DNA of 64,000 nt, taken from IMG/VR virus record IMGVR_UViG_3300001199_000005, positions 32,001-96,000 of that record. One strand, given 5' to 3'. This document shows, one piece after another, positions 1 through 64,000 of the stretch. Every line of letters starts with the position of its first letter. Within the stretch, counting starts at the first letter, position 1. Position numbers and translations under genes: made by a program. The DNA is from a virus. The notes under the pieces were generated by a model that searched no databases, was not told where the DNA came from, and worked only from the letters and a program-made list of their open reading frames with translations.

Positions 1-806
1 TCTAAGTTATTTATTCTCCTTGCACCAACAGCATATTTAATATTATGCGGACGAGTGTAAAGATAACAAACTGTTTTAGTTTTATTAATTTCTACAAAGT
101 TTTTGTAGTGGTCATCAATAAAAATATCTAAACCTAATTCTGTGCATAGTTCTGCTTTATCAACAACTAATGAGTAAACAGGTTTACATGGAAATTTGTT
201 TTTAAATAACCAAAGTTCGGTTAGATGTGCAGGAATAGGCCTCGCTGTTATATAACAATGAGGTTCAAACTTTAGATTTTTATTTAGCGGCTTAATCTTT
301 GCCCAGAATTCATCATCCTTAGCTAATTCTGTCAGCCTATCCATAACCTTATAATCAAAGTTCCAATGATAGAATTCTGGGTCTAAGTTATATCTTTCGC
401 AGTAAGCTTCGCCAAAGTCTGCAAGAACTTCATCAATATCTAATCCCACTTTTCGTTGAGTTTCCCAAGGTTTCTTTCTATTATCCAATTCAGGATGACT
501 ATGATAGAATTCACCAAGCATCATTAGATTCGCAGCAATATGATGTATGTGCATTAAACCTGATTCTTCATCATAATCTTCATAACTTTCAATTGCAGTT
601 AAATGCCTTTTAGCAGATGCCAACACATCTTTAAATGGTAGCCCTTTTCTCCAATTGTCAGCACCACTTATTTCTTTTCCATCAACTACAACGGTATACT
701 TATTAGCACCATAAGTCATTACTTTTCCTAGGCCTTCAATAAAACCAGGCTCGACTAGGTCAAGTCTGGTTTTACCTTGGTTATATCTTAAGCCTAATTC
801 GCTCAT
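1..806 (-). CDS. dATP/dGTP diphosphohydrolase (DUF5664-like) fused to a HAD-family 5'(3')-deoxyribonucleotidase; 3'-truncated by the window edge
   Basis: Manual translation from ATG 806: MSELGLRYNQGKTRLDLV...YGANKY...DNWRKG...RHL...DEESGLMHIHH, then HAD motif LDIDEVLADF; frame open to position 1. Confidence 0.75.
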   Translation of the reverse strand, partial: MSELGLRYNQGKTRLDLVEPGFIEGLGKVMTYGANKYTVVVDGKEISGADNWRKGLPFKDVLASAKRHLTAIESYEDYDEESGLMHIHHIAANLMMLGEFYHSHPELDNRKKPWETQRKVGLDIDEVLADFGEAYCERYNLDPEFYHWNFDYKVMDRLTELAKDDEFWAKIKPLNKNLKFEPHCYITARPIPAHLTELWLFKNKFPCKPVYSLVVDKAELCTELGLDIFIDDHYKNFVEINKTKTVCYLYTRPHNIKYAVGARRINNL

Positions 807-2071
807 AGTTTTTTAAACCTATCAGTAACTAATTGCAACTTATCTTCAAAAGACACAGTAGTGTCTTGTTCATTAGGCAAAGTAATATTAAGTTCATCAA
901 GAACTTGTTGATAGCGTTTTACACTATAATCTAAACCTTGCATAAACATATTGACATACTCAAATTCTTCTATATTTAAGCCTTGAGCTTGATTAAACAG
1001 TTTGTCTGTAAATGGTATAGTAAATACATCTACTTCATCATCATTAAATGCTTTAAGCATTTCCATATTTTTAAATTCAGTGAATGGATAAAACTGGGTA
1101 GTCCTAATTTTGTGATAACCATCAATAGGTACAGCACAAATATCTTTTGGGTCAACTAAGCAACCAAGCATTGTATTACCAAAGCCGCTAAATGCAAAGT
1201 CTTTGCTACCAAGGTGCAAGCCCTTTGAGCAGGTATTTGATTGAACTCTATCTACTACTAGACTGCTTTCTTGAGCTACTTTACCTATTTGATAAGTAAA
1301 TGTACCTGTATGAGCATCGGTATAGGTTCTTGCTGTTTCGTCATTAAGTGGTAAACTCACTATTTTGTAATAGTTTTCAAGCAGACCAACACCACCTTCT
1401 AGACCTTCAAATATTGAACCGTCTTCCATTACTCGTAAACCTTCTAAGTTAGCACCTTTTGATAGTTTATTGTTAAGAGCATACAAAGTTCTACGTAAGA
1501 AAGGAAAGCTTCCTTTCTTAGTTAAATTAGCTGCACGGTATGCAACTAAATAACCATCTGGAGTAATCTTAATACCATTATTCTTACACCATTTAAAAAT
1601 ATTTAATCTTACTGCTGGAGTAGGATTAAGAAGTAAATTAGCCCAGAAATTAGTATAAGCTGATACTTCTTCTTCTGTACCTTCTAATAATTGTTCAGTA
1701 AGGTCAGCAGGAACTGCTATCTTAATTCCTTTGTAAATCAAATTATCATTAAGAACTGAATAAACTGGATATTTAACACAGAAATCAGTCAAGACCTTAT
1801 TCCAATCTTTAATTTTTCTAGTAGCTTCATCAATTTCAAGCTTATGTGCAGTAAGCTCTTTTCCTTCTATTGTGTGTTCTTGGAAAAACTTTTTAAGTCT
1901 TGGCCCATTATCTTCATCAGCTGTTGGACTTGTTTTGTCTATATCCGCTAGACTTAATTGTAGTGTGACAAAATCGTCCAGACTGAATGTGCCTGTAAGA
2001 TACGTATCGGAAGACTGTAACCATACAGTCACTATATGGTTAGTTCCGTCACTGAATGCTGTTGTTGTCAT
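803..2071 (-). CDS. rIIB: T4 RIIB-like protein
   Basis: ITPDGYLVAYR and TCSKGLH motifs; directly follows an rIIA-like gene. Confidence 0.75.
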   Translation of the reverse strand: MTTTAFSDGTNHIVTVWLQSSDTYLTGTFSLDDFVTLQLSLADIDKTSPTADEDNGPRLKKFFQEHTIEGKELTAHKLEIDEATRKIKDWNKVLTDFCVKYPVYSVLNDNLIYKGIKIAVPADLTEQLLEGTEEEVSAYTNFWANLLLNPTPAVRLNIFKWCKNNGIKITPDGYLVAYRAANLTKKGSFPFLRRTLYALNNKLSKGANLEGLRVMEDGSIFEGLEGGVGLLENYYKIVSLPLNDETARTYTDAHTGTFTYQIGKVAQESSLVVDRVQSNTCSKGLHLGSKDFAFSGFGNTMLGCLVDPKDICAVPIDGYHKIRTTQFYPFTEFKNMEMLKAFNDDEVDVFTIPFTDKLFNQAQGLNIEEFEYVNMFMQGLDYSVKRYQQVLDELNITLPNEQDTTVSFEDKLQLVTDRFKKL

Positions 2072-4056
2072 TTTATTAATGTAGTAACTTCTTTTATCAT
2101 TGTACTTAAATTTAATTTATATTGTTCTAATAAGGCATCCTCCATGTCTTTCTTTTCTTTTAGTACTTCTGCATCATCCTGAAAACAGTTAGCGAACGGG
2201 CTAATGTACGATACTTTTGATATTGTTTCTGTAAGTGCGCAGAACTTTATCTTTTCTAGAATGTTTGAAGACATACCAACTTCAACAAACTTGCTAGGTC
2301 GGGGACTTACATAACTATATTCTGCCTTTGTAATACCTAATCGAGCACTCATTCTTTTGTAGAGCTCTGCAGCTGTCGGGTGAACAGAATCTTTCTTATT
2401 ATAACAATAGTGGTGCTCATTTAGTTCTTGTATCTTGGCCTTATTATTGCCGATAAAGTAATCTATATGCTGTAGAGTATTTCTTAGTTTTAGAGTTGTA
2501 GATGCATCAGCAAGAACTATTATTTCTATATTTAATTCTTTAGGAACTGGTGTATACAAATCTTTTTCTGCATGTTTACACCAAAATGGATTCCTCCCTA
2601 TAAGAACTGACTCTAATTCTTGTTTAAAAGAACCATTTCCAGGACTATAGGTAATCATAGGGTCAACAGTTTTAACTACTGGTTTAACATAACCAGGAGC
2701 TTTTGATATTTTAGGTCCTTTTAAAGTATCATACTCTTCTTTATTTAAAAAGAATAAATTTGCTACCTCTTCAACTACTTTTACTTCTTTATCACTATAA
2801 GACATATTTGTTACAATTTCCAGAATATACTTAGATTTCATCAATGCATCTTTAGCTTTATAAAATTTAGTTGTAGAAGATTTAACTGCTGCTTTATCTA
2901 AATCATCGTAGTTCAGAGCATCAATACGCTTCCACACTTTCTCTCTATTTCTATAATTCTTAAATTCTAAACTATAGAATCTAAATGTATTAATTATAAT
3001 TTTCTGAACATCTGCTAACCTCATATCAAACTTAAGACTAATAGTGTTAACAACACTATCCATTTTAACTTGAATAGGATAATTATAGTAATTAATAGCC
3101 TTATTAAATAGACACATGTATAGTGCTCTATTTTCATCAGTTTCTAATACTTTTGTTCCTTTTTGTGTTAGTTCGTTAATACACAGCTTAGCTTTATTCT
3201 CTAAAGCTTGTTCCAGTTTCTTATCAGAAATAAGTTCTTCTCTGTTTGGAGTTACAGCCAGTTCTCCTATATCAAATTTTAATACTATATCTTTAATATA
3301 ATTTTTAAGCTGGTTGTAGCTTTTTGGTATTACAGAAGGGTTTGGATATAAAACAGGGCCAAGAGCTATTCCATAACTAGAATCTACTATATAAAAATTG
3401 TCAAACTCAATTACTTTTGGTAGTACTACTTTGAAGTTATTAAGTATCACTCCTTTAAACAAAGGTACTATACTGACAACAGTATCTTCTATATTTTGAA
3501 AGTGTTCTGGTTTAATAGGGATACTAACTTTAGTTCCATTACGCTTATCAGTAGGTATTGCACCTAATGGTAAAATTTCAGGAACTGTATTATTTACTAG
3601 TTGGTATCTATATTCAACACCATCATAAACAGATACAATGTCCATAAAGTTATTATAAGCTAGGGCAGAAAATCTACCAATACCGAAACCACCAACAGTA
3701 CTATTACTTCCTCTTTTACTGGAAGCCCCTAGACTTTTATAAAGAGTCTCTATTCTTTCAGGAGATAGACCTAAACCAAAGTCTTCTATGTCTATGTACC
3801 CTGCTGCTTTTATTCCTCTTTTTGTAACTACTACAGGGCTTTTTTCTAATATGCCGTCTAATGATTCGCCTAAGTGTTGTGCTTTCTCTATTACTGCATC
3901 CTGTGCATTACATATTAGTTCTCTCAAACATGATTGTAATGGCGAAGCATAAGTATTAATAAGGAGATTGAAGGCATGCGCTACATTAGCTGGGTCAATA
4001 GTGCATAATATTGAACTCTGTGCTTGAATTTCATTTACTTTATAATCAACTTTCAT
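2068..4056 (-). CDS. rIIA: T4 RIIA-like protein (N-terminal GHKL/HSP90-like ATPase)
   Basis: LRELICNAQDA, IEDFGLGLS, SSKR, GGFGIG, NGT and TPNRE motifs. Confidence 0.8.
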   Translation of the reverse strand: MKVDYKVNEIQAQSSILCTIDPANVAHAFNLLINTYASPLQSCLRELICNAQDAVIEKAQHLGESLDGILEKSPVVVTKRGIKAAGYIDIEDFGLGLSPERIETLYKSLGASSKRGSNSTVGGFGIGRFSALAYNNFMDIVSVYDGVEYRYQLVNNTVPEILPLGAIPTDKRNGTKVSIPIKPEHFQNIEDTVVSIVPLFKGVILNNFKVVLPKVIEFDNFYIVDSSYGIALGPVLYPNPSVIPKSYNQLKNYIKDIVLKFDIGELAVTPNREELISDKKLEQALENKAKLCINELTQKGTKVLETDENRALYMCLFNKAINYYNYPIQVKMDSVVNTISLKFDMRLADVQKIIINTFRFYSLEFKNYRNREKVWKRIDALNYDDLDKAAVKSSTTKFYKAKDALMKSKYILEIVTNMSYSDKEVKVVEEVANLFFLNKEEYDTLKGPKISKAPGYVKPVVKTVDPMITYSPGNGSFKQELESVLIGRNPFWCKHAEKDLYTPVPKELNIEIIVLADASTTLKLRNTLQHIDYFIGNNKAKIQELNEHHYCYNKKDSVHPTAAELYKRMSARLGITKAEYSYVSPRPSKFVEVGMSSNILEKIKFCALTETISKVSYISPFANCFQDDAEVLKEKKDMEDALLEQYKLNLSTMIKEVTTLIK

Positions 4057-4759
4057 TCCAAATTATTGGTCTTAGTTCCTTAGAAATAAGAAACTTATTT
4101 ATAGTACTAAAACATTTATTACCATTCCACTCTCTATTATTCCTTATTGCAAAAGCAGGATGTTCATTGAGAATCTTTAAATGTTTATTGGTGATTAACG
4201 ATTCTAAAGTTTGAGCTTCTGAACCTATCAATAACCAGGCTAAATGTTCTTTTTTGTTAAGTACTTCAATTGTATTCTTAATAAATATTTCCCAACCTAA
4301 ATCTTTGTGAGATAAAGGTCTATTCTCTTCAACTGTTAGTGAAGAATTCAGAAGTAGTACACCCTGTCTTGCCCAGCAAGATAAATCTGTATACTCTGAA
4401 GGTGGAAATAATCTTAAATCAAAATCTATATGTTCTAGTATCTTTGCTAAAGATGGAACAGTTCTTAAAATTTCTCTGTATTCATCACATTTTTTTCTAG
4501 TAGAAAATGCTAGTCCATCAGCAACTCCTGGTGATGAGTACGGGTCTTGTCCTATAATAACTACTTTAACTGATACTTCTGGGCATTCTTTGAAAGCTCT
4601 AAACATGTCAGGACCGCCTGGATATACATTTATTTGACTACGTCGACTCTTTATAAAAGATAGTAGTTTCTTCATGTACTCTTTATTGAATTCAGGTACA
4701 AGAGATTCCCAAACTCCTAACGACCTTGCTAGAGAACTATATAATTCTTCATCTGTCAT
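4046..4759 (-). CDS. ung: Uracil-DNA glycosylase, family 1
   Basis: GQDPY, ADGLAFS, WARQGVLLLN and HP motifs. Confidence 0.92.
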   Translation of the reverse strand: MTDEELYSSLARSLGVWESLVPEFNKEYMKKLLSFIKSRRSQINVYPGGPDMFRAFKECPEVSVKVVIIGQDPYSSPGVADGLAFSTRKKCDEYREILRTVPSLAKILEHIDFDLRLFPPSEYTDLSCWARQGVLLLNSSLTVEENRPLSHKDLGWEIFIKNTIEVLNKKEHLAWLLIGSEAQTLESLITNKHLKILNEHPAFAIRNNREWNGNKCFSTINKFLISKELRPIIWNES

Positions 4760-5769
4760 AGTATATACTTTTCAGGGCTGGTATAGCCATATACTTCACA
4801 AAAGGCGATACCTTTTAGTAGCCTTTGATATTCTGCATTACCGTATTCAATATATTTCTGAGGTATTTCAAAAAGTGCTGACCTATAAGGTTTTCTAGTT
4901 TCAACAACTATCATATTTAGTGTTAAACTATAATCATTGATATTTCTAAATTCTTTTCTAAGATACTCTACTAAATGAAAAGCGTAGAATGCCATCTGTC
5001 TGTAATGTTTTCTTGTAACAAACATTCCTGGATTTATTCTTGTTTCTCCACCAGGAATAGTAACTATCTTATTACCATAAGTTTCAAGAGGATAGCCTAA
5101 TGTTTTAAAATCATTTATTATAACCCTTTTGTATCTATGGTCAATGGACCAGTTATCTAACTTAGCTTTAGTTTTTAATTCTACTAATTTAGTCTTACCA
5201 CTATCGCCATTAATAGGTATTTCAAAAGTGTGGAAGTAAGCATCTTCTTTAAAAATGTCTACTGCTATTCCAGGATTCATAGCTTGAATACAGGTCCTAT
5301 TATTAAGTACTGATTCATAGCAACCTTTTATTTGTTCATATATATCTGGAGAAACTATAATAGCATCTTCTACAATTGGTGTATTAATATATGTCCATGC
5401 AGTTGCATTATCTTTAATCTTTTTTAACAAATCTTCATCAGCCATTTTAGCATAGTAATCAACTATTTTACAAGCACTTAATATCTTTGCATCAAGTTCT
5501 CTTTCCGAATTATCTAGCCTTACTTTGTCACAAACTTCTCCTAATTTTGCACTAGGTCTTGTAGCCTGTATAGTTGCAAACCTATTAAATTCTTCAAGCA
5601 CTGCATGCAATGCTGAACCTGTAACTAGTGCTTTACAGTACCCCGCGTACTCATCATATCCTTGTGCATATCTTTCTGGAGAACCATCTTCTTCTGGATT
5701 GAATAGCTTTAGTTTACTATTGCTAATAGCATCAATTGAGAAGTACTCTTTATCTTTTATTTTCATCAA
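4756..5769 (-). CDS. PD-(D/E)XK exonuclease (ExoVIII/DUF3799-like)
   Basis: YFSIDAISNS, GSALH, KAKLD...DFKT, QMAFY. Confidence 0.7.
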   Translation of the reverse strand: MMKIKDKEYFSIDAISNSKLKLFNPEEDGSPERYAQGYDEYAGYCKALVTGSALHAVLEEFNRFATIQATRPSAKLGEVCDKVRLDNSERELDAKILSACKIVDYYAKMADEDLLKKIKDNATAWTYINTPIVEDAIIVSPDIYEQIKGCYESVLNNRTCIQAMNPGIAVDIFKEDAYFHTFEIPINGDSGKTKLVELKTKAKLDNWSIDHRYKRVIINDFKTLGYPLETYGNKIVTIPGGETRINPGMFVTRKHYRQMAFYAFHLVEYLRKEFRNINDYSLTLNMIVVETRKPYRSALFEIPQKYIEYGNAEYQRLLKGIAFCEVYGYTSPEKYIL

Positions 5770-6214
5770 CTAACTTTTGAAAGTCCTGTTTAACAGCTAC
5801 TTGCTTACAGTAACTCTGAAATTTAGCATCAGAATATACGTGTTTCATCATGTTGACAGGCTTAGCCACTAAAGCAACATTTCCCTGTATATAACCTATT
5901 GAACTATCTATTCTGTCTAATGACATGTCATCATAATCTAATATTTGTTCTGTGTATTTACACCTCCTCCCACATCCATCGAGTAAACCTTGTAGGTATT
6001 CAATAGGTATAGTAAATTCTTTATCTCTATCTTCTGCAGATTTCTTAAACCTATTCCATAACTTAATATAATCAGGTTTAGAATGAGTGCATTTTTTGCA
6101 CTTAGTACCAGCATCATTAGCTTTCTTCCAAGATGCTTTACAACTATAATTTATTATATTGCCACAACCACATTGTCTATCATAAATTAATTTGACTTCT
6201 GGATTCTCGTTCAT
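5750..6214 (-). CDS. Free-standing HNH-like endonuclease
   Basis: CKYT...SLDRIDSSIGYIQGNV...VNMMK; N-terminal Cys clusters. Confidence 0.65.
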   Translation of the reverse strand: MNENPEVKLIYDRQCGCGNIINYSCKASWKKANDAGTKCKKCTHSKPDYIKLWNRFKKSAEDRDKEFTIPIEYLQGLLDGCGRRCKYTEQILDYDDMSLDRIDSSIGYIQGNVALVAKPVNMMKHVYSDAKFQSYCKQVAVKQDFQKLVDENKR

Positions 6215-7226
6215 ATCTAATAGCTTTACAGGATTTAGTCCTCAACTTGTTATCCTTTAAAAGTTGCAAGACTTTGTTTACTTCCTTCTTAGCGTCTTCA
6301 AATCCAAGCCCTTTGATTAAATCACTGATGTCTTTATATCCTTGATTCTTTCGGTAACTTGATATTGCAACACAAGCAAGTTGATATTCATTTCTTACCT
6401 TAATCATACTTAGTTTACCAGCAGTATCCCAATCATAATTGATAATAACATTAGTAAACCTAGATTTTAGGTTATGGACTAACTCAGCAGATAATCTATT
6501 AGACTCTCCTTGAGGGGCTATAGCCCATAAACCTAAAGCACGAAATGACATAACATCCTTCATAGACTTAGTAACTATAACTAAATCTCCTGTGTCAGGT
6601 AATTGCTTTAAGCCTTGAATTGTATCTGTATTGCATAAAAATCTAAGAGATTGTTTAGTTGGAAAGTAAATCTTCCATCTATTTGTTCCAAAATAATAAC
6701 CATAGATAGGCATTCTTGGACTAGTTGAATAATGTGGGTACATATCTTCTTGGTAATTAATCCAGACATGTTCGCATTTAAACACTTTATATAGTTCCAA
6801 AATATCTGGAGTAATTCCAAATTGCTTCCAGTAATTAAGGTCTTTAGTTTCCATAGTACCTAATGTTACCGAAATTTGTTTGTATTCTTTTTCAGTTGGT
6901 AGTGTAGGAATACTAGAAACTTCTGGAATCTTACCACCCTTCATATCTTGATAAATCTTCTTTAAAGCTTGACTATATGTAATACCAAACTTTTCCATTA
7001 CAATAGAGATGAAATTACCATTAAATCCATTTCCGAAATCTTTCATTCGAATCTCACCAGCAGTATTTAAATAAAGACTGCAAGTTGGATTATTATCAGT
7101 TCTCAATGGCGATTTAAATAAGCCTGACTGAATCGGCACTCTAAGATAATATTCTATAATAGCAGCTTCTCCAATCGAATCTTTTAAATACTGCTTTGTA
7201 ACTATTGGTGTACTTTCTATTTTCAT
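6180..7226 (-). CDS. DNA primase (crAss-like, TOPRIM)
   Basis: SPLRTDNNPTC...KDFG N-terminal domain; TKSMKDV, YDWD, KDISD. Confidence 0.8.
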   Translation of the reverse strand: MKIESTPIVTKQYLKDSIGEAAIIEYYLRVPIQSGLFKSPLRTDNNPTCSLYLNTAGEIRMKDFGNGFNGNFISIVMEKFGITYSQALKKIYQDMKGGKIPEVSSIPTLPTEKEYKQISVTLGTMETKDLNYWKQFGITPDILELYKVFKCEHVWINYQEDMYPHYSTSPRMPIYGYYFGTNRWKIYFPTKQSLRFLCNTDTIQGLKQLPDTGDLVIVTKSMKDVMSFRALGLWAIAPQGESNRLSAELVHNLKSRFTNVIINYDWDTAGKLSMIKVRNEYQLACVAISSYRKNQGYKDISDLIKGLGFEDAKKEVNKVLQLLKDNKLRTKSCKAIRYERESRSQINL

Positions 7227-7228
7227 AA

Positions 7229-7267
7229 TAAAAAAAAATAAGGGGAGAAGACTTAACCTCTCCCCTA
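7229..7267 (-). terminator. Intrinsic terminator
   Basis: AGGGGAGAGG/CTTCTCCCCT stem followed by a long T run on the - strand. Confidence 0.75.
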
Positions 7268-7279
7268 CTTTATGTTTTC

Positions 7280-7885
7280 TTATACTAAGTTTGCAATGTC
7301 AACTCCTGCGGCTACAGTAGCTTTTTCAATATCTGATGGTTTAGCTTTGGAAGCTTCTAGCACTTCAATACTCTTAGCTTCGTCGGCTGTAAGAATTAAG
7401 TTTTGCCCGAAGAACTTACCATCCTTTTTTAAATATAGTAGTCCGTTGTCACCAACGCCACTAACATATTTATTAATATCTACATATCCTGAACGAAGTT
7501 TAGTAATCTTCAAATCACCTGTTTTACCTTCAGCTGTTTTTAAGTAATTAAACATATCATCAAAAGATGAGAATTCATATTTGTTAGGTAAACCAACTCC
7601 TGATGTAATAACATTAATTCTTTGAATCAGTTGTTCAACAGCTGATGGTTTTTGCCCACCAGTTTCAAAAGCACCTCTTATTGTGTCTTTATCAGTTGGT
7701 TCCCATTCTGTAAGTTTGAATGAGCCGTTGGCATTTGTGAATATAATATTTACTATATTCTTTACTTCACCAGTATCTTTTATAGTTTTTTCTTCTTTGT
7801 TGACACTGATAACGACATTTTTGTGTAGACCTAAACCTAAATATGTTGATTTAGAGATGGTTGCTGGGTCGATTCCGAATTTCAT
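7280..7885 (-). CDS. Hypothetical protein, possibly ssDNA-binding
   Basis: 201-aa ORF between the AAA ATPase and primase genes; function inferred from position only. Confidence 0.5.
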   Translation of the reverse strand: MKFGIDPATISKSTYLGLGLHKNVVISVNKEEKTIKDTGEVKNIVNIIFTNANGSFKLTEWEPTDKDTIRGAFETGGQKPSAVEQLIQRINVITSGVGLPNKYEFSSFDDMFNYLKTAEGKTGDLKITKLRSGYVDINKYVSGVGDNGLLYLKKDGKFFGQNLILTADEAKSIEVLEASKAKPSDIEKATVAAGVDIANLV

Positions 7886-7947
7886 AGTTTTTTTCTTATT
7901 AAGAATTTAATTTATACTTAGTATGTTTTACTCTTAATAAAAATAAA

Positions 7948-8367
7948 CTAAGCTTGTATTTCGTCAACTACCTGAGTTAATTCAGTTTCTTTAACTGAAG
8001 CTTCCAAAGGTTTTGCAACGAATTTGTAAACAGGATTTTCTGAGTTTTCTACTAATTCAAGAGTGAATACAGTTCCTAAGTTGGTTACAATACTACGCTT
8101 TTCTCCTGAATATTGGAATGAATTAGATTTATTTATCTTAGCACCTAAAGTACCTTTTTCACCTAAAGTTCCCCTATTCACAACGAGAACTACATCATTG
8201 TTTTCTCTTACACCTACGAAGAATCTATTAGTTTCTTCGATTTTTGCACTATTCACAAATGATTGTGATAACTTGATACTGTTTTTATACACTTTTGCAT
8301 CAAAAGATTCTTCTGCAAGTTTTTGAGCTTTTTTAGTATTAGCTAGGATTTCATTAATAAGATTCAT
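7948..8367 (-). CDS. Hypothetical protein
   Basis: 139-aa ORF, operon-consistent. Confidence 0.6.
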   Translation of the reverse strand: MNLINEILANTKKAQKLAEESFDAKVYKNSIKLSQSFVNSAKIEETNRFFVGVRENNDVVLVVNRGTLGEKGTLGAKINKSNSFQYSGEKRSIVTNLGTVFTLELVENSENPVYKFVAKPLEASVKETELTQVVDEIQA

Positions 8368-8423
8368 AAGAATTTGATATATAAGTAAGAGTTTCTACAT
8401 GTGTTATACTTTATTTTTTTAAT

Positions 8424-9107
8424 TTAATTATCATATGCTTGGACGCATTCTAAAACATATCCTAAATCGTTAGGTATTTTTATATCTGGGAACATATCAG
8501 CAGGAGACTTACATGTGTCTGTACCTGATGATTGAGTTCTAAACCATTTCTTAACTACATTGCCTTCGATGGCGCCTTCGCCATAAAGAACAGTAGTGAA
8601 TAGTCCTTCAAGTACTACCTTTTCGTCAAGTAGTTTACCAATAGTCTTGAATTTCATACACATTTGACCACCATCAGCATACTCTTCTGCGTGACTTAGA
8701 ATAAATATAGTCAAATCAGGTCTTAGACTTCTAGCTGTTTCAAGTAAATCCCAAATCTGTTTAGCTAAATCTGTAAATTTATCGTAACCTTTAACTTTAG
8801 CATCATCCATAAATTTACCAGACATGATGTATTGAAAGTCATCAATAACAACAGCCTTAATACTTGGTTTGCCATCAATAGCAACAAGTAATTTAGCTAT
8901 TACTGCTGGGTCCCTAGTTGTAACATAGTTTTTTGACTCTGCATTATACAATTTTCTCCAACCTTTAAATGGTAAAGGTTTATCTATAGTATTAATTAAA
9001 TACGTTGTGGAAGGGTCTAAGCCTTTTATTCCTAATTTTTCGGATTTACCGATTGAGGAAGATTTACCCTGACCTGAAAGAGCAAGAACAGCAACGAGAT
9101 TAGCCAT
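8424..9107 (-). CDS. P-loop AAA ATPase (AAA_24/Sak4-like)
   Basis: Walker A SGQGKSSS, Walker B VVIDDFQY, IFILSH, KTIGKLLD. Confidence 0.8.
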   Translation of the reverse strand: MANLVAVLALSGQGKSSSIGKSEKLGIKGLDPSTTYLINTIDKPLPFKGWRKLYNAESKNYVTTRDPAVIAKLLVAIDGKPSIKAVVIDDFQYIMSGKFMDDAKVKGYDKFTDLAKQIWDLLETARSLRPDLTIFILSHAEEYADGGQMCMKFKTIGKLLDEKVVLEGLFTTVLYGEGAIEGNVVKKWFRTQSSGTDTCKSPADMFPDIKIPNDLGYVLECVQAYDN

Positions 9108-9139
9108 GTTTTCATATTGAAAAAACGTTAAGCTACTTA

Positions 9140-10120
9140 TTACCTAGAAGGTAATTCTGTTGTTGGATAATCCCAAATACGATTGTATTTGAGTTCATGT
9201 TTCTGTACTATAGTCCCAGTCCACCCATCCCTCTGTTTAAGCACTGAAAGTAGCATTAAATCATCTTCTTTTGTTGGGTCTAGCTTGGACTTACCTGTTG
9301 GTATCTTCTCAAAAAACTCTAAGCCATAGTAGCCAGGTCTGTGCATAGTAAGCACAATATCAGCACATTGCATAACAGAGTCAGCACCAAATATATCTGA
9401 AGCTACTACAAGACTTTTACCAATGTCTTCTCTACTTTTAGCAGCAGTTTCAATATTTCTATTTAACTGTGATAGAAATATAGTAATTGCACCAGTAGAG
9501 TTCTTCAACTCCATACCAGCCTTCATAAAACTAGTTATAAGTTCTTCTTCAGTTCTTTCTTTCGATTTACTAACTAACCTAGTATGGTCTACAACTACTA
9601 CAAATTGATAATCAGGATTATCCTTAATTATCTTATGTTTTCTAGCTGACCAAACATTAACGTTTTCAGTTATTTGGTTGAAATAAATTGGGTAATGGTC
9701 TAGTTCCTTAGATAAACTTAATAATCTTTCATAATACTCTTCTTCTAACGGAGTTTTGAAGTTAAGAATACTATTTACAGTCTTTTCTAATCCACTAGAA
9801 TACATTCTAAGAACATTTCTCCAACCAGGCATTTCCCAAGTATCAAACAGAACAATGACTTTATCTTTGTAGTAAGGATTAAGTATTGGGTCACAAAAAT
9901 CCTTAATATCTTGGATTATTCGTGCTGTCTTACCCTGACCTGACCTTGCTGCAATCACAACCTGCATTGACGGGTAGTACCCGCCTATGTTATCCTGTTC
10001 TTTTGGGGAAGATGTTAATAGAGGTTTTAAGTTACCAGCTCTTATTTGCTCAATGTACTTGTTGGTTTCTTTCGTTACCTCTGATATATGTCTGTAGCCT
10101 TCATATAAATTTGACAGCAT
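9140..10120 (-). CDS. DnaB-like replicative helicase
   Basis: AARSGQGKT, VVDH, LSQLNR, HRP, KQRDG. Confidence 0.85.
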   Translation of the reverse strand: MLSNLYEGYRHISEVTKETNKYIEQIRAGNLKPLLTSSPKEQDNIGGYYPSMQVVIAARSGQGKTARIIQDIKDFCDPILNPYYKDKVIVLFDTWEMPGWRNVLRMYSSGLEKTVNSILNFKTPLEEEYYERLLSLSKELDHYPIYFNQITENVNVWSARKHKIIKDNPDYQFVVVVDHTRLVSKSKERTEEELITSFMKAGMELKNSTGAITIFLSQLNRNIETAAKSREDIGKSLVVASDIFGADSVMQCADIVLTMHRPGYYGLEFFEKIPTGKSKLDPTKEDDLMLLSVLKQRDGWTGTIVQKHELKYNRIWDYPTTELPSR

Positions 10121-10670
10121 TTTGTTCCTCTTTGAAATTCTCCCACATCTTGTTCTTAATAAAATCTTCTATTGTGAAGTCGATTTGCTTTTGCTGTTTT
10201 GCTATTTCTAATCCTGCCATGACTTCTCTGTGTATTGGTAGTGAAAATCTAATTTGTTTCCCGTACCACAAAAAGAAATCTTCAAGGGAAGCGAATTCTT
10301 TACCTATTTTTCTGGTAAGCAATGCTCTACCATCTATTCTATAAGACCTTTCGATTGGGAAAGCATCCCATAATTCTTGACCATGAATCAAAGCTTCAAT
10401 AAAGAATTTTGATTTAAACTTCTTTGTTAGTTGTAGACTTTCGTAGAAGAAAGGTCCAGAGCTGTCAAATGGTTCTAGAATACCTAGTTCTGTGAGTTTA
10501 TTTAACCTTCCATAATTAATATGAATTTTACCATCACTAAACTCAAAGTATTTGTAGGCCAGTGCCATTTGGTTATATTCGTGTGAAATGTGCAATATTT
10601 CAATAAGGAAATAATCCTCAGCTTGTATGCCGAGTTTGCACATTATATCTAATTGTTTTTCGATAGTCAT
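10101..10670 (-). CDS. Hypothetical protein (replication module)
   Basis: 189-aa ORF overlapping the DnaB start. Confidence 0.6.
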   Translation of the reverse strand: MTIEKQLDIMCKLGIQAEDYFLIEILHISHEYNQMALAYKYFEFSDGKIHINYGRLNKLTELGILEPFDSSGPFFYESLQLTKKFKSKFFIEALIHGQELWDAFPIERSYRIDGRALLTRKIGKEFASLEDFFLWYGKQIRFSLPIHREVMAGLEIAKQQKQIDFTIEDFIKNKMWENFKEEQNAVKFI

Positions 10671-10699
10671 AAGTTCTAAGCTTTAAGAAAACAGAATAC

Positions 10700-11053
10700 T
10701 CAAAGGCGGATAATATAGCCCTCACCTTTTATAGTATTAATGAAACCTTCCTTATTGGTCGGTAACAAATATAGCTTAGTTGAACCTTGTAATCTTATTG
10801 TGTCTCCAAATTTTTCATGTATAAAAAATTCTATAACATCTTCATTCCTTTCGTAGATTCTTGGAACTAATGGTGTAGTTGCTTCATTGAAAGCTTCCAG
10901 AATAAATCTCTGTGTGATTAACCATACTTCAAAATCTCTAAGTGGGGAATAGTATTTAACTTCTGAATTTAATGTTTGTAAAACAAGCTTACCAGTATAG
11001 AATCTATAATCAAAGTAGTTATCCCAGAATATGCTGTTCGGTCTTATCAACAT
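10700..11053 (-). CDS. Hypothetical protein
   Basis: ORF 10700..11092; internal ATG 11053 gives a smaller overlap. Confidence 0.5.
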   Translation of the reverse strand: MLIRPNSIFWDNYFDYRFYTGKLVLQTLNSEVKYYSPLRDFEVWLITQRFILEAFNEATTPLVPRIYERNEDVIEFFIHEKFGDTIRLQGSTKLYLLPTNKEGFINTIKGEGYIIRL

Positions 11054-12469
11054 CGACGTCAAATCCTGAAATAAATTGCCTGAGTGTGACATTTTTTATG
11101 TATTTTGATTCTCCTTTTGTAGCTGCTCTATTCCAAGTTTCATCTTGAGTTCCTTCAAGGACTAAATTAATAACTAATTTACTTTCAATATCAGCTTCTA
11201 ATCTAATCCCTCTTCCTCTTCTCTGCTTTCTTTGAATGTGGGAAGAAGTTCCTGCTAATATAATCACTTGATTAATTCCTTTTATATCTGCACCAAGGTC
11301 TAGTGCTTTTACAGTATTTAATGCTGTTATCTCGCCACTAGTTAGTTTAGCTATAAGCTTCTTCTTCGTACTTTCAGCTAAAGTACCATGATAAACTGCA
11401 CCAGTTATTTTCTTAGCGGTTTCTTTTGATTGTGAAAAAGTAAGGGTCTTAGTAGTAGTGTGGTCAGTATTTGCCAATATAAAATTAGTGAGAGCTATCT
11501 TTGCAGGATGGTCATAACAGAATCCTATCCTAGCTCTCATTGCCCTTACACCCATAGCGGCATTTCTTCTTATCTCGTTGGGCGGTATATTAAGTTCTAA
11601 AGATTTATCATTAACATAAGTTGTATCCTTTAATCCTTTGAACATATCATCTAAATTGTAATCGAACATTGCAAAACACTTATTAAATGTTGCTTGATTC
11701 TTTTTATATTCAGTTAAATCAACAGGTATAAAAATATTATATTCAACAAAATCTGATACCCATTTATTCTTTAAAGCCTCTGCTAATGTAATTTTATCAA
11801 TAATAGGACAAATTGTTAGGAAGACTTCTTCCTTCATGTCTGGCCTATTTACTGTTGCAGTTAATCCCAATAACCATTTATAAGTTATTTGATTGAATAT
11901 CTCTTTTCTAGTGGTAGAGGCAAATGCATGAATTTCATCAATGATTAACAAATGTACATCATAGTTTTTCTTCAAAGCAGTATTTATTACAACAACTTCC
12001 ACACAACTATCAACCTCACTTTCCCATTGTTCTTTCAAATGAGTAGTAGGCACTAAGACTAAAATTTTGGAATCAGGTCTTTTCTCTAGCATTCTTTTAC
12101 ATATAGTGGTTGCTACACGAGTTTTCAATTTTGTTATCGCGTGGCTTTTTATCCACGCTTCAATACCTTTTTCTTAGATATTGTTCAGCATATATTTTCA
12201 TCCGTTCTGGACGACGAGCACTCTTGGAGAAATTATATTCTATCACTAGTTTCATTCTCTATGCGTTACGGTGACTAATACTGTTACATATTAATTTACC
12301 TCGGTGCTACCATTCCAGGCTTCCTCCGATTTTGCTCATTTCATATTCAACTTTCCAGCTGAATAGGGCAATCTTAATTACCAAATCCTGTTACAGCCTC
12401 AATAGTTCCAATACCTTTATTAGCTTTCCACTTATCTATACATAATTCTTGTCTTTCATTTCTCGTCAT
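11019..12469 (-). CDS. Superfamily 2 (DEAH) helicase, two exons: join(12380..12469, 11019..12125), 398 aa
   Basis: Exon 1 MTRNERQ...EAVTGFG joined to exon 2 KTRVA restores Walker A TGFGKT; DEIH, LTAT and QRRGR follow. Confidence 0.88.
12126..12379 (-). mobile_element. ORF-less group I intron (254 nt) in helicase Walker A
   Basis: Exon ends in U (GGU), intron ends in G, removal restores the frame; core-like GTAACGCATAG and AATATATGCTGAAC segments. Confidence 0.85.
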
Positions 12470-12696
12470 ATCAATTGTTCTACATCTATATAGACTTTTG
12501 GTAATTGATGTTCTTTTAAGAACTCTACTATTGCTTCCTCTAAGTTATCCATGATTACTTGCTCTTGCACTTTGACTTGAATATAAGGTAATTCAGTAGC
12601 ACTTACTTCAACACTAAAGAAGTCTTCATCATAGTAAATTCTAAGAAAAGCTCTGATTGCATCTCTTACTTGTATCATTTCTCCCAGTGTTCGCAA
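12466..12696 (-). CDS. Hypothetical protein
   Basis: Short acidic ORF coupled to neighbours by 4-bp overlaps. Confidence 0.55.
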   Translation of the reverse strand: MRTLGEMIQVRDAIRAFLRIYYDEDFFSVEVSATELPYIQVKVQEQVIMDNLEEAIVEFLKEHQLPKVYIDVEQLI

Positions 12697-15643
12697 ATCT
12701 TTGCATCAGCAACAGAAGGAATTTTATCTAAGAAGTAACCTAATGATTTAATCATAACTTCTTCTAGCTTAGCTCTAGCTTCTTCTGCATGAATTCTAGG
12801 CACTGAGCAAACAAGCTCATCATGTACTGATAAAACTATTCTTCCCCATCCCATCTTTTCAAAGTATTGAAACATCCAAATCATAGCTAGCTTACAAGCC
12901 TCTGCATTAGTTCCTTGAATAGGGGCATTAGCGGCTTCACCATAGTCATCCCCTTTAAAGAATCTTATTCTACCAAGTTTAGATGTTCTAAGATAGCAAC
13001 ACCATTCTTCATCTAAAAGTCTAGGCGTGTTGGCTAATTTAATACAACTATCTAAGTAAGCTGATAGTTCTGGAATTGCTTTGTCAATGGCGCTTGATAT
13101 AGCTTTCGACACTTGCTCCCTTTCATGTGCAGGTCTAAACATATTGATATATTTAGCAAGTACACCGTAGATACGTTTCCATCCACCCTTGTACAGTTTT
13201 GAAAATGTCACTGACTTATGAGTATCCCTAAAGTCTTGTGGAACTATATCTTTACCCTTTACTATAACAGTCTTTTTATTCTTACTAATTTCAAAAGTCT
13301 CATCACCAAGTATAACATTCATACTAACTGTGGCAAGTTCGCTGTGCATATCAGTTCCTTTTAGTAGAGAATCTGATATTAATTTATCTCCTGAGTAGTC
13401 GGCTGCGATTCTACAACGGTAACACGTTGGACTGTACCTTATTCCTGTCTCTGGGATTGTGCCGTCCAGTCTCTACACCTTCAACACTTTTTTTTAAAGC
13501 GAAGCTTGGCTCGGTATTAAAGAAGCATCCTTCACCGACTTTGACACATTTTTACACGTAGATTGCTCTACGAGGAGACCATCAAACTTCATCTTTTTGC
13601 TCTTAAGATAAAATTTGGCTTCCGAATAAATTGAATTATAAAAAGATTTTATTGAATTTTGCTCTGAAACTGTTACTATATAAATCCTATTTCTACCCTC
13701 TTTATTATAGCCATTTAATTTAGCACGAATATTTTGGGAGAGTAAAAAATTTACAATTTGGTTTGCAAACAACTCTGAACATGTAGCAATAGATACCCGT
13801 AAGTACTTATTAGATTTACTTCTTTGCATATATACACACCCGTCACCATCAAAAGCTCCTCTAATAAATGACCATGTCATTGGGATGCCTAGATTAAGTG
13901 TTAAAGATTTTCTCTTAGTTATTCCAAGAGACTCTAAAAATAAGTGTGTTTCTTTTTGCGTAAAAACTACTCTATACTGCTTTTTATCAGAATTTTTAGA
14001 TAAATAGTGAGTGATTTTAGTATTATAGCCTATAAAGACACAATATTGCTCTAAATGTTCTTTATGTATGGACGCTAATCCAATTCTAAAAGCATTTGAA
14101 GAAATATAGCCATCTGTTGCTAACATACCCAACCAATAATTTGTTGAGCTCGATTTTAAATCTATAAAAGGATTTGATTTTACCACACTATTACTTTCAG
14201 TAATAGTTCTGTGTTTTACATCCTTGGAGATTATTCTTCGTATTGAAGTGGGATAGGTATTATACAGACTAGCAATATGTCCATAACTTTTTCCACTATT
14301 ATACAAATCAATAAATAAATCTTTAAATTGTACTAATGACATAATATTTTTGTTATCCACAAATATACGTTATATCATTAAACATTCAATTATTGTTACA
14401 AATAAATCTCAGCACCCGACATATCTGCAGCCACAAACACCTCACCCTCATTATCAGGAATGAAACAGGCTCTTATCTCAGGTTTCTTAGGAATATTTTG
14501 CAGATTAACATCAGCAGAAGAAAGTCGACCTGTTTCAGTAAAGCATTGGGAATATCTTGAACATAAGAATCCATTCATATCCAAACTCTTCAAGAACTCT
14601 GTACCATAAGTGCTTATTAATTTACTATACTCTCGATAAACTAATAGCAGCTCTAGAAGCTCTTTTAAAGGACATTCAGGATGCTCATTCAAGTAAAGCT
14701 GAAGTGTATCTTCACCACTCGATGGTTTAAGGACTACTTTATTGTCCTTTCTTTCTTCCACCATAGGTAATGGTAGCTCAAGCCTTGTGAATAAATCAAG
14801 TATCTGGTCACTAGAAGCATAATTGATATTGCCCACATTCTTATTTTCAGTAATTTTAGAATCACCGAATAAAGAAGTTTGCTCTATCTTTACTTTAACT
14901 CTTTCTCTAGTATAGATACCACCCCTTATAGTAGGATATATTCTACTTAATCTAACTAATTCTTTATCCATTAACTTCTCTGTTTCGAAAAGTTTCTTGT
15001 CCCAAAAAGTAATTAACTTATTCCACGAATTTGTATCTATCTTAACACCTCTATAATTCATTTGAGCTATAATAGGTGCTAATGTATTTTCCATCCTAAT
15101 AATGTGCATCAGCTCTAACCTTTCAGCTTTAGCTAAAATAGCTTCTCGTAACTTAAACATATAGATAGTGTCTGCAGCAGCATAGTCCAACTGCTCTTTA
15201 GAGAAAACATCGGTAGGTTTCATGCCTATAAATGATTTCTGTAAGTGTTCTTTCTGTGTGCTATCCATCTTTATTCCAAGAAGTTTATCTAACACACTTG
15301 GCAAGCTTGCAGACAATTTTAGGAGTTTTAACTCACCTTTACTATTCTTTCTTAATTCTTTTTTACCGTTAGTCAAGATTTGAAATCCTAACATAGTGCA
15401 GAATACTTTAGGAAGTATTCCATACTCATGGTAAATAAAACCTAATTCAAACACAGCATTATGAGCAATAAGCTCACAACTATTATAAAAATCAATCCAT
15501 TCTTCTCTTGTGTGTTCAGCTGGTTTCTTTACTATCGTAGTTCCATCCTTATAAGTAATAGAAACTAATAATATTTTATCTACTTTTGGATTTAAACCTG
15601 AAGTTTCAAAATCTAATCCAACTAATTCTTCTTTATGTAGCAT
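12675..15643 (-). CDS. polA: DNA polymerase family A with 3'-5' exonuclease, two exons: join(14406..15643, 12675..13413), 658 aa
   Basis: Exo DFETSG, HNAVFE, YAAAD; TGRLSS; spliced motif A DMSGAEI-RIAAD; motif B KSVTFSKLY; motif C VHDEL. Confidence 0.9.
13494..14342 (-). CDS. Intron-encoded double-motif LAGLIDADG homing endonuclease
   Basis: YWLGMLATDG and FIRGAFDGDG; ATG 14342 preferred because TATATTTG overlaps the GTG at 14360. Confidence 0.88.
   Translation of the reverse strand: MSLVQFKDLFIDLYNSGKSYGHIASLYNTYPTSIRRIISKDVKHRTITESNSVVKSNPFIDLKSSSTNYWLGMLATDGYISSNAFRIGLASIHKEHLEQYCVFIGYNTKITHYLSKNSDKKQYRVVFTQKETHLFLESLGITKRKSLTLNLGIPMTWSFIRGAFDGDGCVYMQRSKSNKYLRVSIATCSELFANQIVNFLLSQNIRAKLNGYNKEGRNRIYIVTVSEQNSIKSFYNSIYSEAKFYLKSKKMKFDGLLVEQSTCKNVSKSVKDASLIPSQASL
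14360..14367 (-). promoter_or_regulatory. Bacteroidota-type -7 promoter element for the intron endonuclease
   Basis: TATATTTG matches TAnnTTTG. Confidence 0.5.
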
Positions 15644-16100
15644 AGTTTAAAGCACTAATACATTTTTGTAACGACCCAAGTTCTTTTAAGCAGCCTACAA
15701 ACTGCTTATTTTTAGGTAGGTCTAGTTCTTGATTTGTTATAATTACATAATATTTGTACTTAAATTCTGCTATATAGCTATGAATTTCTGCTTCTATTAT
15801 TTCATGCCTATCAGTTATCATATCTCCAGACCTATCAGTAAAGGTATCATCCAGATTAGGTGTAATACCAGAAGGTAAGTAATCTATACCTGCACTTATA
15901 AACCATTGGTCAAGCATCAAAGGCGATAATGTATCTTTAATCTTAGAAGCTACCACAACACTAGCTCCTGTTCTTTTCAAAAGTTCGTTGAAGACTCTTA
16001 CACATTCAGGGTCAGCATCATAATAAACATTATCATACTGATTTGGGTATGCTGTGATTAATGTATCCTCTAATAGGATTATTATAAGAGCCCCTTTTAA
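15633..16100 (-). CDS. Degenerate HAD (Swiss-Army-Knife-type)-like protein; no ATG/GTG/TTG before 15980
   Basis: Frame open from ~16109; DPECVRVFNELLKRTGASVVVAS, GITP and YYVII resemble HAD_SAK but the catalytic Asp motifs are lost. Confidence 0.45.
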   Translation of the reverse strand, partial: LKGALIIILLEDTLITAYPNQYDNVYYDADPECVRVFNELLKRTGASVVVASKIKDTLSPLMLDQWFISAGIDYLPSGITPNLDDTFTDRSGDMITDRHEIIEAEIHSYIAEFKYKYYVIITNQELDLPKNKQFVGCLKELGSLQKCISALNYAT

Positions 16101-17110
16101 AAAGGGTAACTATTTTGTACTGAAGCTTTCATTTTATCTTGTAAAGCTTTGTAAGGTATTACTCCTGAAGAACCTGCACTAGTTATTATATCTAATAATT
16201 CTTCTATTTCCTGTTTACTAAAATCTCTCCAATTCAAGGAGTTATTCCAAGGAATGAATCTATTATTTGGTAATTTGTACCTAGTTGAAGCTGCCCTTGT
16301 TGGGCCTAAATCTACTAATCTATTAGCATCAGCAACTTCAGCCAATATTCCTTTATCCTTATAGAAAGCTGCATCTAGGACCTGTACGTGCTCGCCAGCA
16401 ATTATGACTCCTTTAACATCTTCAATAGTTTGAGTAGTAGCAGAACCAGGTGGAGCAGTTGTACCTCGTCTTGGTCTTGTGCCGGCAGTACTACCAGCAA
16501 CAGCTAATGGTATAACTTTAGCAACCCCTTTAACTTTCTTGTAAATCTCCATACCAATAGCCATTATTGAAATGATAGGTGTTGACCAGATGTTACATAT
16601 AGCTAACATATCTCCAGCAGCATACTTTATATTTGAATGAGTTACTTTAAGTCCAAACCAACTTAACGGTGAGTAAATCTTAAAATCAACAGCTTCTCGT
16701 GATATAGTTGTATAACCTTTAGAATCCATCCATATTGCAAATATTACCGCACATATAGCTAGAATACCTATAAACATAAAGAAGGTAACTATAATCCCAG
16801 CAGTAACAAGCTTATAATTATTTGCACTAAGAACACCAACAAATGCCATAATGAAGAAGGAACTAAATAACATTTCAAAAGAACTAAATGGTAGAATTCT
16901 CATCATATTACCTAGTGTATCTCCTCCTATACTAACTGCTATTGTGTAGTTCTCGCTTATAATCTGCACTAGTTGAAATACAGAAAACAATAGTATAGAG
17001 TGTGAATGTATAAATTCAATCGGGTCTGCTTTATATTTAAAAGAGTAGTATGCTCCGACTATTACTCCACCCATTACTACTATACCAACTATTATTTGCC
17101 AAGCTGTCAT
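16097..17110 (-). CDS. Multi-pass membrane protein
   Basis: About five hydrophobic segments in the first 190 aa, then a soluble tail. Confidence 0.65.
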   Translation of the reverse strand: MTAWQIIVGIVVMGGVIVGAYYSFKYKADPIEFIHSHSILLFSVFQLVQIISENYTIAVSIGGDTLGNMMRILPFSSFEMLFSSFFIMAFVGVLSANNYKLVTAGIIVTFFMFIGILAICAVIFAIWMDSKGYTTISREAVDFKIYSPLSWFGLKVTHSNIKYAAGDMLAICNIWSTPIISIMAIGMEIYKKVKGVAKVIPLAVAGSTAGTRPRRGTTAPPGSATTQTIEDVKGVIIAGEHVQVLDAAFYKDKGILAEVADANRLVDLGPTRAASTRYKLPNNRFIPWNNSLNWRDFSKQEIEELLDIITSAGSSGVIPYKALQDKMKASVQNSYPF

Positions 17111-17907
17111 CCTTTAATTGCTTGCTCTAATCTATTTTTATTCTTTAACCATTTGTCTTTTAACTCAAGTTCGTAAGACATCATGTGTGGAATAAGGTTA
17201 GTGTATAATTCAACAAGTTGGAAGTTATCCATCATCTTGAAATCTGTTTTACCAGCAATTGATAATAAACTTTTTATAGATGCTAATGAGTACCCATACT
17301 TATCAACTGTCAATGGTTTTATAAATCTTAGTTTCTCTAAACAAGTTTTAGTGAAGAAATTGTTTCCATATTCTTTCTTTAACTCATTTATTTCATCATA
17401 AGTAAAGTAAACAGCTTCTCTTTGCAGAATCTTCTTTATGTCTAAATACTTAGGAACATGTGAATAATTCGGATTATCAAATGCATCTAAATCATTTACA
17501 TTAATATCTTCTATTGCTAGCATATTATAATTCAAATCTGAAAGGGACTTAGTATTTAAGTACTTAGCGCCTTCTTTTAAAGATTGAATCTCATTAAGCA
17601 ATTCTATATGGCTTAACTCTTCAAACTTATTCTGCTTAACAAAAATTACTAAGCCAATACTTCTTCTTAAATCTAGCAACTCTTCAATATGCCTATTATG
17701 ATTAAGGACCATATTATTACATAATTCCAACCAAGTTTTTAACTGCTCTTTACTAGCATTACCAAGTTTTATACTCTTGAAAACCTTTTCTTTTTTAGTT
17801 ATGGTTTTATTTTTACCATTAGAGTTTACAACTACTAATACTTCCCTCTCTGTAGGTACTTTCCATTCAACATTTTTCCAGTCTTCCATTATCAAAAATT
17901 GATGCAC
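17107..17907 (-). CDS. Hypothetical protein
   Basis: 266-aa ORF (start may be MEDWKN). Confidence 0.6.
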   Translation of the reverse strand: MHQFLIMEDWKNVEWKVPTEREVLVVVNSNGKNKTITKKEKVFKSIKLGNASKEQLKTWLELCNNMVLNHNRHIEELLDLRRSIGLVIFVKQNKFEELSHIELLNEIQSLKEGAKYLNTKSLSDLNYNMLAIEDINVNDLDAFDNPNYSHVPKYLDIKKILQREAVYFTYDEINELKKEYGNNFFTKTCLEKLRFIKPLTVDKYGYSLASIKSLLSIAGKTDFKMMDNFQLVELYTNLIPHMMSYELELKDKWLKNKNRLEQAIKG

Positions 17908-18196
17908 TTAATATAGTGCCTGTTCTTTTATCAAAGTATTTACTGGCTGGGTTAGGTAGATAATTTCCTTTCTCAGTTCTAATGAAGCTTTTTGGTTGGT
18001 ACACAAATGGGTCTCTTGGTGCAACTCTAGGAATAGATTTTGACATCTTATTCCATAATTCCAGACTATAGTACTTTAAATAATCCCGCTCTTCTTGAGT
18101 TATAGGGCCTTTACTGGAACTATTAGCATGGGATACTTTTGTTTCTACAATGATTCTTCTTGTTCTCATTGCGTTGTGTAATGATTTTTTACTCAT
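17867..18196 (-). CDS. Hypothetical protein
   Basis: 109-aa ORF, operon-consistent. Confidence 0.55.
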   Translation of the reverse strand: MSKKSLHNAMRTRRIIVETKVSHANSSSKGPITQEERDYLKYYSLELWNKMSKSIPRVAPRDPFVYQPKSFIRTEKGNYLPNPASKYFDKRTGTILSASIFDNGRLEKC

Positions 18197-18507
18197 AATG
18201 TATTTTTATATGCTTCGTTTACTGCATTTATTATACTAGGGTCAAATAGAATTGGGTCAATAATGACATCAATATGACCTATGGTTGTAACATTATTTAG
18301 TTTTGCGTATGAAGTCCGCACTAAGGAAGGATGGGTAACTTTCACAAGATTATGTAGCCCCACTGTGGTATGCGACGTTATAGGAAATACTAACCAATTA
18401 TAAGGTAACCCTGCTGTATTATTAAACTGTTTTGTAACAATGTAATATACCTTCTTTGCTCCTTCCTCATTACCTCTTGGAATAATTATCAAGTTTCCTA
18501 CTTTCAT
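18193..18507 (-). CDS. PemK/MazF-like protein
   Basis: 104 aa; IVTKQFNN...VFPITS...SYAKLNNVTTI...INAVNEAY pattern resembles the PemK fold. Confidence 0.55.
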   Translation of the reverse strand: MKVGNLIIIPRGNEEGAKKVYYIVTKQFNNTAGLPYNWLVFPITSHTTVGLHNLVKVTHPSLVRTSYAKLNNVTTIGHIDVIIDPILFDPSIINAVNEAYKNTL

Positions 18508-18508
18508 A

Positions 18509-18691
18509 TTAAAAACCTTGAATTAGTTGATTTTCATAAGCCCATCTTTCCAGAAGTCTTTTTGGAGTATCACCAGTATGCCTGGCTTGCTCTTTTTTTC
18601 TTGCTGTTTCCAACCATTCTGGAAATTCTTTCTTACCCTCAAGACTTTTAATTGCTTTGATTGGGTCGATTAAATACTGCTCTATACTCAT
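18509..18691 (-). CDS. Small hypothetical protein (possible antitoxin partner)
   Basis: 60-aa ORF ending 1 bp before the PemK-like start. Confidence 0.4.
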   Translation of the reverse strand: MSIEQYLIDPIKAIKSLEGKKEFPEWLETARKKEQARHTGDTPKRLLERWAYENQLIQGF

Positions 18692-19284
18692 TTTGTTAAT
18701 AAATAAATAGTTATTATAGTTAATACTGCGGATATTATCTTAAAAATTACTAGAGTTGTTTTGGTGTCCCTAAACTTTTCCATTAATTCTTCATGCATTC
18801 TTGCTTTCAGGTCCATCTCCTTATTTACAGCTATCTTTAGTCTAGACATGTTATTTAAGAAAGAATTAAAGGTTATCTGAGCTAATCTATAACCTGCAAA
18901 CCAATAATGTTCTCCGTTTCTATCATTTTGTCTTAGATACTTGAAGTATTCTAAAATACCTTTGCCAGTAATTTCGTCTATTTCTTTGAACATCTCTTTT
19001 ACATCTTCATCTGACAACTCAAACATTTGTTGAATGTCATCATCGCTTTCATGTTTGTCCAAGACTATTGTTATGGACTCTTCAGACATTAAATACTCGT
19101 TAGGACCAATGCCCTGCTTTAGATTAAAATCTCTTATTAATCTTTTACCTGTTTCAATGTTGTTTCCTGTGAAACTAAGTATATCTCCATCGGTTGATTT
19201 ATACTTTTCTCCCCCTGAGTATACTCTAACAATATCATTTAAAGTGATATATTGTCTATTCTTTCTTAGCCCTAGTGTTATCAT
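18688..19284 (-). CDS. Hypothetical protein with C-terminal membrane anchor
   Basis: 198 aa, hydrophobic C-terminus. Confidence 0.6.
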   Translation of the reverse strand: MITLGLRKNRQYITLNDIVRVYSGGEKYKSTDGDILSFTGNNIETGKRLIRDFNLKQGIGPNEYLMSEESITIVLDKHESDDDIQQMFELSDEDVKEMFKEIDEITGKGILEYFKYLRQNDRNGEHYWFAGYRLAQITFNSFLNNMSRLKIAVNKEMDLKARMHEELMEKFRDTKTTLVIFKIISAVLTIITIYLLTK

Positions 19285-19353
19285 TCTTTAGGATTTTTCC
19301 CGGCTTAGGTTTATAAACCAATATAAACCAAATCATTGCGTATAGTGTGGCAG

Positions 19354-19602
19354 CTAGTAAACCGCCGTAAATAAATATATTAACCATATCAAACAATAAA
19401 TTAAATTTAATAATATACTTACTGCTATAAATATAAATTTATAGAAAAAAACTTTTATCTGTTGTAATAACATAACACATGGCACCACTAAAATAAATGA
19501 TGTTACATAAGTTATATCTAAACTTATTACAAGACCCTGCAATAGTAATGATATTGTTACTATAGACATAACGGTATAATCCCTATTAGCTAGCTTTTGC
19601 AA
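19354..19602 (-). CDS. Small membrane protein
   Basis: Highly hydrophobic ORF; start uncertain. Confidence 0.4.
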   Translation of the reverse strand: MQKLANRDYTVMSIVTISLLLQGLVISLDITYVTSFILVVPCVMLLQQIKVFFYKFIFIAVSILLNLIYCLIWLIYLFTAVY

Positions 19603-19712
19603 ATGTAATCTTTTTAAATTTCTTTGAATTTCTTTTTAACCAAGATTCTGTTTTAACCAATGTATACCCATTAGCTCTTAAAATACTATCAAGTTCGAAA
19701 ATTGATAATGCC

Positions 19713-19955
19713 CTACCCTCTACTATTATTTGATGGGGAGTTAATTGACTCATATCGTTGAATGTTTAGTCTATTTTCTTTACTTAATTCTCTAGCCAAG
19801 TTCTCCACATAACTATAAGTCTTACTATGTATTGTCGCTAACTTTCTAAAAGAGAACTTATACAGAAGTAAATCTCGTATTAGTGCTTCTCTTAGTATTC
19901 TACTATGATTCGTTTGAATAGGCATACAGACAGCATTCAATATCTGTAGGTTCAA
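19713..19955 (-). CDS. Hypothetical protein
   Basis: Short ORF; start uncertain. Confidence 0.35.
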   Translation of the reverse strand: MNLQILNAVCMPIQTNHSRILREALIRDLLLYKFSFRKLATIHSKTYSYVENLARELSKENRLNIQRYESINSPSNNSRG

Positions 19956-20325
19956 ATATATTACAAATTACTTTATAATATTGTTCCCAATCTCCCCCAG
20001 CTAATCCACAGCCTATAAATACAGGCATGGCGATAGACTTTGGCTTAAGCGCTACAATAGCGTACATACACTTCTTAAACCATTCTAATCTTGGTTCTTT
20101 ATCTGATTTTCCAGGATAATCCTGTGCATAGGCATTAATTATTCTACCATGAACTGATATTTCTCCAGGAATACGTTTGAAGTTGGAATCTATATAGGTA
20201 TTAGCTTCTGGAAAAACTTTGAATATTTGATTAGCAAGACCTGATGAATGATAACTTCTGCAATTACATTGATGTATGATGTAATCTTCTTTTGCTTTTA
20301 ATATATCACCGTTTATTTGTAACAT
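19903..20325 (-). CDS. Macro-domain ADP-ribose hydrolase (Poa1p/DarG-like)
   Basis: GDIL, IIHQCNC, GLANQI, IINAYAQ, IGCGLAGGDW. Confidence 0.85.
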   Translation of the reverse strand: MLQINGDILKAKEDYIIHQCNCRSYHSSGLANQIFKVFPEANTYIDSNFKRIPGEISVHGRIINAYAQDYPGKSDKEPRLEWFKKCMYAIVALKPKSIAMPVFIGCGLAGGDWEQYYKVICNIFEPTDIECCLYAYSNES

Positions 20326-20582
20326 GTTTTAAAGTTATAGTTAATTGTATCTCTTCCTACAATAGAATATCCTGTACTAATAATAGTATCAGCTTTATAC
20401 TCTAACCATAATGACAGGCTATGCCCTTTATCATGGAAATGAACTGAATTCTCATACTCCACATAAAACAAATCAGGTGCTGGTACTTTATAGACCAACA
20501 CCTGATTAGAAAATTCAACCTGTAATTGACAGCCATAACTTGGGCATATTACAGCCCAAGCTATAAGCAGTTCCTGTATCAT
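20313..20582 (-). CDS. Hypothetical protein
   Basis: 89-aa ORF coupled to neighbours. Confidence 0.5.
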   Translation of the reverse strand: MIQELLIAWAVICPSYGCQLQVEFSNQVLVYKVPAPDLFYVEYENSVHFHDKGHSLSLWLEYKADTIISTGYSIVGRDTINYNFKTCYK

Positions 20583-22381
20583 ATATTGAATTTTTCTACA
20601 ACAACTTTTACTTCGTCGTAGGCATTATTTCTATATGAAATATCTAACGCTGTATAAGGATTAAGAATATCCCAATCTTTTACATTCATAACTAGTTTGG
20701 TAATGTTCTCCACTTGACCAGGAACAAAAATAAGTCCAGGAACTTCTTTGAAATCTCTTACATCCCTGTTTTGTCCAACATCCATCAAGACAACAAGTTC
20801 TGGTCTGTAGCCAACTTCTACCTCCATAATCTTCATGGCTGCGTCAAATGAACGAACCACGTCACGCTCATTATTAAAGTTACCATCACTGATTAATAAC
20901 CAGATTGGATATGAACTAAGTAGTTCTCTAATACTATCCCTTTCAGCAAGACTGGCTGTTTTCATTATACCGTGTATAGCTTCGCCAATAGAAGCTAAAT
21001 TAGTACCATTCCCAGTTTGAATAGCTGATAAGAAACCACTTAACTGCTTATAGTTCTCCAACAAAGACTTTCTTTTATCTACCAACGGCTGTTTTGCTGC
21101 TTGCACAGCTTCACCAAATCTAGTAGCTTTCTTGTCAACGTAGGAAATATATCTAGCCTTATCAGAAAATGTCCAGAATCCTGAATCAGTTTCGGTCTTT
21201 AGCAGAACAATGGTAAGTAAAAACTTAGCAACATCAATAGGCTTAATGGAGCCACTAGAACCACCATACATAGAGCCACTATCATCAACAAACACCATTA
21301 CTTTATCAGTACCTAGCTTAACAGTCTTCAAATACTCTTCAGCAGCAAGAGCGTCCACAGTTTCAGTTCTTAAAGCTTCTAGTATTGTTTTTGTATTATA
21401 TACACCACGACTAACTTTAGCTTCTTTCTCTAATTGCTTTAAGTTGATTTGGTCGGTCAAAGATAACTCTTTGCCTTCGTTATCAGCTTTAAAATCTCGT
21501 AGTGTTTGATTGCTTTTCTCTTTCGATTCTTGCCATTCTTTGAAAATGTCAATCATAGGAGTATCTACAATCTTCCATAATTCAGGCTGTTTAACTATTC
21601 TATTATAGACTCGTTTTCTAGCACCACCAGTAAGGTGGTCAAGCCAAGTCAAGAAGTCTTGTTTAGTAAACTTAAGTATTTCCTTAGTAGAAAACATTAC
21701 TGACTCTAACTGCTTGTTATGTTCTTTCTTAAACTCTTCGGCACCGATATACCTAGTATTCTTAGGATAATATTTAATATCCCAATTCATTACTGAACTA
21801 AGCTCAATAGCGAACTTATGTTTTAGTCTTTGAGCGGTGACAGAGGCCTTTGACCTAGCTACTTTGATAGTCTTATCTTTTAACTTCCTCTTAGGCTTTG
21901 AATGAGGAAGTACTAACTGTTTAGCAGCTATTACTCTTCTCATAGGATTGCCCTTAACCCAAGCAGCGAATATTTTTGCCTGTGTAGCTAAATCATAGAT
22001 ATTGTTTCTATCTGTGGTTACATAGTATAGCTCTGATAATGAGGTGAACTCAATCAATACACGTACTATTGCTTCCAAGAATTCAGGTTTGTCTATAAAT
22101 TTAACAAATATCCAGTTAAATATTACTTGTCCTGACTTTCTATTAGCGTAACCACCAATAGTTCTTTGACTTTTCGCATAAATCCAATGCTGTCTATTTG
22201 TAATTGCAATACATTCTGCTAGTAATACAAAGAACAATTGTTTGTGCTCTTTAGTAGTACATTCATGCCAAGCATTAGTAATATCTGATTCTGAAATCAA
22301 ATCTTTACCTATTGCGTTTGATAATACCAGTAGTGCTGGTTTGTTATCAAAAGGGGTCTTTTTTTGAGTTAGTGTTACCAT
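20579..22381 (-). CDS. TROVE/Ro60-like (DUF2828-type) protein with C-terminal vWA domain
   Basis: 600 aa; basic helical N-terminus with RTIGGYANR; MIDAS VDDSGSM, TFS, GNGTN, LISDGNF; lies downstream of Y-RNA-like genes. Confidence 0.7.
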   Translation of the reverse strand: MVTLTQKKTPFDNKPALLVLSNAIGKDLISESDITNAWHECTTKEHKQLFFVLLAECIAITNRQHWIYAKSQRTIGGYANRKSGQVIFNWIFVKFIDKPEFLEAIVRVLIEFTSLSELYYVTTDRNNIYDLATQAKIFAAWVKGNPMRRVIAAKQLVLPHSKPKRKLKDKTIKVARSKASVTAQRLKHKFAIELSSVMNWDIKYYPKNTRYIGAEEFKKEHNKQLESVMFSTKEILKFTKQDFLTWLDHLTGGARKRVYNRIVKQPELWKIVDTPMIDIFKEWQESKEKSNQTLRDFKADNEGKELSLTDQINLKQLEKEAKVSRGVYNTKTILEALRTETVDALAAEEYLKTVKLGTDKVMVFVDDSGSMYGGSSGSIKPIDVAKFLLTIVLLKTETDSGFWTFSDKARYISYVDKKATRFGEAVQAAKQPLVDKRKSLLENYKQLSGFLSAIQTGNGTNLASIGEAIHGIMKTASLAERDSIRELLSSYPIWLLISDGNFNNERDVVRSFDAAMKIMEVEVGYRPELVVLMDVGQNRDVRDFKEVPGLIFVPGQVENITKLVMNVKDWDILNPYTALDISYRNNAYDEVKVVVEKFNI

Positions 22382-22597
22382 ATTTTCCTATTGTTAAATG
22401 TAAATGTACTTGATTTTTCTGAAGAGTCTGTACTCTGCTGAGTCACTTTCTCATTAAGGAGTTCAACAAACTTACTAAAAGATATTTTTTCTCTGTGAAG
22501 TTGGTTAAACCAATCTCTTACTTGAGCTACTATAAAAATTTTTTTCATTCTAATATATTATAAATATTGTCTACTTGAAATCCAGCAGCCTTACAAA

Positions 22598-22906
22598 TCA
22601 TTTTTTTTCAAGTTTTGGATTATGAAATATTTTAACTGATTCAGCAAGTGCATCTATAAGTTCGTCTTCTCTAAATTTTAGCAAAGTTGTGCTTACATTG
22701 ACAAGCTTCCAGAACTTTGCATTAATATCGTATATAGAAGGTTTCTCAATTAAATATAATCTACATTGATAAAATACTTGAGTACCTGCATAACAGGTAT
22801 TAGTTTCTACATCCATTACTTCTAATAATTGGAATGAATCTTCCTCAAAGACAAGGTGTTTCTTTTGTACTAAATCACCTATTGAATACTTGGTTTTAAT
22901 GTCCAT
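22598..22906 (-). CDS. Hypothetical protein
   Basis: 102 aa, MDIKTKYSIGD-type phage N-terminus. Confidence 0.6.
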   Translation of the reverse strand: MDIKTKYSIGDLVQKKHLVFEEDSFQLLEVMDVETNTCYAGTQVFYQCRLYLIEKPSIYDINAKFWKLVNVSTTLLKFREDELIDALAESVKIFHNPKLEKK

Positions 22907-22920
22907 ATTTTTATTTTAGA

Positions 22921-22960
22921 TAAAAAAAAATAAGCCTGCCGTTTTTACTTCAGCAGGCTA
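22921..22960 (-). terminator. Intrinsic terminator ending the small-RNA array
   Basis: AGCCTGC/GCAGGCT stem followed by a T9 run. Confidence 0.75.
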
Positions 22961-22968
22961 TGTAAGAA

Positions 22969-23061
22969 GACATACTATAAGGCGGATTCGAACCGCTTTC
23001 TTCTGATTTCAAGTCGGACGCTATACCAAAATAGCAGCTGTTAATGAGTTGTGAGTATGTC
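22969..23061 (-). ncRNA. Array unit H: closing stem + CACAAC + D arm, Ser(UGA)-type anticodon arm and T arm; no acceptor stem
   Basis: GACATACT/AGTATGTC; TCCGA-CTTGAAA-TCAGA; GCGG-TTCGAAT-CCGC. Confidence 0.75.
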
Positions 23062-23070
23062 AAAGGCTGA

Positions 23071-23125
23071 AGCTTACTATTATTTTAAACGGACTGTTAT
23101 TTTTTTGTATAGTTGTAAGTAAGCT
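23071..23125 (-). ncRNA. Array unit G: minimal unit with no clear tRNA part
   Basis: AGCTTACT/AGTAAGCT + TACAAC; A-rich insert with weak AAC-AGTCC-GTT hairpin. Confidence 0.65.
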
Positions 23126-23156
23126 GAGTATCTATAATTTTTTTTAGTCTAGGAAA

Positions 23157-23222
23157 AGAATTCTATATTGGTCAATTTAAAAGGTTGATGCTCTACCGAG
23201 CGGGTAAAGTTGTAAGAATTCT
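23157..23222 (-). ncRNA. Array unit F: D-like hairpin + Lys(UUU) anticodon arm
   Basis: AGAATTCT/AGAATTCT + TACAAC; GCTC-GGTA-GAGC; TCAAC-CTTTTAA-ATTGA. Confidence 0.75.
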
Positions 23223-23231
23223 AAAGAAGTA

Positions 23232-23293
23232 AGCATACCATATTGGTCAATTTAGCAGATTGGTGCCCGAAGGCTCTAAGTTGTAGGTATGCT
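23232..23293 (-). ncRNA. Array unit E: UUCG hairpin + Ser(GCU) anticodon arm
   Basis: AGCATACC/GGTATGCT + TACAAC; GCC-TTCG-GGC; CAAT-CTGCTAA-ATTG. Confidence 0.75.
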
Positions 23294-23324
23294 GAATATC
23301 TATTATTTGAAATAGTCTAAGTAA

Positions 23325-23380
23325 GACATGCTTTTTGTTTGGCAACATTATCAGTGTTTATTTTTAGTTGTAAGCATATC
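23325..23380 (-). ncRNA. Array unit D: isolated Ile(GAU) anticodon arm
   Basis: GATATGCT/AGCATGTC (one U-G pair) + TACAAC; AACA-CTGATAA-TGTT. Confidence 0.75.
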
Positions 23381-23394
23381 GAAAGTCTTGAATA

Positions 23395-23461
23395 AGAACA
23401 CTATAGTTGTCAAAAACCAAAATTTGATGCCCGAATAGGCGTTTTTAGTTGTGAGTGTTCT
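23395..23461 (-). ncRNA. Array unit C: small hairpin + probable Gln(UUG) anticodon arm
   Basis: AGAACACT/AGTGTTCT + CACAAC; GCC-TATTCG-GGC; TCAAA-TTTTGGTT-TTTGA (8-nt loop, register ambiguous). Confidence 0.7.
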
Positions 23462-23473
23462 GAATGTCTGAAA

Positions 23474-23569
23474 GAAGTACTATAATTTAAACACCCAAGG
23501 ATTTCTCCTGCAGAGTATTATTGGAATCGAACCAATTTTAACCATTTTGTTAATGATTGTAAGTACTTC
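23474..23569 (-). ncRNA. Array unit B: T arm followed by a capped acceptor-like stem
   Basis: GAAGTACT/AGTACTTC + TACAAT; ATTGG-TTCGATT-CCAAT; ATACTC...GGGTGT enclosing AGGA-GAAA-TCCT. Confidence 0.7.
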
Positions 23570-23583
23570 AATATGTCTTGAAA

Positions 23584-23697
23584 AGAATACTATTATCCTG
23601 CTTTCGCAGTCTATACAGGAGTTGAACCCGTTACTGATTGATTATAAGTCAATTGCTCTACCAGATGAGCTAATAATTAATGAGTTGTAAGTATTCT
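23584..23697 (-). ncRNA. Array unit A: D arm, Ile(UAU) anticodon arm, T arm and GAAA hairpin; no acceptor stem
   Basis: AGAATACT/AGTATTCT + TACAAC; GCTC-ATCTGGTA-GAGC; ATTGA-CTTATAA-TCAAT; ACGGG-TTCAACT-CCTGT; CTGC-GAAA-GCAG. Confidence 0.78.
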
Positions 23698-23703
23698 GTT
23701 TTG

Positions 23704-23802
23704 TGCGGAAAACTGGGGTCGAACCAGTAGAACATATTTCGCTTTAGTTTGTCGAGGTCTAAAGCCTTTGAAATACTGCTTTGCCAATTTGCATATTTCC
23801 AC
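23704..23802 (-). ncRNA. tRNA-like RNA (Leu-like body) with greatly extended anticodon arm
   Basis: Acceptor GTGGAAA/TTTCCGC + A; D arm TGC-AAATTGGCAAA-GCA; T arm ACTGG-TTCGACC-CCAGT; anticodon arm GTATTTC/GAAATAT + GCTTTAG/CTAAAGC. Confidence 0.7.
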
Positions 23803-23808
23803 ATTTTT

Positions 23809-23852
23809 AAAAAGACCTGCCGTGTTTCAATATCCTTCGACACGGCAGGTTT
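23809..23852 (-). terminator. Intrinsic terminator after the YrlA-like RNA
   Basis: ACCTGCCGTGT/ACACGGCAGGT 11-bp stem + CTTTTT. Confidence 0.75.
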
Positions 23853-23854
23853 GT

Positions 23855-24000
23855 GCAGCGCATCTTTTAGAAAGTTTAATGCTGATGTATCCAAACGTTC
23901 TACCATTTAAACTACTCACCCTTGTTGTTATTGTTTTTGAGGGCAAGAGGGGGCTCGAACCCCTAATTTTTTGGAGGTCTGACTTTCTATATGCAACTGC
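23855..24000 (-). ncRNA. Circularly permuted tRNA-like RNA on a long bulged stem (YrlA-type Y RNA architecture)
   Basis: Order: long stem 5' strand, T arm AGGGG-TTCGAGC-CCCCT, loop-closed acceptor CTTGCCC/GGGTGAG, D arm GTTT-AAATGGTA-GAAC, long stem 3' strand. Confidence 0.8.
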
Positions 24001-24088
24001 TGATAAAGAATAAGCTAAGGCTATCGTTCAACACTAACTACGACAATTTAAACGTTAGGGTGAAGTTTAGACTGAAGCTTAAACGGTC

Positions 24089-24889
24089 TTAAATCTTACC
24101 TCGATGGAGATAAGAAAATATTTTGTTTGCTGTCATTTCTGATTCAACTGCTACAACATCATTAGCAACTTTTAATGCTTCTATAACTGCTGTTAATAAT
24201 CGTGAACGACGAGCAAGGATTTCTGCTCTTTGTGTATGTGTGTATTCTCCTGAAAAACGTTGATGTGAGTAATCACCAAGTTCCAAAGTATTATCTTTTG
24301 TAGCCACCATTGGAGTATACTTAGTGCTAGCATTCTCAATTTTACCAATATTAGGGTCTGGTAAAATGTATTGCTCTTTCACAGTAGTCTTGGTAGTACC
24401 AGTACGTAAAGGAGTTTCGTAGACTGCTCTTGAAGAATACATCTCATTAGTAGTTGGGGCCCAAATCTCATCATCATTACGTACTGGAATATTCTCGTAC
24501 AACTCCTTTAAAGTGCCATTTTCCAACAGTGATTTCAAACGAAGTAACTCTAATGATGAGAATTCACCAAACAATTCTCCATCTACCTCTAACTTTGCCC
24601 TTACTATGCCTTTAGCATTAGTTGCTTCTTGTGCAAATAAAGCATTAATATAATCAGCAGAAGTCCTTTCTAGGAAGTCTAACTTTTCTGCCACAGTTGT
24701 TACTACCAACTTGTTAGAACGCTCGCTTGGAACATCCATAGTTCCTGGTTTTGGCTCGTAACTCTTGCGTTCCCCCTTGAAAGCACCTTGAGAACTTTTA
24801 AAGAACTTTACATAATCTGTAATCATTCCTTTAAATATTGTCGAAAGGTGGTCTGTTTTGGCTAACAGAGTGTTTAACTTTAAGTTCAT
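24089..24889 (-). CDS. Conserved-looking hypothetical protein directly upstream of the YrlA-like RNA
   Basis: 266-aa ORF with its own promoter motif. Confidence 0.7.
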   Translation of the reverse strand: MNLKLNTLLAKTDHLSTIFKGMITDYVKFFKSSQGAFKGERKSYEPKPGTMDVPSERSNKLVVTTVAEKLDFLERTSADYINALFAQEATNAKGIVRAKLEVDGELFGEFSSLELLRLKSLLENGTLKELYENIPVRNDDEIWAPTTNEMYSSRAVYETPLRTGTTKTTVKEQYILPDPNIGKIENASTKYTPMVATKDNTLELGDYSHQRFSGEYTHTQRAEILARRSRLLTAVIEALKVANDVVAVESEMTANKIFSYLHRGKI

Positions 24890-24939
24890 TTTTTGAAGTT
24901 TATAATTCTTATACTTATGTTTAGAACCTAACGATAGGA

Positions 24940-24969
24940 CAAAGTTAGTAATTATTGCTAATATACCAA
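24940..24969 (-). promoter_or_regulatory. Bacteroidota-type promoter
   Basis: TTG-N19-TAACTTTG about 50 bp upstream of the 24889 start. Confidence 0.6.
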
Positions 24970-24986
24970 CTAAGTCCTAGTTTTTT

Positions 24987-25418
24987 TTATTGGTTGATAT
25001 AGCTCTCCAACTCTTTGATACGTGTTTGGCGAGCTTCTGTGTTAGTAGTAAGCTCCAATGTTTTCAAAGTATCTAATTCAGCCTTCATTTCAGCTTTCGC
25101 TTTGGCTGCTTTCGCTTTATTAGCTACTTCAAGCGCTTCGTTATACTTATACTTAATCAGACCTTCTAGCAATATTTTCCAGGTCGCTGATGTTGAATTT
25201 GGGCTTGTTGGTTTTTCTTGTAGACCGGCTAGGAAACTTGAACGGCTTTCCTTTGCAATATGCTCATTTAAGCGAGACAAAATTGTATCCAAGTGTTCTA
25301 CGGACAAATCCAGCAGCTGCCAAGGTGTCACAGCTGAAGATAAATTCTTTAAAGTTGTTCCTTGTGGTAATGTGGCTCCCGCTATTGATAGGGAGAAGAA
25401 TGCTTCTGCTAAGTTCAT
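24987..25418 (-). CDS. Hypothetical coiled-coil protein
   Basis: 143 aa, Ala/Lys-rich C-terminal helix. Confidence 0.6.
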   Translation of the reverse strand: MNLAEAFFSLSIAGATLPQGTTLKNLSSAVTPWQLLDLSVEHLDTILSRLNEHIAKESRSSFLAGLQEKPTSPNSTSATWKILLEGLIKYKYNEALEVANKAKAAKAKAEMKAELDTLKTLELTTNTEARQTRIKELESYINQ

Positions 25419-25420
25419 TA

Positions 25421-25720
25421 TTAAGTTGATTTAAAGTTATTAATTGAGATAAAATACTCTATTGCGGAATGTGTCAATATGAACATTCCTAAATCTTGCC
25501 TTACAAATGTTTTTGAATAGTAAGGATTATGCAGGCTCAACGAAAGTTGGTTGTATAACCAAGGTAAATGATTCTTGATTAATAACACTACTTTAGCGTA
25601 CTTAATTTTCTTAGCGCCTTTCATGTAAGCTAACCATTGTTCAGCTGATATGTTAGAACAATTACATTTTAAAGTTATACCGTTAGTATCAGCTAAATCA
25701 AGTAATTCTTCTTTACTCAT
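25421..25720 (-). CDS. Hypothetical protein
   Basis: ORF 25421..25771; ATGA overlap favours a start at 25720. Confidence 0.55.
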   Translation of the reverse strand: MSKEELLDLADTNGITLKCNCSNISAEQWLAYMKGAKKIKYAKVVLLIKNHLPWLYNQLSLSLHNPYYSKTFVRQDLGMFILTHSAIEYFISINNFKST

Positions 25721-26169
25721 GCTTGTAGTTTTATTTTTTCCATAACAACATCTGTTAACAATTCTCTGCAAATGTCCGCAGTTTCCTTTTGGGAGGTGGC
25801 ATAGTCGGCATCAGCGGCATAGGTGGCATAGGCGGCGGAGGCGGCGGCATCAGCGGCATAGGCGGCGGCATGGGCGGCATAGGCGGCGGCACTAGACAGC
25901 TCTTCATCGCCTATTTCTCCGTTCCCGTACCTTTCGCAAGCTATCAACGCATGTATGGACGCGTTATCCGCCATCTGGTGTTTAACAGTTGCGGCACACC
26001 TGCCCGCGGTCTTGACAATGAGCCGCTTGTCTATCGACAATTTGCTCGCAAACCACAGCATCCAGTCGCCTCTGCGGCAACTACACCAAGCATGTTTAAA
26101 AGAAGGCTGCTCATTATACCATTCTAATCCATCTTCACATGGGCCATATTTTGTTATATCAAATGTCAT
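25717..26169 (-). CDS. Hypothetical protein with AAAYAA low-complexity tract
   Basis: CRRGDWMLW motif and Ala-rich repeat; locally high GC. Confidence 0.65.
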   Translation of the reverse strand: MTFDITKYGPCEDGLEWYNEQPSFKHAWCSCRRGDWMLWFASKLSIDKRLIVKTAGRCAATVKHQMADNASIHALIACERYGNGEIGDEELSSAAAYAAHAAAYAADAAASAAYATYAADADYATSQKETADICRELLTDVVMEKIKLQA

Positions 26170-26423
26170 TTCTTTTCTAAGTTATGTAATCTCCAATGTG
26201 TTACGATTGTATCTTTGCCTAAAGCTCTTAAGCTTTCTAATTTAGAATCGTGGGAAAAAAGAATTAATTTTTCTTTATAATACACTTTAAGTGCATAATC
26301 TCCCCAAATGGTTCTGTTGTACTCGATTAAGTAATCACCTTGCTTTTCTTTAGTTGTTCTAAAATAAATACTAAGCAGGTATATTATAAAACCAAGTATT
26401 AAAGCTATTATTATTGTTACCAT
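26166..26423 (-). CDS. Hypothetical protein with N-terminal membrane segment
   Basis: 85 aa. Confidence 0.55.
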   Translation of the reverse strand: MVTIIIALILGFIIYLLSIYFRTTKEKQGDYLIEYNRTIWGDYALKVYYKEKLILFSHDSKLESLRALGKDTIVTHWRLHNLEKK

Positions 26424-26662
26424 TTTTCAACTTTTAGCACTCTTTTATCTAAACAATGTCCTAAAGTTAATCCTTCTGTTAAAAGATTGCTTACTGTAAC
26501 TTCTGGTAATGTCCCATTGTCATATAATCTCTTCTCCCAAACTTGTAGATGTCTGTCCATATAAAATATGACAAACTTAAACAGTTCCATAGCACCATCA
26601 AACTTATAATTGTTTGTTACTGTGCCAGCTAAAGAGCTAACAGTTTCAGTTATTTTGTACAT
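26417..26662 (-). CDS. Hypothetical protein
   Basis: 81 aa. Confidence 0.55.
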   Translation of the reverse strand: MYKITETVSSLAGTVTNNYKFDGAMELFKFVIFYMDRHLQVWEKRLYDNGTLPEVTVSNLLTEGLTLGHCLDKRVLKVEKW

Positions 26663-26823
26663 CTTTATAAATTAAAAGCGCAAGTCCAAAGTCAGATACT
26701 GCTAGTATTATGTAAACAATAGCTAAATCAATTCCTTTGAAGTAATTGAAGTCTAAAGTATATAAGGACATTAATACTGATGGTCCGAATATACAACAAA
26801 ATATTTTTAGTAATTTCATAATT

Positions 26824-26857
26824 AAAAGAACTCCTCCTGAGTAACATCAGGAGGAGG
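26824..26857 (-). terminator. Intrinsic terminator
   Basis: CTCCTCCTGA/TCAGGAGGAG stem + TTCTTTT after the 302-aa gene. Confidence 0.75.
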
Positions 26858-26865
26858 TTTTGTTT

Positions 26866-27774
26866 TTAAGCTGCGACTTTCGATTTCTTTTCTTTTTTCG
26901 TTTTCTTTGCTTGTGGTTCAACCACATCAGCAACAACAGGGTTTTCAATTTCGCGTGGCTCTGTTACAATGATAGCAGTAACAGATTCAACAATTTCGAA
27001 TTCAGCATCTTCAGCTTGAGGTTCTGTTGACTCTGTAACTATAGGCACAACTTCAGGAACAACTTCGACAATTGTTTTCGCCTTGATAGAATCCATAATG
27101 TCTTTTACCAATTTGTGTGGCTCTGCTTTCGCTTTAGCTGCAACTTCGACTATATGTTTTGCAGTTGCAACTGTTTCTGCTTTGATAGCCTCTTTTAGCG
27201 CATACTCAATTTTCCTGCGGTTGTTGTCTGCCGCCCTACCCATGTCTGTAAGAGTATAACCCGCTTCTTGCGCCCTTAACTTTCTGCTAATCTCTTCTTT
27301 TTTGTCAAAAGATTTGATGGCAAATTCCAATTTAGCGCTTTCGTATAAGAAGCGTTCGTAAAGTTGTGGCAAAGAATAATCGGCAAAACCAGCGGATTTT
27401 GGCAAATCTTTATAGGAAGTTCTATCGAAATGAAATTCCAACGACCCTTCACAAATAGATTCGAAATACTGCTGAGTTTCTACCGAAGCAATAGTTTCGA
27501 AGGACAGTTCAACTAATTGTTGTTCTAAGATTTTTTTGTCGCCCGCTTCGTGATTCTTTCCTCTGAGAATTATACCGGCAAGATTGGCAGTATACTTCTT
27601 TCTGTACGTATCCAATCTTTGGATGTTGTCAGAATACTGTTTTACTTTGCCTGCTTCGGCACGTTCCTCATCTGTGATAAGTCCTGCTTTCACAGTGATT
27701 TGTTTGTTGGCGCTGTTGAAATCGGCTAAAATTGCAATCAATTCTGCTGATGATAAGTTCTGTAGATTTTTCAT
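26866..27774 (-). CDS. Hypothetical protein (helical, acidic/basic tail)
   Basis: 302-aa ORF. Confidence 0.7.
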   Translation of the reverse strand: MKNLQNLSSAELIAILADFNSANKQITVKAGLITDEERAEAGKVKQYSDNIQRLDTYRKKYTANLAGIILRGKNHEAGDKKILEQQLVELSFETIASVETQQYFESICEGSLEFHFDRTSYKDLPKSAGFADYSLPQLYERFLYESAKLEFAIKSFDKKEEISRKLRAQEAGYTLTDMGRAADNNRRKIEYALKEAIKAETVATAKHIVEVAAKAKAEPHKLVKDIMDSIKAKTIVEVVPEVVPIVTESTEPQAEDAEFEIVESVTAIIVTEPREIENPVVADVVEPQAKKTKKEKKSKVAA

Positions 27775-27784
27775 TTGTTTTTAA

Positions 27785-28573
27785 TTAAGAGTTGAGAAAA
27801 TTATTTAATGATAAAACATGATTCTTCAGGTTATCAATCTTATTGTAGTTATTCAGGTATGCTTTGTTAAGCACTTCTTCTAACAAAATAATTGCGAACC
27901 TTATCTCAGTAAAGTGTTTTAAAATATACTTTACATTTCTGGATTGCAGGATAATATTATTTTTCCTCCAATGATGGTAGATGTCTTCTACCCCTTTGAT
28001 TGAATAGTGATTTAACACATCTTCAATTTTGTAATCTACGCCTTGATATTCTATCAAGTAAATATAAAAGTCTGGTCTAAGAACACTAAGCATCTTTCTT
28101 TCATGTGCGCCTGTAATTCTTATGTCGTCAAGAACAATTACTGTTCTTCCCCTTAATAAATTGGTATCAATGTATAGTTCATCATTCTTAATAAGCTCGG
28201 TTCTTTCATCTAAATCCATACTACAATAAGGCTCGTTATGCCTAATTATTCTATGTACTTTAGTTAGATGTATCCTTTGCTTATAGAAAGTAGCTAATCT
28301 TTGAACGATAAATTCAGATAACACAAAGATTGGATTTGCTAGATTATCAGAACTGCCAGCCACTATAACAATTTCTTCATCTGTGGTTATAATACTTATA
28401 ACATAATTAGCAAATTCTTCTGCGAGCTTTTTAGTAGCTGTTATTACTCCATACTTATATTGACTATAAAGAGTGAGAATTAATTCATCTACTTCTCTTA
28501 TGTCTTTAAAGTTATGAAGGGCTAAAGTGCTGGCATGTTCTTGTATGTGATTTCTGTAATCTTCTCTCCCCAT
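27785..28573 (-). CDS. Phosphoribosyltransferase-like protein
   Basis: PRPP-binding-type motif VIVLDDIRITGAHE; YSQYKYG. Confidence 0.72.
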   Translation of the reverse strand: MGREDYRNHIQEHASTLALHNFKDIREVDELILTLYSQYKYGVITATKKLAEEFANYVISIITTDEEIVIVAGSSDNLANPIFVLSEFIVQRLATFYKQRIHLTKVHRIIRHNEPYCSMDLDERTELIKNDELYIDTNLLRGRTVIVLDDIRITGAHERKMLSVLRPDFYIYLIEYQGVDYKIEDVLNHYSIKGVEDIYHHWRKNNIILQSRNVKYILKHFTEIRFAIILLEEVLNKAYLNNYNKIDNLKNHVLSLNNFLNS

Positions 28574-30972
28574 TCTTTTTCAAAGTAAGTCTTCAATTGT
28601 TCAGCTGTATCACAGTAGATTTTAATACTGTTATTCTGCAAGATAGCAAAACGTGCATTAAGCTCTATTCTGTATTGATGTGTTGAATCTTTGACTGTGA
28701 CATTTACATTCCACGGTGGATTAAGATTACTAAACTCTACCTTCATACTCTTCCCAAATTTCAATCTTAGCGCTAATCTTCTTCATGGTTAAGGTGATTA
28801 CATGTGATATACCTTCTTCTTCCAACAAATTCTGATATTGTTCAAGCAATTTACTATATTCAATATATTCATCCTCCGATTCTATTGGCAAAGATTTGGG
28901 TAAGCCAAAAGTTATCTTACATTTGTTTAAGTCATCTGTAAAATTTCTCAATAACTTTAGTTCAATACCAACTAGACGAAAATCAGAAAGAGTTAGTGTT
29001 CCATTATTGAATATATACCAACTTAATCCTTGCTCTGTATATGTTTCCGCAAAGACTATACATTCGTCAACAGTTAATATTTCTTGAACACCGTTGAAAT
29101 TGTCTCTGTATAACCACTCACCGTGGCTATTAAAGCCTACCGCTAAGGGTAGGCCTTTATATGGTTTTAACTTCATGGTTTTTCCGCGAGCATTGCTAAG
29201 AGTTCGCTAAAATCAAGGTCAATTTTGGGAATTTCTGGTCTGGTGTTAACTCCTACTTTAAAAAAGGTCAGAGCAATTTCTTTATCACCGTTTAAATGTG
29301 GTAATAACTTTTCAATTACTTCGCTATTTTTAACTTCATCATATACTACTAAAATTTCTGAGAGTTTTTCAAAAATCTCATCATTTCTTTCTTTGCTAAT
29401 ACCTAAAGCAGCATTTAAAGAATCTTTAGTGTGGTCAATAGGTGTCTCTGTTTGAACAACTCCAGGAATATTCAAACCTATTCCAACTGCTACTAATTTT
29501 TCAGCGTCTTCTAACGAGTCGCATTTGAATGTTATTCTGTGCATAATCTTTTTATATTGTAAACTTGTTTGTTGTACTAACATAGTTGGCAATGAGTTTA
29601 GCCAACGTTACAAACTTCTTGATTGAGAAGTCTTCCGAAGATACTGTATGAGTAACGACATTGTCTGCTAGCCTGCTGCTAGCAATTTTTACGCCTTTAC
29701 TTCTACAAAATTGGTCATTATCACTACATCTTGCAGCGCTAAAATTAATGGTTTTACCATCAACTGACTCTTTAGCCACAACTGTAGCTCTGTTTTTGAC
29801 CGTATGCGGGGAATGAAATATGTACATCATTAATAGATTTTTTTAAGTTCTCTGGACGCTTTGCAGATTGCTGCATCCGCTTTGATTTGAATTCTTCTGT
29901 TTATAATCCTTTGTACAAGATTAGCTAATGCTCGTAAGCATTTGACTTCTTCTTGTTCCGTCTTACAACTATTATAAGATTTCTTTAGTTGCTTCTTCTC
30001 TGCTAATAACTGAAGCAATTCGCTGTCGGTTACTTTCTCTGGTTTTGTTGTTGTGCTCATATTCCTTCAAATTTGATATTCTGATGTTTACAAAGCCTTC
30101 TAACAGCTTTCTCATACAAACCTACTCTATTTGGGCCACTGTAAGTATTCAGTATTTCCCAAATCTTATTCTCAAGAAACCACTTTGCGTAAGCTTCTGA
30201 AATAACTGTGACGGGTGCATTCAATTCAATCTCAAGGTTTGAACCTTTTACTTTAATTGAACTTGGACTACACCATTTCTTAAATTGTTCAGGCTTCCAC
30301 CCGACAATTATCCAAGAGTCTTCTATTATTTGCATATCTTGTTGTATAAATAAACGAATGTTTTAATTATAGTACACCTGTCCCGCTGAATCTGTTTTTT
30401 CTTTAAACAGCACTATACGTTCATAAAATTGTTGGTACGACTTTGATGTATCTATACTTTCTGATTTTGGAAAGTGGTTGAACGGGTCCATAAAGTCGTG
30501 TGCCCAATAACTTACTTTTTGTATTATTGGAGTTAAAGGTCTAACGTCGTAGTATCCTTTTATTTGCTTTTCAACTTTGGTTATATAATAAGTCTTATAA
30601 TAACATTCGTTAAGCTTAACAATTGTATATATTACTCTGTCTAAATTAATCCAACCAAGTATTTCTACTTCTTGGTCTATAGGTAGACTTATGAAACACA
30701 TTTGTTCTATTATGTGCTTCGACAGATTAATAACCTTTAATTCAACTTTTGCTTCCATTTTGATATGTTTAAAATGTTATAAGTTCTAAACGTACAGACC
30801 ACCAATAGACTTGGTAGAAAAAACTTGGGTAAAATATCCACCATACATGTGGTGATATTTTAACGGTGTACCACTGATATGGTAATGTCAATGCATTACC
30901 AAGCCATATGCTTACGGCAAACCACAAATTCAAAATCATAATTCCTGCTGTAAATACAAATACGTAGTTCAT
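28522..30972 (-). CDS. Run of small hypothetical proteins (28522-28764, 28730-29176, 29173-29592, 29552-29830, 29830-30060, 30057-30335, 30363-30758, 30769-30972)
   Basis: Abutting or overlapping same-strand ORFs; no recognisable motifs. Confidence 0.55.
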
Positions 30973-31069
30973 TGTCTTTCCTGTTTAAGGTTTTTAATTC
31001 TGAAGTTCTATTTAGTAATAAAAAAAAATAGTGAATACAAATACAAAAACTATGGTTCGATACCAAGGG

Positions 31070-31152
31070 TCCCGTTGAAGGGACTCGAACCCTCACGACT
31101 TTCGTCAAGGGTTTTTAAGACTCTCATGTGCTACCAATTTCATCACAACGAG
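31070..31152 (-). tRNA. tRNA-Leu(UAA)
   Basis: CTCGTTG/CAACGGG acceptor, loop CTTAAAA, long variable arm, GAGGG-TTCGAGT-CCCTT. Confidence 0.9.
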
Positions 31153-31158
31153 ATATTG

Positions 31159-31242
31159 TACCTTTAGAGAGATTCCAACTCTCAATTCCTCTCGGAAAAC
31201 GGGGTCTAAATCCGTTGCGTTTTGCAGTTTCGCCATAAAGGT
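31159..31242 (-). tRNA. tRNA-Leu(UAG)
   Basis: ACCTTTA/TAAAGGT acceptor, loop TTTAGAC, long variable arm, T loop TTGGAAT. Confidence 0.85.
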
Positions 31243-31245
31243 GTG

Positions 31246-31323
31246 TAGTGTCTTTGAGATTTAAACTCAATTTTATTTAGTAACTAAGAAATCAATAGTC
31301 AGTATAGTAAAGGTTGAACTTAC
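31246..31323 (-). pseudogene. Two tRNA 3'-half remnants (T arm + acceptor strand)
   Basis: GTAAG-TTCAACC-TTTAC and TTGAG-TTTAAAT-CTCAA without D or anticodon arms, next to the HNH gene. Confidence 0.4.
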
Positions 31324-31334
31324 ATGCTATATTT

Positions 31335-31985
31335 TTAAAATTTTGATTTTATCCATTTCCTAATAGCATTGTCTGATACTCCATATTTTCTGCCAGTTCC
31401 ACAATATCCTAAATGTGATACATCATCCAATAATATTTCTAAAGCAGGTCTAATTGTTTTTCTACTAGATATTAAATAACTTTTTCTTAGTTCGGTGAGT
31501 TCTTTTGTAGTTTTCTTTTTAGCTTTTTCTTTTCTATTATTTTCCCTATCTTTTTTTGTTTTCAGCGAATGACAGTTTGGACAAAGTATTTGTAAATTTT
31601 TAAGGGAATTATCTAAATGGTTAGAATTTATATGGTCTAATTCTAATGGTATTTTTTCACTACACCATGTACTTAGTCCACAAAGTTCACATTCATCTTT
31701 TTTATAACCCTCGTTAATTAATCTTTTTCTTAACCCGCTACTAGCAATACCCCTTTTTCCAGATAAATAATCATCAATTGGGTATTTAAGTCCTTTAGGT
31801 TTTGAATTAAATGGTTTGCTACCAGTAAAATGTGTGTTGTCTATATTAAAAAACATACTTACTTTTTTAATATGTGATTGTGAACCGCCTCTTGTAGATA
31901 GATTTAATTTTCTACACACCTCAGACCAGTTATAACTACTTTTTACGATTAATTCGAGTTCTTCTTTTTTGTATTTAGTTTTCAT
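31335..31985 (-). CDS. HNH homing endonuclease inside the tRNA cluster
   Basis: CELCG...LELDHINSNHLDNSLKNLQILCPNCH. Confidence 0.88.
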   Translation of the reverse strand: MKTKYKKEELELIVKSSYNWSEVCRKLNLSTRGGSQSHIKKVSMFFNIDNTHFTGSKPFNSKPKGLKYPIDDYLSGKRGIASSGLRKRLINEGYKKDECELCGLSTWCSEKIPLELDHINSNHLDNSLKNLQILCPNCHSLKTKKDRENNRKEKAKKKTTKELTELRKSYLISSRKTIRPALEILLDDVSHLGYCGTGRKYGVSDNAIRKWIKSKF

Positions 31986-31997
31986 TGTAATTTTTAG

Positions 31998-32069
31998 TAG
32001 CGTATGAGAATTTCGAAATCTCGTCCTCCTGGCCCCAAACCAGGTAATCTTCCTCTGATATAATACGCT
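31998..32069 (-). tRNA. tRNA-Pro(UGG)
   Basis: AGCGTAT/ATACGCT; CCTGG-TTTGGGG-CCAGG; T loop TTCGAAA. Confidence 0.85.
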
Positions 32070-32079
32070 ATATCTTGTG

Positions 32080-32151
32080 TGTGCCTAATCAGGGATGAAC
32101 TGACAACTACCTGTTCCACAAACAGGGGCTTTACATTAAGCTATAGACACC
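32080..32151 (-). tRNA. tRNA-His(GUG)
   Basis: G-1 + GTGTCTA/TAGGCAC; CCTGT-TTGTGGA-ACAGG. Confidence 0.85.
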
Positions 32152-32169
32152 ATATAACAAAAACTATTG

Positions 32170-32242
32170 CGTTCAAGGTGGGTATCGAGCCCACTATCCT
32201 TAGTTTAACAAACTACCGCTGTACCATACTAGCTTCTCGAAC
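32170..32242 (-). tRNA. tRNA-Asn(GUU)
   Basis: GTTCGAG/CTTGAAC + G73; loop TTGTTAA. Confidence 0.85.
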
Positions 32243-32250
32243 AGGCATAT

Positions 32251-32287
32251 AAACAAACAGCCCAACCTAGTTAAAGATTGGGCTGTT
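32251..32287 (-). terminator. Attenuator terminator upstream of the Asn/His/Pro/Leu tRNAs
   Basis: AACAGCCCAATCT/AGGTTGGGCTGTT stem + TGTTT. Confidence 0.75.
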
Positions 32288-32312
32288 ATGAATTACTAAT
32301 ACAATTGCAATA

Positions 32313-32378
32313 TCATCCCACCCAATCTGATTGGTTATTAAGATGTTGCGGTTGTAAGAGAGAATTTATAAATTGCAT
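32313..32378 (-). CDS. Putative attenuator leader peptide MQFINSLLQPQHLNNQSDWVG
   Basis: 21-codon ORF rich in Gln/Asn/Leu with Pro and His; its 3' end is complementary to the terminator 5' arm. Confidence 0.72.
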   Translation of the reverse strand: MQFINSLLQPQHLNNQSDWVG

Positions 32379-32393
32379 TTGTTTTTGTTTAGT

Positions 32394-33086
32394 TTATTTG
32401 GTTGCAGGGGTTGGATTTGAACCAACGTATCCTTTTGGGATAGCCAGCTTATGAGACTGGTGAACTAGGCCTCTATTCGACCCTGCTATATTTACAGATA
32501 TTAATTTATTATCGTATTCCCAGTGATGATTAGGACAAAGAGCTATCAAATTATCAATATGATTAATAACACTTATTAAGGTATCATTTGAAAACTCAGA
32601 TACTGCTTTTATATGAGCAATCTCAACGTGCTTATCGTATCCACAGATGTTACATTTCTTTTCTTTTAAAGATTCTTCAAAATTTAAACAAGCATCTTTT
32701 CTTATCATAGTTCTAGCTGTTTGCCAATTTTTAGAATTTTCAAATTGAAATCCCTTTGTTCTATCCCCTACAACTCTTTTTATCTTTTTGCATTTTTTAT
32801 TGCAAAACAAACTTGCGGTTGACTCAAAAACTGTACTACAATTTTTACATTGCTTTGGTTTCGATTTCCTTTTTGGACTGTTTTTATTATTAAGTTTAGC
32901 GGCGCAAGAACGAGAACAAAATTTATTAATTCTATTTTTGTAATCTATTTTCTTATTACATAACTCACATCTTTTTGGATTATTGTTGTATTTTGTTTCA
33001 TTCTCTATAAGTTTGTGCTTATTTTGACATGATACATCACAGAATTTATTTTTAACTTCCTTCTTACAACAAAGACATTTATTCAC
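32394..33086 (-). CDS. HNH homing endonuclease with Cys-rich repeats; ORF runs through the tRNA(CAU)
   Basis: CNICG...EIAHI...NLIALCPNHH. Confidence 0.85.
   Translation of the reverse strand: MNKCLCCKKEVKNKFCDVSCQNKHKLIENETKYNNNPKRCELCNKKIDYKNRINKFCSRSCAAKLNNKNSPKRKSKPKQCKNCSTVFESTASLFCNKKCKKIKRVVGDRTKGFQFENSKNWQTARTMIRKDACLNFEESLKEKKCNICGYDKHVEIAHIKAVSEFSNDTLISVINHIDNLIALCPNHHWEYDNKLISVNIAGSNRGLVHQSHKLAIPKGYVGSNPTPATK
32399..32487 (-). tRNA. tRNA with CAU anticodon (Met/fMet or Ile2), unusual long variable arm
   Basis: A1:A72 mismatch, CCAGT-CTCATAA-GCTGG, variable stem TATCC-CAAAA-GGATA, encoded CCA. Confidence 0.8.
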
Positions 33087-33156
33087 AGCTAGTATATTAT
33101 GCCGTAAATTTAATACATAAAAATTTAACTTCCAAATATGAAATATTTGTAATTAG

Positions 33157-33227
33157 CACACCGTAGAAGAATCGAACTCCTATCGTTAAGGTTGGAACTT
33201 AACATGCTACCATTGCAACAACAGTGT
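33157..33227 (-). tRNA. tRNA-Trp(CCA)
   Basis: ACACTGT/ACGGTGT + G73; TTAAG-TTCCAAC-CTTAA. Confidence 0.8.
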
Positions 33228-33232
33228 ATTTG

Positions 33233-33322
33233 TGGGTGTAGAAGGAATCAAACCTCCGACGATTCTTTACGAATTTTGAATTTACAGTCCAATGCAGCCT
33301 AATCAACAGCTGTCGTACACCC
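33233..33322 (-). tRNA. tRNA-Tyr(GUA)
   Basis: GGGTGTA/TACACCC + A; loop CTGTAAA; long variable arm. Confidence 0.85.
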
Positions 33323-33329
33323 GTGTTAG

Positions 33330-33417
33330 TAGAGGGTAGGAGATTCCAACTCCTGATACGCTATTAACGTATTGCTTATTTTCAAGATAAGTTCTTCGTG
33401 ACATCCAGACACCCTCT
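33330..33417 (-). tRNA. tRNA-Ser(UGA)
   Basis: AGAGGGT/ACCCTCT; CTTAT-CTTGAAA-ATAAG; long variable arm. Confidence 0.82.
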
Positions 33418-33421
33418 ATTT

Positions 33422-33509
33422 TGGCGGAGAAAGTAGCATTCGAAACTAATTCCTTTCAGAACACATTGTTTAGCAAACGAGTTTAAGCAACCTGCCTAAT
33501 TCATTCTCC
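33422..33509 (-). tRNA. tRNA-Ser(GCU)
   Basis: GGAGAA/TTCTCC + GCCA; loop TTGCTAA; long variable arm; weak anticodon stem. Confidence 0.75.
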
Positions 33510-33513
33510 TTAT

Positions 33514-33551
33514 AAAACAAAAACACCTTCCTATTTACATAAGAAGGTGTT
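33514..33551 (-). terminator. Attenuator terminator upstream of the Ser/Ser/Tyr/Trp tRNAs
   Basis: AACACCTTCTTAT-GTAA-ATAGGAAGGTGTT + TTTGTTTT. Confidence 0.8.
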
Positions 33552-33572
33552 AGATTTTGTTTATACAATATT

Positions 33573-33632
33573 CTAGCAACCTTCTCGAAGAAAGTACCAC
33601 GAACTAGAATAAGTATAAGTAGTTGTTTTCAT
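33573..33632 (-). CDS. Putative attenuator leader peptide MKTTTYTYSSSWYFLREGC
   Basis: 19-codon ORF with a run of Thr/Tyr/Ser/Trp codons; its AGAAGGT is complementary to terminator ACCTTCT. Confidence 0.75.
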   Translation of the reverse strand: MKTTTYTYSSSWYFLREGC

Positions 33633-33650
33633 TTTAGCTTAATTTATTTG

Positions 33651-33682
33651 CAAATATAATTTGCTTAAGCTATACTTCCAAA
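33651..33682 (-). promoter_or_regulatory. Bacteroidota consensus promoter for the leader/tRNA operon
   Basis: TTTG-N20-TATATTTG, 18 bp upstream of the leader ATG. Confidence 0.75.
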
Positions 33683-33684
33683 AG

Positions 33685-33921
33685 TTACCACATTTTTCTT
33701 GAACCACCACCACGACATTCGTGGTCGTTCCAAGCTCTTTTGAATGTGGCCCCTGGTTCCAGGATACGTGTTTGTTCATGCGGGCCAGCATGTGTACAGG
33801 CATCTCCCATTCTTCTTTCTGCACGTCTATGTTTACGTGACTTTAAGAATGGAGACGAAATGCTTACTCCACGATTAATTCTTCTTTGACTCCTTTTCGA
33901 GTCTGGACTTGGATTTTTCAT
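33685..33921 (-). CDS. Small basic hypothetical protein
   Basis: Arg-rich ORF; internal ATG chosen. Confidence 0.45.
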   Translation of the reverse strand: MKNPSPDSKRSQRRINRGVSISSPFLKSRKHRRAERRMGDACTHAGPHEQTRILEPGATFKRAWNDHECRGGGSRKMW

Positions 33922-34254
33922 ATTGCGAGATTTGTTTAATGATTTCTGACATTTCAATTAAGTGCTTAACCTTCTCATCGTTAGTCCTACACATCTTATA
34001 GGTATCGAAATACCTTTTTTCTTCCTTCTTCAGTTGTTGTATATCCATATTTTAGTTTATGGTTTTACTTTTTTGAAAATTTAGCACCCTCTTCTTTTAG
34101 TGTAAGTAGGGTCATGTAAGGTACGACTAAAGAGCTTTTAGGTTTTTAAACCAATTTGTCCTGTCCTTCGTCTTGTGATTATCAGGCTTCACTTCCTTAC
34201 GTTCTGCTGAGAACTCATTAGTATTGTAGCTGCAAAGTTAAGCTCTTTATTTGG

Positions 34255-34690
34255 TCCGCATTCCTTTCTCAAGGGAACAACACTTCTATCATTACTGAAT
34301 ATTCTTTACCTGCTTTACCTAAACGGTTGTTTATACAAAAGGTTCTGTACTAACTTCTTCACACTTACGCTTTTAACGCTTAATGCTTATAGCTTTCCTC
34401 CAAGCCAGTTCTCCTTAATCCTAGGAAGGTGGTCTGTCGATGGTCAGCACTATCAAGTCTAGGCTAATTACTCCTAGTTTGGTATAGAATATGCCCTGTC
34501 AATTCAAAGCTAGTATTTTTATACCTGTCAAGAGGCGGCCATCTGTAAGGATGTTCCTTTGATAAGTATGGGAATCAATGTTTAACCCAAGGTCTTTATT
34601 TATATTTGCAGTTTTCTATCCAGGTCCTAACTGGGTCAGTGTTGGAATATTTTCACAGCTTGCAGCTATGATAGGGATTGACAATAGAAA
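34255..34690 (-). ncRNA. Candidate large structured ncRNA (~430 nt)
   Basis: ORF-free; nested long-range helices CTATCATAGCTG/CAGTAATGATAG and AATATTC/GAATATT; 3' hairpin TCC-CTTGAGAAA-GGA. Confidence 0.55.
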
Positions 34691-34701
34691 TAGGATACGT
34701 T

Positions 34702-36185
34702 TCATAGATTTATTTTTTTAAGTTTAATGACGGAATCTTTTTTAAACAGAATTTGAAATTCTGTTTCTATGTAGTCTGTTGCTTCAAGCTCGTAAGCAGT
34801 GAAGCCTATTTTCTCGAACTCCTTTATGTCTTCTTTGGAAAAGGCCATAAGGAGTTGGTCTAAAGATTTGTAAGCAAAGTAATATGGTCTGATTTCTTTA
34901 TAACTCATTTCACGTATCTTGGGGTCTTCAAACCTATTTGGAAATGCAGGGCTTGAATGCCTATATCTAATAGAAGCTTGATTTGGGTGCGTACTCAATA
35001 TATCAACACCGTCTACTACAGAGTTAAATGGACCTATTCCTGTCTGATTGTGCTCTATTCTGTATGCAGTAATTGGACTAGATATTAACCGCAGCGTTAT
35101 AGAATTAATTTTTGCATGAACAAATCGGAACATTTCCTGCCAGCGTATTAACTGTTCCATGATAGAATTACTTTTGGGTCTATATTTAACTTTAAATAAA
35201 GCTTCTTCGCAAGTTCAATGTTAAGCTTGCGTTTACCTTTCAGGAATTTACAATGATTGACAACTAATCCTGTAATAGGACAAGTCAATCTGTTAGTGTT
35301 GATTAGGCCAATCCAATGATGCTTACGAAGAGATATTTTTTCCATTGTTTTACACTCTTCGATGAACTCTAGCAGAGTCAGGAATTCTAGTGGGACGTAG
35401 TTACCCATCTAATTTAACCGGCTCAACCTTTTTGACTAAGGATTCAAAATAAATCTCTAAAAGGTCTTCGGTGGATACACCGGCACATTCACCAGCAAAG
35501 TCAAACCATTCGTCTTGGTTAAACTTATTCTGGTAATACTTTCCTGTGGTCCATTGCATGAACGCACTAATTTCTTTCCTGCTCATTTATTGTGATTATT
35601 ATGTTGTTATCATCTTTACAATCTACTGTAAAATATTTATTGTCGGATATAAATACGTCGTATATTAAATCATATTTATCTTCACCCCATTTTGAAAATA
35701 GAATTCTATACCCATCTTCAAAAGTTTTAAGGTTAATGCTATTAATAACACGCATCTTATCTACACCTAAATACATTACAGGCGGTTTACCATGCTCAGA
35801 TAGTCCCCAAGAACATTCTTTATTATCTTTTCTAAAGACGTAGTCAATTGGGTTATAGCTGCTTAGAAATATGCTTTCATAATCCTCTATTTCCTTTTTA
35901 CCACAGTGCTCTAAACAGGTTCTCTTGAACCCTTTGTCTACTAGATACTGTTGAAATCCGGGCAGTTTAGTTGTTTCCATTAATTTGTTTTATATTTGAA
36001 TTGCTTGGGTTGGTAACAACATCATCACTGTTACCTACATATACTAGTCTGCTATCGGAATCAGACGGCTCTTCGTCTAAAGGGACCATTTCGGTGTACT
36101 CAATACCATTAATGAAGTGGGGTGCTATTCCTAAGTGCGTCAAGATTCCCTTCTGGTTAACTGAGTGATAAAATTTTTTTAACAT
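34702..36185 (-). CDS. Run of small hypothetical proteins (34702-35160, 35148-35408, 35401-35586, 35567-35980, 35967-36185)
   Basis: Overlapping same-strand ORFs; 35148-35408 ends in a HigA-like HTH fragment KGKRKLNIELAKKLYLKLNIDP. Confidence 0.55.
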
Positions 36186-36552
36186 GTGGTATGGTAATAT
36201 GCTGATAATCTACACAAACAATTTTATTCTTCTTAATACCCAGGTTGCGGTCATGGCAATCTGGAACAATACTTAAGTTATAAAATTCTTGCAGTTGGTT
36301 AACTGTACAAACACCGACTTTTGGTATATACTCTGATACTAGTATCCTATCATTAAATAGACTTAAATATGGTTTAGCAAACCAACCAAGATACTGCGGA
36401 ACATCTCTCTGTACTCTTCTGTAGTTAAGAAGTTCTGCTCTATTGTTAGCACCATCATAGAATTTGTCTATTTTAATGACAAACAATTTACAGACAATGA
36501 CATCTCTATATGAGCCGCTTTTGCAAAGCAGCAACTTTAGTAGTTTAATCAT
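36157..36552 (-). CDS. Minimal protein-kinase-like protein
   Basis: VIKI, NRAEL, DCHDRNLG, VCVDY. Confidence 0.55.
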   Translation of the reverse strand: MIKLLKLLLCKSGSYRDVIVCKLFVIKIDKFYDGANNRAELLNYRRVQRDVPQYLGWFAKPYLSLFNDRILVSEYIPKVGVCTVNQLQEFYNLSIVPDCHDRNLGIKKNKIVCVDYQHITIPHVKKILSLS

Positions 36553-36849
36553 TTAGTAGTCTATTATGTCTTCGTGACTTCCGATGATACCGCCACAATC
36601 ATGTAAGAATAATGCAAAATCATGTGTGCCAAAGCGCACATCGTCTTGAAAGACGAGGACAATTTTGTTATCCAGGATTTGCATTATCTCCGTATTATCG
36701 GTGATATAATCGTAGACTTGTCTAGGGACTTTTAATCCCCGTATGCGTGCTGTTTCATATGGGTAGTACCCAATAAGGGTAAAACCGTCTAGTTTGATGG
36801 GAGTTTCGAGCTCTCTAAAGCTCTTGGCTCTTTTTGTTTTCTCTGCCAT
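36553..36849 (-). CDS. Hypothetical protein
   Basis: 98 aa. Confidence 0.55.
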   Translation of the reverse strand: MAEKTKRAKSFRELETPIKLDGFTLIGYYPYETARIRGLKVPRQVYDYITDNTEIMQILDNKIVLVFQDDVRFGTHDFALFLHDCGGIIGSHEDIIDY

Positions 36850-36858
36850 ATTAATTTT

Positions 36859-37080
36859 TTAATTAAAACCAGTTATCCAATCTCTCATCTGGCGCTCAGT
36901 TGAGAGAAAACCGCTGAATAATAATATTGCACCTAATTGTAAAGCGGAATGCCCTTGTGTTTCAGGATGTTTATTCATGTCACTTAGAAAACTTGCGAAT
37001 GCTTCGCTTGTATTACCAGCATCCACATATTCCAACGCTCTCTGTTTGCACCATTCAAGGTGTTCTTTTCTTGTTGCCAT
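36859..37080 (-). CDS. Hypothetical protein
   Basis: 73 aa, EHLEWCKQRALEY. Confidence 0.6.
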   Translation of the reverse strand: MATRKEHLEWCKQRALEYVDAGNTSEAFASFLSDMNKHPETQGHSALQLGAILLFSGFLSTERQMRDWITGFN

Positions 37081-37249
37081 GTTGAATCAATTTAAATATT
37101 TTTCAGGTATATCTAAATAACCCCACTGTATATGAATAAAAGGAAGTATAAGGTTATGTGTTATTCCTGAAATTTCATGTATATCTGTGGAATAAATAAC
37201 CTTCCAGTACCCAAGTCCAATTATTAAACGAGGGTCAAATTTAAATGTC

Positions 37250-37507
37250 TTAAGTCTCTTTGTCATTTTTCATTAGGGGTTTAGGTAATGGTTGCCAATG
37301 TGTGGCTAAGAAATGGTGTGATACACTGCTTGAGGGGCTACTCATTAGACGTTTACCGTCGTAAGACATAGCTAGTGCTATTTTAGCACCGTTTTCATCA
37401 CCATCTGGAAAGTACCCTATTACAAGTGTTTCTATCGGCGGCATCTTCTTAGTGACGGGTATCCATCTACTGAAGAGAGAGGCGATAAAGTTTATTATCT
37501 TCTTCAT
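37250..37507 (-). CDS. DUF551-like phage protein
   Basis: WIPVTKKMP...THWQPLPKP. Confidence 0.75.
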   Translation of the reverse strand: MKKIINFIASLFSRWIPVTKKMPPIETLVIGYFPDGDENGAKIALAMSYDGKRLMSSPSSSVSHHFLATHWQPLPKPLMKNDKET

Positions 37508-38088
37508 GTCCGAAATTAGTGGTTATGTTTTATAAAAAGCTTTACGAAATTCCACAATAGGGTCTAAATTGTTATCTATTGCGTACCAGATGACTTCAAT
37601 CGTATCATCTATATCTATGCCTTTAATCTCTGCTATTGAGATTAGTAGCAATGCTACTAAAGTATTCATAATTTAGTTGTCTAGTTTTACTATGATTTAA
37701 ATTGTGATATTAAAAACAGTCTTTGTATTAGTAAATGAAATAGCCGCAGTGCATAACACCACGGTTATCTGATTAACCAATTAACATATCTTTAACCCTA
37801 ATGGGTAATTAGTTCAAAACAAAATCCGCCACCGCTAACCAAGCATAAGCTGGTTCAATCGAGCGATGACGGATTGTTTCTCGGCAGCAGCATGGTACAT
37901 GCATCATGGGCTCTAAGGCCATAGGTGTAAACTGCGTGCGGAGGTTTTTGGGCCCTTGTACTTCGGGACCTTTTTTACTGGCTTGTATTACTAATGCGAC
38001 GCCAGATTTTTTCATTCAATGCGCATAGACCAGATTCACCGAGGCTCAACAAAGTTAAGTCACGGCATAAGGTTCTGATTTACCTTCG

Positions 38089-38161
38089 TGCAACATACAG
38101 GGTTCGAACCTGTGACCCTCTCATTAAGAGTGAGATACTCTACCAACTGAGCTAATGTTGC
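38089..38161 (-). tRNA. tRNA-Lys(CUU)
   Basis: Canonical cloverleaf; TCTCA-CTCTTAA-TGAGA. Confidence 0.92.
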
Positions 38162-38266
38162 TTGAGGGCGTTACCCTCGTTTCTTTTTGTTTGTCAGCCG
38201 TATACTCTAATTACTTACCCATTTATGTAAAAACAATGTAAGTATACAATCATCATCAGGTATTTT

Positions 38267-38341
38267 GCCGCAGCTAAGGGAATCGAACCCATAGTAACCA
38301 ACCCAAGACTCTTAGACTTTCGTAGCATCTTGTAGCTGCGG
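38267..38341 (-). ncRNA. tRNA-like RNA or pseudo-tRNA
   Basis: 9-bp CCGCAGCTA/TAGCTGCGG stem and GGG-TTCGATT-CCC T arm; no canonical D or anticodon arm. Confidence 0.5.
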
Positions 38342-38391
38342 GTTTGTTTGTGTACTTTAAAATGTTAGGCTGCCACTTCACTAGCTCCGAC

Positions 38392-38739
38392 TTACCCAGT
38401 CCCAGAGCTACAAAGATTATCATATCTTACAGGGTATACATACTTTTTCCCCGGCACTTCAACATAACTATGAAAGCCATCTGTGTCTTTTATAAAACAC
38501 ACTACTTTGGACTTGTTATGTTTCTGTGGGAATAGTCGTGATTCTGTATCGAATTCGATAAATAGCTCGTCTTGAAGTACGAGTTCAAAATCGTTTTCAA
38601 ATTCCTCTACAGGGTAATTTTTTCCCGTATTGGCTACTACGCAACTATCGTTTTTACTAACGATAACTCCTACAATGAGGAGATTTGTTCTGTGTTGCCC
38701 GTCAACATGGACAAGCTGCTTTTCTTTTGTCTTTATCAT
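38392..38739 (-). CDS. Hypothetical protein
   Basis: 115 aa. Confidence 0.55.
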   Translation of the reverse strand: MIKTKEKQLVHVDGQHRTNLLIVGVIVSKNDSCVVANTGKNYPVEEFENDFELVLQDELFIEFDTESRLFPQKHNKSKVVCFIKDTDGFHSYVEVPGKKYVYPVRYDNLCSSGTG

Positions 38740-38761
38740 TTTTTTTTAGTTTGGTTAAATT

Positions 38762-38797
38762 AAAAAAGCTGGCATGGTTGTACAGTCCACGCCAGCC
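38762..38797 (-). terminator. Intrinsic terminator
   Basis: GCTGGCGTGG/CCATGCCAGC + T6. Confidence 0.65.
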
Positions 38798-39323
38798 ACA
38801 TTCTGCCTTATAATGGTGACTAGTCCACTCAATGGGACTACATTACAACTACCCCCTGCTTTTGGATAAATGGGTCTAACCAACCCTGGCATTTGTTGTG
38901 GGTATATTTCAACCCGGTTTTTGGGCTTTCGCCCGTTCTAAAATAAAAAACAAGGAAGTACCCGAAGGTAGAAGCTCTTCCTTGTTTATGAGGTCCTTAT
39001 GCGTTGACCTATTAAGGTCAACCGCTCGACCAGGAATGTGCTGCCCTGCACTAGCGTAGAACAAAAGGAGTACCGTAAAGGTAAGAGAATCTCCTTTGTT
39101 TAAAGTCAGGCTGGCCCGTAATATTTTATTACAGCATCGGCGGCCTGTGGTTTTTGTGCTCTCCTACACACGATGGGGACAGTAGCGAGTGCCAAATAAT
39201 GTGGCTCCGCTTTTTTGAGTTTTTCCCCGTGCTTTCCAGCATGCTCGGCTTAGGCTTTATTTATACTCATGCCACCGACTATATGGGTTTATGAGTTATC
39301 CTGGGGTTTTACTCCAGGATATT

Positions 39324-39554
39324 TTAGGTAAAGATTACAAGTGGTTCATCTTGTTCCAGAATTACAACATTGATATACCCGTTATCACCAGATAGGTTCA
39401 TGTTATATTCCGACAAAGTTGCACCATACGCTTCAATTTCATTTGTTGCATGTGACCACCATGCTTGTTGTGAAACCCAGGAACAAGCTTCCTGAAAATT
39501 GTTGTGGTTAAACACTACTGTTGCATGTAACCACCCTGAAAATACTAGTATCAT
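39324..39554 (-). CDS. Hypothetical protein
   Basis: 76 aa. Confidence 0.5.
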   Translation of the reverse strand: MILVFSGWLHATVVFNHNNFQEACSWVSQQAWWSHATNEIEAYGATLSEYNMNLSGDNGYINVVILEQDEPLVIFT

Positions 39555-39674
39555 ATATAATGGTTAATGTTAGTACTATTATGTAGAGATTAAACTACAA
39601 TACTGTAAAATTTCTAGTTTTTACATTCATGCAACTGTGTTTTTCACACCCAGCATTATATTGTAGTTTTAAAG

Positions 39675-39860
39675 TTAAACTTTTGGTCGTTGTTTGCGCA
39701 CGGGCTGTACGTTGTGGAAGCCTTTTTGTAAGATTCCATTGCCCTCTTTGTTCCAAATGTGGCTGCCATCTGGTCGTGTCTTGTGCGCCAAGCCCATTGC
39801 GTTCAAAATGTCCATGTTTGGCTTTTGAGTGCGCCTGCTTCTTCTTTGTGATGCTTTCAT
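39675..39860 (-). CDS. Small basic hypothetical protein
   Basis: 61 aa after an A-rich leader. Confidence 0.5.
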   Translation of the reverse strand: MKASQRRSRRTQKPNMDILNAMGLAHKTRPDGSHIWNKEGNGILQKGFHNVQPVRKQRPKV

Positions 39861-40001
39861 TGTTGTTTTCAGTTGATTTTGAGTTGATTTTTATTTATTC
39901 TTCAAGACTGTAGCGAATATTTGATGTGTTGGTATGAAAATTTTTAGCTTTTTACCACTTTCACTTGTTTTATTGTGATACCCTTGTGGCAAGGGAAGAA
40001 C

Positions 40002-40292
40002 TTAGCGCTTGGTTACTTCATAAGTGAAGATGCCAGTGGCAAATTCACGTGTTTGGTCGCAAGACAACTCTTTACCACGCATCTCTGCGGGAATATCAAG
40101 CTGGACCTCGGTTACACTGGCGCAATGACAGGCCAAGTGCATTGGCAATACGCCTAGCACATGCTTATTGTCAAGTACAGTCGCGTCTACAACGTGTTGC
40201 AATACAATTCCCCAAGTGTATCCTTCTTGCGAAAGATATTCGAGGAGTCCACTATGGCGTGACACTACTATATCTACAAATTTTGTTTCCAT
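40002..40292 (-). CDS. Csx16/VVA1548-like small Rossmann-fold protein
   Basis: VVSRHSGLLEYL...HV...VLGVLPMHLA...RGKELS; start taken at METKF. Confidence 0.6.
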   Translation of the reverse strand: METKFVDIVVSRHSGLLEYLSQEGYTWGIVLQHVVDATVLDNKHVLGVLPMHLACHCASVTEVQLDIPAEMRGKELSCDQTREFATGIFTYEVTKR

Positions 40293-40797
40293 CACATTCT
40301 GGCATTTTAATGGGTTAGCCTTCCCGTTTAGTTTTAGTGCTCTTTCTATTAAGCCCAGCATCAGGGCACCACAGTCATCAGAAACTATTTATTTTTACGT
40401 GCTGTGGACACGACATACTTAGTATGCGAAAAATAAGCCCCATTGTACACTTGCCTTATTACAGGCTGGGCTTTTTATTTATCCTCGTCGTGCATACGAG
40501 GTTTTCCATCCGCTCAGTATAGAGGTTCTTCGACCTCATCTACTAACTCAATATAGCCTAATCGAAGGCCTTTATCGAGTTCAGCAAGACTCTTTTGAGT
40601 CCAAGCCTCTGGACGAGACTGAACATCAGCAGGAGTCTGCTGGTCGCGGATTGCCCTATAGACCCACTCTACTGAGTGGTCTTCTGGGCGTCGTAATCCT
40701 TTCGCCATATAGATTAATGTTAGGAAGCCGGTTGTCCAGTTATCAGATATTGCGATTGCAATAGCAAGATTCGAACTCACATCTCTCCCTAACATTG

Positions 40798-40871
40798 TCT
40801 TCCCTACAAGATTCGAACTTGTAACCTACTGCTTAGAAAGCAGACGCTCTATCCAGTTGAGCTAAGGGAAG
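40798..40871 (-). tRNA. tRNA-Arg(UCU)
   Basis: CTTCCCT/AGGGAAG; loop TTTCTAA; T loop TTCGAAT. Confidence 0.9.
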
Positions 40872-40966
40872 ATGTTGGTGCTCCGTTTGAAGACTTTACA
40901 CATTTGCAAGGTGTGCTACCTCTTTTCTCTCTTAGTCAGACTAAGAGAGTAGGGCAAAGTTATGCC

Positions 40967-41551
40967 CTATTTGCTGACCGAGTCTAACCTGACTCGGTGC
41001 ATAATCCTACTGACTGGGTAGGTCAGCAATGTCGCAGGATTGAATCCTGCAGCATACATCTCTAACCAGTCTTTGGTTGTCAACTCACGTCCTTGAACGT
41101 GAACATGGCAACCGTGTAGGACTATGTTCCAGTGCGGAGCGTACTGGTCCACTAGCTCCTGATAGGAGCCTGTAGCAATACGCTTCCGCCCTTCGACAGC
41201 GAACCAGACCAGCAGCTTGGGAGCTTCCAAGTCCAACTTTTGTTGGAGTTCTTGGCGTTGCTCTGCAGCCAGAACCAATTGCTGAGTGCGAGTCAGCTTT
41301 TGGTCCTGTTTGCTGGTCTGGTTCAATCCCAGACTAATAAGCATATATATTTGTTTTATGTGGACTATCTCAATCACCACATCGTATTCCCCATGATTAC
41401 GGATTTTGCCGTATGGGAACTTATCTGTCGTCCAGACAGGAATGCTTTTATGTCGCTTAGGATTATTAACGACAACCCCTAACACAGTATGCAGATTCAA
41501 TATGAGTGCTGCATAAACTAAGCTGTGCTTTTTACTACCATGTAGGGACAC
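40967..41551 (-). CDS. Hypothetical protein (true start probably MLISLG near 41344)
   Basis: Long ORF in the early region. Confidence 0.5.
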   Translation of the reverse strand: MSLHGSKKHSLVYAALILNLHTVLGVVVNNPKRHKSIPVWTTDKFPYGKIRNHGEYDVVIEIVHIKQIYMLISLGLNQTSKQDQKLTRTQQLVLAAEQRQELQQKLDLEAPKLLVWFAVEGRKRIATGSYQELVDQYAPHWNIVLHGCHVHVQGRELTTKDWLEMYAAGFNPATLLTYPVSRIMHRVRLDSVSK

Positions 41552-41877
41552 CTTTCGGCGTTTGTTTTTAGTGGGTTTCCCCTCCTTTCACGGCTTTAAC
41601 GTGCAACCTTCTTTCAACCTGCTATTTCAAGGTGTCTGTCATTAGTTGGCGCATCCACTCTTTTGAAGTGAATGGGTAGTACCTTTTAACTAGAGGTTAC
41701 TAGGAGAGATTGGAGATACTCCAAGAACGATTTGCTCCTTTCTCAAGGGAGCTGTGGAACCCCGAAGGGTCTACTATTTAAGCATAGTTGCTTCCCGTCA
41801 TTCAGGATATGATACATGCACCTTTGCAGTGCAGTGTTCACGTAAGGATATGACTTCCTGATACGTGATTATTTCGA

Positions 41878-42126
41878 TTAGCACCCAGCCCGCTCCCTTT
41901 GAGCGTTTAATTGCTCAAGGGTGATGGTGTGCGGTACCTTTCCGCAATTGTACTTGTAGTACATTATTGCGAATTTTTTAATGTTGGATAACGTCCTGTC
42001 AGGGACGATTCCAACGAAAATAGATACATACTTTTTCAAGTATGTATCGTGCCCCAATTGTATTGGGGCTTTTTCAAGTTTTAGAGCGTTCAACAACGCT
42101 CTAAAAATAACTATGTTCTGTTCCAT
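41878..42126 (-). CDS. Hypothetical protein
   Basis: 82 aa. Confidence 0.5.
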   Translation of the reverse strand: MEQNIVIFRALLNALKLEKAPIQLGHDTYLKKYVSIFVGIVPDRTLSNIKKFAIMYYKYNCGKVPHTITLEQLNAQRERAGC

Positions 42127-42867
42127 ATATATAAATTATAAGTTAAACCACCTTACTACATTTCGGGTGGTAGTATTTGTTAGTTTTTCACGTTTTTAAA
42201 CGCACTAATACTCATTTCAAGATGAGATATAAGCCACATAAAAACGCATAAAACTTTCAGGGATTCTCACCCTAATACCCAGTGCTGTACCTTGTTAAAG
42301 GGAAGCGCACCATTCTCTTTCATCTCGATAGGGATTTCTATCTTGACTAATGTCGACTCACGACAATGACGAATCACCAATGCGTCCATTGGTTTGGATG
42401 GAGTAAGAAGCGCTCTAAGAACCTCCATCCCGCTGCGTTTGGATTCTACCATTGGGAAACCCCACAATGGTCGCAGTCTTTGTTCCTTCTCTGGTGTGGA
42501 GAAATCCACACTTCAATTTCGGGTTAGAACAAAACCCTTTGGGTTTTTCTTTCTTTTGTTTGTCATGGCGGTATTTGTTTTAAATCCATGTTTTTGGGGT
42601 TGGTTAGACCTTCCACGACAAACTGAGAAAAATGGATAGCTCTTGCGAGTTTTACAGTACCCTTGCGCTGATTACGTCAGCCTATACTCTTTCGAGCGGT
42701 ACACCCATACGGATTTTAAAGTGTTTACTCACTTGGGAAAAAAATTGGGGAAAAAGCAGGCGTATCGGCCATGTAGCTCTAAAGCTATCGGCTAGTCCGC
42801 CTTAAAAAAAAGGGAAAGGATTGATGGTCAGAGAGTTAGCTCTCTGAATCAATCCTTTTTTGCCCTA

Positions 42868-43335
42868 TTACCTTGCTTGCTTCACCTTCGGTGCTGCTTC
42901 TTCAATATCCACCACCAATGGATTTGGTGGTACGTCTTTTTTAGCTTTAGCTTTAGTTTTCGCAATTTTCGGCAACTCCTTGCCGAACCTTGCCCAAAAC
43001 TCTTCCTCGGTTGGGACAACAGACAAGAAAGTTGTAATGTCTTTTGTTTCGATAGTGGCTCTAATATACTCTACAATCCTTACTTGTCGGGTCATTTTGC
43101 GACCCCCCTTCTTCCCTTCAACCCAAACAGGGGTTAGTAACCCTGTAATTTTAATCCCGTGGTCTAACTTAGTCGGGTCATTGTAGTTTGGCTGCGAAAT
43201 GCCCTCGTTTGTGCAAGTGGGCTGTATAGCCCGCTTGAAACAGTATTGCCCTGATGAAATGCGTCCGAAGGTCGCATTAGATTCAATAACTTTGTCATTA
43301 GGGATTGTTGTTCCCTGAAATGTCCATTTTTCCAT
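42868..43335 (-). CDS. Hypothetical protein, first gene of the leftward arm
   Basis: 155 aa; followed by a hairpin + T run at 42804-42860. Confidence 0.6.
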   Translation of the reverse strand: MEKWTFQGTTIPNDKVIESNATFGRISSGQYCFKRAIQPTCTNEGISQPNYNDPTKLDHGIKITGLLTPVWVEGKKGGRKMTRQVRIVEYIRATIETKDITTFLSVVPTEEEFWARFGKELPKIAKTKAKAKKDVPPNPLVVDIEEAAPKVKQAR

Positions 43336-43725
43336 AACTTTTGCTCGGTTGTTCGATACCGAAAAACGTTTTTTTATGTATTTATAGTACCGTTTATGGG
43401 GGGGTATACGTTATCATGCACTCTCCCTCAAAATATACATATAATTTTTTTTTGGAAAAAAAAAATTTAATAGGTTATATTCTCTCCTTCAGAATACAGA
43501 ACTAAAAATTTTTTTATAAATTTTTTTCAGTCTAAGTCTTTCTATGGCTAAAGACTGACATCTTTTTAATGGCAGGAATAGACAGATGGAAAATTACTCA
43601 CTACTAGATTATATTAAGAAATGATTACTAATAACACATAGAAGGAATCACTTTCTAAAATAAGTAAAAAAACAGTGTTTCCTGCAAGCATAGGCACATT
43701 TTTAAGGTTTTTGATAATAGTCCTT

Positions 43726-43788
43726 ATACTACACCATGGGGTATCCCATACTACACCCTGTAGTATAACGTACCACACCCTGTAGTAT
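43726..43788. repeat. Three iteron-like 19-bp repeats at 22-bp period
   Basis: ATACTACACCATGGGGTAT, ATACTACACCCTGTAGTAT, GTACCACACCCTGTAGTAT at 43726, 43748, 43770. Confidence 0.8.
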
Positions 43789-43841
43789 AGCTTTATTTAT
43801 ACTATTAAATAATAGTATTAGGATATATGGTTTTTATACTA

Positions 43842-43849
43842 TATATTTG
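43842..43849 (+). promoter_or_regulatory. Bacteroidota-type -7 element for the rightward arm
   Basis: TATATTTG 18 bp before ATG 43868. Confidence 0.55.
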
Positions 43850-43867
43850 TAGTATAAATCAAACATT

Positions 43868-44326
43868 ATGAATGTAAATAAAATAATATCAGAAGAAAAA
43901 GTTAATATAGAAACAGGAGAACTATCTGTTCACCATAAGACAATTTCATACACACTAAAAAAAGAGCCTGAATTTGCCAAGCTTTACTTTAAAGATATTT
44001 GTAATTTACAGCTATTAAGTTCATCATGTCATTTAGTATTTTGGCAGATAGCAGAAATAATGGACTATAAAACTAATGAGGTTGTATTAGTAAAATCTAT
44101 AAAGGATAAGATAGCAACAAAACTTAAATGTAGTATTAAACTGGTTGAAAAGTGTGTGGACGAGCTTTATAGAAAAGAATTTCTATTTAGAACCGAGCGT
44201 TCTACTTACGTAGTTAACCCAAATTATATTTGTAAAGGTACTTGGGCAGATGTTGAAAAGATAAAAATGGAAATAGTATACACAGAAAAGGGTAGAGATA
44301 TAGTAACAACTTTTGAATCTAAATGA
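43868..44326 (+). CDS. RepL-like winged-HTH replication/DNA-binding protein
   Basis: VNIETGE, EPEFAKLY, HTH region, YVVNPNYICKG. Confidence 0.65.
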   Translation: MNVNKIISEEKVNIETGELSVHHKTISYTLKKEPEFAKLYFKDICNLQLLSSSCHLVFWQIAEIMDYKTNEVVLVKSIKDKIATKLKCSIKLVEKCVDELYRKEFLFRTERSTYVVNPNYICKGTWADVEKIKMEIVYTEKGRDIVTTFESK

Positions 44327-44967
44327 TTTATTTAATAACTAATAGAGAAAAAGGAATCTGTAAGATTGGGTTTAGCAATAACCCAGAAAAAAGATTATTA
44401 CAATTACAAACCGGCAATCCATATAAATTAACCTTAGAGTGTACTATAGACGGCTCTATAGATTTGGAAAGAGAGTTACACGAGCAATTTAAAAGTTTAA
44501 GTTTAGTTGGGGAATGGTTTAATTTTACTAAGGAAATTAAAGAATATTTTAGTATAACGGATTCAGCGAACTATATGGTCTTTATAGATAGTGTTGGGCA
44601 GTTCTTTGATATTAAGGCAGCAATAGATTATAAAGTATTAGCAAAATTATGTAGTATTACAGAATGGAATACTGGAGAGGTTAGAGTGTCTACATCCCTT
44701 AGACAAAAGTGGTGTAACGAATTACAAACATCTAATCAGAATTTAAGTAACTCACTTAGTAGGTTAAGTAAGTTAAAAATGATAGATGGTGAGAAAGGGA
44801 CTTATATTATTAATCCAGCTATATTTTGGAAAGGGGAAGCACAGAAGAGGGACGAGCTATTAAAGACTCAATCTTTACAGATTAAGTTTGAGTTTACACC
44901 TAGAGATAAAACAAATTCAAAGCAAAAAGAAAAACAGTGGGCAAAGGGTTCCTTTAATAATATATGA
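44323..44967 (+). CDS. GIY-YIG (T5orf172/Mug113-like) nuclease fused to a RepL-like HTH
   Basis: IYLI...KIGFSNNPEKRLLQLQTGNP...GEWF; C-terminal YIINPAIFWKG. Confidence 0.75.
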   Translation: MIYLITNREKGICKIGFSNNPEKRLLQLQTGNPYKLTLECTIDGSIDLERELHEQFKSLSLVGEWFNFTKEIKEYFSITDSANYMVFIDSVGQFFDIKAAIDYKVLAKLCSITEWNTGEVRVSTSLRQKWCNELQTSNQNLSNSLSRLSKLKMIDGEKGTYIINPAIFWKGEAQKRDELLKTQSLQIKFEFTPRDKTNSKQKEKQWAKGSFNNI

Positions 44968-44985
44968 TTTATCTAATAACAAACT

Positions 44986-46481
44986 GTGAGAAAAGAAACT
45001 GAAATGTCTAAAGAAATAGAAAGAGTGTTCATAGAAGTTCTTGACGACATCTATGACTTAGCTACAAAGATAAAGGCAAGGATTATTGCCCTTGATGATG
45101 CAGAACCAGGACCACTAGACCCTAGTCTTAGAATTAAGATTTTATTTGAGTACAGCACACATTATGAACTTAGAGAAATTCATAGTATGATTTTTGGTCA
45201 TAATGATAAAAATATTTTGTATTATCATAAACTTTATGAAGATTACATTGAAATTAAACTAGATTCAAGATTTAATGTGAAATGAGTGACAAATTAAAAC
45301 AATACCCAGACATACTAACTGTGCTTATTAATAGAGAAGAACTCGTAGAAAGATTATATTCTGAAGACCCAGAATTGATTAGAGAATCTACAAAGTATTT
45401 AAAAGATAACACACCGCCAGATTTTGTATACCACCATTTGAATACTATTATTTGTAAAAAAACAGCCTATGTTACAGTTTATAAGAAGAATCTCACTGTG
45501 CGTGGTAATGGCACTTTTGAGTTGTAATGCACCCTCTAGGTTAACATTCAAACCTAAAGAAGACGGTAGATTGATTATTATAGAGAATGCTAAGGTATTT
45601 ATTAGCTTTAACGGCTCTTCTCTAGGGATAATCTACATAAACGGAGTGCCTGTAGATTATATGATTAATGATGGAATTTTATATATAATAAGAAGAAACC
45701 ATGATAAAAAAATTAGGAACGCCACTCAATACTAGTGGCTATTTAAGAGGATTAATTCCCGACAACTGGTCAGAAGTAGTGTATGAAGATACAACAGGAT
45801 ACTCTATTAGAGTTAGGGCTAAAAACCAGGCAAGTTCATCTGATTGGGAAAGGATAAAGAAGAATATTAAAGATGAGTTTGAAGATAATTTTAAAGATAT
45901 AGTGTCTATTCTTCCTAACGGTTTAGATTTTATAGTTTATTTAAAGAAAGCTTTATGAAATTTGTACTTACTTCTACAGGTCTTGCACAACATAAGAAAT
46001 TAAGGAAAACTAATGTAACCCTAGAGGATGATGTAAAGAATGCTTGGTATAAAGGTATTTCAATAGAAAAAGCTTATGGTAAATACAGAACAATACTTAC
46101 TCCTTTGAGGTTAGAGAATATTCATCCAAGGATACACCAAGGTTATTTATTTATGTTTGCTCATATATATCCAGAAGTAATATTTATTAATGTATATAAG
46201 CTGCCCAAGACATTAAGATGAGGTCATCAGCACATAATGATTATTATTGGTTAGTATTAAGGATACTTGAGAGGCATATTAATATTACAGCTGAAAAACT
46301 GCACGAGCTGTTCAAACACATTAGAGGGTTAGAAACAACTACAAGAATGAATACTGAAGAGTTTTCTATTTATGTAGAGAGTATTATAGATGCAGGAGTA
46401 AATATTTTCAAAATAGACGCAAAGGAATTCGATGAACCAGAGGACAAAGGGACACAACTACGAAAGAGAAATCGTAAATGA
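44986..46481 (+). CDS. Run of small hypothetical proteins (44986-45285, 45282-45527, 45469-45735, 45701-45958, 45955-46221, 46218-46481)
   Basis: Overlapping same-strand ORFs; the last is NinB-like in pattern (LHELFK...TTRMNTEEFSIY). Confidence 0.55.
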
Positions 46482-46785
46482 ACTGAATGAGAAGGGGTAT
46501 CATACTGTAACTAGTAGACTTATGTCTAAGTTTATGGATGATAATAAGGTTGATGTAATAGACCATCCAGAAGCTGTTAAGAAAATACCTCATCATATAC
46601 AATGTAAGTCAACAGGTATTAAACCAGCTTACGAAAAGATTATTAAAGAGTTCAAGCTAAAAGATAGACCGTTAGTTATCTTTCATAAGTACACTAAAAA
46701 ACAAGCAGTTAAGCACACCTCACAAGGAGAGTTTGTGATTATGTCCAAAGAAACTTACTATAAAATGTTAGAGCAATGCCAATAA
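46432..46785 (+). CDS. Holliday junction resolvase-like PD-(D/E)XK nuclease
   Basis: KGHNYEREI...VD...IQCK. Confidence 0.65.
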   Translation: MNQRTKGHNYEREIVNELNEKGYHTVTSRLMSKFMDDNKVDVIDHPEAVKKIPHHIQCKSTGIKPAYEKIIKEFKLKDRPLVIFHKYTKKQAVKHTSQGEFVIMSKETYYKMLEQCQ

Positions 46786-47624
46786 ATCCAGAGACTTACG
46801 ATATATTAGTAGGCAATATAGCGTATAATGATGAAGTTCACGTTTATTGGGATTTAATGACAGATGAAAGATACACTTCAGTAACAACATTAATAGGTAG
46901 ATATAAAAAACCATTTGATGGCGATTTCTGGTCTGATTATAAAGCAATTGAAGAACTGCTAGAAGAATTCTTTAAACAATACAGAGGAGGATTTGCATCT
47001 TTTGAATTAATGATTAAAGATTTCAAGTCTAAACTTAAACCAGGCTCTAAGGACCATCTTAGATTTATCGCCATTAAAACAGCTCTTCTACAACAATGGG
47101 ATTTTACTAGAGACCAATCTTGTGTTAGAGGAACTGCTTTTCATAAAGCAAAAGAAGATTTCTGGAAATCTAAAGACTATCACTTTACTCAAGGTGGTTT
47201 TTATGATACAGCAAAAACTAATTTGATTATTGACCCAGCAGACGGTATATATTCTGAATTACTTCTATATAACCATGAGTATAAACTTGCAGGTCAAGCT
47301 GATTTAGTTCTTAAGAAAGGAGGAAAGATAATCATTAGAGATTATAAGACTAACAAAGAATTGAAGTTAAAGTCTTACTATAATAGGAAGACAGATAAAT
47401 ATGATATGATGTTAGGACCACTTTCTAACGTACAAGATTGTAACTACCAACATTATGTCGTACAATTGTCAACATATGCTTGGATGATTCAACAACTTGG
47501 AGATTATGAGATAGAAGGATTATACCTAGACCATTTCGACCATAAAGGAAATTATACAGAATATAAAGTTCCATATAAGAAAGACACAGTAATAAGAATG
47601 TTAAACGATTTTAAAGCACAGTAA
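46776..47624 (+). CDS. PD-(D/E)XK exonuclease
   Basis: YTSVTT, RGTAFH, LAGQADL...DYKTN, QLSTY. Confidence 0.8.
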   Translation: MPINPETYDILVGNIAYNDEVHVYWDLMTDERYTSVTTLIGRYKKPFDGDFWSDYKAIEELLEEFFKQYRGGFASFELMIKDFKSKLKPGSKDHLRFIAIKTALLQQWDFTRDQSCVRGTAFHKAKEDFWKSKDYHFTQGGFYDTAKTNLIIDPADGIYSELLLYNHEYKLAGQADLVLKKGGKIIIRDYKTNKELKLKSYYNRKTDKYDMMLGPLSNVQDCNYQHYVVQLSTYAWMIQQLGDYEIEGLYLDHFDHKGNYTEYKVPYKKDTVIRMLNDFKAQ

Positions 47625-47647
47625 ATAAAGATTACTGATAAAACATA

Positions 47648-48952
47648 ATGACAAGAGTAGAACAATTATTATCAGATATACGTGCGCTGCTTGAATACAC
47701 TAATAAAGGAGAAGGGGGTTTAGCCGACCTGTTAGCGGAGTTAAAATTAAAGGCTGACCTTACTGAAACACAGCCAGTAAGTGCTACATCGTTACCTCTT
47801 CCTACAGGGGCATCTACAGCAGTATTACAGACTACTGGTAATACTTCTTTATCGTCAATTGATACTAGATTAACTGATGGAACACAAAAATCTGTAGTTC
47901 GTGGAGGTGCTAAAGGTATTACTATACCAGCAGATGTTACATCAACGGCACAATCAGCGGACAGACAAGCTTTGGATGTTCAAATAAGAACTTCCACAGG
48001 TGCAGTTGTAGATAGTTTTGGTGGAGGAGGAGGTAGTGGTACACAGTACAATGATGGAGACGCCAGGGGGACAGCTACAGGAACGTTAGTTATGGGTGAT
48101 GATGGTGTTAGTATACAATCGATAAAAGTTGATACTAATGGCGTTGTAGCTATTCAAGATAATGGAGACTCTATTACAATAGATAACACAGCAATAACTA
48201 GTATAGATGATAAAATTATTACTGATGATGACGACGGTATAGTAAGCGCTGACCAAACAGTACCTTTAACTATGGCAGTTCTATATGCAGAGGGTGATGG
48301 TGCTAATGTCAGATTATCAACAGACTATACTCCAGAAAGAAGATTAAAGGTGCAATTAGACTCCGTACCTTTAGCTCCAGATGCAGCAACGGAGACTACA
48401 TTAAGCGCAATAAATACAAAAACTCCTGCTCTTGGTCAAACAGTAATGGCGAATAGTACACCTGTTACCATTGCGAGTAACCAAACAGCTTTACCCGTTA
48501 CAGATAATGGGGGAAGTCTGACAGTAGATACACCGCAACTACCTGCTGCTTTGGTGGGTGGTAGATTAGATAGTAATATCGGTTCTTGGTTAGGTTCGAC
48601 TACACCAACAGTTGGTCAAAAAGATGAAGTCAGTAGTATTCCTGTCACAACAGCTCAAAATCAAACAGGGCAATCTGTTGAATTTGGTAATACTCAGAGT
48701 ACAACAACTGTTGTGGGAAGTGCCATAAGTGTATTAATAAAAGCAGCAAGTACAACAAGAAAAGAAATTATAATACGAAACGATACGAACAAAAAAATGT
48801 TCATTTGTTTTTTCACACCAGCAACAACAGCTACACCAATCTTTTTAAACAAAGATGAGATTTGGGTAGAGGATAGATGGCAAGGTGCTATTTACGCAAT
48901 TTGGGAAACAGGGGTCACTGGAAATTCTTATATAACAGAAGTTTATGAGTAG
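47648..48952 (+). CDS. Probable virion fibre/decoration protein
   Basis: Thr/Gly/Ala-rich low-complexity repeats (LPLPTGAST, PVTIASNQ, TDNGGSLTVD). Confidence 0.55.
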   Translation: MTRVEQLLSDIRALLEYTNKGEGGLADLLAELKLKADLTETQPVSATSLPLPTGASTAVLQTTGNTSLSSIDTRLTDGTQKSVVRGGAKGITIPADVTSTAQSADRQALDVQIRTSTGAVVDSFGGGGGSGTQYNDGDARGTATGTLVMGDDGVSIQSIKVDTNGVVAIQDNGDSITIDNTAITSIDDKIITDDDDGIVSADQTVPLTMAVLYAEGDGANVRLSTDYTPERRLKVQLDSVPLAPDAATETTLSAINTKTPALGQTVMANSTPVTIASNQTALPVTDNGGSLTVDTPQLPAALVGGRLDSNIGSWLGSTTPTVGQKDEVSSIPVTTAQNQTGQSVEFGNTQSTTTVVGSAISVLIKAASTTRKEIIIRNDTNKKMFICFFTPATTATPIFLNKDEIWVEDRWQGAIYAIWETGVTGNSYITEVYE

Positions 48953-49325
48953 AAAAATAGCAGTCATAGGAATTGTTACTGGAGGCACATCTTATGCAAG
49001 TACAGCAATAACAGAAATAAATCTTACAGGTAATACAAATAATTTAGTAATACCTGGATTAGATTCTTTTTCATTAGTGGAGATGACTTCTGATGGTAAT
49101 TTTAATTTGACAGGGATTGCTGTCCCAGACCCAGAAATAGCTTATGAGCTTAAAGTATTCAACAATGGAGTTAATAACATCATAATAAAAAATCAAAGCG
49201 CAAGTAGTACGGCTCAAAATAGGTTCTCTAATGGTGGGGATATAACCATGCAACCCGAAGAGGGATTTGTTATTATTTACAGACCAACAGTTCAACGATG
49301 GAGTTGCGCTGGTAAAAACATTTAA
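48945..49325 (+). CDS. Hypothetical structural (beta-rich) protein
   Basis: 126 aa, NLTGI...NRF...QRW. Confidence 0.5.
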   Translation: MSRKIAVIGIVTGGTSYASTAITEINLTGNTNNLVIPGLDSFSLVEMTSDGNFNLTGIAVPDPEIAYELKVFNNGVNNIIIKNQSASSTAQNRFSNGGDITMQPEEGFVIIYRPTVQRWSCAGKNI

Positions 49326-49328
49326 TCT

Positions 49329-49982
49329 ATGAAAAAACTTTGGGTAGAAAATATAACCAACGGTGCGGTAGAGTATTCTGAAAACCACACAGAAAACGGG
49401 AATACTTGGGATGATAAAAGTGGAGATGCTCCTTCTTGGTTAAATTACGGGAAAGGTGTTGTGGACATATTGACAATAACTAGAAAAATGGAAGCGTTAT
49501 TGATACTGGAAGCCAACCCCAATTACCCAACAATAGATTTTTCAGGGTACTTTTCGATGAGCAATGAAAAACAGCTTATAATGTGCGAGTATTTCATGGC
49601 CCCGTATGCTTTACGGTTAAGCACGACCAACTGGTCCGAAGCTAAAGATTTTGACGCGTGGGACAGATATGTAGATAAGACGCAAGGACTCAGTCACCAC
49701 GAAGAAACTTTTTTAGGAAGGGCGCTTGTAGTGGAGAACATGCGGAAACACTTATCACACAAAGTAAGGACAGAGAGTTTATCGGTGGCGCAAGCTCACC
49801 AATTTTATAGGGACGTACATACATTCACAGATTGGTACATTAGGGCGGCTTGTCCAGACTTTTACCAGTGGTTGACCAACGAGGCGGGCAGTATTTACGC
49901 ATTGCTTGGGTTCGAGCAAACTTCTTACTGGTCACAAGAATTAGAAGACGAATTAAAAACTATATATAATCACGAAGAATAA
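49329..49982 (+). CDS. Hypothetical protein
   Basis: 217 aa. Confidence 0.6.
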   Translation: MKKLWVENITNGAVEYSENHTENGNTWDDKSGDAPSWLNYGKGVVDILTITRKMEALLILEANPNYPTIDFSGYFSMSNEKQLIMCEYFMAPYALRLSTTNWSEAKDFDAWDRYVDKTQGLSHHEETFLGRALVVENMRKHLSHKVRTESLSVAQAHQFYRDVHTFTDWYIRAACPDFYQWLTNEAGSIYALLGFEQTSYWSQELEDELKTIYNHEE

Positions 49983-49984
49983 CT

Positions 49985-51568
49985 ATGTTAATACCTAAAG
50001 CACAAAATGGAAAGAGATTATTTCCAAAGTATCAACAAAATGGTAATCTTGATGAAATATTTTATAAGGGTAAATATGGTAATACTGAACCAAACACTAA
50101 TGAGGGAGATATTATATTAAGTTCTTTATATTATAAATTCCCAAAATTAAAATCATTTGGGAAAACAGTAGTTAAGAAAGATACTACTTTTAGACCTGAT
50201 TTAGAGGGATATGGTAATATAGAGTATTTCGACCCAGAACAAGATAGTGTTTGGTATTCAGAAACAAAATCTTATGCACACCCTAAAAAAGGTTTTAGTG
50301 GGATAATATATAACCAAAATGTTAAAGACCCATACGCAGCTGTTTTTTTAGACTTAGTATCTCACGGTAAGAGTTCTGATTCAGAATTTATGAGATTAAA
50401 AAAAGAGTTTAGAAAAGCAACTGAAAAAACTAGGCAGGATGATGCTGAGTACTTTTATAAAAAAGACCTAAAAGAAGGCTTTGCTATAGATGGCAAAGAG
50501 CGCTGGCTGAATAATTATTATGATGGTTTGTTAAGAGCTTCAATATATCCAAATTTGCCCGCAGAATATATAAATAAAAATTCTGAATATTATATTGAAT
50601 ACGATGGTTTAAGTGATGAAAGTAAACAACTAGGTGTACAAATTATGAATTATTTAAAGAACTCAGACGAGTCTGAATTAGATAAAAGCTACAAACAAAA
50701 GATGTTAAAAACAACTAATAAACATAAAAATGGAGGTTCGCTTATTCCTAAATTTCAGAACAGTGGTAAAATTCCATCATTTGTAACTAAGCCGAAAAAC
50801 CATATTGAAGAACAAATGAAAAAGGATTGGTTAAAGAGAAATCCTGAGCAGGCTGTTAAATTAGGTGAGTACATGAAAACACTCCCTGAAATTATAATAT
50901 ATGACTCCAAAGATGATTATACTAGCCAGCAGCTTTCCACAATGTCGCCCAAACATAGAGAGTTATGGTATAAATATGGTAAGCCAACTATAGTACCATT
51001 TCAAATAAATACCAGCAATCCTTATGAATATATAGCTGCACAATATAGTCCAGAAGATAATACTTTAAAGTTACCATTATATAATTTACCAATAAGAGAA
51101 GTGCAGGATAAATTAGATGTGGCTGAAAAGAGATATAAAGAATTAGGCGACTATATATATAAATCTTATGACAATAGTCACACAATACCTGATATAGTAT
51201 GGAATGAACGTGAGAAATTGAGCGAATTAATTCATTCTCTTTTACAACTTAAAAGAATACAAAGACCTAAAGATGCTGATTTTTTAGCAGAGTTAAGCCA
51301 TGCGTATCAATATAATGCTCCTGGGATAAAAGGCAAAAGATTTATAGACCTCTTAAATTTGGAGGGCAAAAAGAGACTAGTACAATATAAAAATCAAAAA
51401 GAATTTCAAGATTATGAATATGATACTCCAGGTACAAGAGAATACGAAGCACATAAAATTATTCAACCTTGGTTATTGAAAGAATCTTTTAAACCTATCC
51501 AATTAGGGCCTTCATATTATATACCCATCCAAAAATTTGGAGGAATATTAACACCGAAACATAAATGA
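49985..51568 (+). CDS. Modular protein carrying LIPKxQxG motifs
   Basis: Motif at N-terminus, middle and C-terminus; AELSHAYQ...EYEAH zincin-like remnant. Confidence 0.6.
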   Translation: MLIPKAQNGKRLFPKYQQNGNLDEIFYKGKYGNTEPNTNEGDIILSSLYYKFPKLKSFGKTVVKKDTTFRPDLEGYGNIEYFDPEQDSVWYSETKSYAHPKKGFSGIIYNQNVKDPYAAVFLDLVSHGKSSDSEFMRLKKEFRKATEKTRQDDAEYFYKKDLKEGFAIDGKERWLNNYYDGLLRASIYPNLPAEYINKNSEYYIEYDGLSDESKQLGVQIMNYLKNSDESELDKSYKQKMLKTTNKHKNGGSLIPKFQNSGKIPSFVTKPKNHIEEQMKKDWLKRNPEQAVKLGEYMKTLPEIIIYDSKDDYTSQQLSTMSPKHRELWYKYGKPTIVPFQINTSNPYEYIAAQYSPEDNTLKLPLYNLPIREVQDKLDVAEKRYKELGDYIYKSYDNSHTIPDIVWNEREKLSELIHSLLQLKRIQRPKDADFLAELSHAYQYNAPGIKGKRFIDLLNLEGKKRLVQYKNQKEFQDYEYDTPGTREYEAHKIIQPWLLKESFKPIQLGPSYYIPIQKFGGILTPKHK

Positions 51569-53859
51569 AAATACCAGAAAAATATAATATAGACGGAGAG
51601 GAAATACTTTTCTTTGGCAACTCATCTAGCTCTATGGATGTCAAATTCAATAGAGTAGCTAAGATTGCTAGTAACTATGATGAGATAGTTGCTAAAATGC
51701 ATAAAATCATTAATGATAATAGTAGCTTCCCATCTAACAAAGATTACTGTTCAGCAGTAGCAGTTCTTCTAATAGTTAAAACAGGTATAAGAGTTGGCAA
51801 TGAAGATTCAGCGGAAGGTTACATGACAGTACCACATCCAGAATCTAAGATTAAACCTGTATTCGTAAAAACTTATGGTCTTACAACTCTTCTTCCAGAA
51901 CATATTCAAGTGGAAAATGGTAAAGTTAAATTCGACTTTGTCGGTAAGAAGCATGTGCAGAATACTTTTGAAATACCAGAAGACCTTAGCAAACTAGTCA
52001 TTAAGGTTCTTCAGAATAGATACTCGCCAGTATTTAATCTTACAGATTCTGAATTAACTTCTTTTGTAAAACGAGAAACTTCGCCATATTTGTCAACTAA
52101 AGACTTCAGGACTTTTAGAGCTAATGTTTATGGTTATAGATTTATAAAAACACTTCCTAAACCAACTACAAAGAAGGAACAAAAAGATGGTATTAATCTT
52201 ACTGCTGAATATGTTTCTATGCTTTTGAATAATACTCCTGGAGTAGTCAAAACATCTTACTTAGACCCTAATTTATTTACTTATATGCTTGGACCAGAAA
52301 TAGTTACAAAAAGAATGGGGGGTACACTTATACCTATACATCACCAAAACGGAAAAATTAATAATATGATATTAATAAAAAAACAAGACAGCCTATTAAT
52401 ACCTAAAAATCAAGAGGGTGGGATTCTACAAAATCCGCTTTATTTAGAGCATTTAAAAAGAAATCCTATACTACAAGGTGTAATTAAAGAAAAAACAGAA
52501 CAATCTATTCTTAAGGAAAAACAACTTGAGTTAGAAAAAATGGCAGATGCTCAACCAGTAACCCCTTATACCAATAAAAATATAGAATATATTGCGCAGG
52601 GGTTATTTAATAGGGATTTATACCCTTTTCACAGTGCAGGTTCTATAAATAACCCATTGAATATAGGAAATACTTTATTTTCTTTCCCTGAAAAATTATA
52701 TGGTAGTAATGCAAAAAATCGTTCTCTTGAATATTCATATAGAATGCGAGAAGAAGCAGCCAAAAAATTGTGGAAAAAACTATACGGTACCGAGTTAAAT
52801 GATAATGACTTAAAAAATATTTTAAAAGTTTACGAAAATACCAAAGACAATTATGACCAGTTTGGGCGTGATAGGGATAATACTAATCTTGACATCAATC
52901 TATCAGGTGCTTACCTATATAAACAAGGAGGTATTCTTATACCTAAATTCCAGAATAGTGGTAAATTAAAAAAAGAAGGAAGATTCAAATTTAATGACTC
53001 TTTATACAGATTTGAACCTAATGATAATAGCTTATATATTATTGCGGATAATAAAGAAGTTAAACTAAATGATACTGAAAAACTAAAAGTTCTAAAAGAA
53101 GCTGCAAATAAGGATTTGTTAAAAGGAGAGTTCGCAGCGCCTTTATCTATACACTATACAGAACTGCAACAAAAATACAATACAGAGCAGGCAGCTGCCA
53201 GTGAAAAATCTTCAGCAGAATTAATAACTAAAAAGAATGCAAAAATAGTAGAAGCTGAAAAACGTTTAAAAGAGCAGAAAGAATTAGATAGACAAAGTGA
53301 TGAAGCACTTAAACTTCTATTGGAGCAAGAAGCTAAAAAAAATACTAAAGTAGAAGAGAAGCAAGTAGCACAGCCTACTACTCACAACTTTAAACTAGCT
53401 GGTGATAAAACTTGGGAGTACAGAGCTATTATTGACAAAGACGGTAAAAAGAAGATAGAAGCTGCAAAAACAGGCACTAATAAATGGTTAGATATAACTA
53501 ATAATAAAGTAGCTCAAGAGATTATTGCTGCAAGTATAAACGATGATGATAGAAAAGTCCTTAAAATGGATAAACCTAAAGTTCTTTCAGAAGAAGCTAA
53601 AAAAGTAGTTAAAGGTTCAGAAGATAAAAAGCCAGTAGATAGATTAACACATAAAGAAGATAGAATTTATACTATTGGAAATGAACAAGCTTCTGAGAAA
53701 GATATGAGTAAAGAAGAACTTAAAAAGTTTAAAGCTTATTCAGATAAACTTAAAGAGATTAAAGAACAACCTGAAAAAATAGTGAAGGGTGGAAGTAAAT
53801 CAAGAGAGGAGGGTTTCTTTAATAGAAAAGAAAGGGATAGACCATTATACAAAAACTGA
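51565..53859 (+). CDS. DNA topoisomerase IB catalytic domain fused to LIPKxQxG-delimited modules
   Basis: GIRVGNE, YGLTTL, FDFVGKK, KDFRT, NTPGVVKTSY (catalytic Tyr) in the first ~245 aa. Confidence 0.8.
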   Translation: MKIPEKYNIDGEEILFFGNSSSSMDVKFNRVAKIASNYDEIVAKMHKIINDNSSFPSNKDYCSAVAVLLIVKTGIRVGNEDSAEGYMTVPHPESKIKPVFVKTYGLTTLLPEHIQVENGKVKFDFVGKKHVQNTFEIPEDLSKLVIKVLQNRYSPVFNLTDSELTSFVKRETSPYLSTKDFRTFRANVYGYRFIKTLPKPTTKKEQKDGINLTAEYVSMLLNNTPGVVKTSYLDPNLFTYMLGPEIVTKRMGGTLIPIHHQNGKINNMILIKKQDSLLIPKNQEGGILQNPLYLEHLKRNPILQGVIKEKTEQSILKEKQLELEKMADAQPVTPYTNKNIEYIAQGLFNRDLYPFHSAGSINNPLNIGNTLFSFPEKLYGSNAKNRSLEYSYRMREEAAKKLWKKLYGTELNDNDLKNILKVYENTKDNYDQFGRDRDNTNLDINLSGAYLYKQGGILIPKFQNSGKLKKEGRFKFNDSLYRFEPNDNSLYIIADNKEVKLNDTEKLKVLKEAANKDLLKGEFAAPLSIHYTELQQKYNTEQAAASEKSSAELITKKNAKIVEAEKRLKEQKELDRQSDEALKLLLEQEAKKNTKVEEKQVAQPTTHNFKLAGDKTWEYRAIIDKDGKKKIEAAKTGTNKWLDITNNKVAQEIIAASINDDDRKVLKMDKPKVLSEEAKKVVKGSEDKKPVDRLTHKEDRIYTIGNEQASEKDMSKEELKKFKAYSDKLKEIKEQPEKIVKGGSKSREEGFFNRKERDRPLYKN

Positions 53860-53873
53860 AATATTAAAAAATA

Positions 53874-54884
53874 ATGTTAATACCTAATAGTAATGCAAGT
53901 AAAATGGGGTTAAAGACTAGAGAAAAGAATGGAATCTGGGCTCTTAATAATAGTGATAAACTAAATAACACTGATTTTAAATCCTGGGTTGCCCAATTTA
54001 ATAATCTAGGACAGGCTAATTTATTCACTTATTATGAAGAATGGCTTAAAAAGGGGAAACCTAAAGGTAAAGATAAGCCTATTGTTCTTGATTCATATTT
54101 AAAGTTAGGTGGGAAACTAATTCCAAAACATCAGCAGGGCAGACCTATTCTATATAATAGACCTATTGCTGAATATACAGGTAAGCCTGTTGAAAGTCTT
54201 ATTTATACTGATGCTATGCTAAAAGGAGCAACACCAGAACAGTTAGAAGCTTATGAAATTTTAGGTAAAGCAGATTCACAATGCTCCAAATCTTCAGGAT
54301 TAGGTTGTGAAAAAGCATGGAATAAACTAAGAGCTATAGGATTATATGCACCAGATAGTTATGAATCCTTTAAAAAATCAATGAATGCTAAACAGATTTC
54401 ATTAGGCAATAAGCCAACAATTAACTGGGAAACAGGACAAGTAATTGATACTGAACAGTTTGATGCAGAGACAGATTCTTGGAACATTCTTGGTAAAGGA
54501 AAGCAACTTGGTTGGGAGATACATGATATTGGTTCTAAAGATTTTGATAAAACTAAATTTTTAGAAGCTTTAAAAAACTTACCAATAGGCGCAACATTAC
54601 ATAGTGGCTCTTATAGCGATTCTTCTAAACAAACATTAAACCAAAAAGAAGGCTTTTCAAATGTTTCTCATACTATGAGAGTAGTGGGTTTTTCAGAAAG
54701 AGGTAATCCTGTTTATTATGATTTCGGAACTTTAAAGGAATTGACTTTAGATGATTACGATGTAAAGAGAATTAGAGCAATAGCTATTCCAACTGAATTT
54801 AAAGATTATACTTATAGAAATTTATTAAATTATCAACCCACGATGGCTAGGAAAAAAGGTGGAAGCTTAATACCAAAAAAATAG
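53874..54884 (+). CDS. Modular protein carrying GGxLIPK motifs
   Basis: LKLGGKLIPKHQQG and terminal KKGGSLIPKK. Confidence 0.6.
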   Translation: MLIPNSNASKMGLKTREKNGIWALNNSDKLNNTDFKSWVAQFNNLGQANLFTYYEEWLKKGKPKGKDKPIVLDSYLKLGGKLIPKHQQGRPILYNRPIAEYTGKPVESLIYTDAMLKGATPEQLEAYEILGKADSQCSKSSGLGCEKAWNKLRAIGLYAPDSYESFKKSMNAKQISLGNKPTINWETGQVIDTEQFDAETDSWNILGKGKQLGWEIHDIGSKDFDKTKFLEALKNLPIGATLHSGSYSDSSKQTLNQKEGFSNVSHTMRVVGFSERGNPVYYDFGTLKELTLDDYDVKRIRAIAIPTEFKDYTYRNLLNYQPTMARKKGGSLIPKK

Positions 54885-55745
54885 ATGAAACAAATACTAA
54901 GTTTATCAGGAGGGGCTACTAAGTTCATAGGACTAGTAGGTGCAGCACAAGGAGTAATATCAGCTGGATATAAACCAACTGATATAATAGGTGTATCATC
55001 AGGAGCTATTGCTTCTGTACCAGCAGCTATGGGGCTATGGCTACAAGCAGCTAATAAGGGATTACATTTAACTTTAGATGACATATTCTCAATAGTTCCT
55101 GTAAATGAAGATGGAGGATATACATGGCAAGCTATTTATAGATTGATTACAGGTAAGAATAGTTTAGGTAAACAAAGAATACAAGAATTAGTTTCAGAAG
55201 TTATATCAGAAGAGCTTTTCTCAGACTATGTTTTAGGCGATTATCCAACTTGTTGGGCAGCAACAGTTTGTATGGAAACAGCAGAATTAGTAGTTTGGAA
55301 TTTGAAAGAGCAGAGCTATCAAAGATACTTAGATATAGTTGCAGCTTCAGCTGCTATACCTATTGCAACAGAAGGGATAGTAATAGATGGATATACTTAC
55401 TTTGATGGTGGGCTTCGTGAACATGCAGCTAGCTCCTACTTATTGTCACCAGGAGTAAATAAATGTGTGACAATTTACTCAAGACCAGAAGACCCTTTTT
55501 GTAAATCAACAAATTGGAATAGAAACTTATTATCAGTTCATAAGAGAACATTAGACATTTTACAAGGAGAATTATCAATTTCTGATGCTATAATTGAAAA
55601 TCTTACTTGTAAAGCGTATGGAATTGAACTTTTTCAAGTATATTTGCCTAGAGTATTAGAATCACTCTACGATGTAGACAAAGAAAGACTCAAGAAACTA
55701 TATGAAATTAGTTATAAATTAGGAACAAATTATGCAGCTATCTAA
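54885..55745 (+). CDS. Patatin-like phospholipase
   Basis: LSGGATK, GVSSG, ASAAIP, DGG. Confidence 0.88.
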   Translation: MKQILSLSGGATKFIGLVGAAQGVISAGYKPTDIIGVSSGAIASVPAAMGLWLQAANKGLHLTLDDIFSIVPVNEDGGYTWQAIYRLITGKNSLGKQRIQELVSEVISEELFSDYVLGDYPTCWAATVCMETAELVVWNLKEQSYQRYLDIVAASAAIPIATEGIVIDGYTYFDGGLREHAASSYLLSPGVNKCVTIYSRPEDPFCKSTNWNRNLLSVHKRTLDILQGELSISDAIIENLTCKAYGIELFQVYLPRVLESLYDVDKERLKKLYEISYKLGTNYAAI

Positions 55746-56226
55746 GAACTTAACACTTGTCGAAGCAACTAAAAGTCAAACAGCAGTTAGACTAGGCATT
55801 GATAATCAACCAAATAAAGAACAATTGTCTAAGATGATTGTTACTGCTTCGAAGATATTTCAAAGAATTAGAGATTACTTCGGCAGACCAATAGGAGTAT
55901 CTTCATTCTTTAGATGTCCTGAATTAAACAAAGCAATAGGTGGTTCTGCTACTTCTTCTCACTGTAACGGAGAGGCTATTGATATAGATGCTGATATGTT
56001 TGGTGGACTAACTAATACACAAATTTTCAACTATATTAAAGATAAATTGGAATTTGACCAATTGATTGCTGAATTTAAACAAGGTTCTGAACCTGCTTGG
56101 ATACACGCTTCTTACAGAGAAGGTAACAATAGGAAACAAATTCTTATTGCTATGATTGTCGGTGGTAAGACTGTCTATAAACCTTATTCAGAAAAAGAGT
56201 ACAAAGATTACTATGGACAAGTTTGA
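55732..56226 (+). CDS. Peptidase M15A endolysin
   Basis: SFFRCPELNKAIGG, SSHCNGEAID, WIHAS. Confidence 0.88.
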   Translation: MQLSKNLTLVEATKSQTAVRLGIDNQPNKEQLSKMIVTASKIFQRIRDYFGRPIGVSSFFRCPELNKAIGGSATSSHCNGEAIDIDADMFGGLTNTQIFNYIKDKLEFDQLIAEFKQGSEPAWIHASYREGNNRKQILIAMIVGGKTVYKPYSEKEYKDYYGQV

Positions 56227-56467
56227 GAAACTAAGACAAATTACTAAAGGTCATGTCTTAGAATTATTAAATCAAGAAGAACAACTACATAAAGAGAGAA
56301 TAGGCATTTGTAAAGGCTGTCCTTTATGGAAGGAAACAAAAATAGGTCCAATATGTGACCCAGAAAAGTCAATAAAGTATAATAATGAAGAAGTATTTGG
56401 CTGTGGTTGCAGATTAGAAGCCAAGACCAGATTACAAGAAGCAGAATGTATAGTTAAAAAATGGTAA
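56213..56467 (+). CDS. Small Cys-rich protein
   Basis: ICKGCP...GCGCRLEAK...C..KW; start taken at MDKFEK. Confidence 0.6.
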   Translation: MDKFEKLRQITKGHVLELLNQEEQLHKERIGICKGCPLWKETKIGPICDPEKSIKYNNEEVFGCGCRLEAKTRLQEAECIVKKW

Positions 56468-56473
56468 AAAAAA

Positions 56474-56848
56474 ATGGATAATACTGCACAAGATATTGTT
56501 GATATTAAGATAGTAGACGATACTATACCTGAGTCCAAACAAAAGAATTTGTTTCCTCTATTCGATAGAATAGTTCTTATTGCTAAACCAAACCCTTATA
56601 TCCCGAAAAAGACAAAGAGTGGTATTCATAAAGTTGAAACCTTTAGAAATTCATCAACAAACGAAACAGTTAAGATAGAGGCAAGTACAATATTTGCTGA
56701 AGTTGTGGAGATAGGCCCTTCAGTTACTCAAGTTGCTATAGGTGACGAAGTGATTATAAATAGACATGCAGGAATTGCAGTAGATTTTTATGAAGGGCAT
56801 TTCGTAATAATTCACGAAGGAGATGTAATACTTAAAATAACAGAATAA
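56474..56848 (+). CDS. groES: GroES-like co-chaperonin
   Basis: PLFDRIV, TKSGI, EVVEIGP, VAIGDEV, IHEGDVI. Confidence 0.8.
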   Translation: MDNTAQDIVDIKIVDDTIPESKQKNLFPLFDRIVLIAKPNPYIPKKTKSGIHKVETFRNSSTNETVKIEASTIFAEVVEIGPSVTQVAIGDEVIINRHAGIAVDFYEGHFVIIHEGDVILKITE

Positions 56849-57063
56849 TGGACGGATATTTTAATCCAGGTGAAATAGTAACAATTAGGCAAGAGCTACA
56901 ATTTAAACCTATTATGTATGTTTATAGAGTAGATAAACTAGTGTTAGGGCCCAGTATGGAAAAAACAAAAGGGAATTTAATTGGCATTAGATGCAGATGG
57001 TTTTCTGCTGATTTAGTCCTGCAAGAAGCTTCTTTTTCTACAAAAGATTTAGTACACGTATAA
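56848..57063 (+). CDS. Hypothetical protein (YodC/DUF2158-like)
   Basis: FNPGEIV...PIMYV...CRWF...FSTKDL. Confidence 0.55.
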   Translation: MDGYFNPGEIVTIRQELQFKPIMYVYRVDKLVLGPSMEKTKGNLIGIRCRWFSADLVLQEASFSTKDLVHV

Positions 57064-57064
57064 T

Positions 57065-57634
57065 ATGGATTTTTTAGAATATAGCCTTGATACTGGTATT
57101 ACCATAAAAGATTCTAATTATTTATTAGTGGCTGAGTTTAATGCTCTAGGCGCTGTTGAACGTAATAAATCTAAAGATGATAAAACTGGTACTAAGAGAT
57201 ATAGAATGTTGAAAGAACTAACATATATTTATATGCTAGAGCATTATAAATCGCCTTTTAGTAAAAGCCCGTTAAAGGATAGAGAAGAAGGTGCATTAGC
57301 TGCTATTGAGCACTTACCAGGATTTTTTGAACTTGATGAGGCTGTTGAAGCTGCGAGGAAGAAGTTCGTAGAACTTCAGGATACCAAGTCTTTACAACTA
57401 CTTAAAGCTGCCTATTACGCTGTTGACCAGGTAATAGGCTACTTTACTAAATTAGATTTGTCTAAATTAGATACTTTTAATAAACCTATATACAATGCTA
57501 AAGATGTTATAACAAACATTGCTAATTCTAGTAAACTTATTGATGGTTTACAACAACTTGAAGATAGAGTTAAACAAGACTTATCTGTTAAATCAAGTTT
57601 GCGTTCAGATGCAGAAGGAGGATTTTTTGATTGA
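57065..57634 (+). CDS. Conserved-looking protein preceding the terminase (possible small terminase)
   Basis: Position and TTGA coupling with terL. Confidence 0.5.
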   Translation: MDFLEYSLDTGITIKDSNYLLVAEFNALGAVERNKSKDDKTGTKRYRMLKELTYIYMLEHYKSPFSKSPLKDREEGALAAIEHLPGFFELDEAVEAARKKFVELQDTKSLQLLKAAYYAVDQVIGYFTKLDLSKLDTFNKPIYNAKDVITNIANSSKLIDGLQQLEDRVKQDLSVKSSLRSDAEGGFFD

Positions 57635-59739
57635 AGAAGATTAAATGGGATGTTACTGGAAAGAAAATTAAGTACTTTGACCCGGAGTTGTCTTATGAGA
57701 TAACCGGATACCGTCCTATTGCCCAAGATAAAAAGTTCAACCCGGATTGGTTCAGAGAAGCTGCTATTGAAAAGGATAAGACTGGTAAGTACACTCCACT
57801 GATTCGGAATACTGTGTCTTGGGGAAAGTTTTGGATAGAAGAAAGAAGAAGATGTATAGACGGTTACGAGGTTAATGGTTATAGAATTACTGGACATCAT
57901 TACTTTTTTCTAAATTATTATCCAATACCTTCTATTATTGAAGTCAATGGCAAGAAAAGAAGAGAAGTAACATTTCCTAGATTTATTGACGTTCAGTACG
58001 AATACTTCCACTATTTAGATTTATGCACTCATTTAAATAAGGACGCTTGCCTATTAAAAGCCCGTGGTCTAGGTTTCTCGCATATAGCAGCTGCTATTGG
58101 TGTAAATATTTATAACCATACAAGGGATTCAAGGTCTATGTTTACTGCCTTTGATGAGGATTACTTAATTAAGGAAGGCGTGCTATCTAAAGCTTGGGAA
58201 GCTTTAGATTACTTAAACCAAGGAACTGATGGCGCATTTAAACATTTACGTCAAAAAATAAATTCTAATTTCCATAAAAGAGCATCTAAAGTAGATAAAT
58301 CTGGTGAAGAACTAAACTCTTCTTGGAAATCAGAAATTATAGGTCAAGTTGTGGATGAACCTAGAAAGCTTAGAGGAGCTCGTTGCGAAGTCGTATTCTT
58401 TGAAGAAGGAGGTGTTTATAGAAATTTAATTGATGCTTTTATTAAGGCAGAAGCTTTAGTTGAAGTACTCGGCGATAAGTTTGGGCTAAGAGTTGTTTGG
58501 GGTACTGGTGGTGAAGGTGGTGCTTTTATCGAAGGTTTAGAGAAAATATATCTATCACCCGAAAGTTATAATATATTACCTCTAAGACATAACCATACTA
58601 CAACTAAAGAATATGTTTACACTTCATTCTTTATACCAGCTTATAGAATGGTGGCTGAGTTCATGGATTATAGAGGTATAACAGATGAAATAAAAGCCAG
58701 AGAATATTATGATGCTAAGAGAATTACATATAAAAATAAACCACTTGACTTGGCTATGCACGTTGCTGAGTATTGTTATACGGCGGAAGAAGCTCTTTCA
58801 CAAAGAGGAAATACAATATTTAATAAAGCTAAGCTGCTAGCTCAAGAAGTAGAAGTAAAAATTAATAAAACTACACCTGCTCCTGAAGTTGGTAGGCTCG
58901 AATGGGAATATATTGATAATACTAAAAAGGTAAAAGGCGTTAAGTTTATACCAGACCCTTCTGGAAAAGTACTCATTGTAGAACACCCACTCAAAGAAAA
59001 CGGTGCGTCAGTTGAGAATCTATATGTGTCTGGTATTGACTCTATTGATGCGGGTGCAGAAGCTACTGTTGTAGGTGATGACGGTTCTAAGTTTTGTCAA
59101 GTAGTTAAAAAAAGAACCTACGGGTTAAGTGGAGATAAGTATGTTTGTCTTTACTTAGATAGACCTGACGACGAAAGGGACTGTTATGATACATCATTAA
59201 AGATACTACATTATTACTCTTGTTTAGCTAACCTAGAAGATACAAAACGCTCAATAATTGGCTATTTTAGAGATAGGGGGCAATATTGGAGATTGATTAA
59301 AAGACCAACTATTGCTACCGCAAGCGCTGAAGCAAAGCAGCGTTCTAATTTAATTGGTACACCAGGCTCAACTAAAATTATACATCATCAGAATGACTTA
59401 ACGAAGGCTTATGTTGAAGATTTCTCTCAAAATATATATTTTGAGATAATGTTACAACAATTACTTAACTATTCCTTTGAAAATAAGTCAAAATTCGATA
59501 TAGTTGCAGCTATGGGTATGGCTGAGATATATGATGAAGACATTACCGGTGTTACACCCATACCTTCAACTAAACTTGATGATGAATGGGTTGATGTTGG
59601 GTACTATACAGATTCTAGTGGAATTAGAAGATACGGACCAATTCCAAAAAATCTTAATATTCATAATTTATCAAAAAGTCCAGAAGCACCGATTAAATTT
59701 GTAGACTTATTAGAAAATAAAATCGAATATGAATGGTAG
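57631..59739 (+). CDS. terL: Terminase large subunit (crAss-like)
   Basis: ITGHHYFFLNY, Walker A KARGLGFS, Walker B FFEEGG, GTGG, nuclease GIDSID, FDIV. Confidence 0.9.
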   Translation: MKKIKWDVTGKKIKYFDPELSYEITGYRPIAQDKKFNPDWFREAAIEKDKTGKYTPLIRNTVSWGKFWIEERRRCIDGYEVNGYRITGHHYFFLNYYPIPSIIEVNGKKRREVTFPRFIDVQYEYFHYLDLCTHLNKDACLLKARGLGFSHIAAAIGVNIYNHTRDSRSMFTAFDEDYLIKEGVLSKAWEALDYLNQGTDGAFKHLRQKINSNFHKRASKVDKSGEELNSSWKSEIIGQVVDEPRKLRGARCEVVFFEEGGVYRNLIDAFIKAEALVEVLGDKFGLRVVWGTGGEGGAFIEGLEKIYLSPESYNILPLRHNHTTTKEYVYTSFFIPAYRMVAEFMDYRGITDEIKAREYYDAKRITYKNKPLDLAMHVAEYCYTAEEALSQRGNTIFNKAKLLAQEVEVKINKTTPAPEVGRLEWEYIDNTKKVKGVKFIPDPSGKVLIVEHPLKENGASVENLYVSGIDSIDAGAEATVVGDDGSKFCQVVKKRTYGLSGDKYVCLYLDRPDDERDCYDTSLKILHYYSCLANLEDTKRSIIGYFRDRGQYWRLIKRPTIATASAEAKQRSNLIGTPGSTKIIHHQNDLTKAYVEDFSQNIYFEIMLQQLLNYSFENKSKFDIVAAMGMAEIYDEDITGVTPIPSTKLDDEWVDVGYYTDSSGIRRYGPIPKNLNIHNLSKSPEAPIKFVDLLENKIEYEW

Positions 59740-60059
59740 AAATTGAAGAAGCTTTAGCAGAACTGTATTTAAAAACATTAGGGTATGTACCTGAAATAAA
59801 GATTGACCATAAAGAATATGTAGTCGAAGGTTATTCTTATTTCAATACAAAGTTATTTTATACATTGTATACTGATAGACCAATTTCATCTGCACAACAA
59901 ATAGAAGGTACAGATTTAGAAGTTACTAGACCTATTTATATTGAAAGATTATTAGAAGATGTGCAAGAAAGAGCTCTTCAATTCATAAGGACACTACCAA
60001 TTCAAAAAATAAATGAACTTACTACCAATATAATTGGTGATACCACAAAATTAAGATGA
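59733..60059 (+). CDS. Hypothetical protein
   Basis: 108 aa between terL and portal. Confidence 0.6.
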   Translation: MVEIEEALAELYLKTLGYVPEIKIDHKEYVVEGYSYFNTKLFYTLYTDRPISSAQQIEGTDLEVTRPIYIERLLEDVQERALQFIRTLPIQKINELTTNIIGDTTKLR

Positions 60060-62323
60060 TTCGTCGAACCATACCAAAATTAGAAATATCAGACTTAGTG
60101 CCTGAAAAAGATAAAATGAACCCAGACTATTTAATGGCTGTGGCAGATTATCATATTAATAATTATAGAGAGCAAAAAACTGATTTAGAAACTACGTATA
60201 ATTACTATAATGGAATTTTAGATAAAGAACGTTATAAGTATTTAGAAAATAACTACGGTATCGGTAATCCCGCTTCAATAGAATTTGTTCCTTTGATTCG
60301 AAAACATGTAGACGCTTTAATAGGTGAATTACTGAGGGAACCAATTGACCCGCGTATTACTTGTAGCAATCGTGAGGCGTTAGATTTCATAGAAAACGAA
60401 AAAAAGATTCAAATTCTTGACCAATATATTGAGCTAATTACAAAGCAGTTCAAGGAAAATATGGAGAGCTTGAAGCATGGAAAAAAAGCAAAAGAATTAC
60501 TTACCGTAGAACAACTGGCAAAAATAGGTAAAGATATAGAGACAACCTGGAAGTCTTCTTTAGAAATTTCAGCTCAATACTTACTAGAATATTTTAAACA
60601 AAGCAGAGATTTAGGTCTTAGAGATAAACTAAAGACTATGTTCTTTGACCTCCTTGTTTCAGGCTCTTGTTATTATAGGGTATATGTAGCACATTTAGGC
60701 GAAGACCCTATTCTTGAAGTAGTTAACCCCCTCGATATTTTTTATTCTAAGAACACAAATAAGACTTTTTTACGTGAATGCTCATCAGTAGTCCATAGAA
60801 CTTACCTCACTAGACAAGAAATTCTTAATAGGTATGGACATCAAATGACTGAGGAAGAAAAACTATTGCTTTTTGGTAATGAGATAGCAGTAACATCAGG
60901 CGTAGCTAGATTTACAGTAAATAAAACGTCAAGAGAAGGGAGCTATTTAGTATCAAATCTTGGTACTACTGTTGACGATTTTAGACCTGGGTATTTAGGT
61001 GATAACGAATATATCGAAGTTAACCATGTTGAATTCATGGCTAACAATAAAGTAATTCTTGAATCGCCAGATGAAGGTACAGTTAAATCCAAAACTAAAA
61101 ATAATAAAGAAAGATATAGATTAGACAGATATGAGGTAACTAAAATAGGTGCATATTACTACGTAAATATGGGTAAATCAAATTATATCACAAGGCCTCT
61201 TGATAAACCATATATGGCATACTTAAGCTATAATGGTATATCAGTTACTGATAGAAACGGTTTTCCATTCTCTCTTGTAACATCGTTAATGCATCTACAA
61301 GATAAATTTAATTTACTTCATTTTTATAGGGATAACATGATAGCGAATGCTAACATACCAGGCCCAATCATAGACGTGGCGGCAATGCCGACATTTTTAG
61401 GTAAATCAGCTTCAGAGAGATTATTAAAATGGCAAGGATATGCCAAGAATGGTCTATACCTAATCAATTCGGCACAACAAGGCCAATCACATATCAATAC
61501 AATATATGGTGGTATGCAGGCTACAATGGATGCGGAAGCATTAGCTGCTATAAACGGCACAATACAATTAATTGAACAAACAGCATCATCTATTACAGGA
61601 GTTTTCAGAGAAAGACTAGGTGGTATAGAGCAAAAGGATGCAGTCACTAATGTAAAAGTGGGTATTGACCAATCTTATATTGTTACTAAACCTTTATTTA
61701 TCCTTATGGATGAGATAAAGAGAGAATTATTAACAGATTTACTTAATATTGGTAAAACTACGTATAAGAAAGGCAAGAAAGGCTCGATTCTTTTAGGCGG
61801 GATGCAAAAAATATTCCAAATTGAACCAACATCTTTCCAACTTGCAGATTATGATGTCCATATTGTTGAATCTGGAGAGTTACTAAAAGAAATGTCTACA
61901 ATAGAAGCTATTACGATGGAACTTGTAAAAGCACAATCTGTTGATATAGATGTAGTTCTTACAATTCTTGGCTCTAAATCACTTACAGAAGTTAAAAACA
62001 AACTATCAGATAAACTGAAAGAAGACAAGAATAATAACATTAAGCAACTAATTCAACAAGCGGAACAATTAGAAGCTGAACTTAAGAAAGCACAATCTGA
62101 ATTAAATTCAATTGACAATAGTAAAGTAGCTAATGATAAGGCAAGACTAGACCTTGACAGGCAAAGACTCGAAATGGAGCATAAGTCCAAAACAAGGGAG
62201 TTGGAATTAAAAGAAAGAATAGAGAATCAGAAAATAAATGAAATAAGTAAGAGGACAGAAATAGAAAAACTTGAAGCTCTATATAGTAAAACTGCAACTG
62301 AAGTTGAAAATTTAGATATATGA
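60056..62323 (+). CDS. Portal protein (crAss-like)
   Basis: 755 aa after terL; YNYYNG, PLIRKHVDALIGE, ITGVFRERLG, C-terminal coiled coil. Confidence 0.85.
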   Translation: MIRRTIPKLEISDLVPEKDKMNPDYLMAVADYHINNYREQKTDLETTYNYYNGILDKERYKYLENNYGIGNPASIEFVPLIRKHVDALIGELLREPIDPRITCSNREALDFIENEKKIQILDQYIELITKQFKENMESLKHGKKAKELLTVEQLAKIGKDIETTWKSSLEISAQYLLEYFKQSRDLGLRDKLKTMFFDLLVSGSCYYRVYVAHLGEDPILEVVNPLDIFYSKNTNKTFLRECSSVVHRTYLTRQEILNRYGHQMTEEEKLLLFGNEIAVTSGVARFTVNKTSREGSYLVSNLGTTVDDFRPGYLGDNEYIEVNHVEFMANNKVILESPDEGTVKSKTKNNKERYRLDRYEVTKIGAYYYVNMGKSNYITRPLDKPYMAYLSYNGISVTDRNGFPFSLVTSLMHLQDKFNLLHFYRDNMIANANIPGPIIDVAAMPTFLGKSASERLLKWQGYAKNGLYLINSAQQGQSHINTIYGGMQATMDAEALAAINGTIQLIEQTASSITGVFRERLGGIEQKDAVTNVKVGIDQSYIVTKPLFILMDEIKRELLTDLLNIGKTTYKKGKKGSILLGGMQKIFQIEPTSFQLADYDVHIVESGELLKEMSTIEAITMELVKAQSVDIDVVLTILGSKSLTEVKNKLSDKLKEDKNNNIKQLIQQAEQLEAELKKAQSELNSIDNSKVANDKARLDLDRQRLEMEHKSKTRELELKERIENQKINEISKRTEIEKLEALYSKTATEVENLDI

Positions 62324-62610
62324 GAGTTGTCAAAGTAGGTGATATAGAAGTTAAAGTACCAAAAAGGTATCAAGATAAGGTAAAAGCTGAGAAGTTAATA
62401 TCTAAATTGAGAAAAGGAGAGGAAATCCCTGAAAAACCTAAGACTATAAGGGAAAATAATATGCTAATACCTATACAAATTGACAAAAAAACAACGTATT
62501 TTGTAAGAGAATCCAAACTATATACAAATAAATGGCTTCAATACTTCGCTAACGAAGAAGAATTAGAAGCCTACATACTAAAATATAAAAACGAAAATGG
62601 CATTAATTAA
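62320..62610 (+). CDS. Hypothetical protein
   Basis: 96 aa. Confidence 0.55.
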   Translation: MRVVKVGDIEVKVPKRYQDKVKAEKLISKLRKGEEIPEKPKTIRENNMLIPIQIDKKTTYFVRESKLYTNKWLQYFANEEELEAYILKYKNENGIN

Positions 62611-63343
62611 TATAAGCGAGTTAGAGTGGGAAATTGAAACATGCAGTACTGTAGAAATAGATGATACAGTAGCTTCGGCAGGATATGTAACTGTATTTGA
62701 TAACCCAGTAAAAAAACTAGTAGTATTTAGAAACTTCTTCGGAGCATCAGAAGAACTACAACGAGAGGTGTTCTTTGAATCAGATTTAACTGAATTAGCT
62801 GCTAATACATGGACACAAGCAGTTGAAAAGGATAGTTGGTATTCAGTTTATTTATTTATTCTAGATACAACACCTGATGTTGATTCACCAGCAACAATAA
62901 ATGTTGGAGAAATAGTATACTTTGGCGGGATAATAGGAAATTTCTATGTAGCGTTAACAAAAGATGCTGGAACAAACCCTCTTACTCCAGAGCAAGAGGA
63001 TTGGGCTATTGCAACTGCTGAAGATTGGGCTAACTTTTATACTTTATTATTTACAGTAGAAGCAGTTTATGCCTTTACTAAAATACCTGATTTTGGTTAT
63101 GTAGATGAAAAAATTGATTGCCATGCATTAGATTGTGAAAGAGATGCGTTTATTGCAGTACCATGTGATTGTAAATGTGATAGTAAAGCTGTAAGAACTG
63201 GTATTGATTTCTGGATGCAAATATTTCAATATTATGAAGCAGCACAAATAAGATGGGCAGAGAATAATACTTCTGCATTCCAAAAACTTATTGAGTCTGC
63301 AGAAAGAATTTGTTCATGTGGTACAACTAACTGTAATTGCTAA
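62597..63343 (+). CDS. Acidic structural-type protein with Cys-rich C-terminus
   Basis: 248 aa ending CSCGTTNCNC. Confidence 0.55.
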   Translation: MALINISELEWEIETCSTVEIDDTVASAGYVTVFDNPVKKLVVFRNFFGASEELQREVFFESDLTELAANTWTQAVEKDSWYSVYLFILDTTPDVDSPATINVGEIVYFGGIIGNFYVALTKDAGTNPLTPEQEDWAIATAEDWANFYTLLFTVEAVYAFTKIPDFGYVDEKIDCHALDCERDAFIAVPCDCKCDSKAVRTGIDFWMQIFQYYEAAQIRWAENNTSAFQKLIESAERICSCGTTNCNC

Positions 63344-64000
63344 TGGCTAGTACATATCCATATTCACCAATATACACATATCTATTACTACTAAAAATAC
63401 GAGCTGTCCTAGTTTCAGTTACAGAGAAAGCTGCATTATATCAAAGTATAGGCAACACTACTCTAGCAGATAGTTATTTTTATAAAGCTGCGTATCTAAC
63501 AGGTGTTATAAGATGTTTTAATACCTATACAGGGCTGACCAGAGAAGATTTAATAAAGATTGTAGATTGTGCTATTAATATAACAGGTGTTGAAGAAAGC
63601 ACATTATGGGTAGATATTAAAGACTATTTAGTAATCAACCCACCACCAATTCCTTTACCAGATGCACCAGTTCTTTCTATTAGCCTAGAAATGGTTGGTA
63701 CTCAACCAGTTAGGAGATTATCTTGGACTCAAAGTATATCAGGTGAGCAGCAACCAATTCAAAACTTTATATTATATAGAAGTATAGACGGTGCAGCATT
63801 TACTACAATAAATCCATCTATATTACCAACTGCGACTGCTTTTGATGACTACTCAATGTCACAAGGGCTTGAATATCAATACTATTTAGTTGCAAAAGAT
63901 ATAGCTTTACAGTTATCGCCTGACTCTAATATAGTAAGCTTAACAGTAACATCTCTAAGTTTCGATATTGGCTCGGCTGCGACAAATTTTAAATTTAATT
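63343..64000 (+). CDS. Structural protein with fibronectin-III-like domain; truncated by the window edge
   Basis: Manual translation: PDAPVLS...ELSWT...FILYRS...YQYYLVAKD...SPDSN. Confidence 0.6.
   Translation, partial: MASTYPYSPIYTYLLLLKIRAVLVSVTEKAALYQSIGNTTLADSYFYKAAYLTGVIRCFNTYTGLTREDLIKIVDCAINITGVEESTLWVDIKDYLVINPPPIPLPDAPVLSISLEMVGTQPVRRLSWTQSISGEQQPIQNFILYRSIDGAAFTTINPSILPTATAFDDYSMSQGLEYQYYLVAKDIALQLSPDSNIVSLTVTSLSFDIGSAATNFKFN

What the first reader, a model, noticed from the sequence alone, without database searches (positions are those of the whole stretch)
20579..24889. Phage Ro60/TROVE-like ribonucleoprotein locus: vWA protein, RNA array and YrlA-type RNA
SEEN: on one strand, in transcription order, a promoter, a 266-aa gene, a permuted tRNA-like RNA, a tRNA-like RNA, the 8-unit array, small ORFs, then a 600-aa protein with a basic helical N-terminus and a vWA MIDAS (DDSGS...GTN...SDG). 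A macro-domain gene follows. KNOWN: Ro60/Rsr proteins are TROVE+vWA rings that bind Y RNAs encoded nearby, and Y RNAs use one stem to bind Ro60 and a second module to recruit effectors. INFERENCE: this protein is the scaffold for the array, giving one protein with many interchangeable RNA adaptors. That would extend the one- or two-Y-RNA systems known from bacteria.
Basis: partly seen in the sequence, partly recalled or inferred. Interest (0 to 1): 0.85.

Follow-up and report, generated by a model that had tools for sequence, protein, structure and literature searches.

The report
Phage Ro60-like protein with RNA array
A 153-kb uncultured crAss-related phage encodes a very divergent relative of the Ro60 ring protein beside eight tandem small RNAs that share one constant "handle" and carry different tRNA-like pieces. 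The same protein-RNA pairing recurs in about 55 related phage contigs, which points to an undescribed, many-RNA version of the Ro60/Y-RNA particle.

Summary
On the minus strand, 22969-23697 holds eight tandem units. Each has a perfect 7-bp closing stem plus a U-A pair, the motif YYACAAY on the 5' side, and a different cargo: tRNA-like bodies, a T arm, or anticodon-type hairpins.

The 600-aa protein (20579-22381) has no Pfam TROVE hit. Its full-length model nevertheless matches Ro60 structures best, and language-model features point to TROVE clusters. It has a complete vWA MIDAS motif. The helical half searched alone looks only like a generic HEAT solenoid.

The decisive evidence is comparative:
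- In 55 related phage loci the same module (xAC-UUACAAN ... A-GUx) occurs 256 times on the gene strand and 3 times on the other, typically 6 per locus.
- A reverse search of 2.9 million viral contigs with one RNA variant hit 28 places, 26 of them on contigs carrying this gene.
- In 38 loci a unit encloses or abuts the gene's own start codon, which suggests autoregulation.

The constant motif differs from the known Y-RNA motif (GNCGAA). Binding is inferred, not shown. The DUF7873 gene, the YrlA-like RNA and the macro gene are not conserved parts. Other first-stage notes of this scan flagged the same DNA. I class it as a new variant of the Ro60/Y-RNA kind, of high interest.

The parts
20579..22381 (-). 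Ro60-like protein, 600 aa: N-terminal HEAT-like helical solenoid (about residues 1-355) plus a C-terminal vWA domain with a complete MIDAS (D366, S368, S370, T460, D499)
   Evidence: phrog_850 'RNA-binding protein', E 7e-10. No Pfam hit.
23584..23697 (-). Unit 1: closing stem + UUACAAC. Cargo is a tRNA-like body (D, anticodon-type loop UAU, T arm, only 3-4 acceptor pairs) plus a GAAA hairpin.
   Evidence: (Rfam tRNA 47.3 bits, model positions 5-66)
23474..23569 (-). Unit 2: closing stem + UUACAAU. Cargo is a T-arm-like hairpin and two further hairpins.
   Evidence: z -3.7
23395..23461 (-). Unit 3: closing stem + UCACAAC. Cargo is short hairpins.
23325..23380 (-). Unit 4: closing stem (one G-U) + UUACAAC. 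Cargo is an anticodon-type hairpin (loop CUGAUAA) followed by GCCA.
   Evidence: loop read by eye
23232..23293 (-). Unit 5: closing stem + CUACAAC. Cargo is a UUCG hairpin and an anticodon-type hairpin (loop CUGCUAA) followed by ACCA.
23157..23222 (-). Unit 6: closing stem + UUACAAC. Cargo is a D-arm-like hairpin and an anticodon-type hairpin (UUU) followed by ACCA.
23071..23125 (-). Unit 7: closing stem + UUACAAC. Cargo is short, A-rich and unstructured.
22969..23061 (-). Unit 8: closing stem + UCACAAC. Cargo is a tRNA-like body (D arm, loop CUUGAAA, T arm) without an acceptor stem.
   Evidence: (Rfam tRNA 28.7 bits, gathering score 29)
22922..22959 (-). Terminator-like hairpin (7 bp, 13-nt loop) plus U9 that closes the array
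   Evidence: Read. Not listed, whose loop limit is 8.
22375..22906 (-). Two small ORFs (102 aa and 57 aa) between the array and the Ro60-like gene. The second overlaps its start. No family assigned; membership in the system unknown.
24987..25418 (-). 143-aa ORF, a tentative counterpart of the ~145-aa coiled-coil gene that precedes the Ro60-like gene in 49 of 55 related loci
   Evidence: hhalign probability 30%, E 5.5e-4, 110 columns. No other homologue found.
23704..23802 (-). tRNA-like RNA with acceptor, D-like and T arms and a long central arm. It lacks the constant motif; link to the system uncertain.
   Evidence: A counterpart sits in L014.
23809..24000 (-). YrlA-topology permuted tRNA-like RNA plus terminator hairpin. 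It lacks the constant motif and travels with the DUF7873 gene (also in L014).
24089..24889 (-). DUF7873 gene. A neighbour, found in only 2 of 55 related loci.
19903..20582 (-). 89-aa ORF and a DarG/TARG1/YmdB-type macro-domain ORF, overlapping each other and the end of the Ro60-like gene. Same operon here; not conserved in relatives.

Best explanation
The 600-aa protein is a remote, phage-specific relative of Ro60: a HEAT-like solenoid closed by a vWA/MIDAS domain. It forms ribonucleoprotein particles with a family of modular Y-RNA-like small RNAs.

Each RNA has a constant handle and a variable head. The handle is the paired 5' and 3' ends (6-7 covarying pairs ending in A-C/G-U, plus a U-A pair), followed on the 5' strand by single-stranded UACAAY. 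The head mimics a tRNA or part of one: a whole tRNA-like body, a YrlA-type permuted T+D body, a T arm, or an anticodon-type hairpin.

The protein binds the handle, mainly through the conserved 5' strand as Ro60 does with Y RNAs, and so stabilises and presents the heads. The heads engage tRNA-binding host factors, either as tethers (as Y RNA tethers PNPase to Rsr) or as decoys for tRNA-directed nucleases. In most relatives a copy of the handle wraps the gene's own ribosome-binding site and start codon, so excess free protein would shut off its own translation.

This phage packs eight such RNAs into one 730-nt transcription unit with trimmed heads that cannot be aminoacylated.

Shown: the RNA structure and its covariation, the gene-RNA linkage, and the Ro60-like fold. 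Inferred: binding, autoregulation and the targets of the heads.
For: Protein:
- Ro60 structures are the best full-length matches (Foldseek E 2e-6 to 3e-4; VIA Z 13.4 with 381-420 residues aligned over model residues 12-592).
- 26 of the 30 nearest Atlas clusters are TROVE clusters, score 0.96, 192-196 shared features.
- The best PDB profile hit is the phiLo TROVE protein, though only at E 0.25 in the vWA part.
- The MIDAS residues are invariant.

RNA:
- Eight of eight perfect stems in the window.
- In relatives the middle stem pairs switch between A-U, U-A, G-C and C-G with 100% pairing. The covariation score is 0.49 against 0.15 in shuffles and 0.14 or less when slid.

Linkage:
- 256 units on the gene strand against 3 on the other in 55 loci, and 53 of 55 loci have at least one.
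- TTACAAY with a stem occurs at 97 of 414 sites on the gene strand against about 7% for control heptamers.
- The reverse search of IMG/VR gave 28 hits, 26 on contigs with the gene.
- The only two cellular-genome hits (MAG contigs) carry tandem units right after the gene.

Y-RNA identity:
- The unit just after the gene in L010 scores 46 bits, E 4e-8, with Rfam YrlA.
- The topology is that of YrlA (PMC4201824).

Leader copy: in 38 of 55 loci (16 of 24 clusters at 70% identity) a unit encloses (28) or ends 3-45 nt before (10) the start codon.
Against: - No Pfam TROVE, vWA_Ro60 or DUF2828 hit reaches threshold for any member.
- The helical domain alone finds only generic HEAT/ARM repeats (Foldseek best E 0.2; VIA best Z 6.8; no Ro60 among the top 50). 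Homology of that half therefore rests on the full-length matches and on language-model features.
- The known Ro-binding motifs (GGUCCGA, GNCGAAN0-1G, CGAA) are absent.
- A ~145-aa gene is linked almost as tightly and could be the RNA binder instead.
- The window's own gene has no recognisable leader unit.
- Some cargos in relatives are complete tRNAs (47 ARAGORN calls inside units), which also fits a role as a pre-tRNA processing signal.
- There are no expression or binding data.
Confidence: 0.65

Rival explanations
1. The constant handle is recognised by another factor, most plausibly the conserved ~145-aa coiled-coil protein encoded just upstream, or by both proteins together. On this reading the Ro60-like protein works on other RNAs, such as misfolded or damaged tRNAs threaded through its ring.
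For: The ~145-aa ORF lies 33-475 nt upstream of the Ro60-like gene in 49 of 55 loci. The leader unit sits between the two genes. Co-occurrence cannot separate the two proteins.
Against: The small protein has no RNA-binding family signature. It is absent from four loci that have upstream sequence, three of which still carry units. In the window it has at best a 30%-probability counterpart, yet the array is intact. Ro60 proteins are established Y-RNA binders, and one unit scores as YrlA.
Confidence: 0.15
2. The units are processing cassettes. The closing stem plus UUACAAY is a cleavage signal for a host or phage endoribonuclease that releases tRNAs and small RNAs from long transcripts. The Ro60-like gene is linked only because it sits inside the phage tRNA cluster.
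For: The loci are tRNA-rich: 283 ARAGORN tRNAs, 232 of the 236 outside units on the gene strand. 47 cargos are called as tRNAs, some scoring 55-65 bits with Rfam.
Against: 236 of the 283 tRNAs in the same loci lack the module. The module also wraps the start codon of the Ro60-like mRNA in 28 loci. The motif search across 2.9 million viral contigs returned almost only contigs with this gene. The window's cargos lack acceptor stems, so no tRNA could be released.
Confidence: 0.12
3. These are DNA-level elements: inverted-repeat cassettes of a mobile or recombination system that shuffles tRNA gene fragments.
For: Short inverted repeats flank variable cargo, arranged in tandem. Two units share a duplicated 12-mer (D16).
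Against: There is a strand bias of 256 to 3. Compensatory changes keep pairing rather than sequence, and G-U pairs are tolerated. The conserved motif is asymmetric. No recombinase is linked.
Confidence: 0.03

Closest known systems
Bacterial Rsr (Ro60) with YrlA/YrlB Y RNAs (Salmonella, Mycobacterium, Deinococcus Yrn1; Chen et al. 2014, PMC4201824)
   Same: A ring-type HEAT+vWA protein is encoded next to small RNAs whose paired ends carry a conserved 5'-strand motif. The other end of the RNA mimics tRNA (T and D arms, permuted order). One relative's unit scores 46 bits with Rfam YrlA.
   Different: The protein is not detected by Pfam TROVE. The constant motif is UUACAAY next to an AC/GU-ended stem, not GNCGAAN0-1G. 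There are 6-11 RNAs per locus instead of 1-2. The heads also include full tRNA-order bodies, lone anticodon-type hairpins and non-tRNA sequences. There is a leader copy on the gene's own mRNA. There is no rtcB/rtcA neighbourhood.
Thermus phage phiLo phiRo60 with Yrl1 and Yrl2 (PMC12135203; PDB 9KOP, 9L5Y)
   Same: A phage-encoded Ro60 homologue with Y-like RNAs encoded directly upstream. 9KOP and 9L5Y are among the best structural matches (Z 13.3 and 11.1 with 420 and 413 residues aligned).
   Different: phiRo60 is a recognisable TROVE protein of about 500 aa. It has two RNAs, both found through the CGAA motif. No arrays, no tRNA-part heads and no leader mimic are reported.
DUF2828/DUF7788 vWA proteins of phages and eukaryotes
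   Same: Similar size and a helical N-terminal half plus a vWA domain. An Atlas structural row gives TM 0.47/0.53 over 373 residues.
   Different: No Pfam DUF2828 hit in any member. TROVE clusters dominate the feature search. No RNA partners are known to me for DUF2828.
Autoregulatory mRNA mimics of RNA-binding proteins (thrS operator mimicking tRNA-Thr; ribosomal-protein operators); from general knowledge
   Same: A copy of the protein's presumed RNA target encloses the ribosome-binding site and start codon of its own gene.
   Different: This has not been reported for Ro60 or Y RNAs as far as my searches show, and it is untested here.

Membership tests
Ro60/TROVE proteins | Match to the TROVE profile (Pfam PF05731) | tested here: not met
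   No TROVE hit for the window protein, for 30 family members or for 10 distant members. The PDB profile search gives the phiLo TROVE protein only at E 0.25, in the vWA part.
Ro60/TROVE proteins | C-terminal vWA domain with a MIDAS (DxSxS...T...D) | tested here: met
   DDSGS 366-370, T460 and D499 are invariant in the family. vWA structures match at Z about 10. Pfam vWA_Ro60 is only at E 0.059.
Ro60/TROVE proteins | N-terminal HEAT-repeat horseshoe that closes into a ring with the vWA domain | tested here: inconclusive
   The full-length model matches Ro60 chains best, over 381-420 residues. The domain alone gives only generic HEAT/ARM hits. Ring closure could not be inspected.
Ro60/TROVE proteins | Binds Y RNAs encoded nearby | not testable with these tools
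   The gene-RNA linkage is strong. No RNA-protein modelling or experiment was possible.
Bacterial Y RNA (Rfam YrlA, RF02553) | Reaches the family's gathering score (69 bits) | tested here: not met
   Window 23866-23988: 21 bits. The eight units give no YrlA hit. The best relative, L010 8202-8314, scores 46 bits, E 4e-8.
Bacterial Y RNA (Rfam YrlA, RF02553) | Conserved 5' motif GNCGAAN0-1G (Ro-binding region) | tested here: not met
   Absent from all units. The conserved motif is AC-UUACAAY/N. The motif definition is from PMC4201824.
Bacterial Y RNA (Rfam YrlA, RF02553) | Paired 5' and 3' ends plus a tRNA-like T/D module | tested here: met
   The closing stem covaries. T and D arms are present in units 1 and 8 and in many relatives, in both normal and permuted order. 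Other units carry only parts of a tRNA or none.
Bacterial Y RNA (Rfam YrlA, RF02553) | Encoded next to a Ro60-type gene | tested here: met
DUF2828 (PF11443) | Match to the Pfam profile | tested here: not met
   No hit. There is only a structural resemblance, TM about 0.5.

The most novel reading that the evidence does not exclude
These phages use a Ro60-like ring as a universal socket for a library of plug-in RNAs. The heads of these RNAs display individual tRNA parts (in this phage, anticodon-type loops UAU, GAU, GCU, UUU and UGA that none of its nine real tRNAs carries). The particles would act as stabilised decoys or traps for host tRNA-directed defence nucleases or modification enzymes. 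The protein would set its own level through a handle copy on its mRNA. This would be a protein-RNA counter-defence platform with no described precedent.
Probability: 0.3. Interest if true: 0.92.

Novelty: new variant of a known kind. Interest (0 to 1): 0.8.

Why it matters
Ro60/Y-RNA particles are conserved from bacteria to humans, where Ro60 is a lupus and Sjogren autoantigen, yet what Y RNAs do is still largely open. Known systems have one to four Y RNAs.

This family offers a natural experiment. One protein is paired with 6-11 RNAs per locus that keep an identical short handle and vary only in the head. The heads are recognisable tRNA parts, and there is a built-in operator on the protein's own mRNA. 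That makes three things directly testable: the modular "handle plus effector head" model of Y RNAs, the rules of Ro-type RNA recognition (a new motif), and a possible role of phage tRNA mimics in the conflict over host tRNAs.

It also defines a new structured-RNA class and a protein family of about 100 clusters at 50% identity. Both are absent from Pfam, Rfam and 50,697 GenBank phage records, and both are found in large crAss-related phages from metagenomes.

Tried and rejected
- Megablast and tblastn of the locus and the protein against 50,697 GenBank phage records gave no match, even at E 10.
- phmmer of the protein against PDB gave nothing.
- The helical domain was folded alone and searched with Foldseek and VIA-wide. 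It gave only generic HEAT/ARM hits, so this did not add specific support for TROVE.
- The Atlas fold library was not on the machine.
- Complex prediction for the Ro60-like protein with the 145-aa partner was not available, so there is no information on whether they bind.
- I looked for a leader unit on the window's own gene. Only 3 pairs can form, so I rejected it.
- I tested whether DUF7873, the macro domain or other window neighbours are conserved with the protein. They are not: DUF7873 is in 2 of 55 loci and the others in none.
- The homologue search for the 143-aa ORF found only itself.
- The sigma-70 promoter scan was uninformative.
- I considered a CRISPR-like array and rejected it, because the stems differ between units and covary.
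- I considered tmRNA for the permuted RNA. ARAGORN calls none.

Full report
**What is there**

The window is part of a single 152,878-bp viral contig. Its terminase is about 30% identical to those of crAss-like phages and 46% identical to an unannotated human-faecal phage record.

Between 19.9 and 25.4 kb every gene lies on the minus strand. In transcription order the region holds:
- a 143-aa ORF (24987-25418);
- a DUF7873 gene (24089-24889; Pfam E 2.6e-36);
- a permuted tRNA-like RNA with T arm before D arm (23866-23988; Rfam YrlA 21 bits, far below the gathering score of 69), followed by an 11-bp hairpin and U-run (23809-23850);
- a tRNA-like RNA with a long central arm (about 23704-23802);
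- eight tandem units (22969-23697);
- a second hairpin plus U9 (22922-22959);
- two small ORFs;
- the 600-aa ORF (20579-22381);
- an 89-aa ORF and a macro-domain ORF (19903-20325).

**The eight units**

Each unit has a 7-nt 5' arm followed immediately by YYACAAY. Five have UUACAAY (four UUACAAC, one UUACAAU), two have UCACAAC and one has CUACAAC. A cargo of 34-93 nt follows, then an A, then the exact complement of the 5' arm. That gives 56 pairs with a single G-U.

The eight arm sequences all differ. All eight units fold with an 8-bp closing stem. The loose pattern occurs about 2-3 times per 64-kb strand in shuffled sequence. Nowhere else in the 153-kb genome is there a unit with the xC/Gx-ended stem.

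The cargos are:
- a tRNA-like body with only 3-4 acceptor pairs plus a GAAA hairpin (unit 1; Rfam tRNA 47 bits over model positions 5-66);
- a T-arm-like hairpin (unit 2);
- short hairpins (units 3 and 7);
- anticodon-type hairpins with 7-nt CU-NNN-AA loops followed by NCCA (units 4-6, read by eye);
- a tRNA-like body without an acceptor stem (unit 8; 28.7 bits).

The loop triplets are UAU, GAU, GCU, UUU and UGA. None is the anticodon of any of the nine tRNAs ARAGORN finds in the genome.

**The protein**

Pfam gives nothing. PHROGs gives phrog_850 'RNA-binding protein' at E 7e-10 over the C-terminal half.

The family is small and metagenomic:
- 47 clusters at 25-31% identity in the 5.8-billion-protein collection, none with a Pfam domain or an informative name;
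- 101 representatives at E 0.001 or better among 1.84 billion;
- no match in 50,697 GenBank phage records, even at E 10;
- only two short MAG contigs among 185,579 prokaryotic species genomes.

An AlphaFold2 model built on 30 sequences has mean pLDDT 80 and pTM 0.69. Its 12 best Foldseek matches in the PDB are all Ro60/TROVE structures: Xenopus and human Ro60, Deinococcus Rsr and Thermus phage phiLo Ro60. Their E-values run from 2e-6 to 3e-4 and they align over the full length. vWA-only proteins start at E 1.6e-3.

VIA-align gives Z 11.1-13.4 with 381-420 residues aligned across model residues 12-592 for the Ro60 entries aligned over both halves. vWA-only proteins reach at most Z 10.8 with 160-200 residues. 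In the ESM Atlas, 26 of the 30 nearest clusters by language-model features are TROVE clusters (score 0.96, 192-196 shared features). The structural rows list the protein's own family first, then DUF2828/DUF7788 and TROVE at TM about 0.5. The MIDAS residues (D366, S368, S370, T460, D499) are invariant.

Against this, the helical half folded alone (pLDDT 77) retrieves only generic HEAT/ARM solenoids. Foldseek's best E is 0.2, and VIA-wide's best Z is 6.8 with no Ro60 among the top 50. No family member reaches a Pfam TROVE, vWA_Ro60 or DUF2828 threshold.

I conclude that the architecture is Ro60-like and remote homology is likely, at about 0.85. The protein is not a detectable member of Pfam TROVE.

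**Comparative test of the protein-RNA link**

The search for related loci gave 55 IMG/VR loci of about 7-14 kb centred on a homologue. These fall into 41 clusters at 90% protein identity and 24 at 70%.

- *Forward scan.* Scanning with the window-derived pattern showed the same module beside the gene, with the consensus xAGNNAC-UUACAAU ... A-GUNNCUx.
- *Without requiring pairing.* TTACAAY is twice as frequent on the gene strand (414 against 213). 97 of the gene-strand copies have a 7-bp partner, against 14 on the other strand and about 7% for control heptamers.
- *Relaxed definition* (xC-UYACAAN, six pairs plus U-A). There are 256 units on the gene strand against 3 on the other. 53 of 55 loci have at least one, the mode is 6 per locus and the maximum is 11.
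- *Reverse test.* One stem variant plus the motif (20 specified bases) was searched in all 2.9 million IMG/VR contigs. It hit 28 places, 26 of them on contigs that carry the gene. The other two are on incomplete fragments.
- *Cellular genomes.* The two MAG contigs also carry tandem units directly after the gene, five within 460 nt in L084. Tight arrays like the window's therefore recur.

**RNA structure**

I aligned 31 units with tRNA-order cargo (29 from relatives). RNAalifold recovers the closing stem (including the U-A pair), the D arm and the T arm. The two middle pairs of the closing stem switch among A-U, U-A, G-C and C-G, and between C-G and U-A, with no broken pair.

Across the structure, 99.8% of cells are paired, against 82% in shuffles and 33-42% when slid. 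The covariation score is 0.49 against 0.15. The units were selected for a paired closing stem, so pairing there is partly by construction. The exchange of pair types, and the D and T arms, were not selected.

UACAAY stays unpaired. Conservation is concentrated on the 5' strand, which matches what is reported for Ro60-Y RNA recognition (PMC4201824).

**Cargo diversity in relatives**

A first scan with a stricter motif found 175 units:
- 46 have tRNA-order bodies;
- 22 have permuted T-then-D bodies, the YrlA topology;
- 39 have a T arm by a crude regular expression;
- 68 have short non-tRNA cargos.

ARAGORN tRNAs inside units, some with 8-nt anticodon loops or UCA anticodons. 236 other tRNAs in the same loci have no handle. 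The permuted unit just downstream of the gene in L010 scores 46 bits (E 4e-8) with Rfam YrlA. Apart from tRNA and one tmRNA hit, Rfam has nothing for these regions.

(1) *A leader copy of the handle.* In 38 of 55 loci (16 of 24 clusters at 70% identity) a unit encloses the start codon of the Ro60-like gene (28 loci; the 3' arm lies 14-57 nt into the ORF) or ends 3-45 nt before it (10 loci). A copy of the handle on the protein's own translation start is what an autoregulated RNA-binding protein would have. This is the strongest indirect pointer to the handle being a protein operator. The window's own gene lacks it. It is instead overlapped by an upstream small ORF.

(2) *A conserved upstream gene.* A ~145-aa coiled-coil ORF lies 33-475 nt upstream of the gene in 49 of 55 loci. 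It has no Pfam family. The window's 143-aa ORF is at best a distant counterpart (hhalign probability 30%, E 5.5e-4 over 110 columns; otherwise an orphan).

None of the window's other neighbours is conserved with the gene. DUF7873 is in 2 of 55 loci. In L014 it is again followed by a permuted tRNA-like RNA plus terminator and a tRNA-like RNA. That trio is therefore a separate module.

**Mechanism**

I take the Ro60-like protein to bind the constant handle and to stabilise and present the variable heads. The heads would engage tRNA-binding proteins. The precedents are Rsr-Y RNA-PNPase and the phiLo phiRo60-Yrl-PNPase complexes (PMC4201824; PMC12135203).

The window's heads are trimmed tRNA parts that cannot be charged. 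Their anticodon-type loops are absent from the phage's real tRNAs, and the gene sits among the phage's tRNA genes. A DarG/TARG1/YmdB-type macro domain lies in the same operon here. Together these make a decoy or counter-defence role attractive but unproven; I put it at about 0.3.

The rivals are binding by the 145-aa protein, a processing signal for tRNA precursors, and DNA-level cassettes. They are weighed in their own sections.

**Comparison with what is known, and novelty**

The system works like Ro60/Y RNA. It fails two formal membership tests, Pfam TROVE for the protein and the Rfam YrlA score and motif for the RNAs. I found no paper linking crAss-like phages with TROVE or Ro60, and none describing this motif. 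The jumbo-phage survey mentions only canonical TROVE proteins with one tRNA-like partner (PMC7824862).

I class it as a new variant of a known kind. Other first-stage notes of this scan, made on an overlapping window of the same genome, already describe the array, the YrlA-type RNA and the NCCA-flanked hairpins. I re-derived these from the sequence.

Noticed in passing
L052:7521-8725 (likewise L043, L046, L048): The Ro60-like gene is split into a ~510-aa ORF and a ~100-aa ORF about 1.2 kb downstream. In L052 the insert encodes a 319-aa LAGLIDADG-type protein (Pfam E 3.5e-7). This suggests an intron or a homing-endonuclease insertion in the vWA domain. Rfam finds no group I intron there.
   Followed up: partly
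window 19903-20325 (-): The macro-domain ORF in the same operon is of the DarG/TARG1/YmdB type (PADLOC DarG E 1e-8; best PDB hit 'RNase III inhibitor' YmdB, E 1e-4). It could be an ADP-ribose-removing enzyme acting on nucleic acids. It is not conserved next to the gene in relatives.
   Followed up: partly
window 22969-24000 (-): The tetramer AGAC (mostly as YAGAC or CAAGAC) recurs in five of the seven linkers between units, as UUUGAC in a sixth, and inside the two upstream tRNA-like RNAs (AGACCUC in both). Its meaning (processing site or second protein site) is unknown.
   Followed up: no
window 23704-24889 (-) and L014:3257-4440: DUF7873 (64% identical in L014) is followed in both phages by a conserved box (AAAUUGUCGUA-GUUAGUGUUGA), a permuted tRNA-like RNA with terminator, and then a tRNA-like RNA that in L014 ends in an encoded CCA. 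This may be a second protein-RNA module, independent of the Ro60-like gene.
   Followed up: partly
L040:4680-5192: An Rfam tmRNA hit (51.5 bits, gathering score 47) lies directly after a unit (4559-4672) upstream of the Ro60-like gene.
   Followed up: no
L030:2740-2812, L044:5386-5460, and several loci (e.g. L004:8160-8235): Some unit cargos are tRNA-like with a UCA anticodon (opal-suppressor type, called 'SeC' by ARAGORN) or with 8-nt anticodon loops (UUUG, UUCU, UUGG). These could be suppressor or frameshift-type tRNAs, or deliberately non-decoding mimics.
   Followed up: no
L001-L055, about 33-475 nt upstream of the Ro60-like gene: A conserved ~145-aa coiled-coil ORF with no Pfam family is found in 49 of 55 loci. 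It ends in a PED-IKELE-type motif.
   Followed up: partly

What the first reader, a model, noticed from the sequence alone, without database searches (positions are those of the whole stretch)
22969..23697. Tandem array of eight small RNAs that display different tRNA anticodon arms on a common scaffold
SEEN: eight consecutive - strand units (55-114 nt) share the layout 8-bp stem / YACAAY / variable cargo / complementary stem. The stems differ in sequence but always pair: AGAATACT-AGTATTCT, GAAGTACT-AGTACTTC, AGAACACT-AGTGTTCT, GATATGCT-AGCATGTC, AGCATACC-GGTATGCT, AGAATTCT-AGAATTCT, AGCTTACT-AGTAAGCT, GACATACT-AGTATGTC. This is covariation, and a U-G pair favours the - strand. Six cargos are stem-loops with tRNA-type loops: CUUAUAA (Ile UAU), UUUUGGU(U) (probably Gln UUG), CUGAUAA (Ile GAU), CUGCUAA (Ser GCU), CUUUUAA (Lys UUU) and CUUGAAA (Ser UGA). 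One cargo is a T arm plus capped stem and one is unclear. None has a chargeable acceptor end. KNOWN: these loops match standard bacterial tRNA loops, and anticodon nucleases such as PrrC and PARIS AriB cut host tRNA-Lys to abort phage infection. INFERENCE: a modular library of non-chargeable anticodon mimics held by one protein through the shared stem and motif. They could act as decoys or sensors for anticodon nucleases, or as baits for synthetases or modification enzymes. I do not recall such an anticodon-display array being described.
Basis: partly seen in the sequence, partly recalled or inferred. Interest (0 to 1): 0.95.

Follow-up and report, generated by a model that had tools for sequence, protein, structure and literature searches.

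The report
Handle-tagged tRNA-mimic RNAs beside phage Ro60
A 153-kb uncultured phage carries eight back-to-back small RNA genes that share one conserved "handle" and each display a piece of tRNA, mostly an anticodon arm; the same handle sits beside, and often encloses the start codon of, a Ro60-like RNA-binding protein gene in about 55 related phages, so these are probably an undescribed kind of Y RNA with unusually fast-changing anticodon loops.

Summary
Eight - strand units (22969-23697) each have an 8-bp closing stem, YACAAY after the 5' half and tRNA-derived cargo. About 0.1 such units are expected by chance.

The 600-aa protein 588 nt downstream (20579-22381) has no Pfam hit but folds as Ro60/TROVE plus vWA (Z 11-14 to Ro60 structures). 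In 58 loci with homologues (about 30% identity), handle units occur 178 times on the gene strand and 3 times on the other. In 35 of 55 loci the handle encloses the Ro-like gene's own start codon. A reverse DNA search returned almost only contigs that carry the gene.

Relatives mostly mount whole or circularly permuted tRNA-like bodies with weak acceptor stems. Between near-identical bodies the anticodon loop changes about four times faster than the rest (p 1e-5).

My best reading is a new Y-RNA-like family: the handle binds the Ro-like protein and a tRNA part is displayed. Binding and expression are not shown. The decoy idea for anticodon nucleases is plausible but untested.

Rfam and the papers I searched do not describe it. 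Other sessions of this scan found the same design on other phage DNA, with an ACAGCAA handle and DUF2828 proteins.

The parts
23584..23697 (-). Unit 1. Handle AGAAUACU/AGUAUUCU plus UACAAC. Cargo is a tRNA-like body (D arm, anticodon arm with loop CUUAUAA, T arm, 3-bp acceptor remnant) plus an extra GAAA-capped hairpin.
23474..23569 (-). Unit 2. Handle GAAGUACU/AGUACUUC plus UACAAU. Cargo is a small hairpin, a T arm (UUCGAUU loop) and a GAAA-capped acceptor-like stem. This is the 'top half' of a tRNA, with no anticodon arm.
23395..23461 (-). Unit 3. Handle AGAACACU/AGUGUUCU plus CACAAC. Cargo is a hairpin plus a 5-bp stem with the 8-nt loop UUUUGGUU.
23325..23380 (-). Unit 4. Handle GAUAUGCU/AGCAUGUC (one U-G pair) plus UACAAC. 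Cargo is a 4-bp stem with loop CUGAUAA, followed by GCCA.
23232..23293 (-). Unit 5. Handle AGCAUACC/GGUAUGCU plus UACAAC. Cargo is a UUCG-capped hairpin plus a stem with loop CUGCUAA, followed by ACCA.
23157..23222 (-). Unit 6. Handle AGAAUUCU/AGAAUUCU plus UACAAC. Cargo is a D-arm-like hairpin plus a stem with loop CUUUUAA, followed by ACCA. Its 3' tail is identical to that of unit 5.
23071..23125 (-). Unit 7. Handle AGCUUACU/AGUAAGCU plus UACAAC. Cargo is A/U-rich with no stable fold.
22969..23061 (-). Unit 8. Handle GACAUACU/AGUAUGUC plus CACAAC. Cargo is a D arm, an anticodon arm (loop CUUGAAA), a short variable loop and a T arm, with no acceptor stem.
22922..22959 (-). Intrinsic-terminator-like hairpin (9 bp) followed by U9, closing the array.
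   Evidence: -14.6 kcal/mol, z -3.6
20579..22381 (-). 600-aa protein with a Ro60/TROVE ring plus vWA fold and a DxSGS MIDAS motif. It is the presumed binder of the handle.
23698..23988 (-). Two further tRNA-mimic RNAs upstream in the same intergenic block. One is a YrlA-like permuted RNA (23866-23988, 21 bits, below cut-off). The other is a tRNA-like RNA with a long central arm (about 23700-23797). A terminator-like hairpin lies between them. Neither carries the UACAAY handle.
38200..38247 (-). Possible ninth, solitary handle unit (GUAUACU, UACAUU ... AGUAUAC) next to tRNA-Lys(CUU). This is a borderline call.
   Evidence: 22.3 bits, E 0.07

Best explanation
The eight units are genes for small RNAs of one family built from two modules. 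Module 1 is a 'handle': a 7-8 bp closing stem that joins the 5' and 3' ends, with consensus NGWYACU paired to AGURWCN, followed on the 5' side by single-stranded UACAAY. Module 2 is a displayed piece of tRNA. I infer that the handle is the binding site of the Ro60-like ring protein encoded 588 nt downstream. That makes these RNAs the Y-RNA equivalents of a divergent phage Ro60 family. By analogy with Ro60 and Y RNAs, the protein would stabilise the RNAs, and the RNAs would give the particle its specificity. In most relatives the protein probably also binds a copy of the handle that encloses its own ribosome-binding site and start codon, and so limits its own synthesis. The active part of the cargo is the anticodon loop, which changes much faster than the rest of the RNA. 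The most likely use (about 0.3) is as non-chargeable baits or decoys for host factors that read anticodon loops, with anticodon nucleases as the first candidates. The array is probably transcribed as one precursor up to the terminator at 22922-22959 and then cut into units. Shown: anatomy, covariation, the fold of the protein, the genomic linkage and the loop hypervariability. Inferred: binding, processing, autoregulation and the target.
For: 1) The units are real and not chance.
2) The protein has the Ro60 fold. The Foldseek top 12 hits are all Ro60/TROVE over about 600 columns (E 2e-6 to 1e-4). VIA-align gives Z 11.2-13.9 with 376-409 residues aligned, above the vWA-only hits. The MIDAS DxSGS motif is invariant in 25 homologues. 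It matches PHROG 850 'RNA-binding protein' at 7e-10. 27 of 30 named Atlas clusters are TROVE/vWA_Ro60.
3) Linkage. In 58 loci with homologues, 178 handle units lie on the gene strand against 3 on the other. 53 lie within 300 nt downstream of the gene. A handle-only covariance model gives 29 hits at E<=0.01, all on the gene strand. A reverse search for one handle class in IMG/VR gave 28 hits on 26 contigs. 22 contigs carry the gene, one true unit sits on a 56%-complete contig, and 3 look like chance matches in coding sequence.
4) The stem is under RNA-level selection. 177 of 262 CUYACAAY sites find the complement of their own upstream 7-mer within 220 nt, against 33-39 with swapped 7-mers and 3 of 53 on the other strand. 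Compensatory pair types are AU18/UA13/GC6/CG4 and CG24/UA16.
5) 37 of 55 Ro-like genes have CUYACAA within 70 nt upstream of the start, where 0.05 per gene is expected. In 35 of them the partner strand lies at -5 to +60, so the start codon sits inside the handle loop.
6) In 8 independent near-identical pairs the loop differs at 17 of 65 positions and the body at 31 of 455 (Fisher p 1.2e-5). Examples are GCU/GAU, GCU/UUU, GGG/GGU and UGG/UCG. Units 5 and 6 of the window differ in the same way (GCU/UUU).
7) The cargo is not made to be charged. None of the eight has a usable acceptor stem. Some cargo in relatives is circularly permuted or a half-molecule. The 'Ser' anticodons GCU and UGA sit on bodies without the long variable arm that bacterial tRNA-Ser needs (established knowledge). 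Scaffolded bodies in relatives have A/U-rich acceptor stems, unlike the canonical tRNAs of the same phages.
Against: No experiment or RNA data were available, so binding, transcription and processing are all inferred. The Ro-binding motif of known Y RNAs (GNCGAAN0-1G, GGUCCGA, CGAA) is absent. The protein matches no TROVE HMM, and its kinship rests on a predicted structure (pLDDT 78, TM 0.3-0.5). In this window the array is separated from the gene by two small ORFs, and the gene lacks the handle around its start. These phages cluster tRNA, tmRNA and the Ro-like gene together, so part of the linkage could reflect a shared 'RNA island'. In relatives several scaffolded bodies score as good full-length tRNAs (55-65 bits) and might be matured into working tRNAs. 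Nothing links the loops to any particular nuclease. Fast loop change could also reflect relaxed constraint or retargeting of real tRNAs.
Confidence: 0.6

Rival explanations
1. The units are caged or precursor tRNAs. The handle is a leader-trailer helix of real tRNA genes, a processing or storage signal that the Ro-like protein may bind. Release by RNase P/Z and CCA addition would give working tRNAs that replace host tRNAs. The units in this window would then be decayed copies.
For: In relatives many scaffolded bodies are full-length by the Rfam tRNA model (55-65 bits). ARAGORN of 171 as tRNAs with 7-bp acceptors. Phage tRNAs that replace cleaved host tRNAs are known (my own knowledge).
Against: None of the eight window units has an acceptor stem, yet all eight keep perfect handles and neat capped hairpins, which is not what decay looks like. 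Permuted units, half-molecule units and the unit around the mRNA start cannot give tRNAs. 'Ser' and 'Leu' anticodons sit on short-variable-arm bodies. Anticodons switch between near-identical bodies. Acceptor stems are A/U-rich, often with a 1:72 mismatch. No CCA-adding enzyme was found in this phage.
Confidence: 0.12
2. The units are guide RNAs, not decoys. The displayed loops pair with complementary loops or ends of host RNAs, by anticodon-anticodon kissing or by UGG-containing loops pairing with the NCCA 3' end as in T-box RNAs. This would bring chosen host tRNAs to the Ro-like ring for protection or decay.
For: Loop hypervariability fits retargeting by base pairing. UGG-containing loops recur (UUUGGGU, UUUUGGU, UUUUUGGU), including unit 3. 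Ro60 with a Y RNA tethers a nuclease to substrates in Deinococcus and Salmonella (PMC4201824).
Against: No complementary target was identified. Most loops are ordinary tRNA-type 7-nt loops whose simplest reading is mimicry. Pairing over 3-5 nt is weak. This is speculation from sequence alone.
Confidence: 0.1
3. The handle is recognised by something other than the Ro-like protein, for example a processing RNase or another phage protein. The Ro-like gene would then be only a neighbour in an RNA-gene island.
For: tRNAs, tmRNA and handle units cluster in these phages. In this window two small ORFs and DUF7873 also lie in the block. Binding is untested.
Against: Units abut the Ro-like gene on both sides in nearly all loci, and the handle encloses that gene's own start codon in 35 of 55 loci. 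The reverse search returns contigs with the gene. Ro60 proteins are known to bind stem-closed RNAs encoded next to them (PMC4201824, PMC12135203).
Confidence: 0.1
4. This is a DNA-level feature: short inverted repeats of mobile cassettes or recombination sites that trapped tRNA gene fragments, with no RNA function.
For: Inverted repeats flank tRNA-derived DNA. Homing endonuclease genes are nearby in the genome.
Against: The motif is strictly strand-specific (178 against 3). Stems covary instead of keeping one repeat sequence. There is a U-G pair in unit 4. The design is conserved between phages whose Ro-like proteins are only about 30% identical. The handle occurs around a start codon. UACAAY has no complementary partner on the 3' side, unlike integron attC core sites.
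Confidence: 0.03

Closest known systems
Ro60 (Rsr) with Y RNAs, especially YrlA (Rfam RF02553; Chen et al. 2014, PMC4201824) and Yrl1/Yrl2 of Thermus phage phiLo (PMC12135203)
   Same: Small RNAs are encoded next to a Ro60-fold ring protein. The 5' and 3' ends close a stem, with a conserved single-stranded motif on the 5' strand. The other module mimics tRNA (T and D arms, sometimes permuted). Several RNAs occur per locus. The system is found in phages.
   Different: The motif is UACAAY, not GNCGAAN0-1G or CGAA. The protein matches no TROVE HMM. There are up to eight units in tandem. Cargo includes complete anticodon arms, whole cloverleaves and half-molecules. Anticodon loops are hypervariable. 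A handle copy encloses the protein's own start codon in relatives. No unit reaches any score with the YrlA model.
Handle RNAs beside DUF2828/Ro60-like genes noted by other sessions of this scan (ACAGCAA handle; unpublished AI notes)
   Same: The same design: a closing stem plus a short conserved motif after the 5' half, tRNA bodies or anticodon hairpins as cargo, arrays flanking a Ro60-fold gene in large phages.
   Different: The motif here is UACAAY. ACAGCAA is not enriched in these loci. The partner protein is a separate subfamily without a DUF2828 hit.
Class I RNAs of dictyostelid amoebae (PMC7919456)
   Same: RNAs of about 60 nt with a short covarying stem joining the ends, a conserved unpaired motif directly after the 5' half of the stem, and a variable remainder. 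From memory the motif is CCUUACAGCAA, which would share CUUACA with the handle here.
   Different: They are eukaryotic, with their own promoter element. No tRNA-like cargo or Ro60 link is reported. Only a 6-nt overlap exists, and that rests on my memory of the motif. No homology test is possible with these tools.
Phage-encoded tRNAs that escape or compensate for host anticodon nucleases (PrrC, PARIS AriB and others; my own knowledge, not checked here beyond PMC11455837)
   Same: Phage-borne tRNA-shaped RNAs whose anticodon loops change under pressure from host defence.
   Different: Those are chargeable tRNAs used in translation. The units here lack acceptor ends and are tied to a Ro60-like protein.

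Membership tests
Y RNA / YrlA (RF02553) | Encoded next to a Ro60 orthologue | tested here: met
   A Ro60-fold gene lies 588 nt downstream on the same strand. Units flank the gene in 50 or more related loci.
Y RNA / YrlA (RF02553) | 5' and 3' ends pair into a closing stem | tested here: met
   8/8 pairs in all eight units. Covariation is shown.
Y RNA / YrlA (RF02553) | Ro-binding motif GNCGAAN0-1G (bacteria), GGUCCGA (animals) or CGAA (phiLo) in the 5' strand | tested here: not met
   All units carry UACAAY instead. The motif definitions are taken from PMC4201824 and PMC12135203.
Y RNA / YrlA (RF02553) | Match to the Rfam covariance model at the gathering score (69 bits) | tested here: not met
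   There is no YrlA hit on 22969-23697 even at E<=10. The only hit (21 bits) is the neighbouring RNA at 23866-23988.
Y RNA / YrlA (RF02553) | tRNA-like domain with T and D arms | tested here: inconclusive
   Units 1 and 8 have both arms in normal order. Unit 2 has a T arm only, unit 6 a D arm only, and units 3-5 and 7 have neither. In relatives about 66 of 171 units are in normal order and about 27 are permuted (heuristic).
Y RNA / YrlA (RF02553) | Physical association with Ro60 | not testable with these tools
   Needs RIP or EMSA.
tRNA (RF00005) | Complete cloverleaf with a 7-bp acceptor stem and a free 3' end for CCA and charging | tested here: not met
   Unit 1 matches model positions 5-66 only. 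Unit 8 scores 28.7 bits (cut-off 29) without an acceptor stem. ARAGORN calls none of the eight.
Ro60/TROVE protein (for 20579-22381) | HEAT-repeat ring followed by a vWA domain with a MIDAS motif | tested here: met
   AF2 model with pLDDT 78. Ro60 structures are the top hits over residues 12-590. D366, S368, G369 and S370 are invariant.
Ro60/TROVE protein (for 20579-22381) | Match to Pfam TROVE (PF05731) or DUF2828 (PF11443) | tested here: not met
   There is no Pfam hit for the protein. Only weak vWA hits appear among the 25 homologues. A profile against PDB sequences gives E 0.44 to the phiLo TROVE protein, on the vWA part only.
Dictyostelid Class I RNA | Short closing stem, an 11-nt conserved motif next to the 5' half, and a variable rest | tested here: inconclusive
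   The design is the same. The sequence overlap is only CUUACA and rests on memory. No Rfam hit to such a family appeared at E<=10.

The most novel reading that the evidence does not exclude
The array is a retargetable decoy library. Each handle-tagged anticodon arm is held and stabilised on a Ro60-like ring, and it soaks up or reports one host factor that reads that anticodon loop, most likely an anticodon nuclease. Phages would re-aim a unit by one or two base changes in the loop, or by duplicating and editing units. That would make this a phage counter-defence built from Y-RNA-like particles.
Probability: 0.3. Interest if true: 0.9.

Novelty: new variant of a known kind. Interest (0 to 1): 0.78.

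Why it matters
What Ro60 and its Y RNAs do is still unclear after four decades, and the purpose of the tRNA-like module of bacterial YrlA is unknown. This phage family makes the tRNA module explicit, multiplies it and varies it. It shows whole, permuted and half tRNAs on one protein handle, with the anticodon loop as the fastest-evolving part. That gives a direct hypothesis: the module is read by anticodon-specific factors. It also gives simple reagents, since units are 55-114 nt with a 14-nt handle. If the decoy reading holds, it adds an RNA-based counter-defence to the contest between phages and tRNA-cutting host systems. The handle around the Ro-like start codon offers a ready assay for binding. 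The family is widespread in large uncultured phages (55 IMG/VR loci from one search) and is absent from Rfam.

Tried and rejected
- INPHARED phages gave no match by DNA or protein.
- IMG/VR searched with the single protein gave nothing. The alignment was needed.
- PDB sequence search with the single protein gave nothing.
- No RNA holder is listed among public runs. The only full holder is a groundwater metagenome DNA run that may be the source.
- The terminator scan missed the - strand hairpins because their loops exceed 8 nt. Folding was used instead.
- Reading TACAAT as a sigma-70 -10 box was rejected. The spacing to any -35-like hexamer varies with spacer length (9-31 nt), and promoter-like hits are not above shuffles.
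- G-U against A-C mismatches in stems were 16 against 9, which is only a weak lean. Strand is set by the tRNA parts instead.
- Pairing of UACAAY with the 3' linker, as a bulged helix like animal Y RNAs, fits one unit but not in general (inspection).
- An AGAC motif in the window's spacers is not conserved in relatives, where flanks are only A/U-rich.
- RtcB and a CCA-adding enzyme are absent from this 85%-complete genome. There is only a weak ligase-like hit, so no RNA-repair module is shown.
- The ACAGCAA handle of the DUF2828 systems is not used here.
- Three contigs with a pattern match lack any Ro-like, TROVE or DUF2828 gene. Their matches look like chance hits in coding sequence.
- Integron attC, MITE and pseudogene-debris readings were rejected for the reasons given under rivals.
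- Complex prediction was not used, because it does not model RNA.
Full report
**Observation.** On the - strand between 23697 and 22969 there are eight consecutive units of 55-114 nt. Each begins with an 8-nt segment followed by YACAAY and ends with the exact complement of that segment. Unit 4 has one U-G pair. All eight YACAAY words in the 1.15-kb intergenic block belong to units.

The same search on shuffled copies of the window gives about 19 hits per 64 kb on both strands. That is about 0.1 expected for this stretch. In the whole 152,878-bp virus record these are the only such units on that strand.

The stems differ at five of eight positions between units and always stay complementary.
- Unit 1 is a tRNA body that lacks most of its acceptor stem (Rfam tRNA positions 5-66, 47 bits), plus a GAAA-capped hairpin.
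- Unit 8 has D, anticodon and T arms and no acceptor stem (28.7 bits).
- Unit 2 has a T arm and a GAAA-capped acceptor-like stem.
- Units 3-6 have a small capped or D-like hairpin followed by an anticodon-type stem-loop.
- Unit 7 has no stable fold.
- A 9-bp hairpin plus U9 closes the array.

Besides tRNA, no Rfam family matches the array, even at E<=10.

**The neighbouring protein.** The 600-aa ORF 20579-22381 has no Pfam hit and matches only PHROG 850 'RNA-binding protein'. It has 46 homologues at about 30% identity, all about 600 aa, on contigs up to 175 kb. Their alignment shows an invariant DxSGS MIDAS motif.

An AlphaFold model made from that alignment (pLDDT 78) matches Ro60/TROVE structures over its whole length. 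These include Xenopus and human Ro60, Deinococcus Rsr and Thermus phage phiLo Ro60. They fill the first 12 Foldseek ranks. VIA-align gives Z 11.2-13.9 with 376-409 residues aligned, above all vWA-only hits. The ESM Atlas agrees: 27 of 30 named clusters are TROVE/vWA_Ro60. The protein is therefore a very divergent Ro60-like ring protein.

**Comparative test.** I fetched 3 loci through exact protein look-ups and 55 IMG/VR loci through the alignment.
- A simple scan (7-bp stem ending in CU, then YACAAY, then the complement within 220 nt) finds 178 units on the gene strand and 3 on the opposite strand.
- A test that does not presuppose pairing gives the same answer. Of 262 CUYACAAY sites on the gene strand, 177 find the complement of their own upstream 7-mer. 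With 7-mers swapped between sites the number is 33-39, and on the other strand it is 3 of 53.
- RNAalifold on 41 units with whole tRNA-like cargo recovers the closing stem with many compensatory pair types.
- A handle-only covariance model (R1) gives 29 hits at E<=0.01 in 34 loci, all on the gene strand. It also finds unit 8, which was not in its training set.
- Units sit mostly just downstream of the Ro-like gene: 53 within 300 nt and 48 at 300-1500 nt.
- In the reverse direction, an exact pattern for one handle class returned 28 IMG/VR matches on 26 contigs. 22 of these carry the Ro-like gene. One true unit is on a 56%-complete contig. Three look like chance matches in coding DNA, about the number expected.

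**Handle on the protein's own mRNA.** In 37 of 55 loci CUYACAA lies within 70 nt upstream of the Ro-like start codon, where 0.05 per gene is expected. In 35 of these the complementary half lies between -5 and +60, usually at codons 8-10. The ribosome-binding site and start codon therefore sit inside the handle's loop.

This is the arrangement used by many RNA-binding proteins that repress their own translation. I take it as the best indirect evidence that the Ro-like protein is what binds the handle. The window's own gene lacks this feature. There a 56-aa ORF (22377-22547) overlaps the start codon.

**Cargo in relatives.** Most units carry a whole tRNA-like cloverleaf (31-65 bits; ARAGORN of 171). 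Others are circularly permuted in the order T arm, capped acceptor, D arm, anticodon arm. Others are halves or unstructured.

Compared with the canonical tRNAs of the same phages, the scaffolded bodies have A/U-rich, often mismatched acceptor stems. Some carry Ser or Leu anticodons on bodies without a long variable arm.

**Anticodon loops change fastest.** Among 43 unit pairs whose bodies are at least 80% identical, 41 have different anticodon loops. In 8 independent pairs the loop differs at 17 of 65 positions and the body at 31 of 455 (p 1.2e-5). Switches include GCU/GAU, GCU/UUU, GGG/GGU and UGG/UCG.

In real tRNA orthologues the anticodon loop is the most conserved part. Here it is the most variable, which points to selection for change or retargeting. 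Units 5 and 6 of the window repeat the pattern: the same 3' tail and similar stems, with GCU against UUU.

**Interpretation.** The closest known system is Ro60 with Y RNAs. Those are stem-closed RNAs encoded next to the protein, with a conserved 5'-strand motif and, in YrlA, a tRNA-like module (PMC4201824). A phage example with two Y-like RNAs has been solved (PMC12135203).

The present family shares that logic but fails the family-defining tests. It has a different motif (UACAAY, not GNCGAA or CGAA), no YrlA model match and a protein outside the TROVE HMM. I therefore call it a new variant of a known kind.

The mechanism I commit to has three parts:
- The handle binds the Ro-like ring.
- The ring stabilises and presents the RNA.
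- The tRNA part, above all the anticodon loop, engages an anticodon-reading partner.

A decoy or bait role against host anticodon nucleases fits the non-chargeable design and the loop hypervariability. It has no direct support, and I put it at about 0.3. Rivals are caged precursor tRNAs, pairing guides for host tRNAs, a different handle-binding factor, and DNA-level cassettes. The evidence for and against each is given in the Rival explanations section.

**Literature and earlier notes.** Searches for Y RNA, YrlA, Ro60, TROVE, phage, tRNA-like, crAss and anticodon-nuclease decoys found no description of this RNA family.

Other sessions of this scan have reported the same design on other phage DNA, with an ACAGCAA handle next to DUF2828 proteins. 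They also noted a likeness to dictyostelid Class I RNAs. I confirmed from PMC7919456 that Class I RNAs have a short covarying closing stem with an 11-nt motif next to its 5' half. I also confirmed that ACAGCAA is not the motif used here. Any homology remains open.

**Limits.** No RNA data exist for this phage. The host is unknown to me. Other notes say Bacteroidota, which I did not test. All functional statements are inferences from sequence, predicted structure and comparative genomics.

Noticed in passing
window 38200-38247 (-): A solitary handle-like unit (7-bp stem GUAUACU/AGUAUAC with UACAUU after the 5' half) lies between a tRNA-like 3' end and tRNA-Lys(CUU). It scores 22.3 bits, E 0.07, with the handle model.
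   Followed up: partly
L004-L057, around the start of the Ro-like gene (e.g. L008:4930-5000, L042:4930-5000): In 35 of 55 related phages the handle (GUUACU, UACAAN ... AGUAAC) encloses the ribosome-binding site and start codon of the Ro-like gene. This is a likely autoregulatory operator and is absent from this window's gene.
   Followed up: yes
window 22377-22547 (-): A 56-aa ORF ends in ATGGTAA, overlapping the Ro-like start codon, which suggests translational coupling. It has no family assignment.
   Followed up: no
window 23395-23461 versus 23157-23293 (-); loops in L008, L010, L025, L042: The loop of unit 3 (UUGGU) is complementary to the ACCAA that follows the anticodon-type stems of units 5 and 6. 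UGG-containing 7-8 nt loops recur in one orthologous unit class of relatives and vary by U/G run length. UGGN is also what T-box RNAs use to pair with the tRNA NCCA end.
   Followed up: no
window 23698-23988 (-): Upstream of the array lie a YrlA-like permuted tRNA mimic (21 bits, below cut-off), a terminator-like hairpin (23815-23850) and a tRNA-like RNA whose anticodon arm is replaced by a long hairpin. None of them has the UACAAY handle.
   Followed up: partly
L005:3262-3651, L017:3265-3660, L043:3680-4192, L055:3638-4189: Related phages encode a tmRNA (49-73 bits) about 1-1.5 kb upstream of the Ro-like gene, among tRNA genes and handle units.
   Followed up: no
window 19903-20325 (-) and 27785-28573 (-): A Macro-domain/phosphatase-like gene (PHROG 335, 9e-27) lies two genes downstream of the Ro-like gene. 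A ComF-like PRTase gene lies 4 kb upstream of the array. In L003 the Ro-like gene follows TerD, vWA-TerF and TerC genes.
   Followed up: no
window 13494-15643 (-): The family-A DNA polymerase ORF stops after the exonuclease domain and the first part of the polymerase domain. A LAGLIDADG endonuclease ORF follows, so the gene may be split or interrupted.
   Followed up: no

What the first reader, a model, noticed from the sequence alone, without database searches (positions are those of the whole stretch)
23855..24000. Circularly permuted tRNA mimic with YrlA-type Y RNA architecture
SEEN: the T arm comes before the acceptor stem and D arm, and the acceptor stem is closed by an A/C-rich loop. The anticodon stem position (TCCAAA/TTTGGA) extends into a long interrupted helix (TAGAAAGT/ACTTTCTA; GCAG-T-TGCAT/ATGCG-CTGC) formed by the RNA ends, followed by its own terminator. 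KNOWN: this permutation defines bacterial YrlA RNAs. INFERENCE: it lacks the array's YACAAY motif, so its partner may be the adjacent 266-aa protein rather than the vWA protein.
Basis: partly seen in the sequence, partly recalled or inferred. Interest (0 to 1): 0.75.

Follow-up and report, generated by a model that had tools for sequence, protein, structure and literature searches.

The report
Back-to-front tRNA mimic RNA after DUF7873
A phage of Bacteroidota encodes a real, conserved small RNA folded like a tRNA with its two halves swapped, which always follows one gene of unknown function (DUF7873) rather than the Ro60-like gene nearby, so it may work without Ro60, the usual partner of such RNAs.

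Summary
On the minus strand, 24000..23855 folds as T arm, loop-closed acceptor stem, D arm, a short anticodon-like stem and a long bulged helix made by the RNA ends.

- **Conservation:** a covariance model built from one relative finds the element full length after the DUF7873 gene in 26 related phage contigs, and three more were found by pattern. That is 29 of 29 loci outside the Lak-like group.
- **Covariation:** 38 of 40 base pairs show compensatory changes.
- **Rfam:** YrlA is the only non-tRNA family that matches. It matches full length but below threshold (21 bits here, 29 to 42 in relatives, cut-off 69).
- **Extent:** the conserved unit is larger than flagged, about 280 nt. It includes a conserved leader and a 3' hairpin with a conserved AGGAUA loop.
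- **Ro60-like gene:** the 600-aa vWA protein 1.5 kb downstream has a Ro60 fold. Its relatives travel with a different RNA module, a stem followed by CYYACAA, which this RNA lacks.
- **Ro60-like genes in relatives:** they were detected in only 9 of 20 contigs that carry this RNA.

This scan has already reported the DUF7873 plus tRNA-mimic pair on other DNA. I rate it a new variant of the YrlA/Y RNA kind.

The parts
23855..24000 (-). Core RNA: a circularly permuted tRNA mimic. Order: outer helix, anticodon-like stem, variable-loop-like spacer, T arm, loop-closed acceptor stem, D arm, return strands.
   Evidence: Sequence. Rfam YrlA full-length alignment, 21.1 bits. Model R1 49.8 bits, E 1e-9. 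Covariation in all six helices. Fold z-score -2.9.
23948..23964 (-). T arm (AGGGG UUCGAGC CCCCU).
   Evidence: 100% of cells paired across 26 sequences, and 4 of 5 pairs show double changes. The T-loop GUUCRA is near invariant.
23915..23947 (-). Acceptor-like stem of 7 bp closed by a 19-nt A/C-rich loop. The 3'-type strand is followed by a conserved UC.
   Evidence: 98.9% of cells paired, and 6 of 7 pairs show double changes. The loop ranges from 17 to 245 nt in relatives.
23897..23912 (-). D arm (GUUU AAAUGGUA GAAC), preceded by UA at the U8/A9 position.
   Evidence: The GG of the D loop is conserved.
23982..24000 (-). 5' strand of the terminal helix (GCAG-U-UGCAU-A-UAGAAAGU).
   Evidence: It pairs with 23855-23875. 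Helices 1 and 2 are 88 to 90% paired with double changes in all 18 pairs. Single-sequence folds of relatives agree.
23855..23875 (-). 3' strand of the terminal helix, with a 4-nt A-rich bulge (ACUUUCUA-AAAG-AUGCG-CUGC).
   Evidence: A bulge of mostly 3 nt, A-rich, sits on this strand in relatives (AAU, AAA, AUA, ACA).
23809..23850 (-). An 11-bp GC-rich hairpin with the conserved loop GUCGAAGGAUAUUGA, then a U tract. It acts as a terminator here.
   Evidence: A hairpin with a covarying stem and an AGGAUA-type loop follows the RNA in all 26 aligned relatives, many without a U tract. The loop 12-mer occurs only once in the window.
24003..24088 (-). Conserved leader between the DUF7873 stop and the RNA. 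It has two AGCYUNAGY-type repeats (about 24070-24080 and 24014-24022) around a TAnnnTTG box (24029-24037) that resembles the Bacteroidota -7 promoter element.
   Evidence: Invariant columns in the 16-sequence alignment. RNAalifold predicts no consensus pairing there. The leader stays with the RNA where the RNA is unlinked from DUF7873. The promoter reading is inference.
24089..24889 (-). DUF7873 gene (266 aa), the syntenic neighbour of the RNA.
   Evidence: Pfam PF25283, E 2.6e-36. 497 homologues, 59 to 69% identical among the 120 listed. A perfect TAACTTTG -7 box lies upstream at about 24938-24945.
20579..22381 (-). Context: a divergent Ro60-like protein (600 aa, helical ring plus a vWA domain with a DDSGS MIDAS motif).
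   Evidence: No Pfam hit. phrog_850 'RNA-binding protein', E 7e-10. AF2 model pLDDT 79. The top 12 Foldseek hits are all Ro60/TROVE. VIA Z 13.7 with 416 residues aligned.
22960..23700 (-). Context: an array of cassettes, each a 7-bp stem followed by CYYACAA. This is the RNA module that travels with Ro60-like genes.
   Evidence: Seven units were found by a strict rule in the window. The same unit occurs at 14.6 per 100 kb on the gene strand of 59 Ro60-like loci, against 0.18 in controls.

Best explanation
This is a genuine non-coding RNA of a Bacteroidota phage. The core is about 150 nt, and the unit is about 280 nt with its conserved leader and 3' hairpin. It folds as a tRNA whose halves are swapped, the YrlA topology. 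It has a tRNA-like elbow (D and T loops), an acceptor stem closed by a loop, no anticodon loop, and a long bulged helix made by its two ends.

It belongs to the RNA family that follows DUF7873 genes. It does not belong to the stem-CYYACAA cassette family that accompanies the Ro60-like gene in the same locus.

Most likely (inferred, not shown) it is the RNA subunit of a Y-RNA-like particle. The tRNA-shaped head would engage a protein that recognises tRNA. The bulged terminal helix and the AGGAUA hairpin would hold a specific protein partner, for which the co-inherited DUF7873 protein is the leading candidate. Such a particle would act on tRNA-directed processes during infection, as a scaffold or a decoy, independently of the phage's Ro60-like protein.
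For: **Structure (shown).**
- A structure-blind MAFFT/RNAalifold run recovers the T arm, acceptor stem and D arm. 14 of 16 pairs show double changes, and none is broken in the T and acceptor stems.
- On the 26-sequence structural alignment, 93.6% of cells pair against 58.7% in shuffles. 38 of 40 pairs have compensatory changes. The covariation score is 0.80, against 0.20 shuffled and about 0.1 when the partners are slid.
- The model is specific: 0 hits in 0.9 Mb of control viral DNA.
- Rfam YrlA is the only non-tRNA family that matches: 21 bits here, and up to 42 bits (E 5e-6) in relatives.

**Linkage to DUF7873 (shown).**
- The RNA lies 120 to 400 nt after the gene in 29 of 29 loci outside the Lak-like group, and in L217.
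- Of 59 Ro60-like loci, this RNA type appears only where DUF7873 is also present.

**Independence from Ro60-like genes (shown).**
- They were detected in 9 of 20 contigs that carry the RNA.
- Four complete genomes had none. Three of these were searched with all three profiles and the fourth with phrog_850 only.
- The Ro60-linked module is a different one, stem plus CYYACAA. This RNA lacks it.

**An autonomous unit.** In a Lak-like megaphage contig the RNA keeps its leader and hairpin about 180 kb away from the DUF7873 gene.
Against: - There is no transcript, processing or binding datum for any member.
- DUF7873 has no recognisable RNA-binding fold. Foldseek found nothing, and the best VIA Z was 7.7, to a protein of unknown function. 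It is near neutral, pI about 7.
- Lak-like homologues of DUF7873 lack the RNA next to the gene, and a complete 554-kb record gave no hit at all. A 32%-identical homologue (L187) also lacks it.
- Synteny inside tRNA gene clusters could reflect shared transcription rather than a physical partnership.
- A later check recorded in this scan on another genome put low odds (22/100) on the binding claim.
- The covariation counts for the outer helices come from an alignment fitted to the model.
Confidence: 0.45

Rival explanations
1. It is a true Y RNA that binds Ro60, either the phage's own Ro60-like protein or the host's Rsr. The binding site has moved from the terminal helix into the 3' hairpin.
For: - A Ro60-fold gene lies 1.5 kb downstream on the same strand.
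- Ro60-like genes lie within about 2 to 16 kb of the RNA in 9 of 20 contigs, far more than expected for phages in general.
- The hairpin top reads GUCGAAGG...UUGA. This matches the Rsr motif GNCGAAN0-1G of Chen et al. 2014 (PMC4201824), and it resembles the vertebrate GGUCCGA/UUGAC site, which I cite from memory.
- CGAAGG is present in 12 of the 26 hairpins.
- The control genome Bacteroides thetaiotaomicron has a TROVE protein, so hosts could supply Rsr to phages that lack one.
Against: - CGAA is not conserved across the family. Only AGGAUA is.
- The link between CGAA and the presence of a Ro60-like gene is weak: 6/9 against 2/9, Fisher p 0.15, and the samples are phylogenetically non-independent.
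- The phage Ro60-like genes are accompanied by a different motif, stem plus CYYACAA.
- Four complete genomes with the RNA showed no Ro60-like gene.
- The motif is absent from the 5' strand, where YrlA has it.
Confidence: 0.25
2. It is a cis-acting element with no dedicated protein partner. A tRNA-shaped structure in the DUF7873/tRNA-cluster transcript would recruit RNase P, RNase Z or tRNA-modifying enzymes. These would define transcript ends, or stabilise the mRNA and the neighbouring tRNA precursors.
For: - The element lies between a protein gene and tRNA genes in most loci. In many relatives the 3' hairpin is followed directly by a tRNA with no U tract.
- In Chen et al. 2014, YrlA RNAs are substrates of enzymes that recognise tRNAs.
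Against: - A processing signal would not need a conserved, covarying 18-bp bulged terminal helix, a conserved leader and a conserved hairpin loop.
- The unit persists with its leader and hairpin when it is unlinked from DUF7873.
- Here it ends at its own terminator, before the next RNA genes.
Confidence: 0.15
3. It is a decayed remnant of two tandem tRNA genes, or a permuted tRNA gene that matures into a working tRNA.
For: The T arm, acceptor stem and D arm are all tRNA-like, and the element sits in a region rich in tRNA genes.
Against: - The two acceptor strands pair with each other and covary. That excludes two unrelated tRNA halves.
- The element is conserved in 29 loci of diverged phages whose DUF7873 proteins are 37 to 69% identical to the window's.
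- There is no anticodon loop. The anticodon-like stem opens into variable junctions and the terminal helix.
- I found no conserved bulge-helix-bulge site.
Confidence: 0.03

Closest known systems
YrlA (Y RNA-like A; Rfam RF02553), the Rsr/Ro60-bound Y RNA of bacteria and mycobacteriophages (Chen et al. 2014, PMC4201824; Wang et al. 2018, bioRxiv 10.1101/312249)
   Same: - Same domain order: T arm, loop-closed acceptor-like stem, D arm.
- The tRNA-like head sits on a helix formed by the 5' and 3' ends.
- D- and T-loop elbow nucleotides are conserved.
- It is found in phages, here with a Ro60-fold gene in the same locus.
- The YrlA model aligns full length.
   Different: - It scores 21 to 42 bits against a cut-off of 69.
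- There is no GNCGAAN0-1G motif in the 5' strand.
- The terminal helix instead carries a conserved, mostly 3-nt A-rich bulge on its 3' strand.
- It has an extra conserved 3' hairpin and a conserved leader.
- Its synteny is with DUF7873, not with the Ro60 gene.
- It is present in complete phage genomes with no detectable Ro60.
Yrl1/Yrl2 of Thermus phage phiLo with phage Ro60 (NAR 2025, PMC12135203; PDB 9L5Y, 9KOP)
   Same: Phage-encoded Y-like RNAs lie next to a phage Ro60. The window's 600-aa protein matches the phiLo Ro60 structures at Z 11.6 to 13.7.
   Different: The phiLo RNAs were chosen for a CGAA motif in a stem-bulge-stem and lie directly upstream of Ro60. The text I searched of that paper does not use the term 'tRNA-like' (0 occurrences). 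The RNA here is tRNA-shaped, and it is separated from the Ro60-like gene by a terminator, a cassette array and two small ORFs.
Stem-CYYACAA cassettes and permuted tRNA mimics beside phage Ro60-like genes (this window's array at 22960-23700; loci L157-L215). I found no paper on them.
   Same: Some of these are also permuted tRNA mimics with T arm, closed acceptor stem and D arm, on the same strand and in the same kind of phage.
   Different: Their terminal stem is followed by CYYACAA, and they cluster within about 2 kb of Ro60-like genes. The RNA studied here has no such motif. It has the bulged helix, the leader and the AGGAUA hairpin, and it follows DUF7873.
DUF7873-linked tRNA-mimic RNAs reported earlier by this scan on other genomes. 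I found no paper on them.
   Same: The same gene family (PF25283) is followed by a structured RNA with permuted tRNA-like heads, usually with no Ro60 gene in view.
   Different: Most earlier cases are described as two-headed RNAs of 360 to 500 nt. This one has a single head, with about 280 nt conserved. Here it also sits in one locus with a Ro60-like gene and its own cassette RNAs, so the two systems can be compared side by side.

Membership tests
YrlA (Rfam RF02553) | Domain order: T arm, loop-closed acceptor-like stem, D arm (permuted relative to tRNA). | tested here: met
   The Rfam alignment puts all three arms in register with high posterior probability. Covariation is shown.
YrlA (Rfam RF02553) | The tRNA-like module sits on a long stem formed by the RNA's 5' and 3' ends. 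| tested here: met
   Helices 1 and 2 (18 bp) are 88 to 90% paired, and all pairs show double changes. Minimum-energy folds agree.
YrlA (Rfam RF02553) | Score at or above Rfam's gathering cut-off (69 bits). | tested here: not met
   21.1 bits in the window. Five relatives score 29 to 42.3 bits. No hit at the gathering score in 19 loci.
YrlA (Rfam RF02553) | The putative Rsr-binding motif GNCGAAN0-1G near the 5' end (Chen et al. 2014). | tested here: not met
   The motif is absent from the 5' strand of the window RNA and from the family consensus. A GUCGAAGG occurs instead in the loop region of the 3' hairpin, and CGAAGG is present in only 12 of 26 hairpins.
YrlA (Rfam RF02553) | Encoded adjacent to a Ro60/Rsr (TROVE plus vWA) gene. 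| tested here: inconclusive
   In the window a Ro60-fold gene lies 1.5 kb downstream. Across the family, Ro60-like genes were detected in 9 of 20 contigs, and never directly adjacent. Sequence searches can miss divergent Ro60 proteins.
YrlA (Rfam RF02553) | Bound by Rsr/Ro60, carries tRNA-type modifications, and is a substrate of enzymes that recognise tRNAs. | not testable with these tools
   This needs immunoprecipitation, EMSA and modification mapping.
Canonical tRNA (RF00005) | Cloverleaf order (acceptor, D, anticodon, T) with a 7-nt anticodon loop. | tested here: not met
   ARAGORN and the Rfam tRNA model report nothing at 23855-24000. There is no anticodon loop in the fold.
Circularly permuted tRNA genes (Cyanidioschyzon type; from my own knowledge) | Both halves rebuild a complete tRNA, including the anticodon loop, after circularisation at a bulge-helix-bulge site. 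| tested here: not met
   The anticodon-like stem of 5 to 6 bp opens into junctions of variable length and the terminal helix. There is no conserved 7-nt loop.
DUF7873-linked tRNA-mimic RNA (working family of this scan) | Lies directly downstream of a PF25283 gene on the same strand. | tested here: met
   The RNA core starts 88 nt after the stop codon in the window. 29 of 29 loci outside the Lak-like group have it.
Ro60/TROVE (for the 600-aa neighbour) | A helical-repeat ring followed by a vWA domain with a MIDAS motif. | tested here: met
   The top 12 Foldseek hits are all Ro60/TROVE chains over about 600 alignment columns. VIA Z is 13.7 (416 aligned, rmsd 5.8) and 13.6 to D. radiodurans Rsr. 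The sequence has a DDSGS motif.
Ro60/TROVE (for the 600-aa neighbour) | A match to Pfam TROVE (PF05731). | tested here: not met
   No Pfam family matched the protein. No TROVE match was found in the whole 153-kb record.

The most novel reading that the evidence does not exclude
The phage carries two parallel Y-RNA-like systems in one locus. One is a Ro60-like protein served by stem-CYYACAA cassette RNAs. The other is a Ro60-independent particle made of DUF7873 and this permuted tRNA mimic. The second would be a new class of RNA-protein machine, widespread in Bacteroidota phages. It would use a tRNA-shaped head to capture or decoy tRNA-directed host factors, such as tRNA-cleaving defence nucleases or tRNA repair and modification enzymes.
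Probability: 0.3. Interest if true: 0.8.

Novelty: new variant of a known kind. Interest (0 to 1): 0.6.

Why it matters
Y RNAs are defined by their partnership with Ro60. A conserved RNA with the YrlA topology that instead follows another protein gene, and that persists in complete phage genomes where no Ro60-like gene was detected, would show that the permuted tRNA scaffold is reused by other proteins.

This locus is a useful test case. The same phage also encodes a Ro60-fold protein with its own, differently marked RNAs, so both proteins can be tested against both RNA types in one experiment. It would also assign a first function to DUF7873, a family with hundreds of members and no annotation. 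It may also bear on how large phages manage or protect tRNA pools.

Tried and rejected
- **Searches with single proteins.** The search for related loci with the single DUF7873 or Ro60-like protein found nothing. Alignments were needed.
- **Cultured phages.** Megablast of the locus against phage records gave no match. DUF7873 by tblastn matched only Lak megaphages, at 44% identity, so no close cultured relative is available.
- **Pattern scan.** None encodes DUF7873, and the 100 searched with model R1 gave no hit. It served only as a negative control.
- **Second model.** All searches therefore used the single-sequence model, which misses members with large insertions (L008, L027, L031).
- **DUF7873 function.**
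  - Foldseek against the PDB gave nothing at E 0.001 or better.
  - The VIA wide search gave a best Z of 7.7, to a protein of unknown function.
  - PHROGs and NCBIfam gave nothing.
  - The Atlas showed only DUF7873 clusters and a weak DUF6847 likeness.
- **Leader.** RNAalifold found no consensus pairs in the conserved leader. I read its repeats as direct repeats, not a helix.
- **K-turn.** I rejected a K-turn reading of the bulge, because no tandem G-A follows it.
- **Literature.** No paper mentions DUF7873.
- **Complex prediction.** I did not run complex prediction, because it scores protein-protein contacts and I claim none.

Full report
**Setting.** The window is part of a 152,878-base IMG/VR virus record, estimated 85% complete. 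All genes in this region run on the minus strand. It is rich in tRNA genes: ARAGORN finds 9 and Rfam adds more. A perfect Bacteroidota -7 promoter box (TAACTTTG) precedes the 266-aa gene. The only phage records in the GenBank-derived collection that encode that protein are Prevotella Lak megaphages. The host is therefore probably a member of the Bacteroidota.

**The observation.**
- a terminal helix made by the two ends (GCAG-U-UGCAU-A-UAGAAAGU with ACUUUCUA-AAAG-AUGCG-CUGC);
- a 6-bp anticodon-like stem (UCCAAA/UUUGGA);
- a 5-nt spacer in the place of the variable loop;
- a T arm with a UUCGAGC loop;
- a 7-bp acceptor stem closed by a 19-nt A/C-rich loop;
- UA in the place of U8/A9;
- a D arm with the GG of the D loop.

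There is no anticodon loop, and neither ARAGORN nor the Rfam tRNA model calls a tRNA here. The minimum-energy fold gives the same helices. Its z-score is -2.9, or -3.7 when the leader and hairpin are included. Rfam's YrlA model is the only non-tRNA family that aligns to the element. The alignment is full length at 21.1 bits, well under the cut-off of 69.

**Conservation.** The protein upstream (24889..24089) is a DUF7873 family member (PF25283, E 2.6e-36). It has 497 homologues, and the 120 listed are 59 to 69% identical. An alignment of these retrieved 36 loci from viral contigs.
- In almost all of them the stop codon is followed by the same series of elements.
- A pattern scan found a T arm directly followed by a perfectly paired 7-bp acceptor hairpin and a D arm in 27 of 37 sequences. 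The acceptor loops range from 17 to 245 nt.
- A structure-blind MAFFT alignment of 16 members, folded by RNAalifold, recovered the T arm, acceptor stem and D arm. 14 of 16 pairs show changes on both sides, and none is broken in the T and acceptor stems.
- I then built a covariance model from a single relative (L011) with a hand-written structure that includes the terminal helices. It finds full-length matches just after the DUF7873 gene in 26 loci. It also finds the window element (23852-24002, minus strand, 49.8 bits, E 1e-9).
- The same model finds nothing in 0.9 Mb of unrelated viral DNA.
- On the resulting 26-sequence alignment, 93.6% of cells form pairs, against 58.7% in shuffles. 38 of 40 pairs show compensatory changes. 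The covariation score is 0.80, against 0.20 shuffled and about 0.1 when partners are slid by 1 to 3 columns.

The counts for the outer helices lean on an alignment fitted to the model. However, single-sequence folds of six members give the same terminal helix on their own, with a 3- to 4-nt bulge on its 3' strand.

Counting the three members with large insertions (L008, L027, L031), 29 of 29 loci outside the Lak-like group with intact downstream sequence carry the RNA. So do L199 and L217.

**The unit is larger than flagged.** Two more parts are conserved.
1. *A leader of about 90 nt between the stop codon and the terminal helix.* It has two copies of an AGCYUNAGY-type motif around an invariant TAnnnTTG box (24029-24037). 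The box differs by one position from the Bacteroidota -7 element. RNAalifold predicts no pairing in the leader. I read it as a promoter region with flanking repeats, or as an unstructured binding platform. This is inference.
2. *The 'terminator'.* All 26 aligned relatives have a strong hairpin 3 to 10 nt after the terminal helix. Its stem covaries and its loop is conserved: AGGAUA throughout, and CGAAGGAUAUUGA in about half. In many relatives no U tract follows and a tRNA gene starts at once. In the window the loop 12-mer occurs only here.

In a Lak-like megaphage contig the RNA, with its leader and a hairpin, lies about 180 kb from the DUF7873 gene. The unit is therefore autonomous and not simply the 3' untranslated region of that gene.

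**Which protein does it go with?** The 600-aa protein at 22381..20579 has no Pfam match, and no TROVE match exists anywhere in the record. Its AlphaFold model (pLDDT 79) nevertheless matches Ro60 structures.
- The top 12 Foldseek hits are Xenopus and human Ro60, D. radiodurans Rsr and the Ro60 of Thermus phage phiLo.
- VIA gives Z 13.7 (416 residues aligned, rmsd 5.8) and 13.6. vWA-only chains follow at about Z 10.

So the locus does contain a divergent Ro60-like gene, which fits a Y RNA reading. The comparative data, however, separate this RNA from that gene.
- *First,* Ro60-like genes were sought with the family profile, Pfam TROVE and phrog_850. They were detected in 9 of 20 contigs that carry DUF7873 and the RNA. 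Among genomes at least 94% complete the count is five with and four without. Three of the four were searched with all three profiles, and the fourth with phrog_850 only. Sequence searches can miss divergent Ro60 proteins, so 'absent' is provisional.
- *Second,* of 59 viral loci built around relatives of the Ro60-like protein, only five encode DUF7873 within 9 kb. Many still have permuted tRNA mimics beside the Ro60-like gene, but these carry a terminal stem followed by CUUACAA.
- *Third,* a strict rule (7 Watson-Crick pairs, the 5' arm followed by CYYACAA) finds 152 such units on the gene strand of these loci, or 14.6 per 100 kb, in 48 of 59 loci. They cluster just upstream and downstream of the gene. 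The rate is 0.38 on the opposite strand and 0.18 in control viral DNA. The same rule picks out seven of the eight cassettes of the window's array.

The RNA studied here lacks it and travels with DUF7873.

**What keeps Ro60 in play.** The top of the 3' hairpin reads GUCGAAGG...UUGA.
- This fits the motif GNCGAAN0-1G that Chen et al. proposed for Rsr recognition in YrlA (PMC4201824).
- It also resembles the GGUCCGA/UUGAC site of vertebrate Y RNAs, which I cite from memory.
- The phiLo study likewise used a CGAA motif to pick its Y-like RNAs (PMC12135203).
- But CGAA is present in only 12 of the 26 hairpins, and its association with the presence of a Ro60-like gene is weak (6 of 9 against 2 of 9, p 0.15).

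I keep this as the main rival. The host's own Rsr is a possible partner, since Bacteroides thetaiotaomicron has a TROVE protein.

**DUF7873 itself.** The model is confident (pLDDT 86). It shows long helical hairpins and beta hairpins.
- No fold match is convincing. The nearest is a DIP1984/DUF6847-like protein of unknown function.
- The protein is near neutral, with a pI of about 7.

Nothing identifies it as RNA-binding. Its candidacy rests on synteny and on its unusually high conservation.

**Comparison with known families.** In architecture this is a YrlA-type tRNA mimic, and the YrlA model recognises relatives at E down to 5e-6. As a family member it fails two tested criteria, the Rfam cut-off and the 5' Rsr motif. 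A third criterion, adjacency to Ro60, is inconclusive. It also has features YrlA lacks: the A-rich bulge in the terminal helix, the leader and the AGGAUA hairpin. I therefore class it as a new variant of a known kind, not as a YrlA member. No Rfam family covers it and no paper mentions DUF7873.

**Earlier work of this scan.** After forming my reading I looked up earlier notes. The scan has reported the DUF7873 plus tRNA-mimic pair many times on other genomes. One later check there put low odds (22/100) on the claim that the protein binds the RNA. My own tests confirm the synteny independently. They add the side-by-side contrast with the Ro60-like/CYYACAA system in this locus.

**Verdict.** The structure and its conservation are secure (about 0.9). 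The mechanism, a Ro60-independent Y-like particle with DUF7873 as partner, is inferred from synteny, and I put it at 0.45. A Ro60 or Rsr partnership through the hairpin stands at 0.25, a purely cis-acting role at 0.15, and decay or a true permuted tRNA at 0.03.

Noticed in passing
window 22960-23700 (-); loci L157-L215: Cassettes made of a 7-bp stem followed by CYYACAA are about 80-fold enriched on the gene strand around relatives of the Ro60-like protein. They occur in 48 of 59 loci and cluster within about 2 kb of the gene. Some of them are complete permuted tRNA mimics. This looks like the RNA-recognition signature of this divergent phage Ro60 family.
   Followed up: partly
window 20579-22381 (-): The 600-aa protein has no Pfam match but a Ro60 fold (Z 13.7). 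Relatives in other phages are caught variously by Pfam TROVE, by phrog_850 or only by the family's own profile. Phage Ro60 proteins are therefore probably under-counted by sequence searches.
   Followed up: yes
window 19903-20325 (-): A 140-aa macro-domain protein lies just downstream of the Ro60-like gene. It matches phrog_335 'phosphatase' (E 9e-27), with weak matches to Pfam Macro and to the NCBIfam DarG antitoxin. It could be an ADP-ribose or RNA-end processing enzyme.
   Followed up: no
window 27785-28573 (-): A 262-aa protein matches the ComF-like phosphoribosyltransferase family (PF15610, E 4e-21). It lies in the block of small genes upstream of DUF7873.
   Followed up: no
L004:1119-1201 (+): A type-P3 twister ribozyme match just above Rfam's cut-off (41.2 bits against 39.9), about 2.3 kb upstream of the DUF7873 gene of a related phage contig.
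   Followed up: no
L008, L027, L031, L005, L010, L014, L017, L022 (acceptor loop of the RNA): The loop that closes the acceptor stem ranges from 17 to 245 nt. Several relatives carry structured insertions of 60 to 245 nt at exactly this point. The closing loop is thus a tolerated insertion site.
   Followed up: no
L030:3398-3473 and L036:222-562 (+): Sub-threshold tmRNA matches (about 29 bits, cut-off 47) in the tRNA clusters upstream of DUF7873 in two related phages.
   Followed up: no
L015, L016, L019-L021, L026; Prevotella Lak phages (MK250015-29): Lak-like megaphages encode DUF7873 at 44% identity without the RNA next to it. One 416-kb contig (G019) has the RNA, with its leader and a hairpin, about 180 kb away beside a tRNA gene. 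A complete 554-kb record gave no hit.
   Followed up: partly
L185, L166, L199 (second hit): A third type of permuted tRNA mimic lies beside Ro60-like genes. It shares UUGUAAYCCGUGUGUCG before the T arm and GUAACUUUUU after the D arm. It has neither CYYACAA nor the bulged helix.
   Followed up: no
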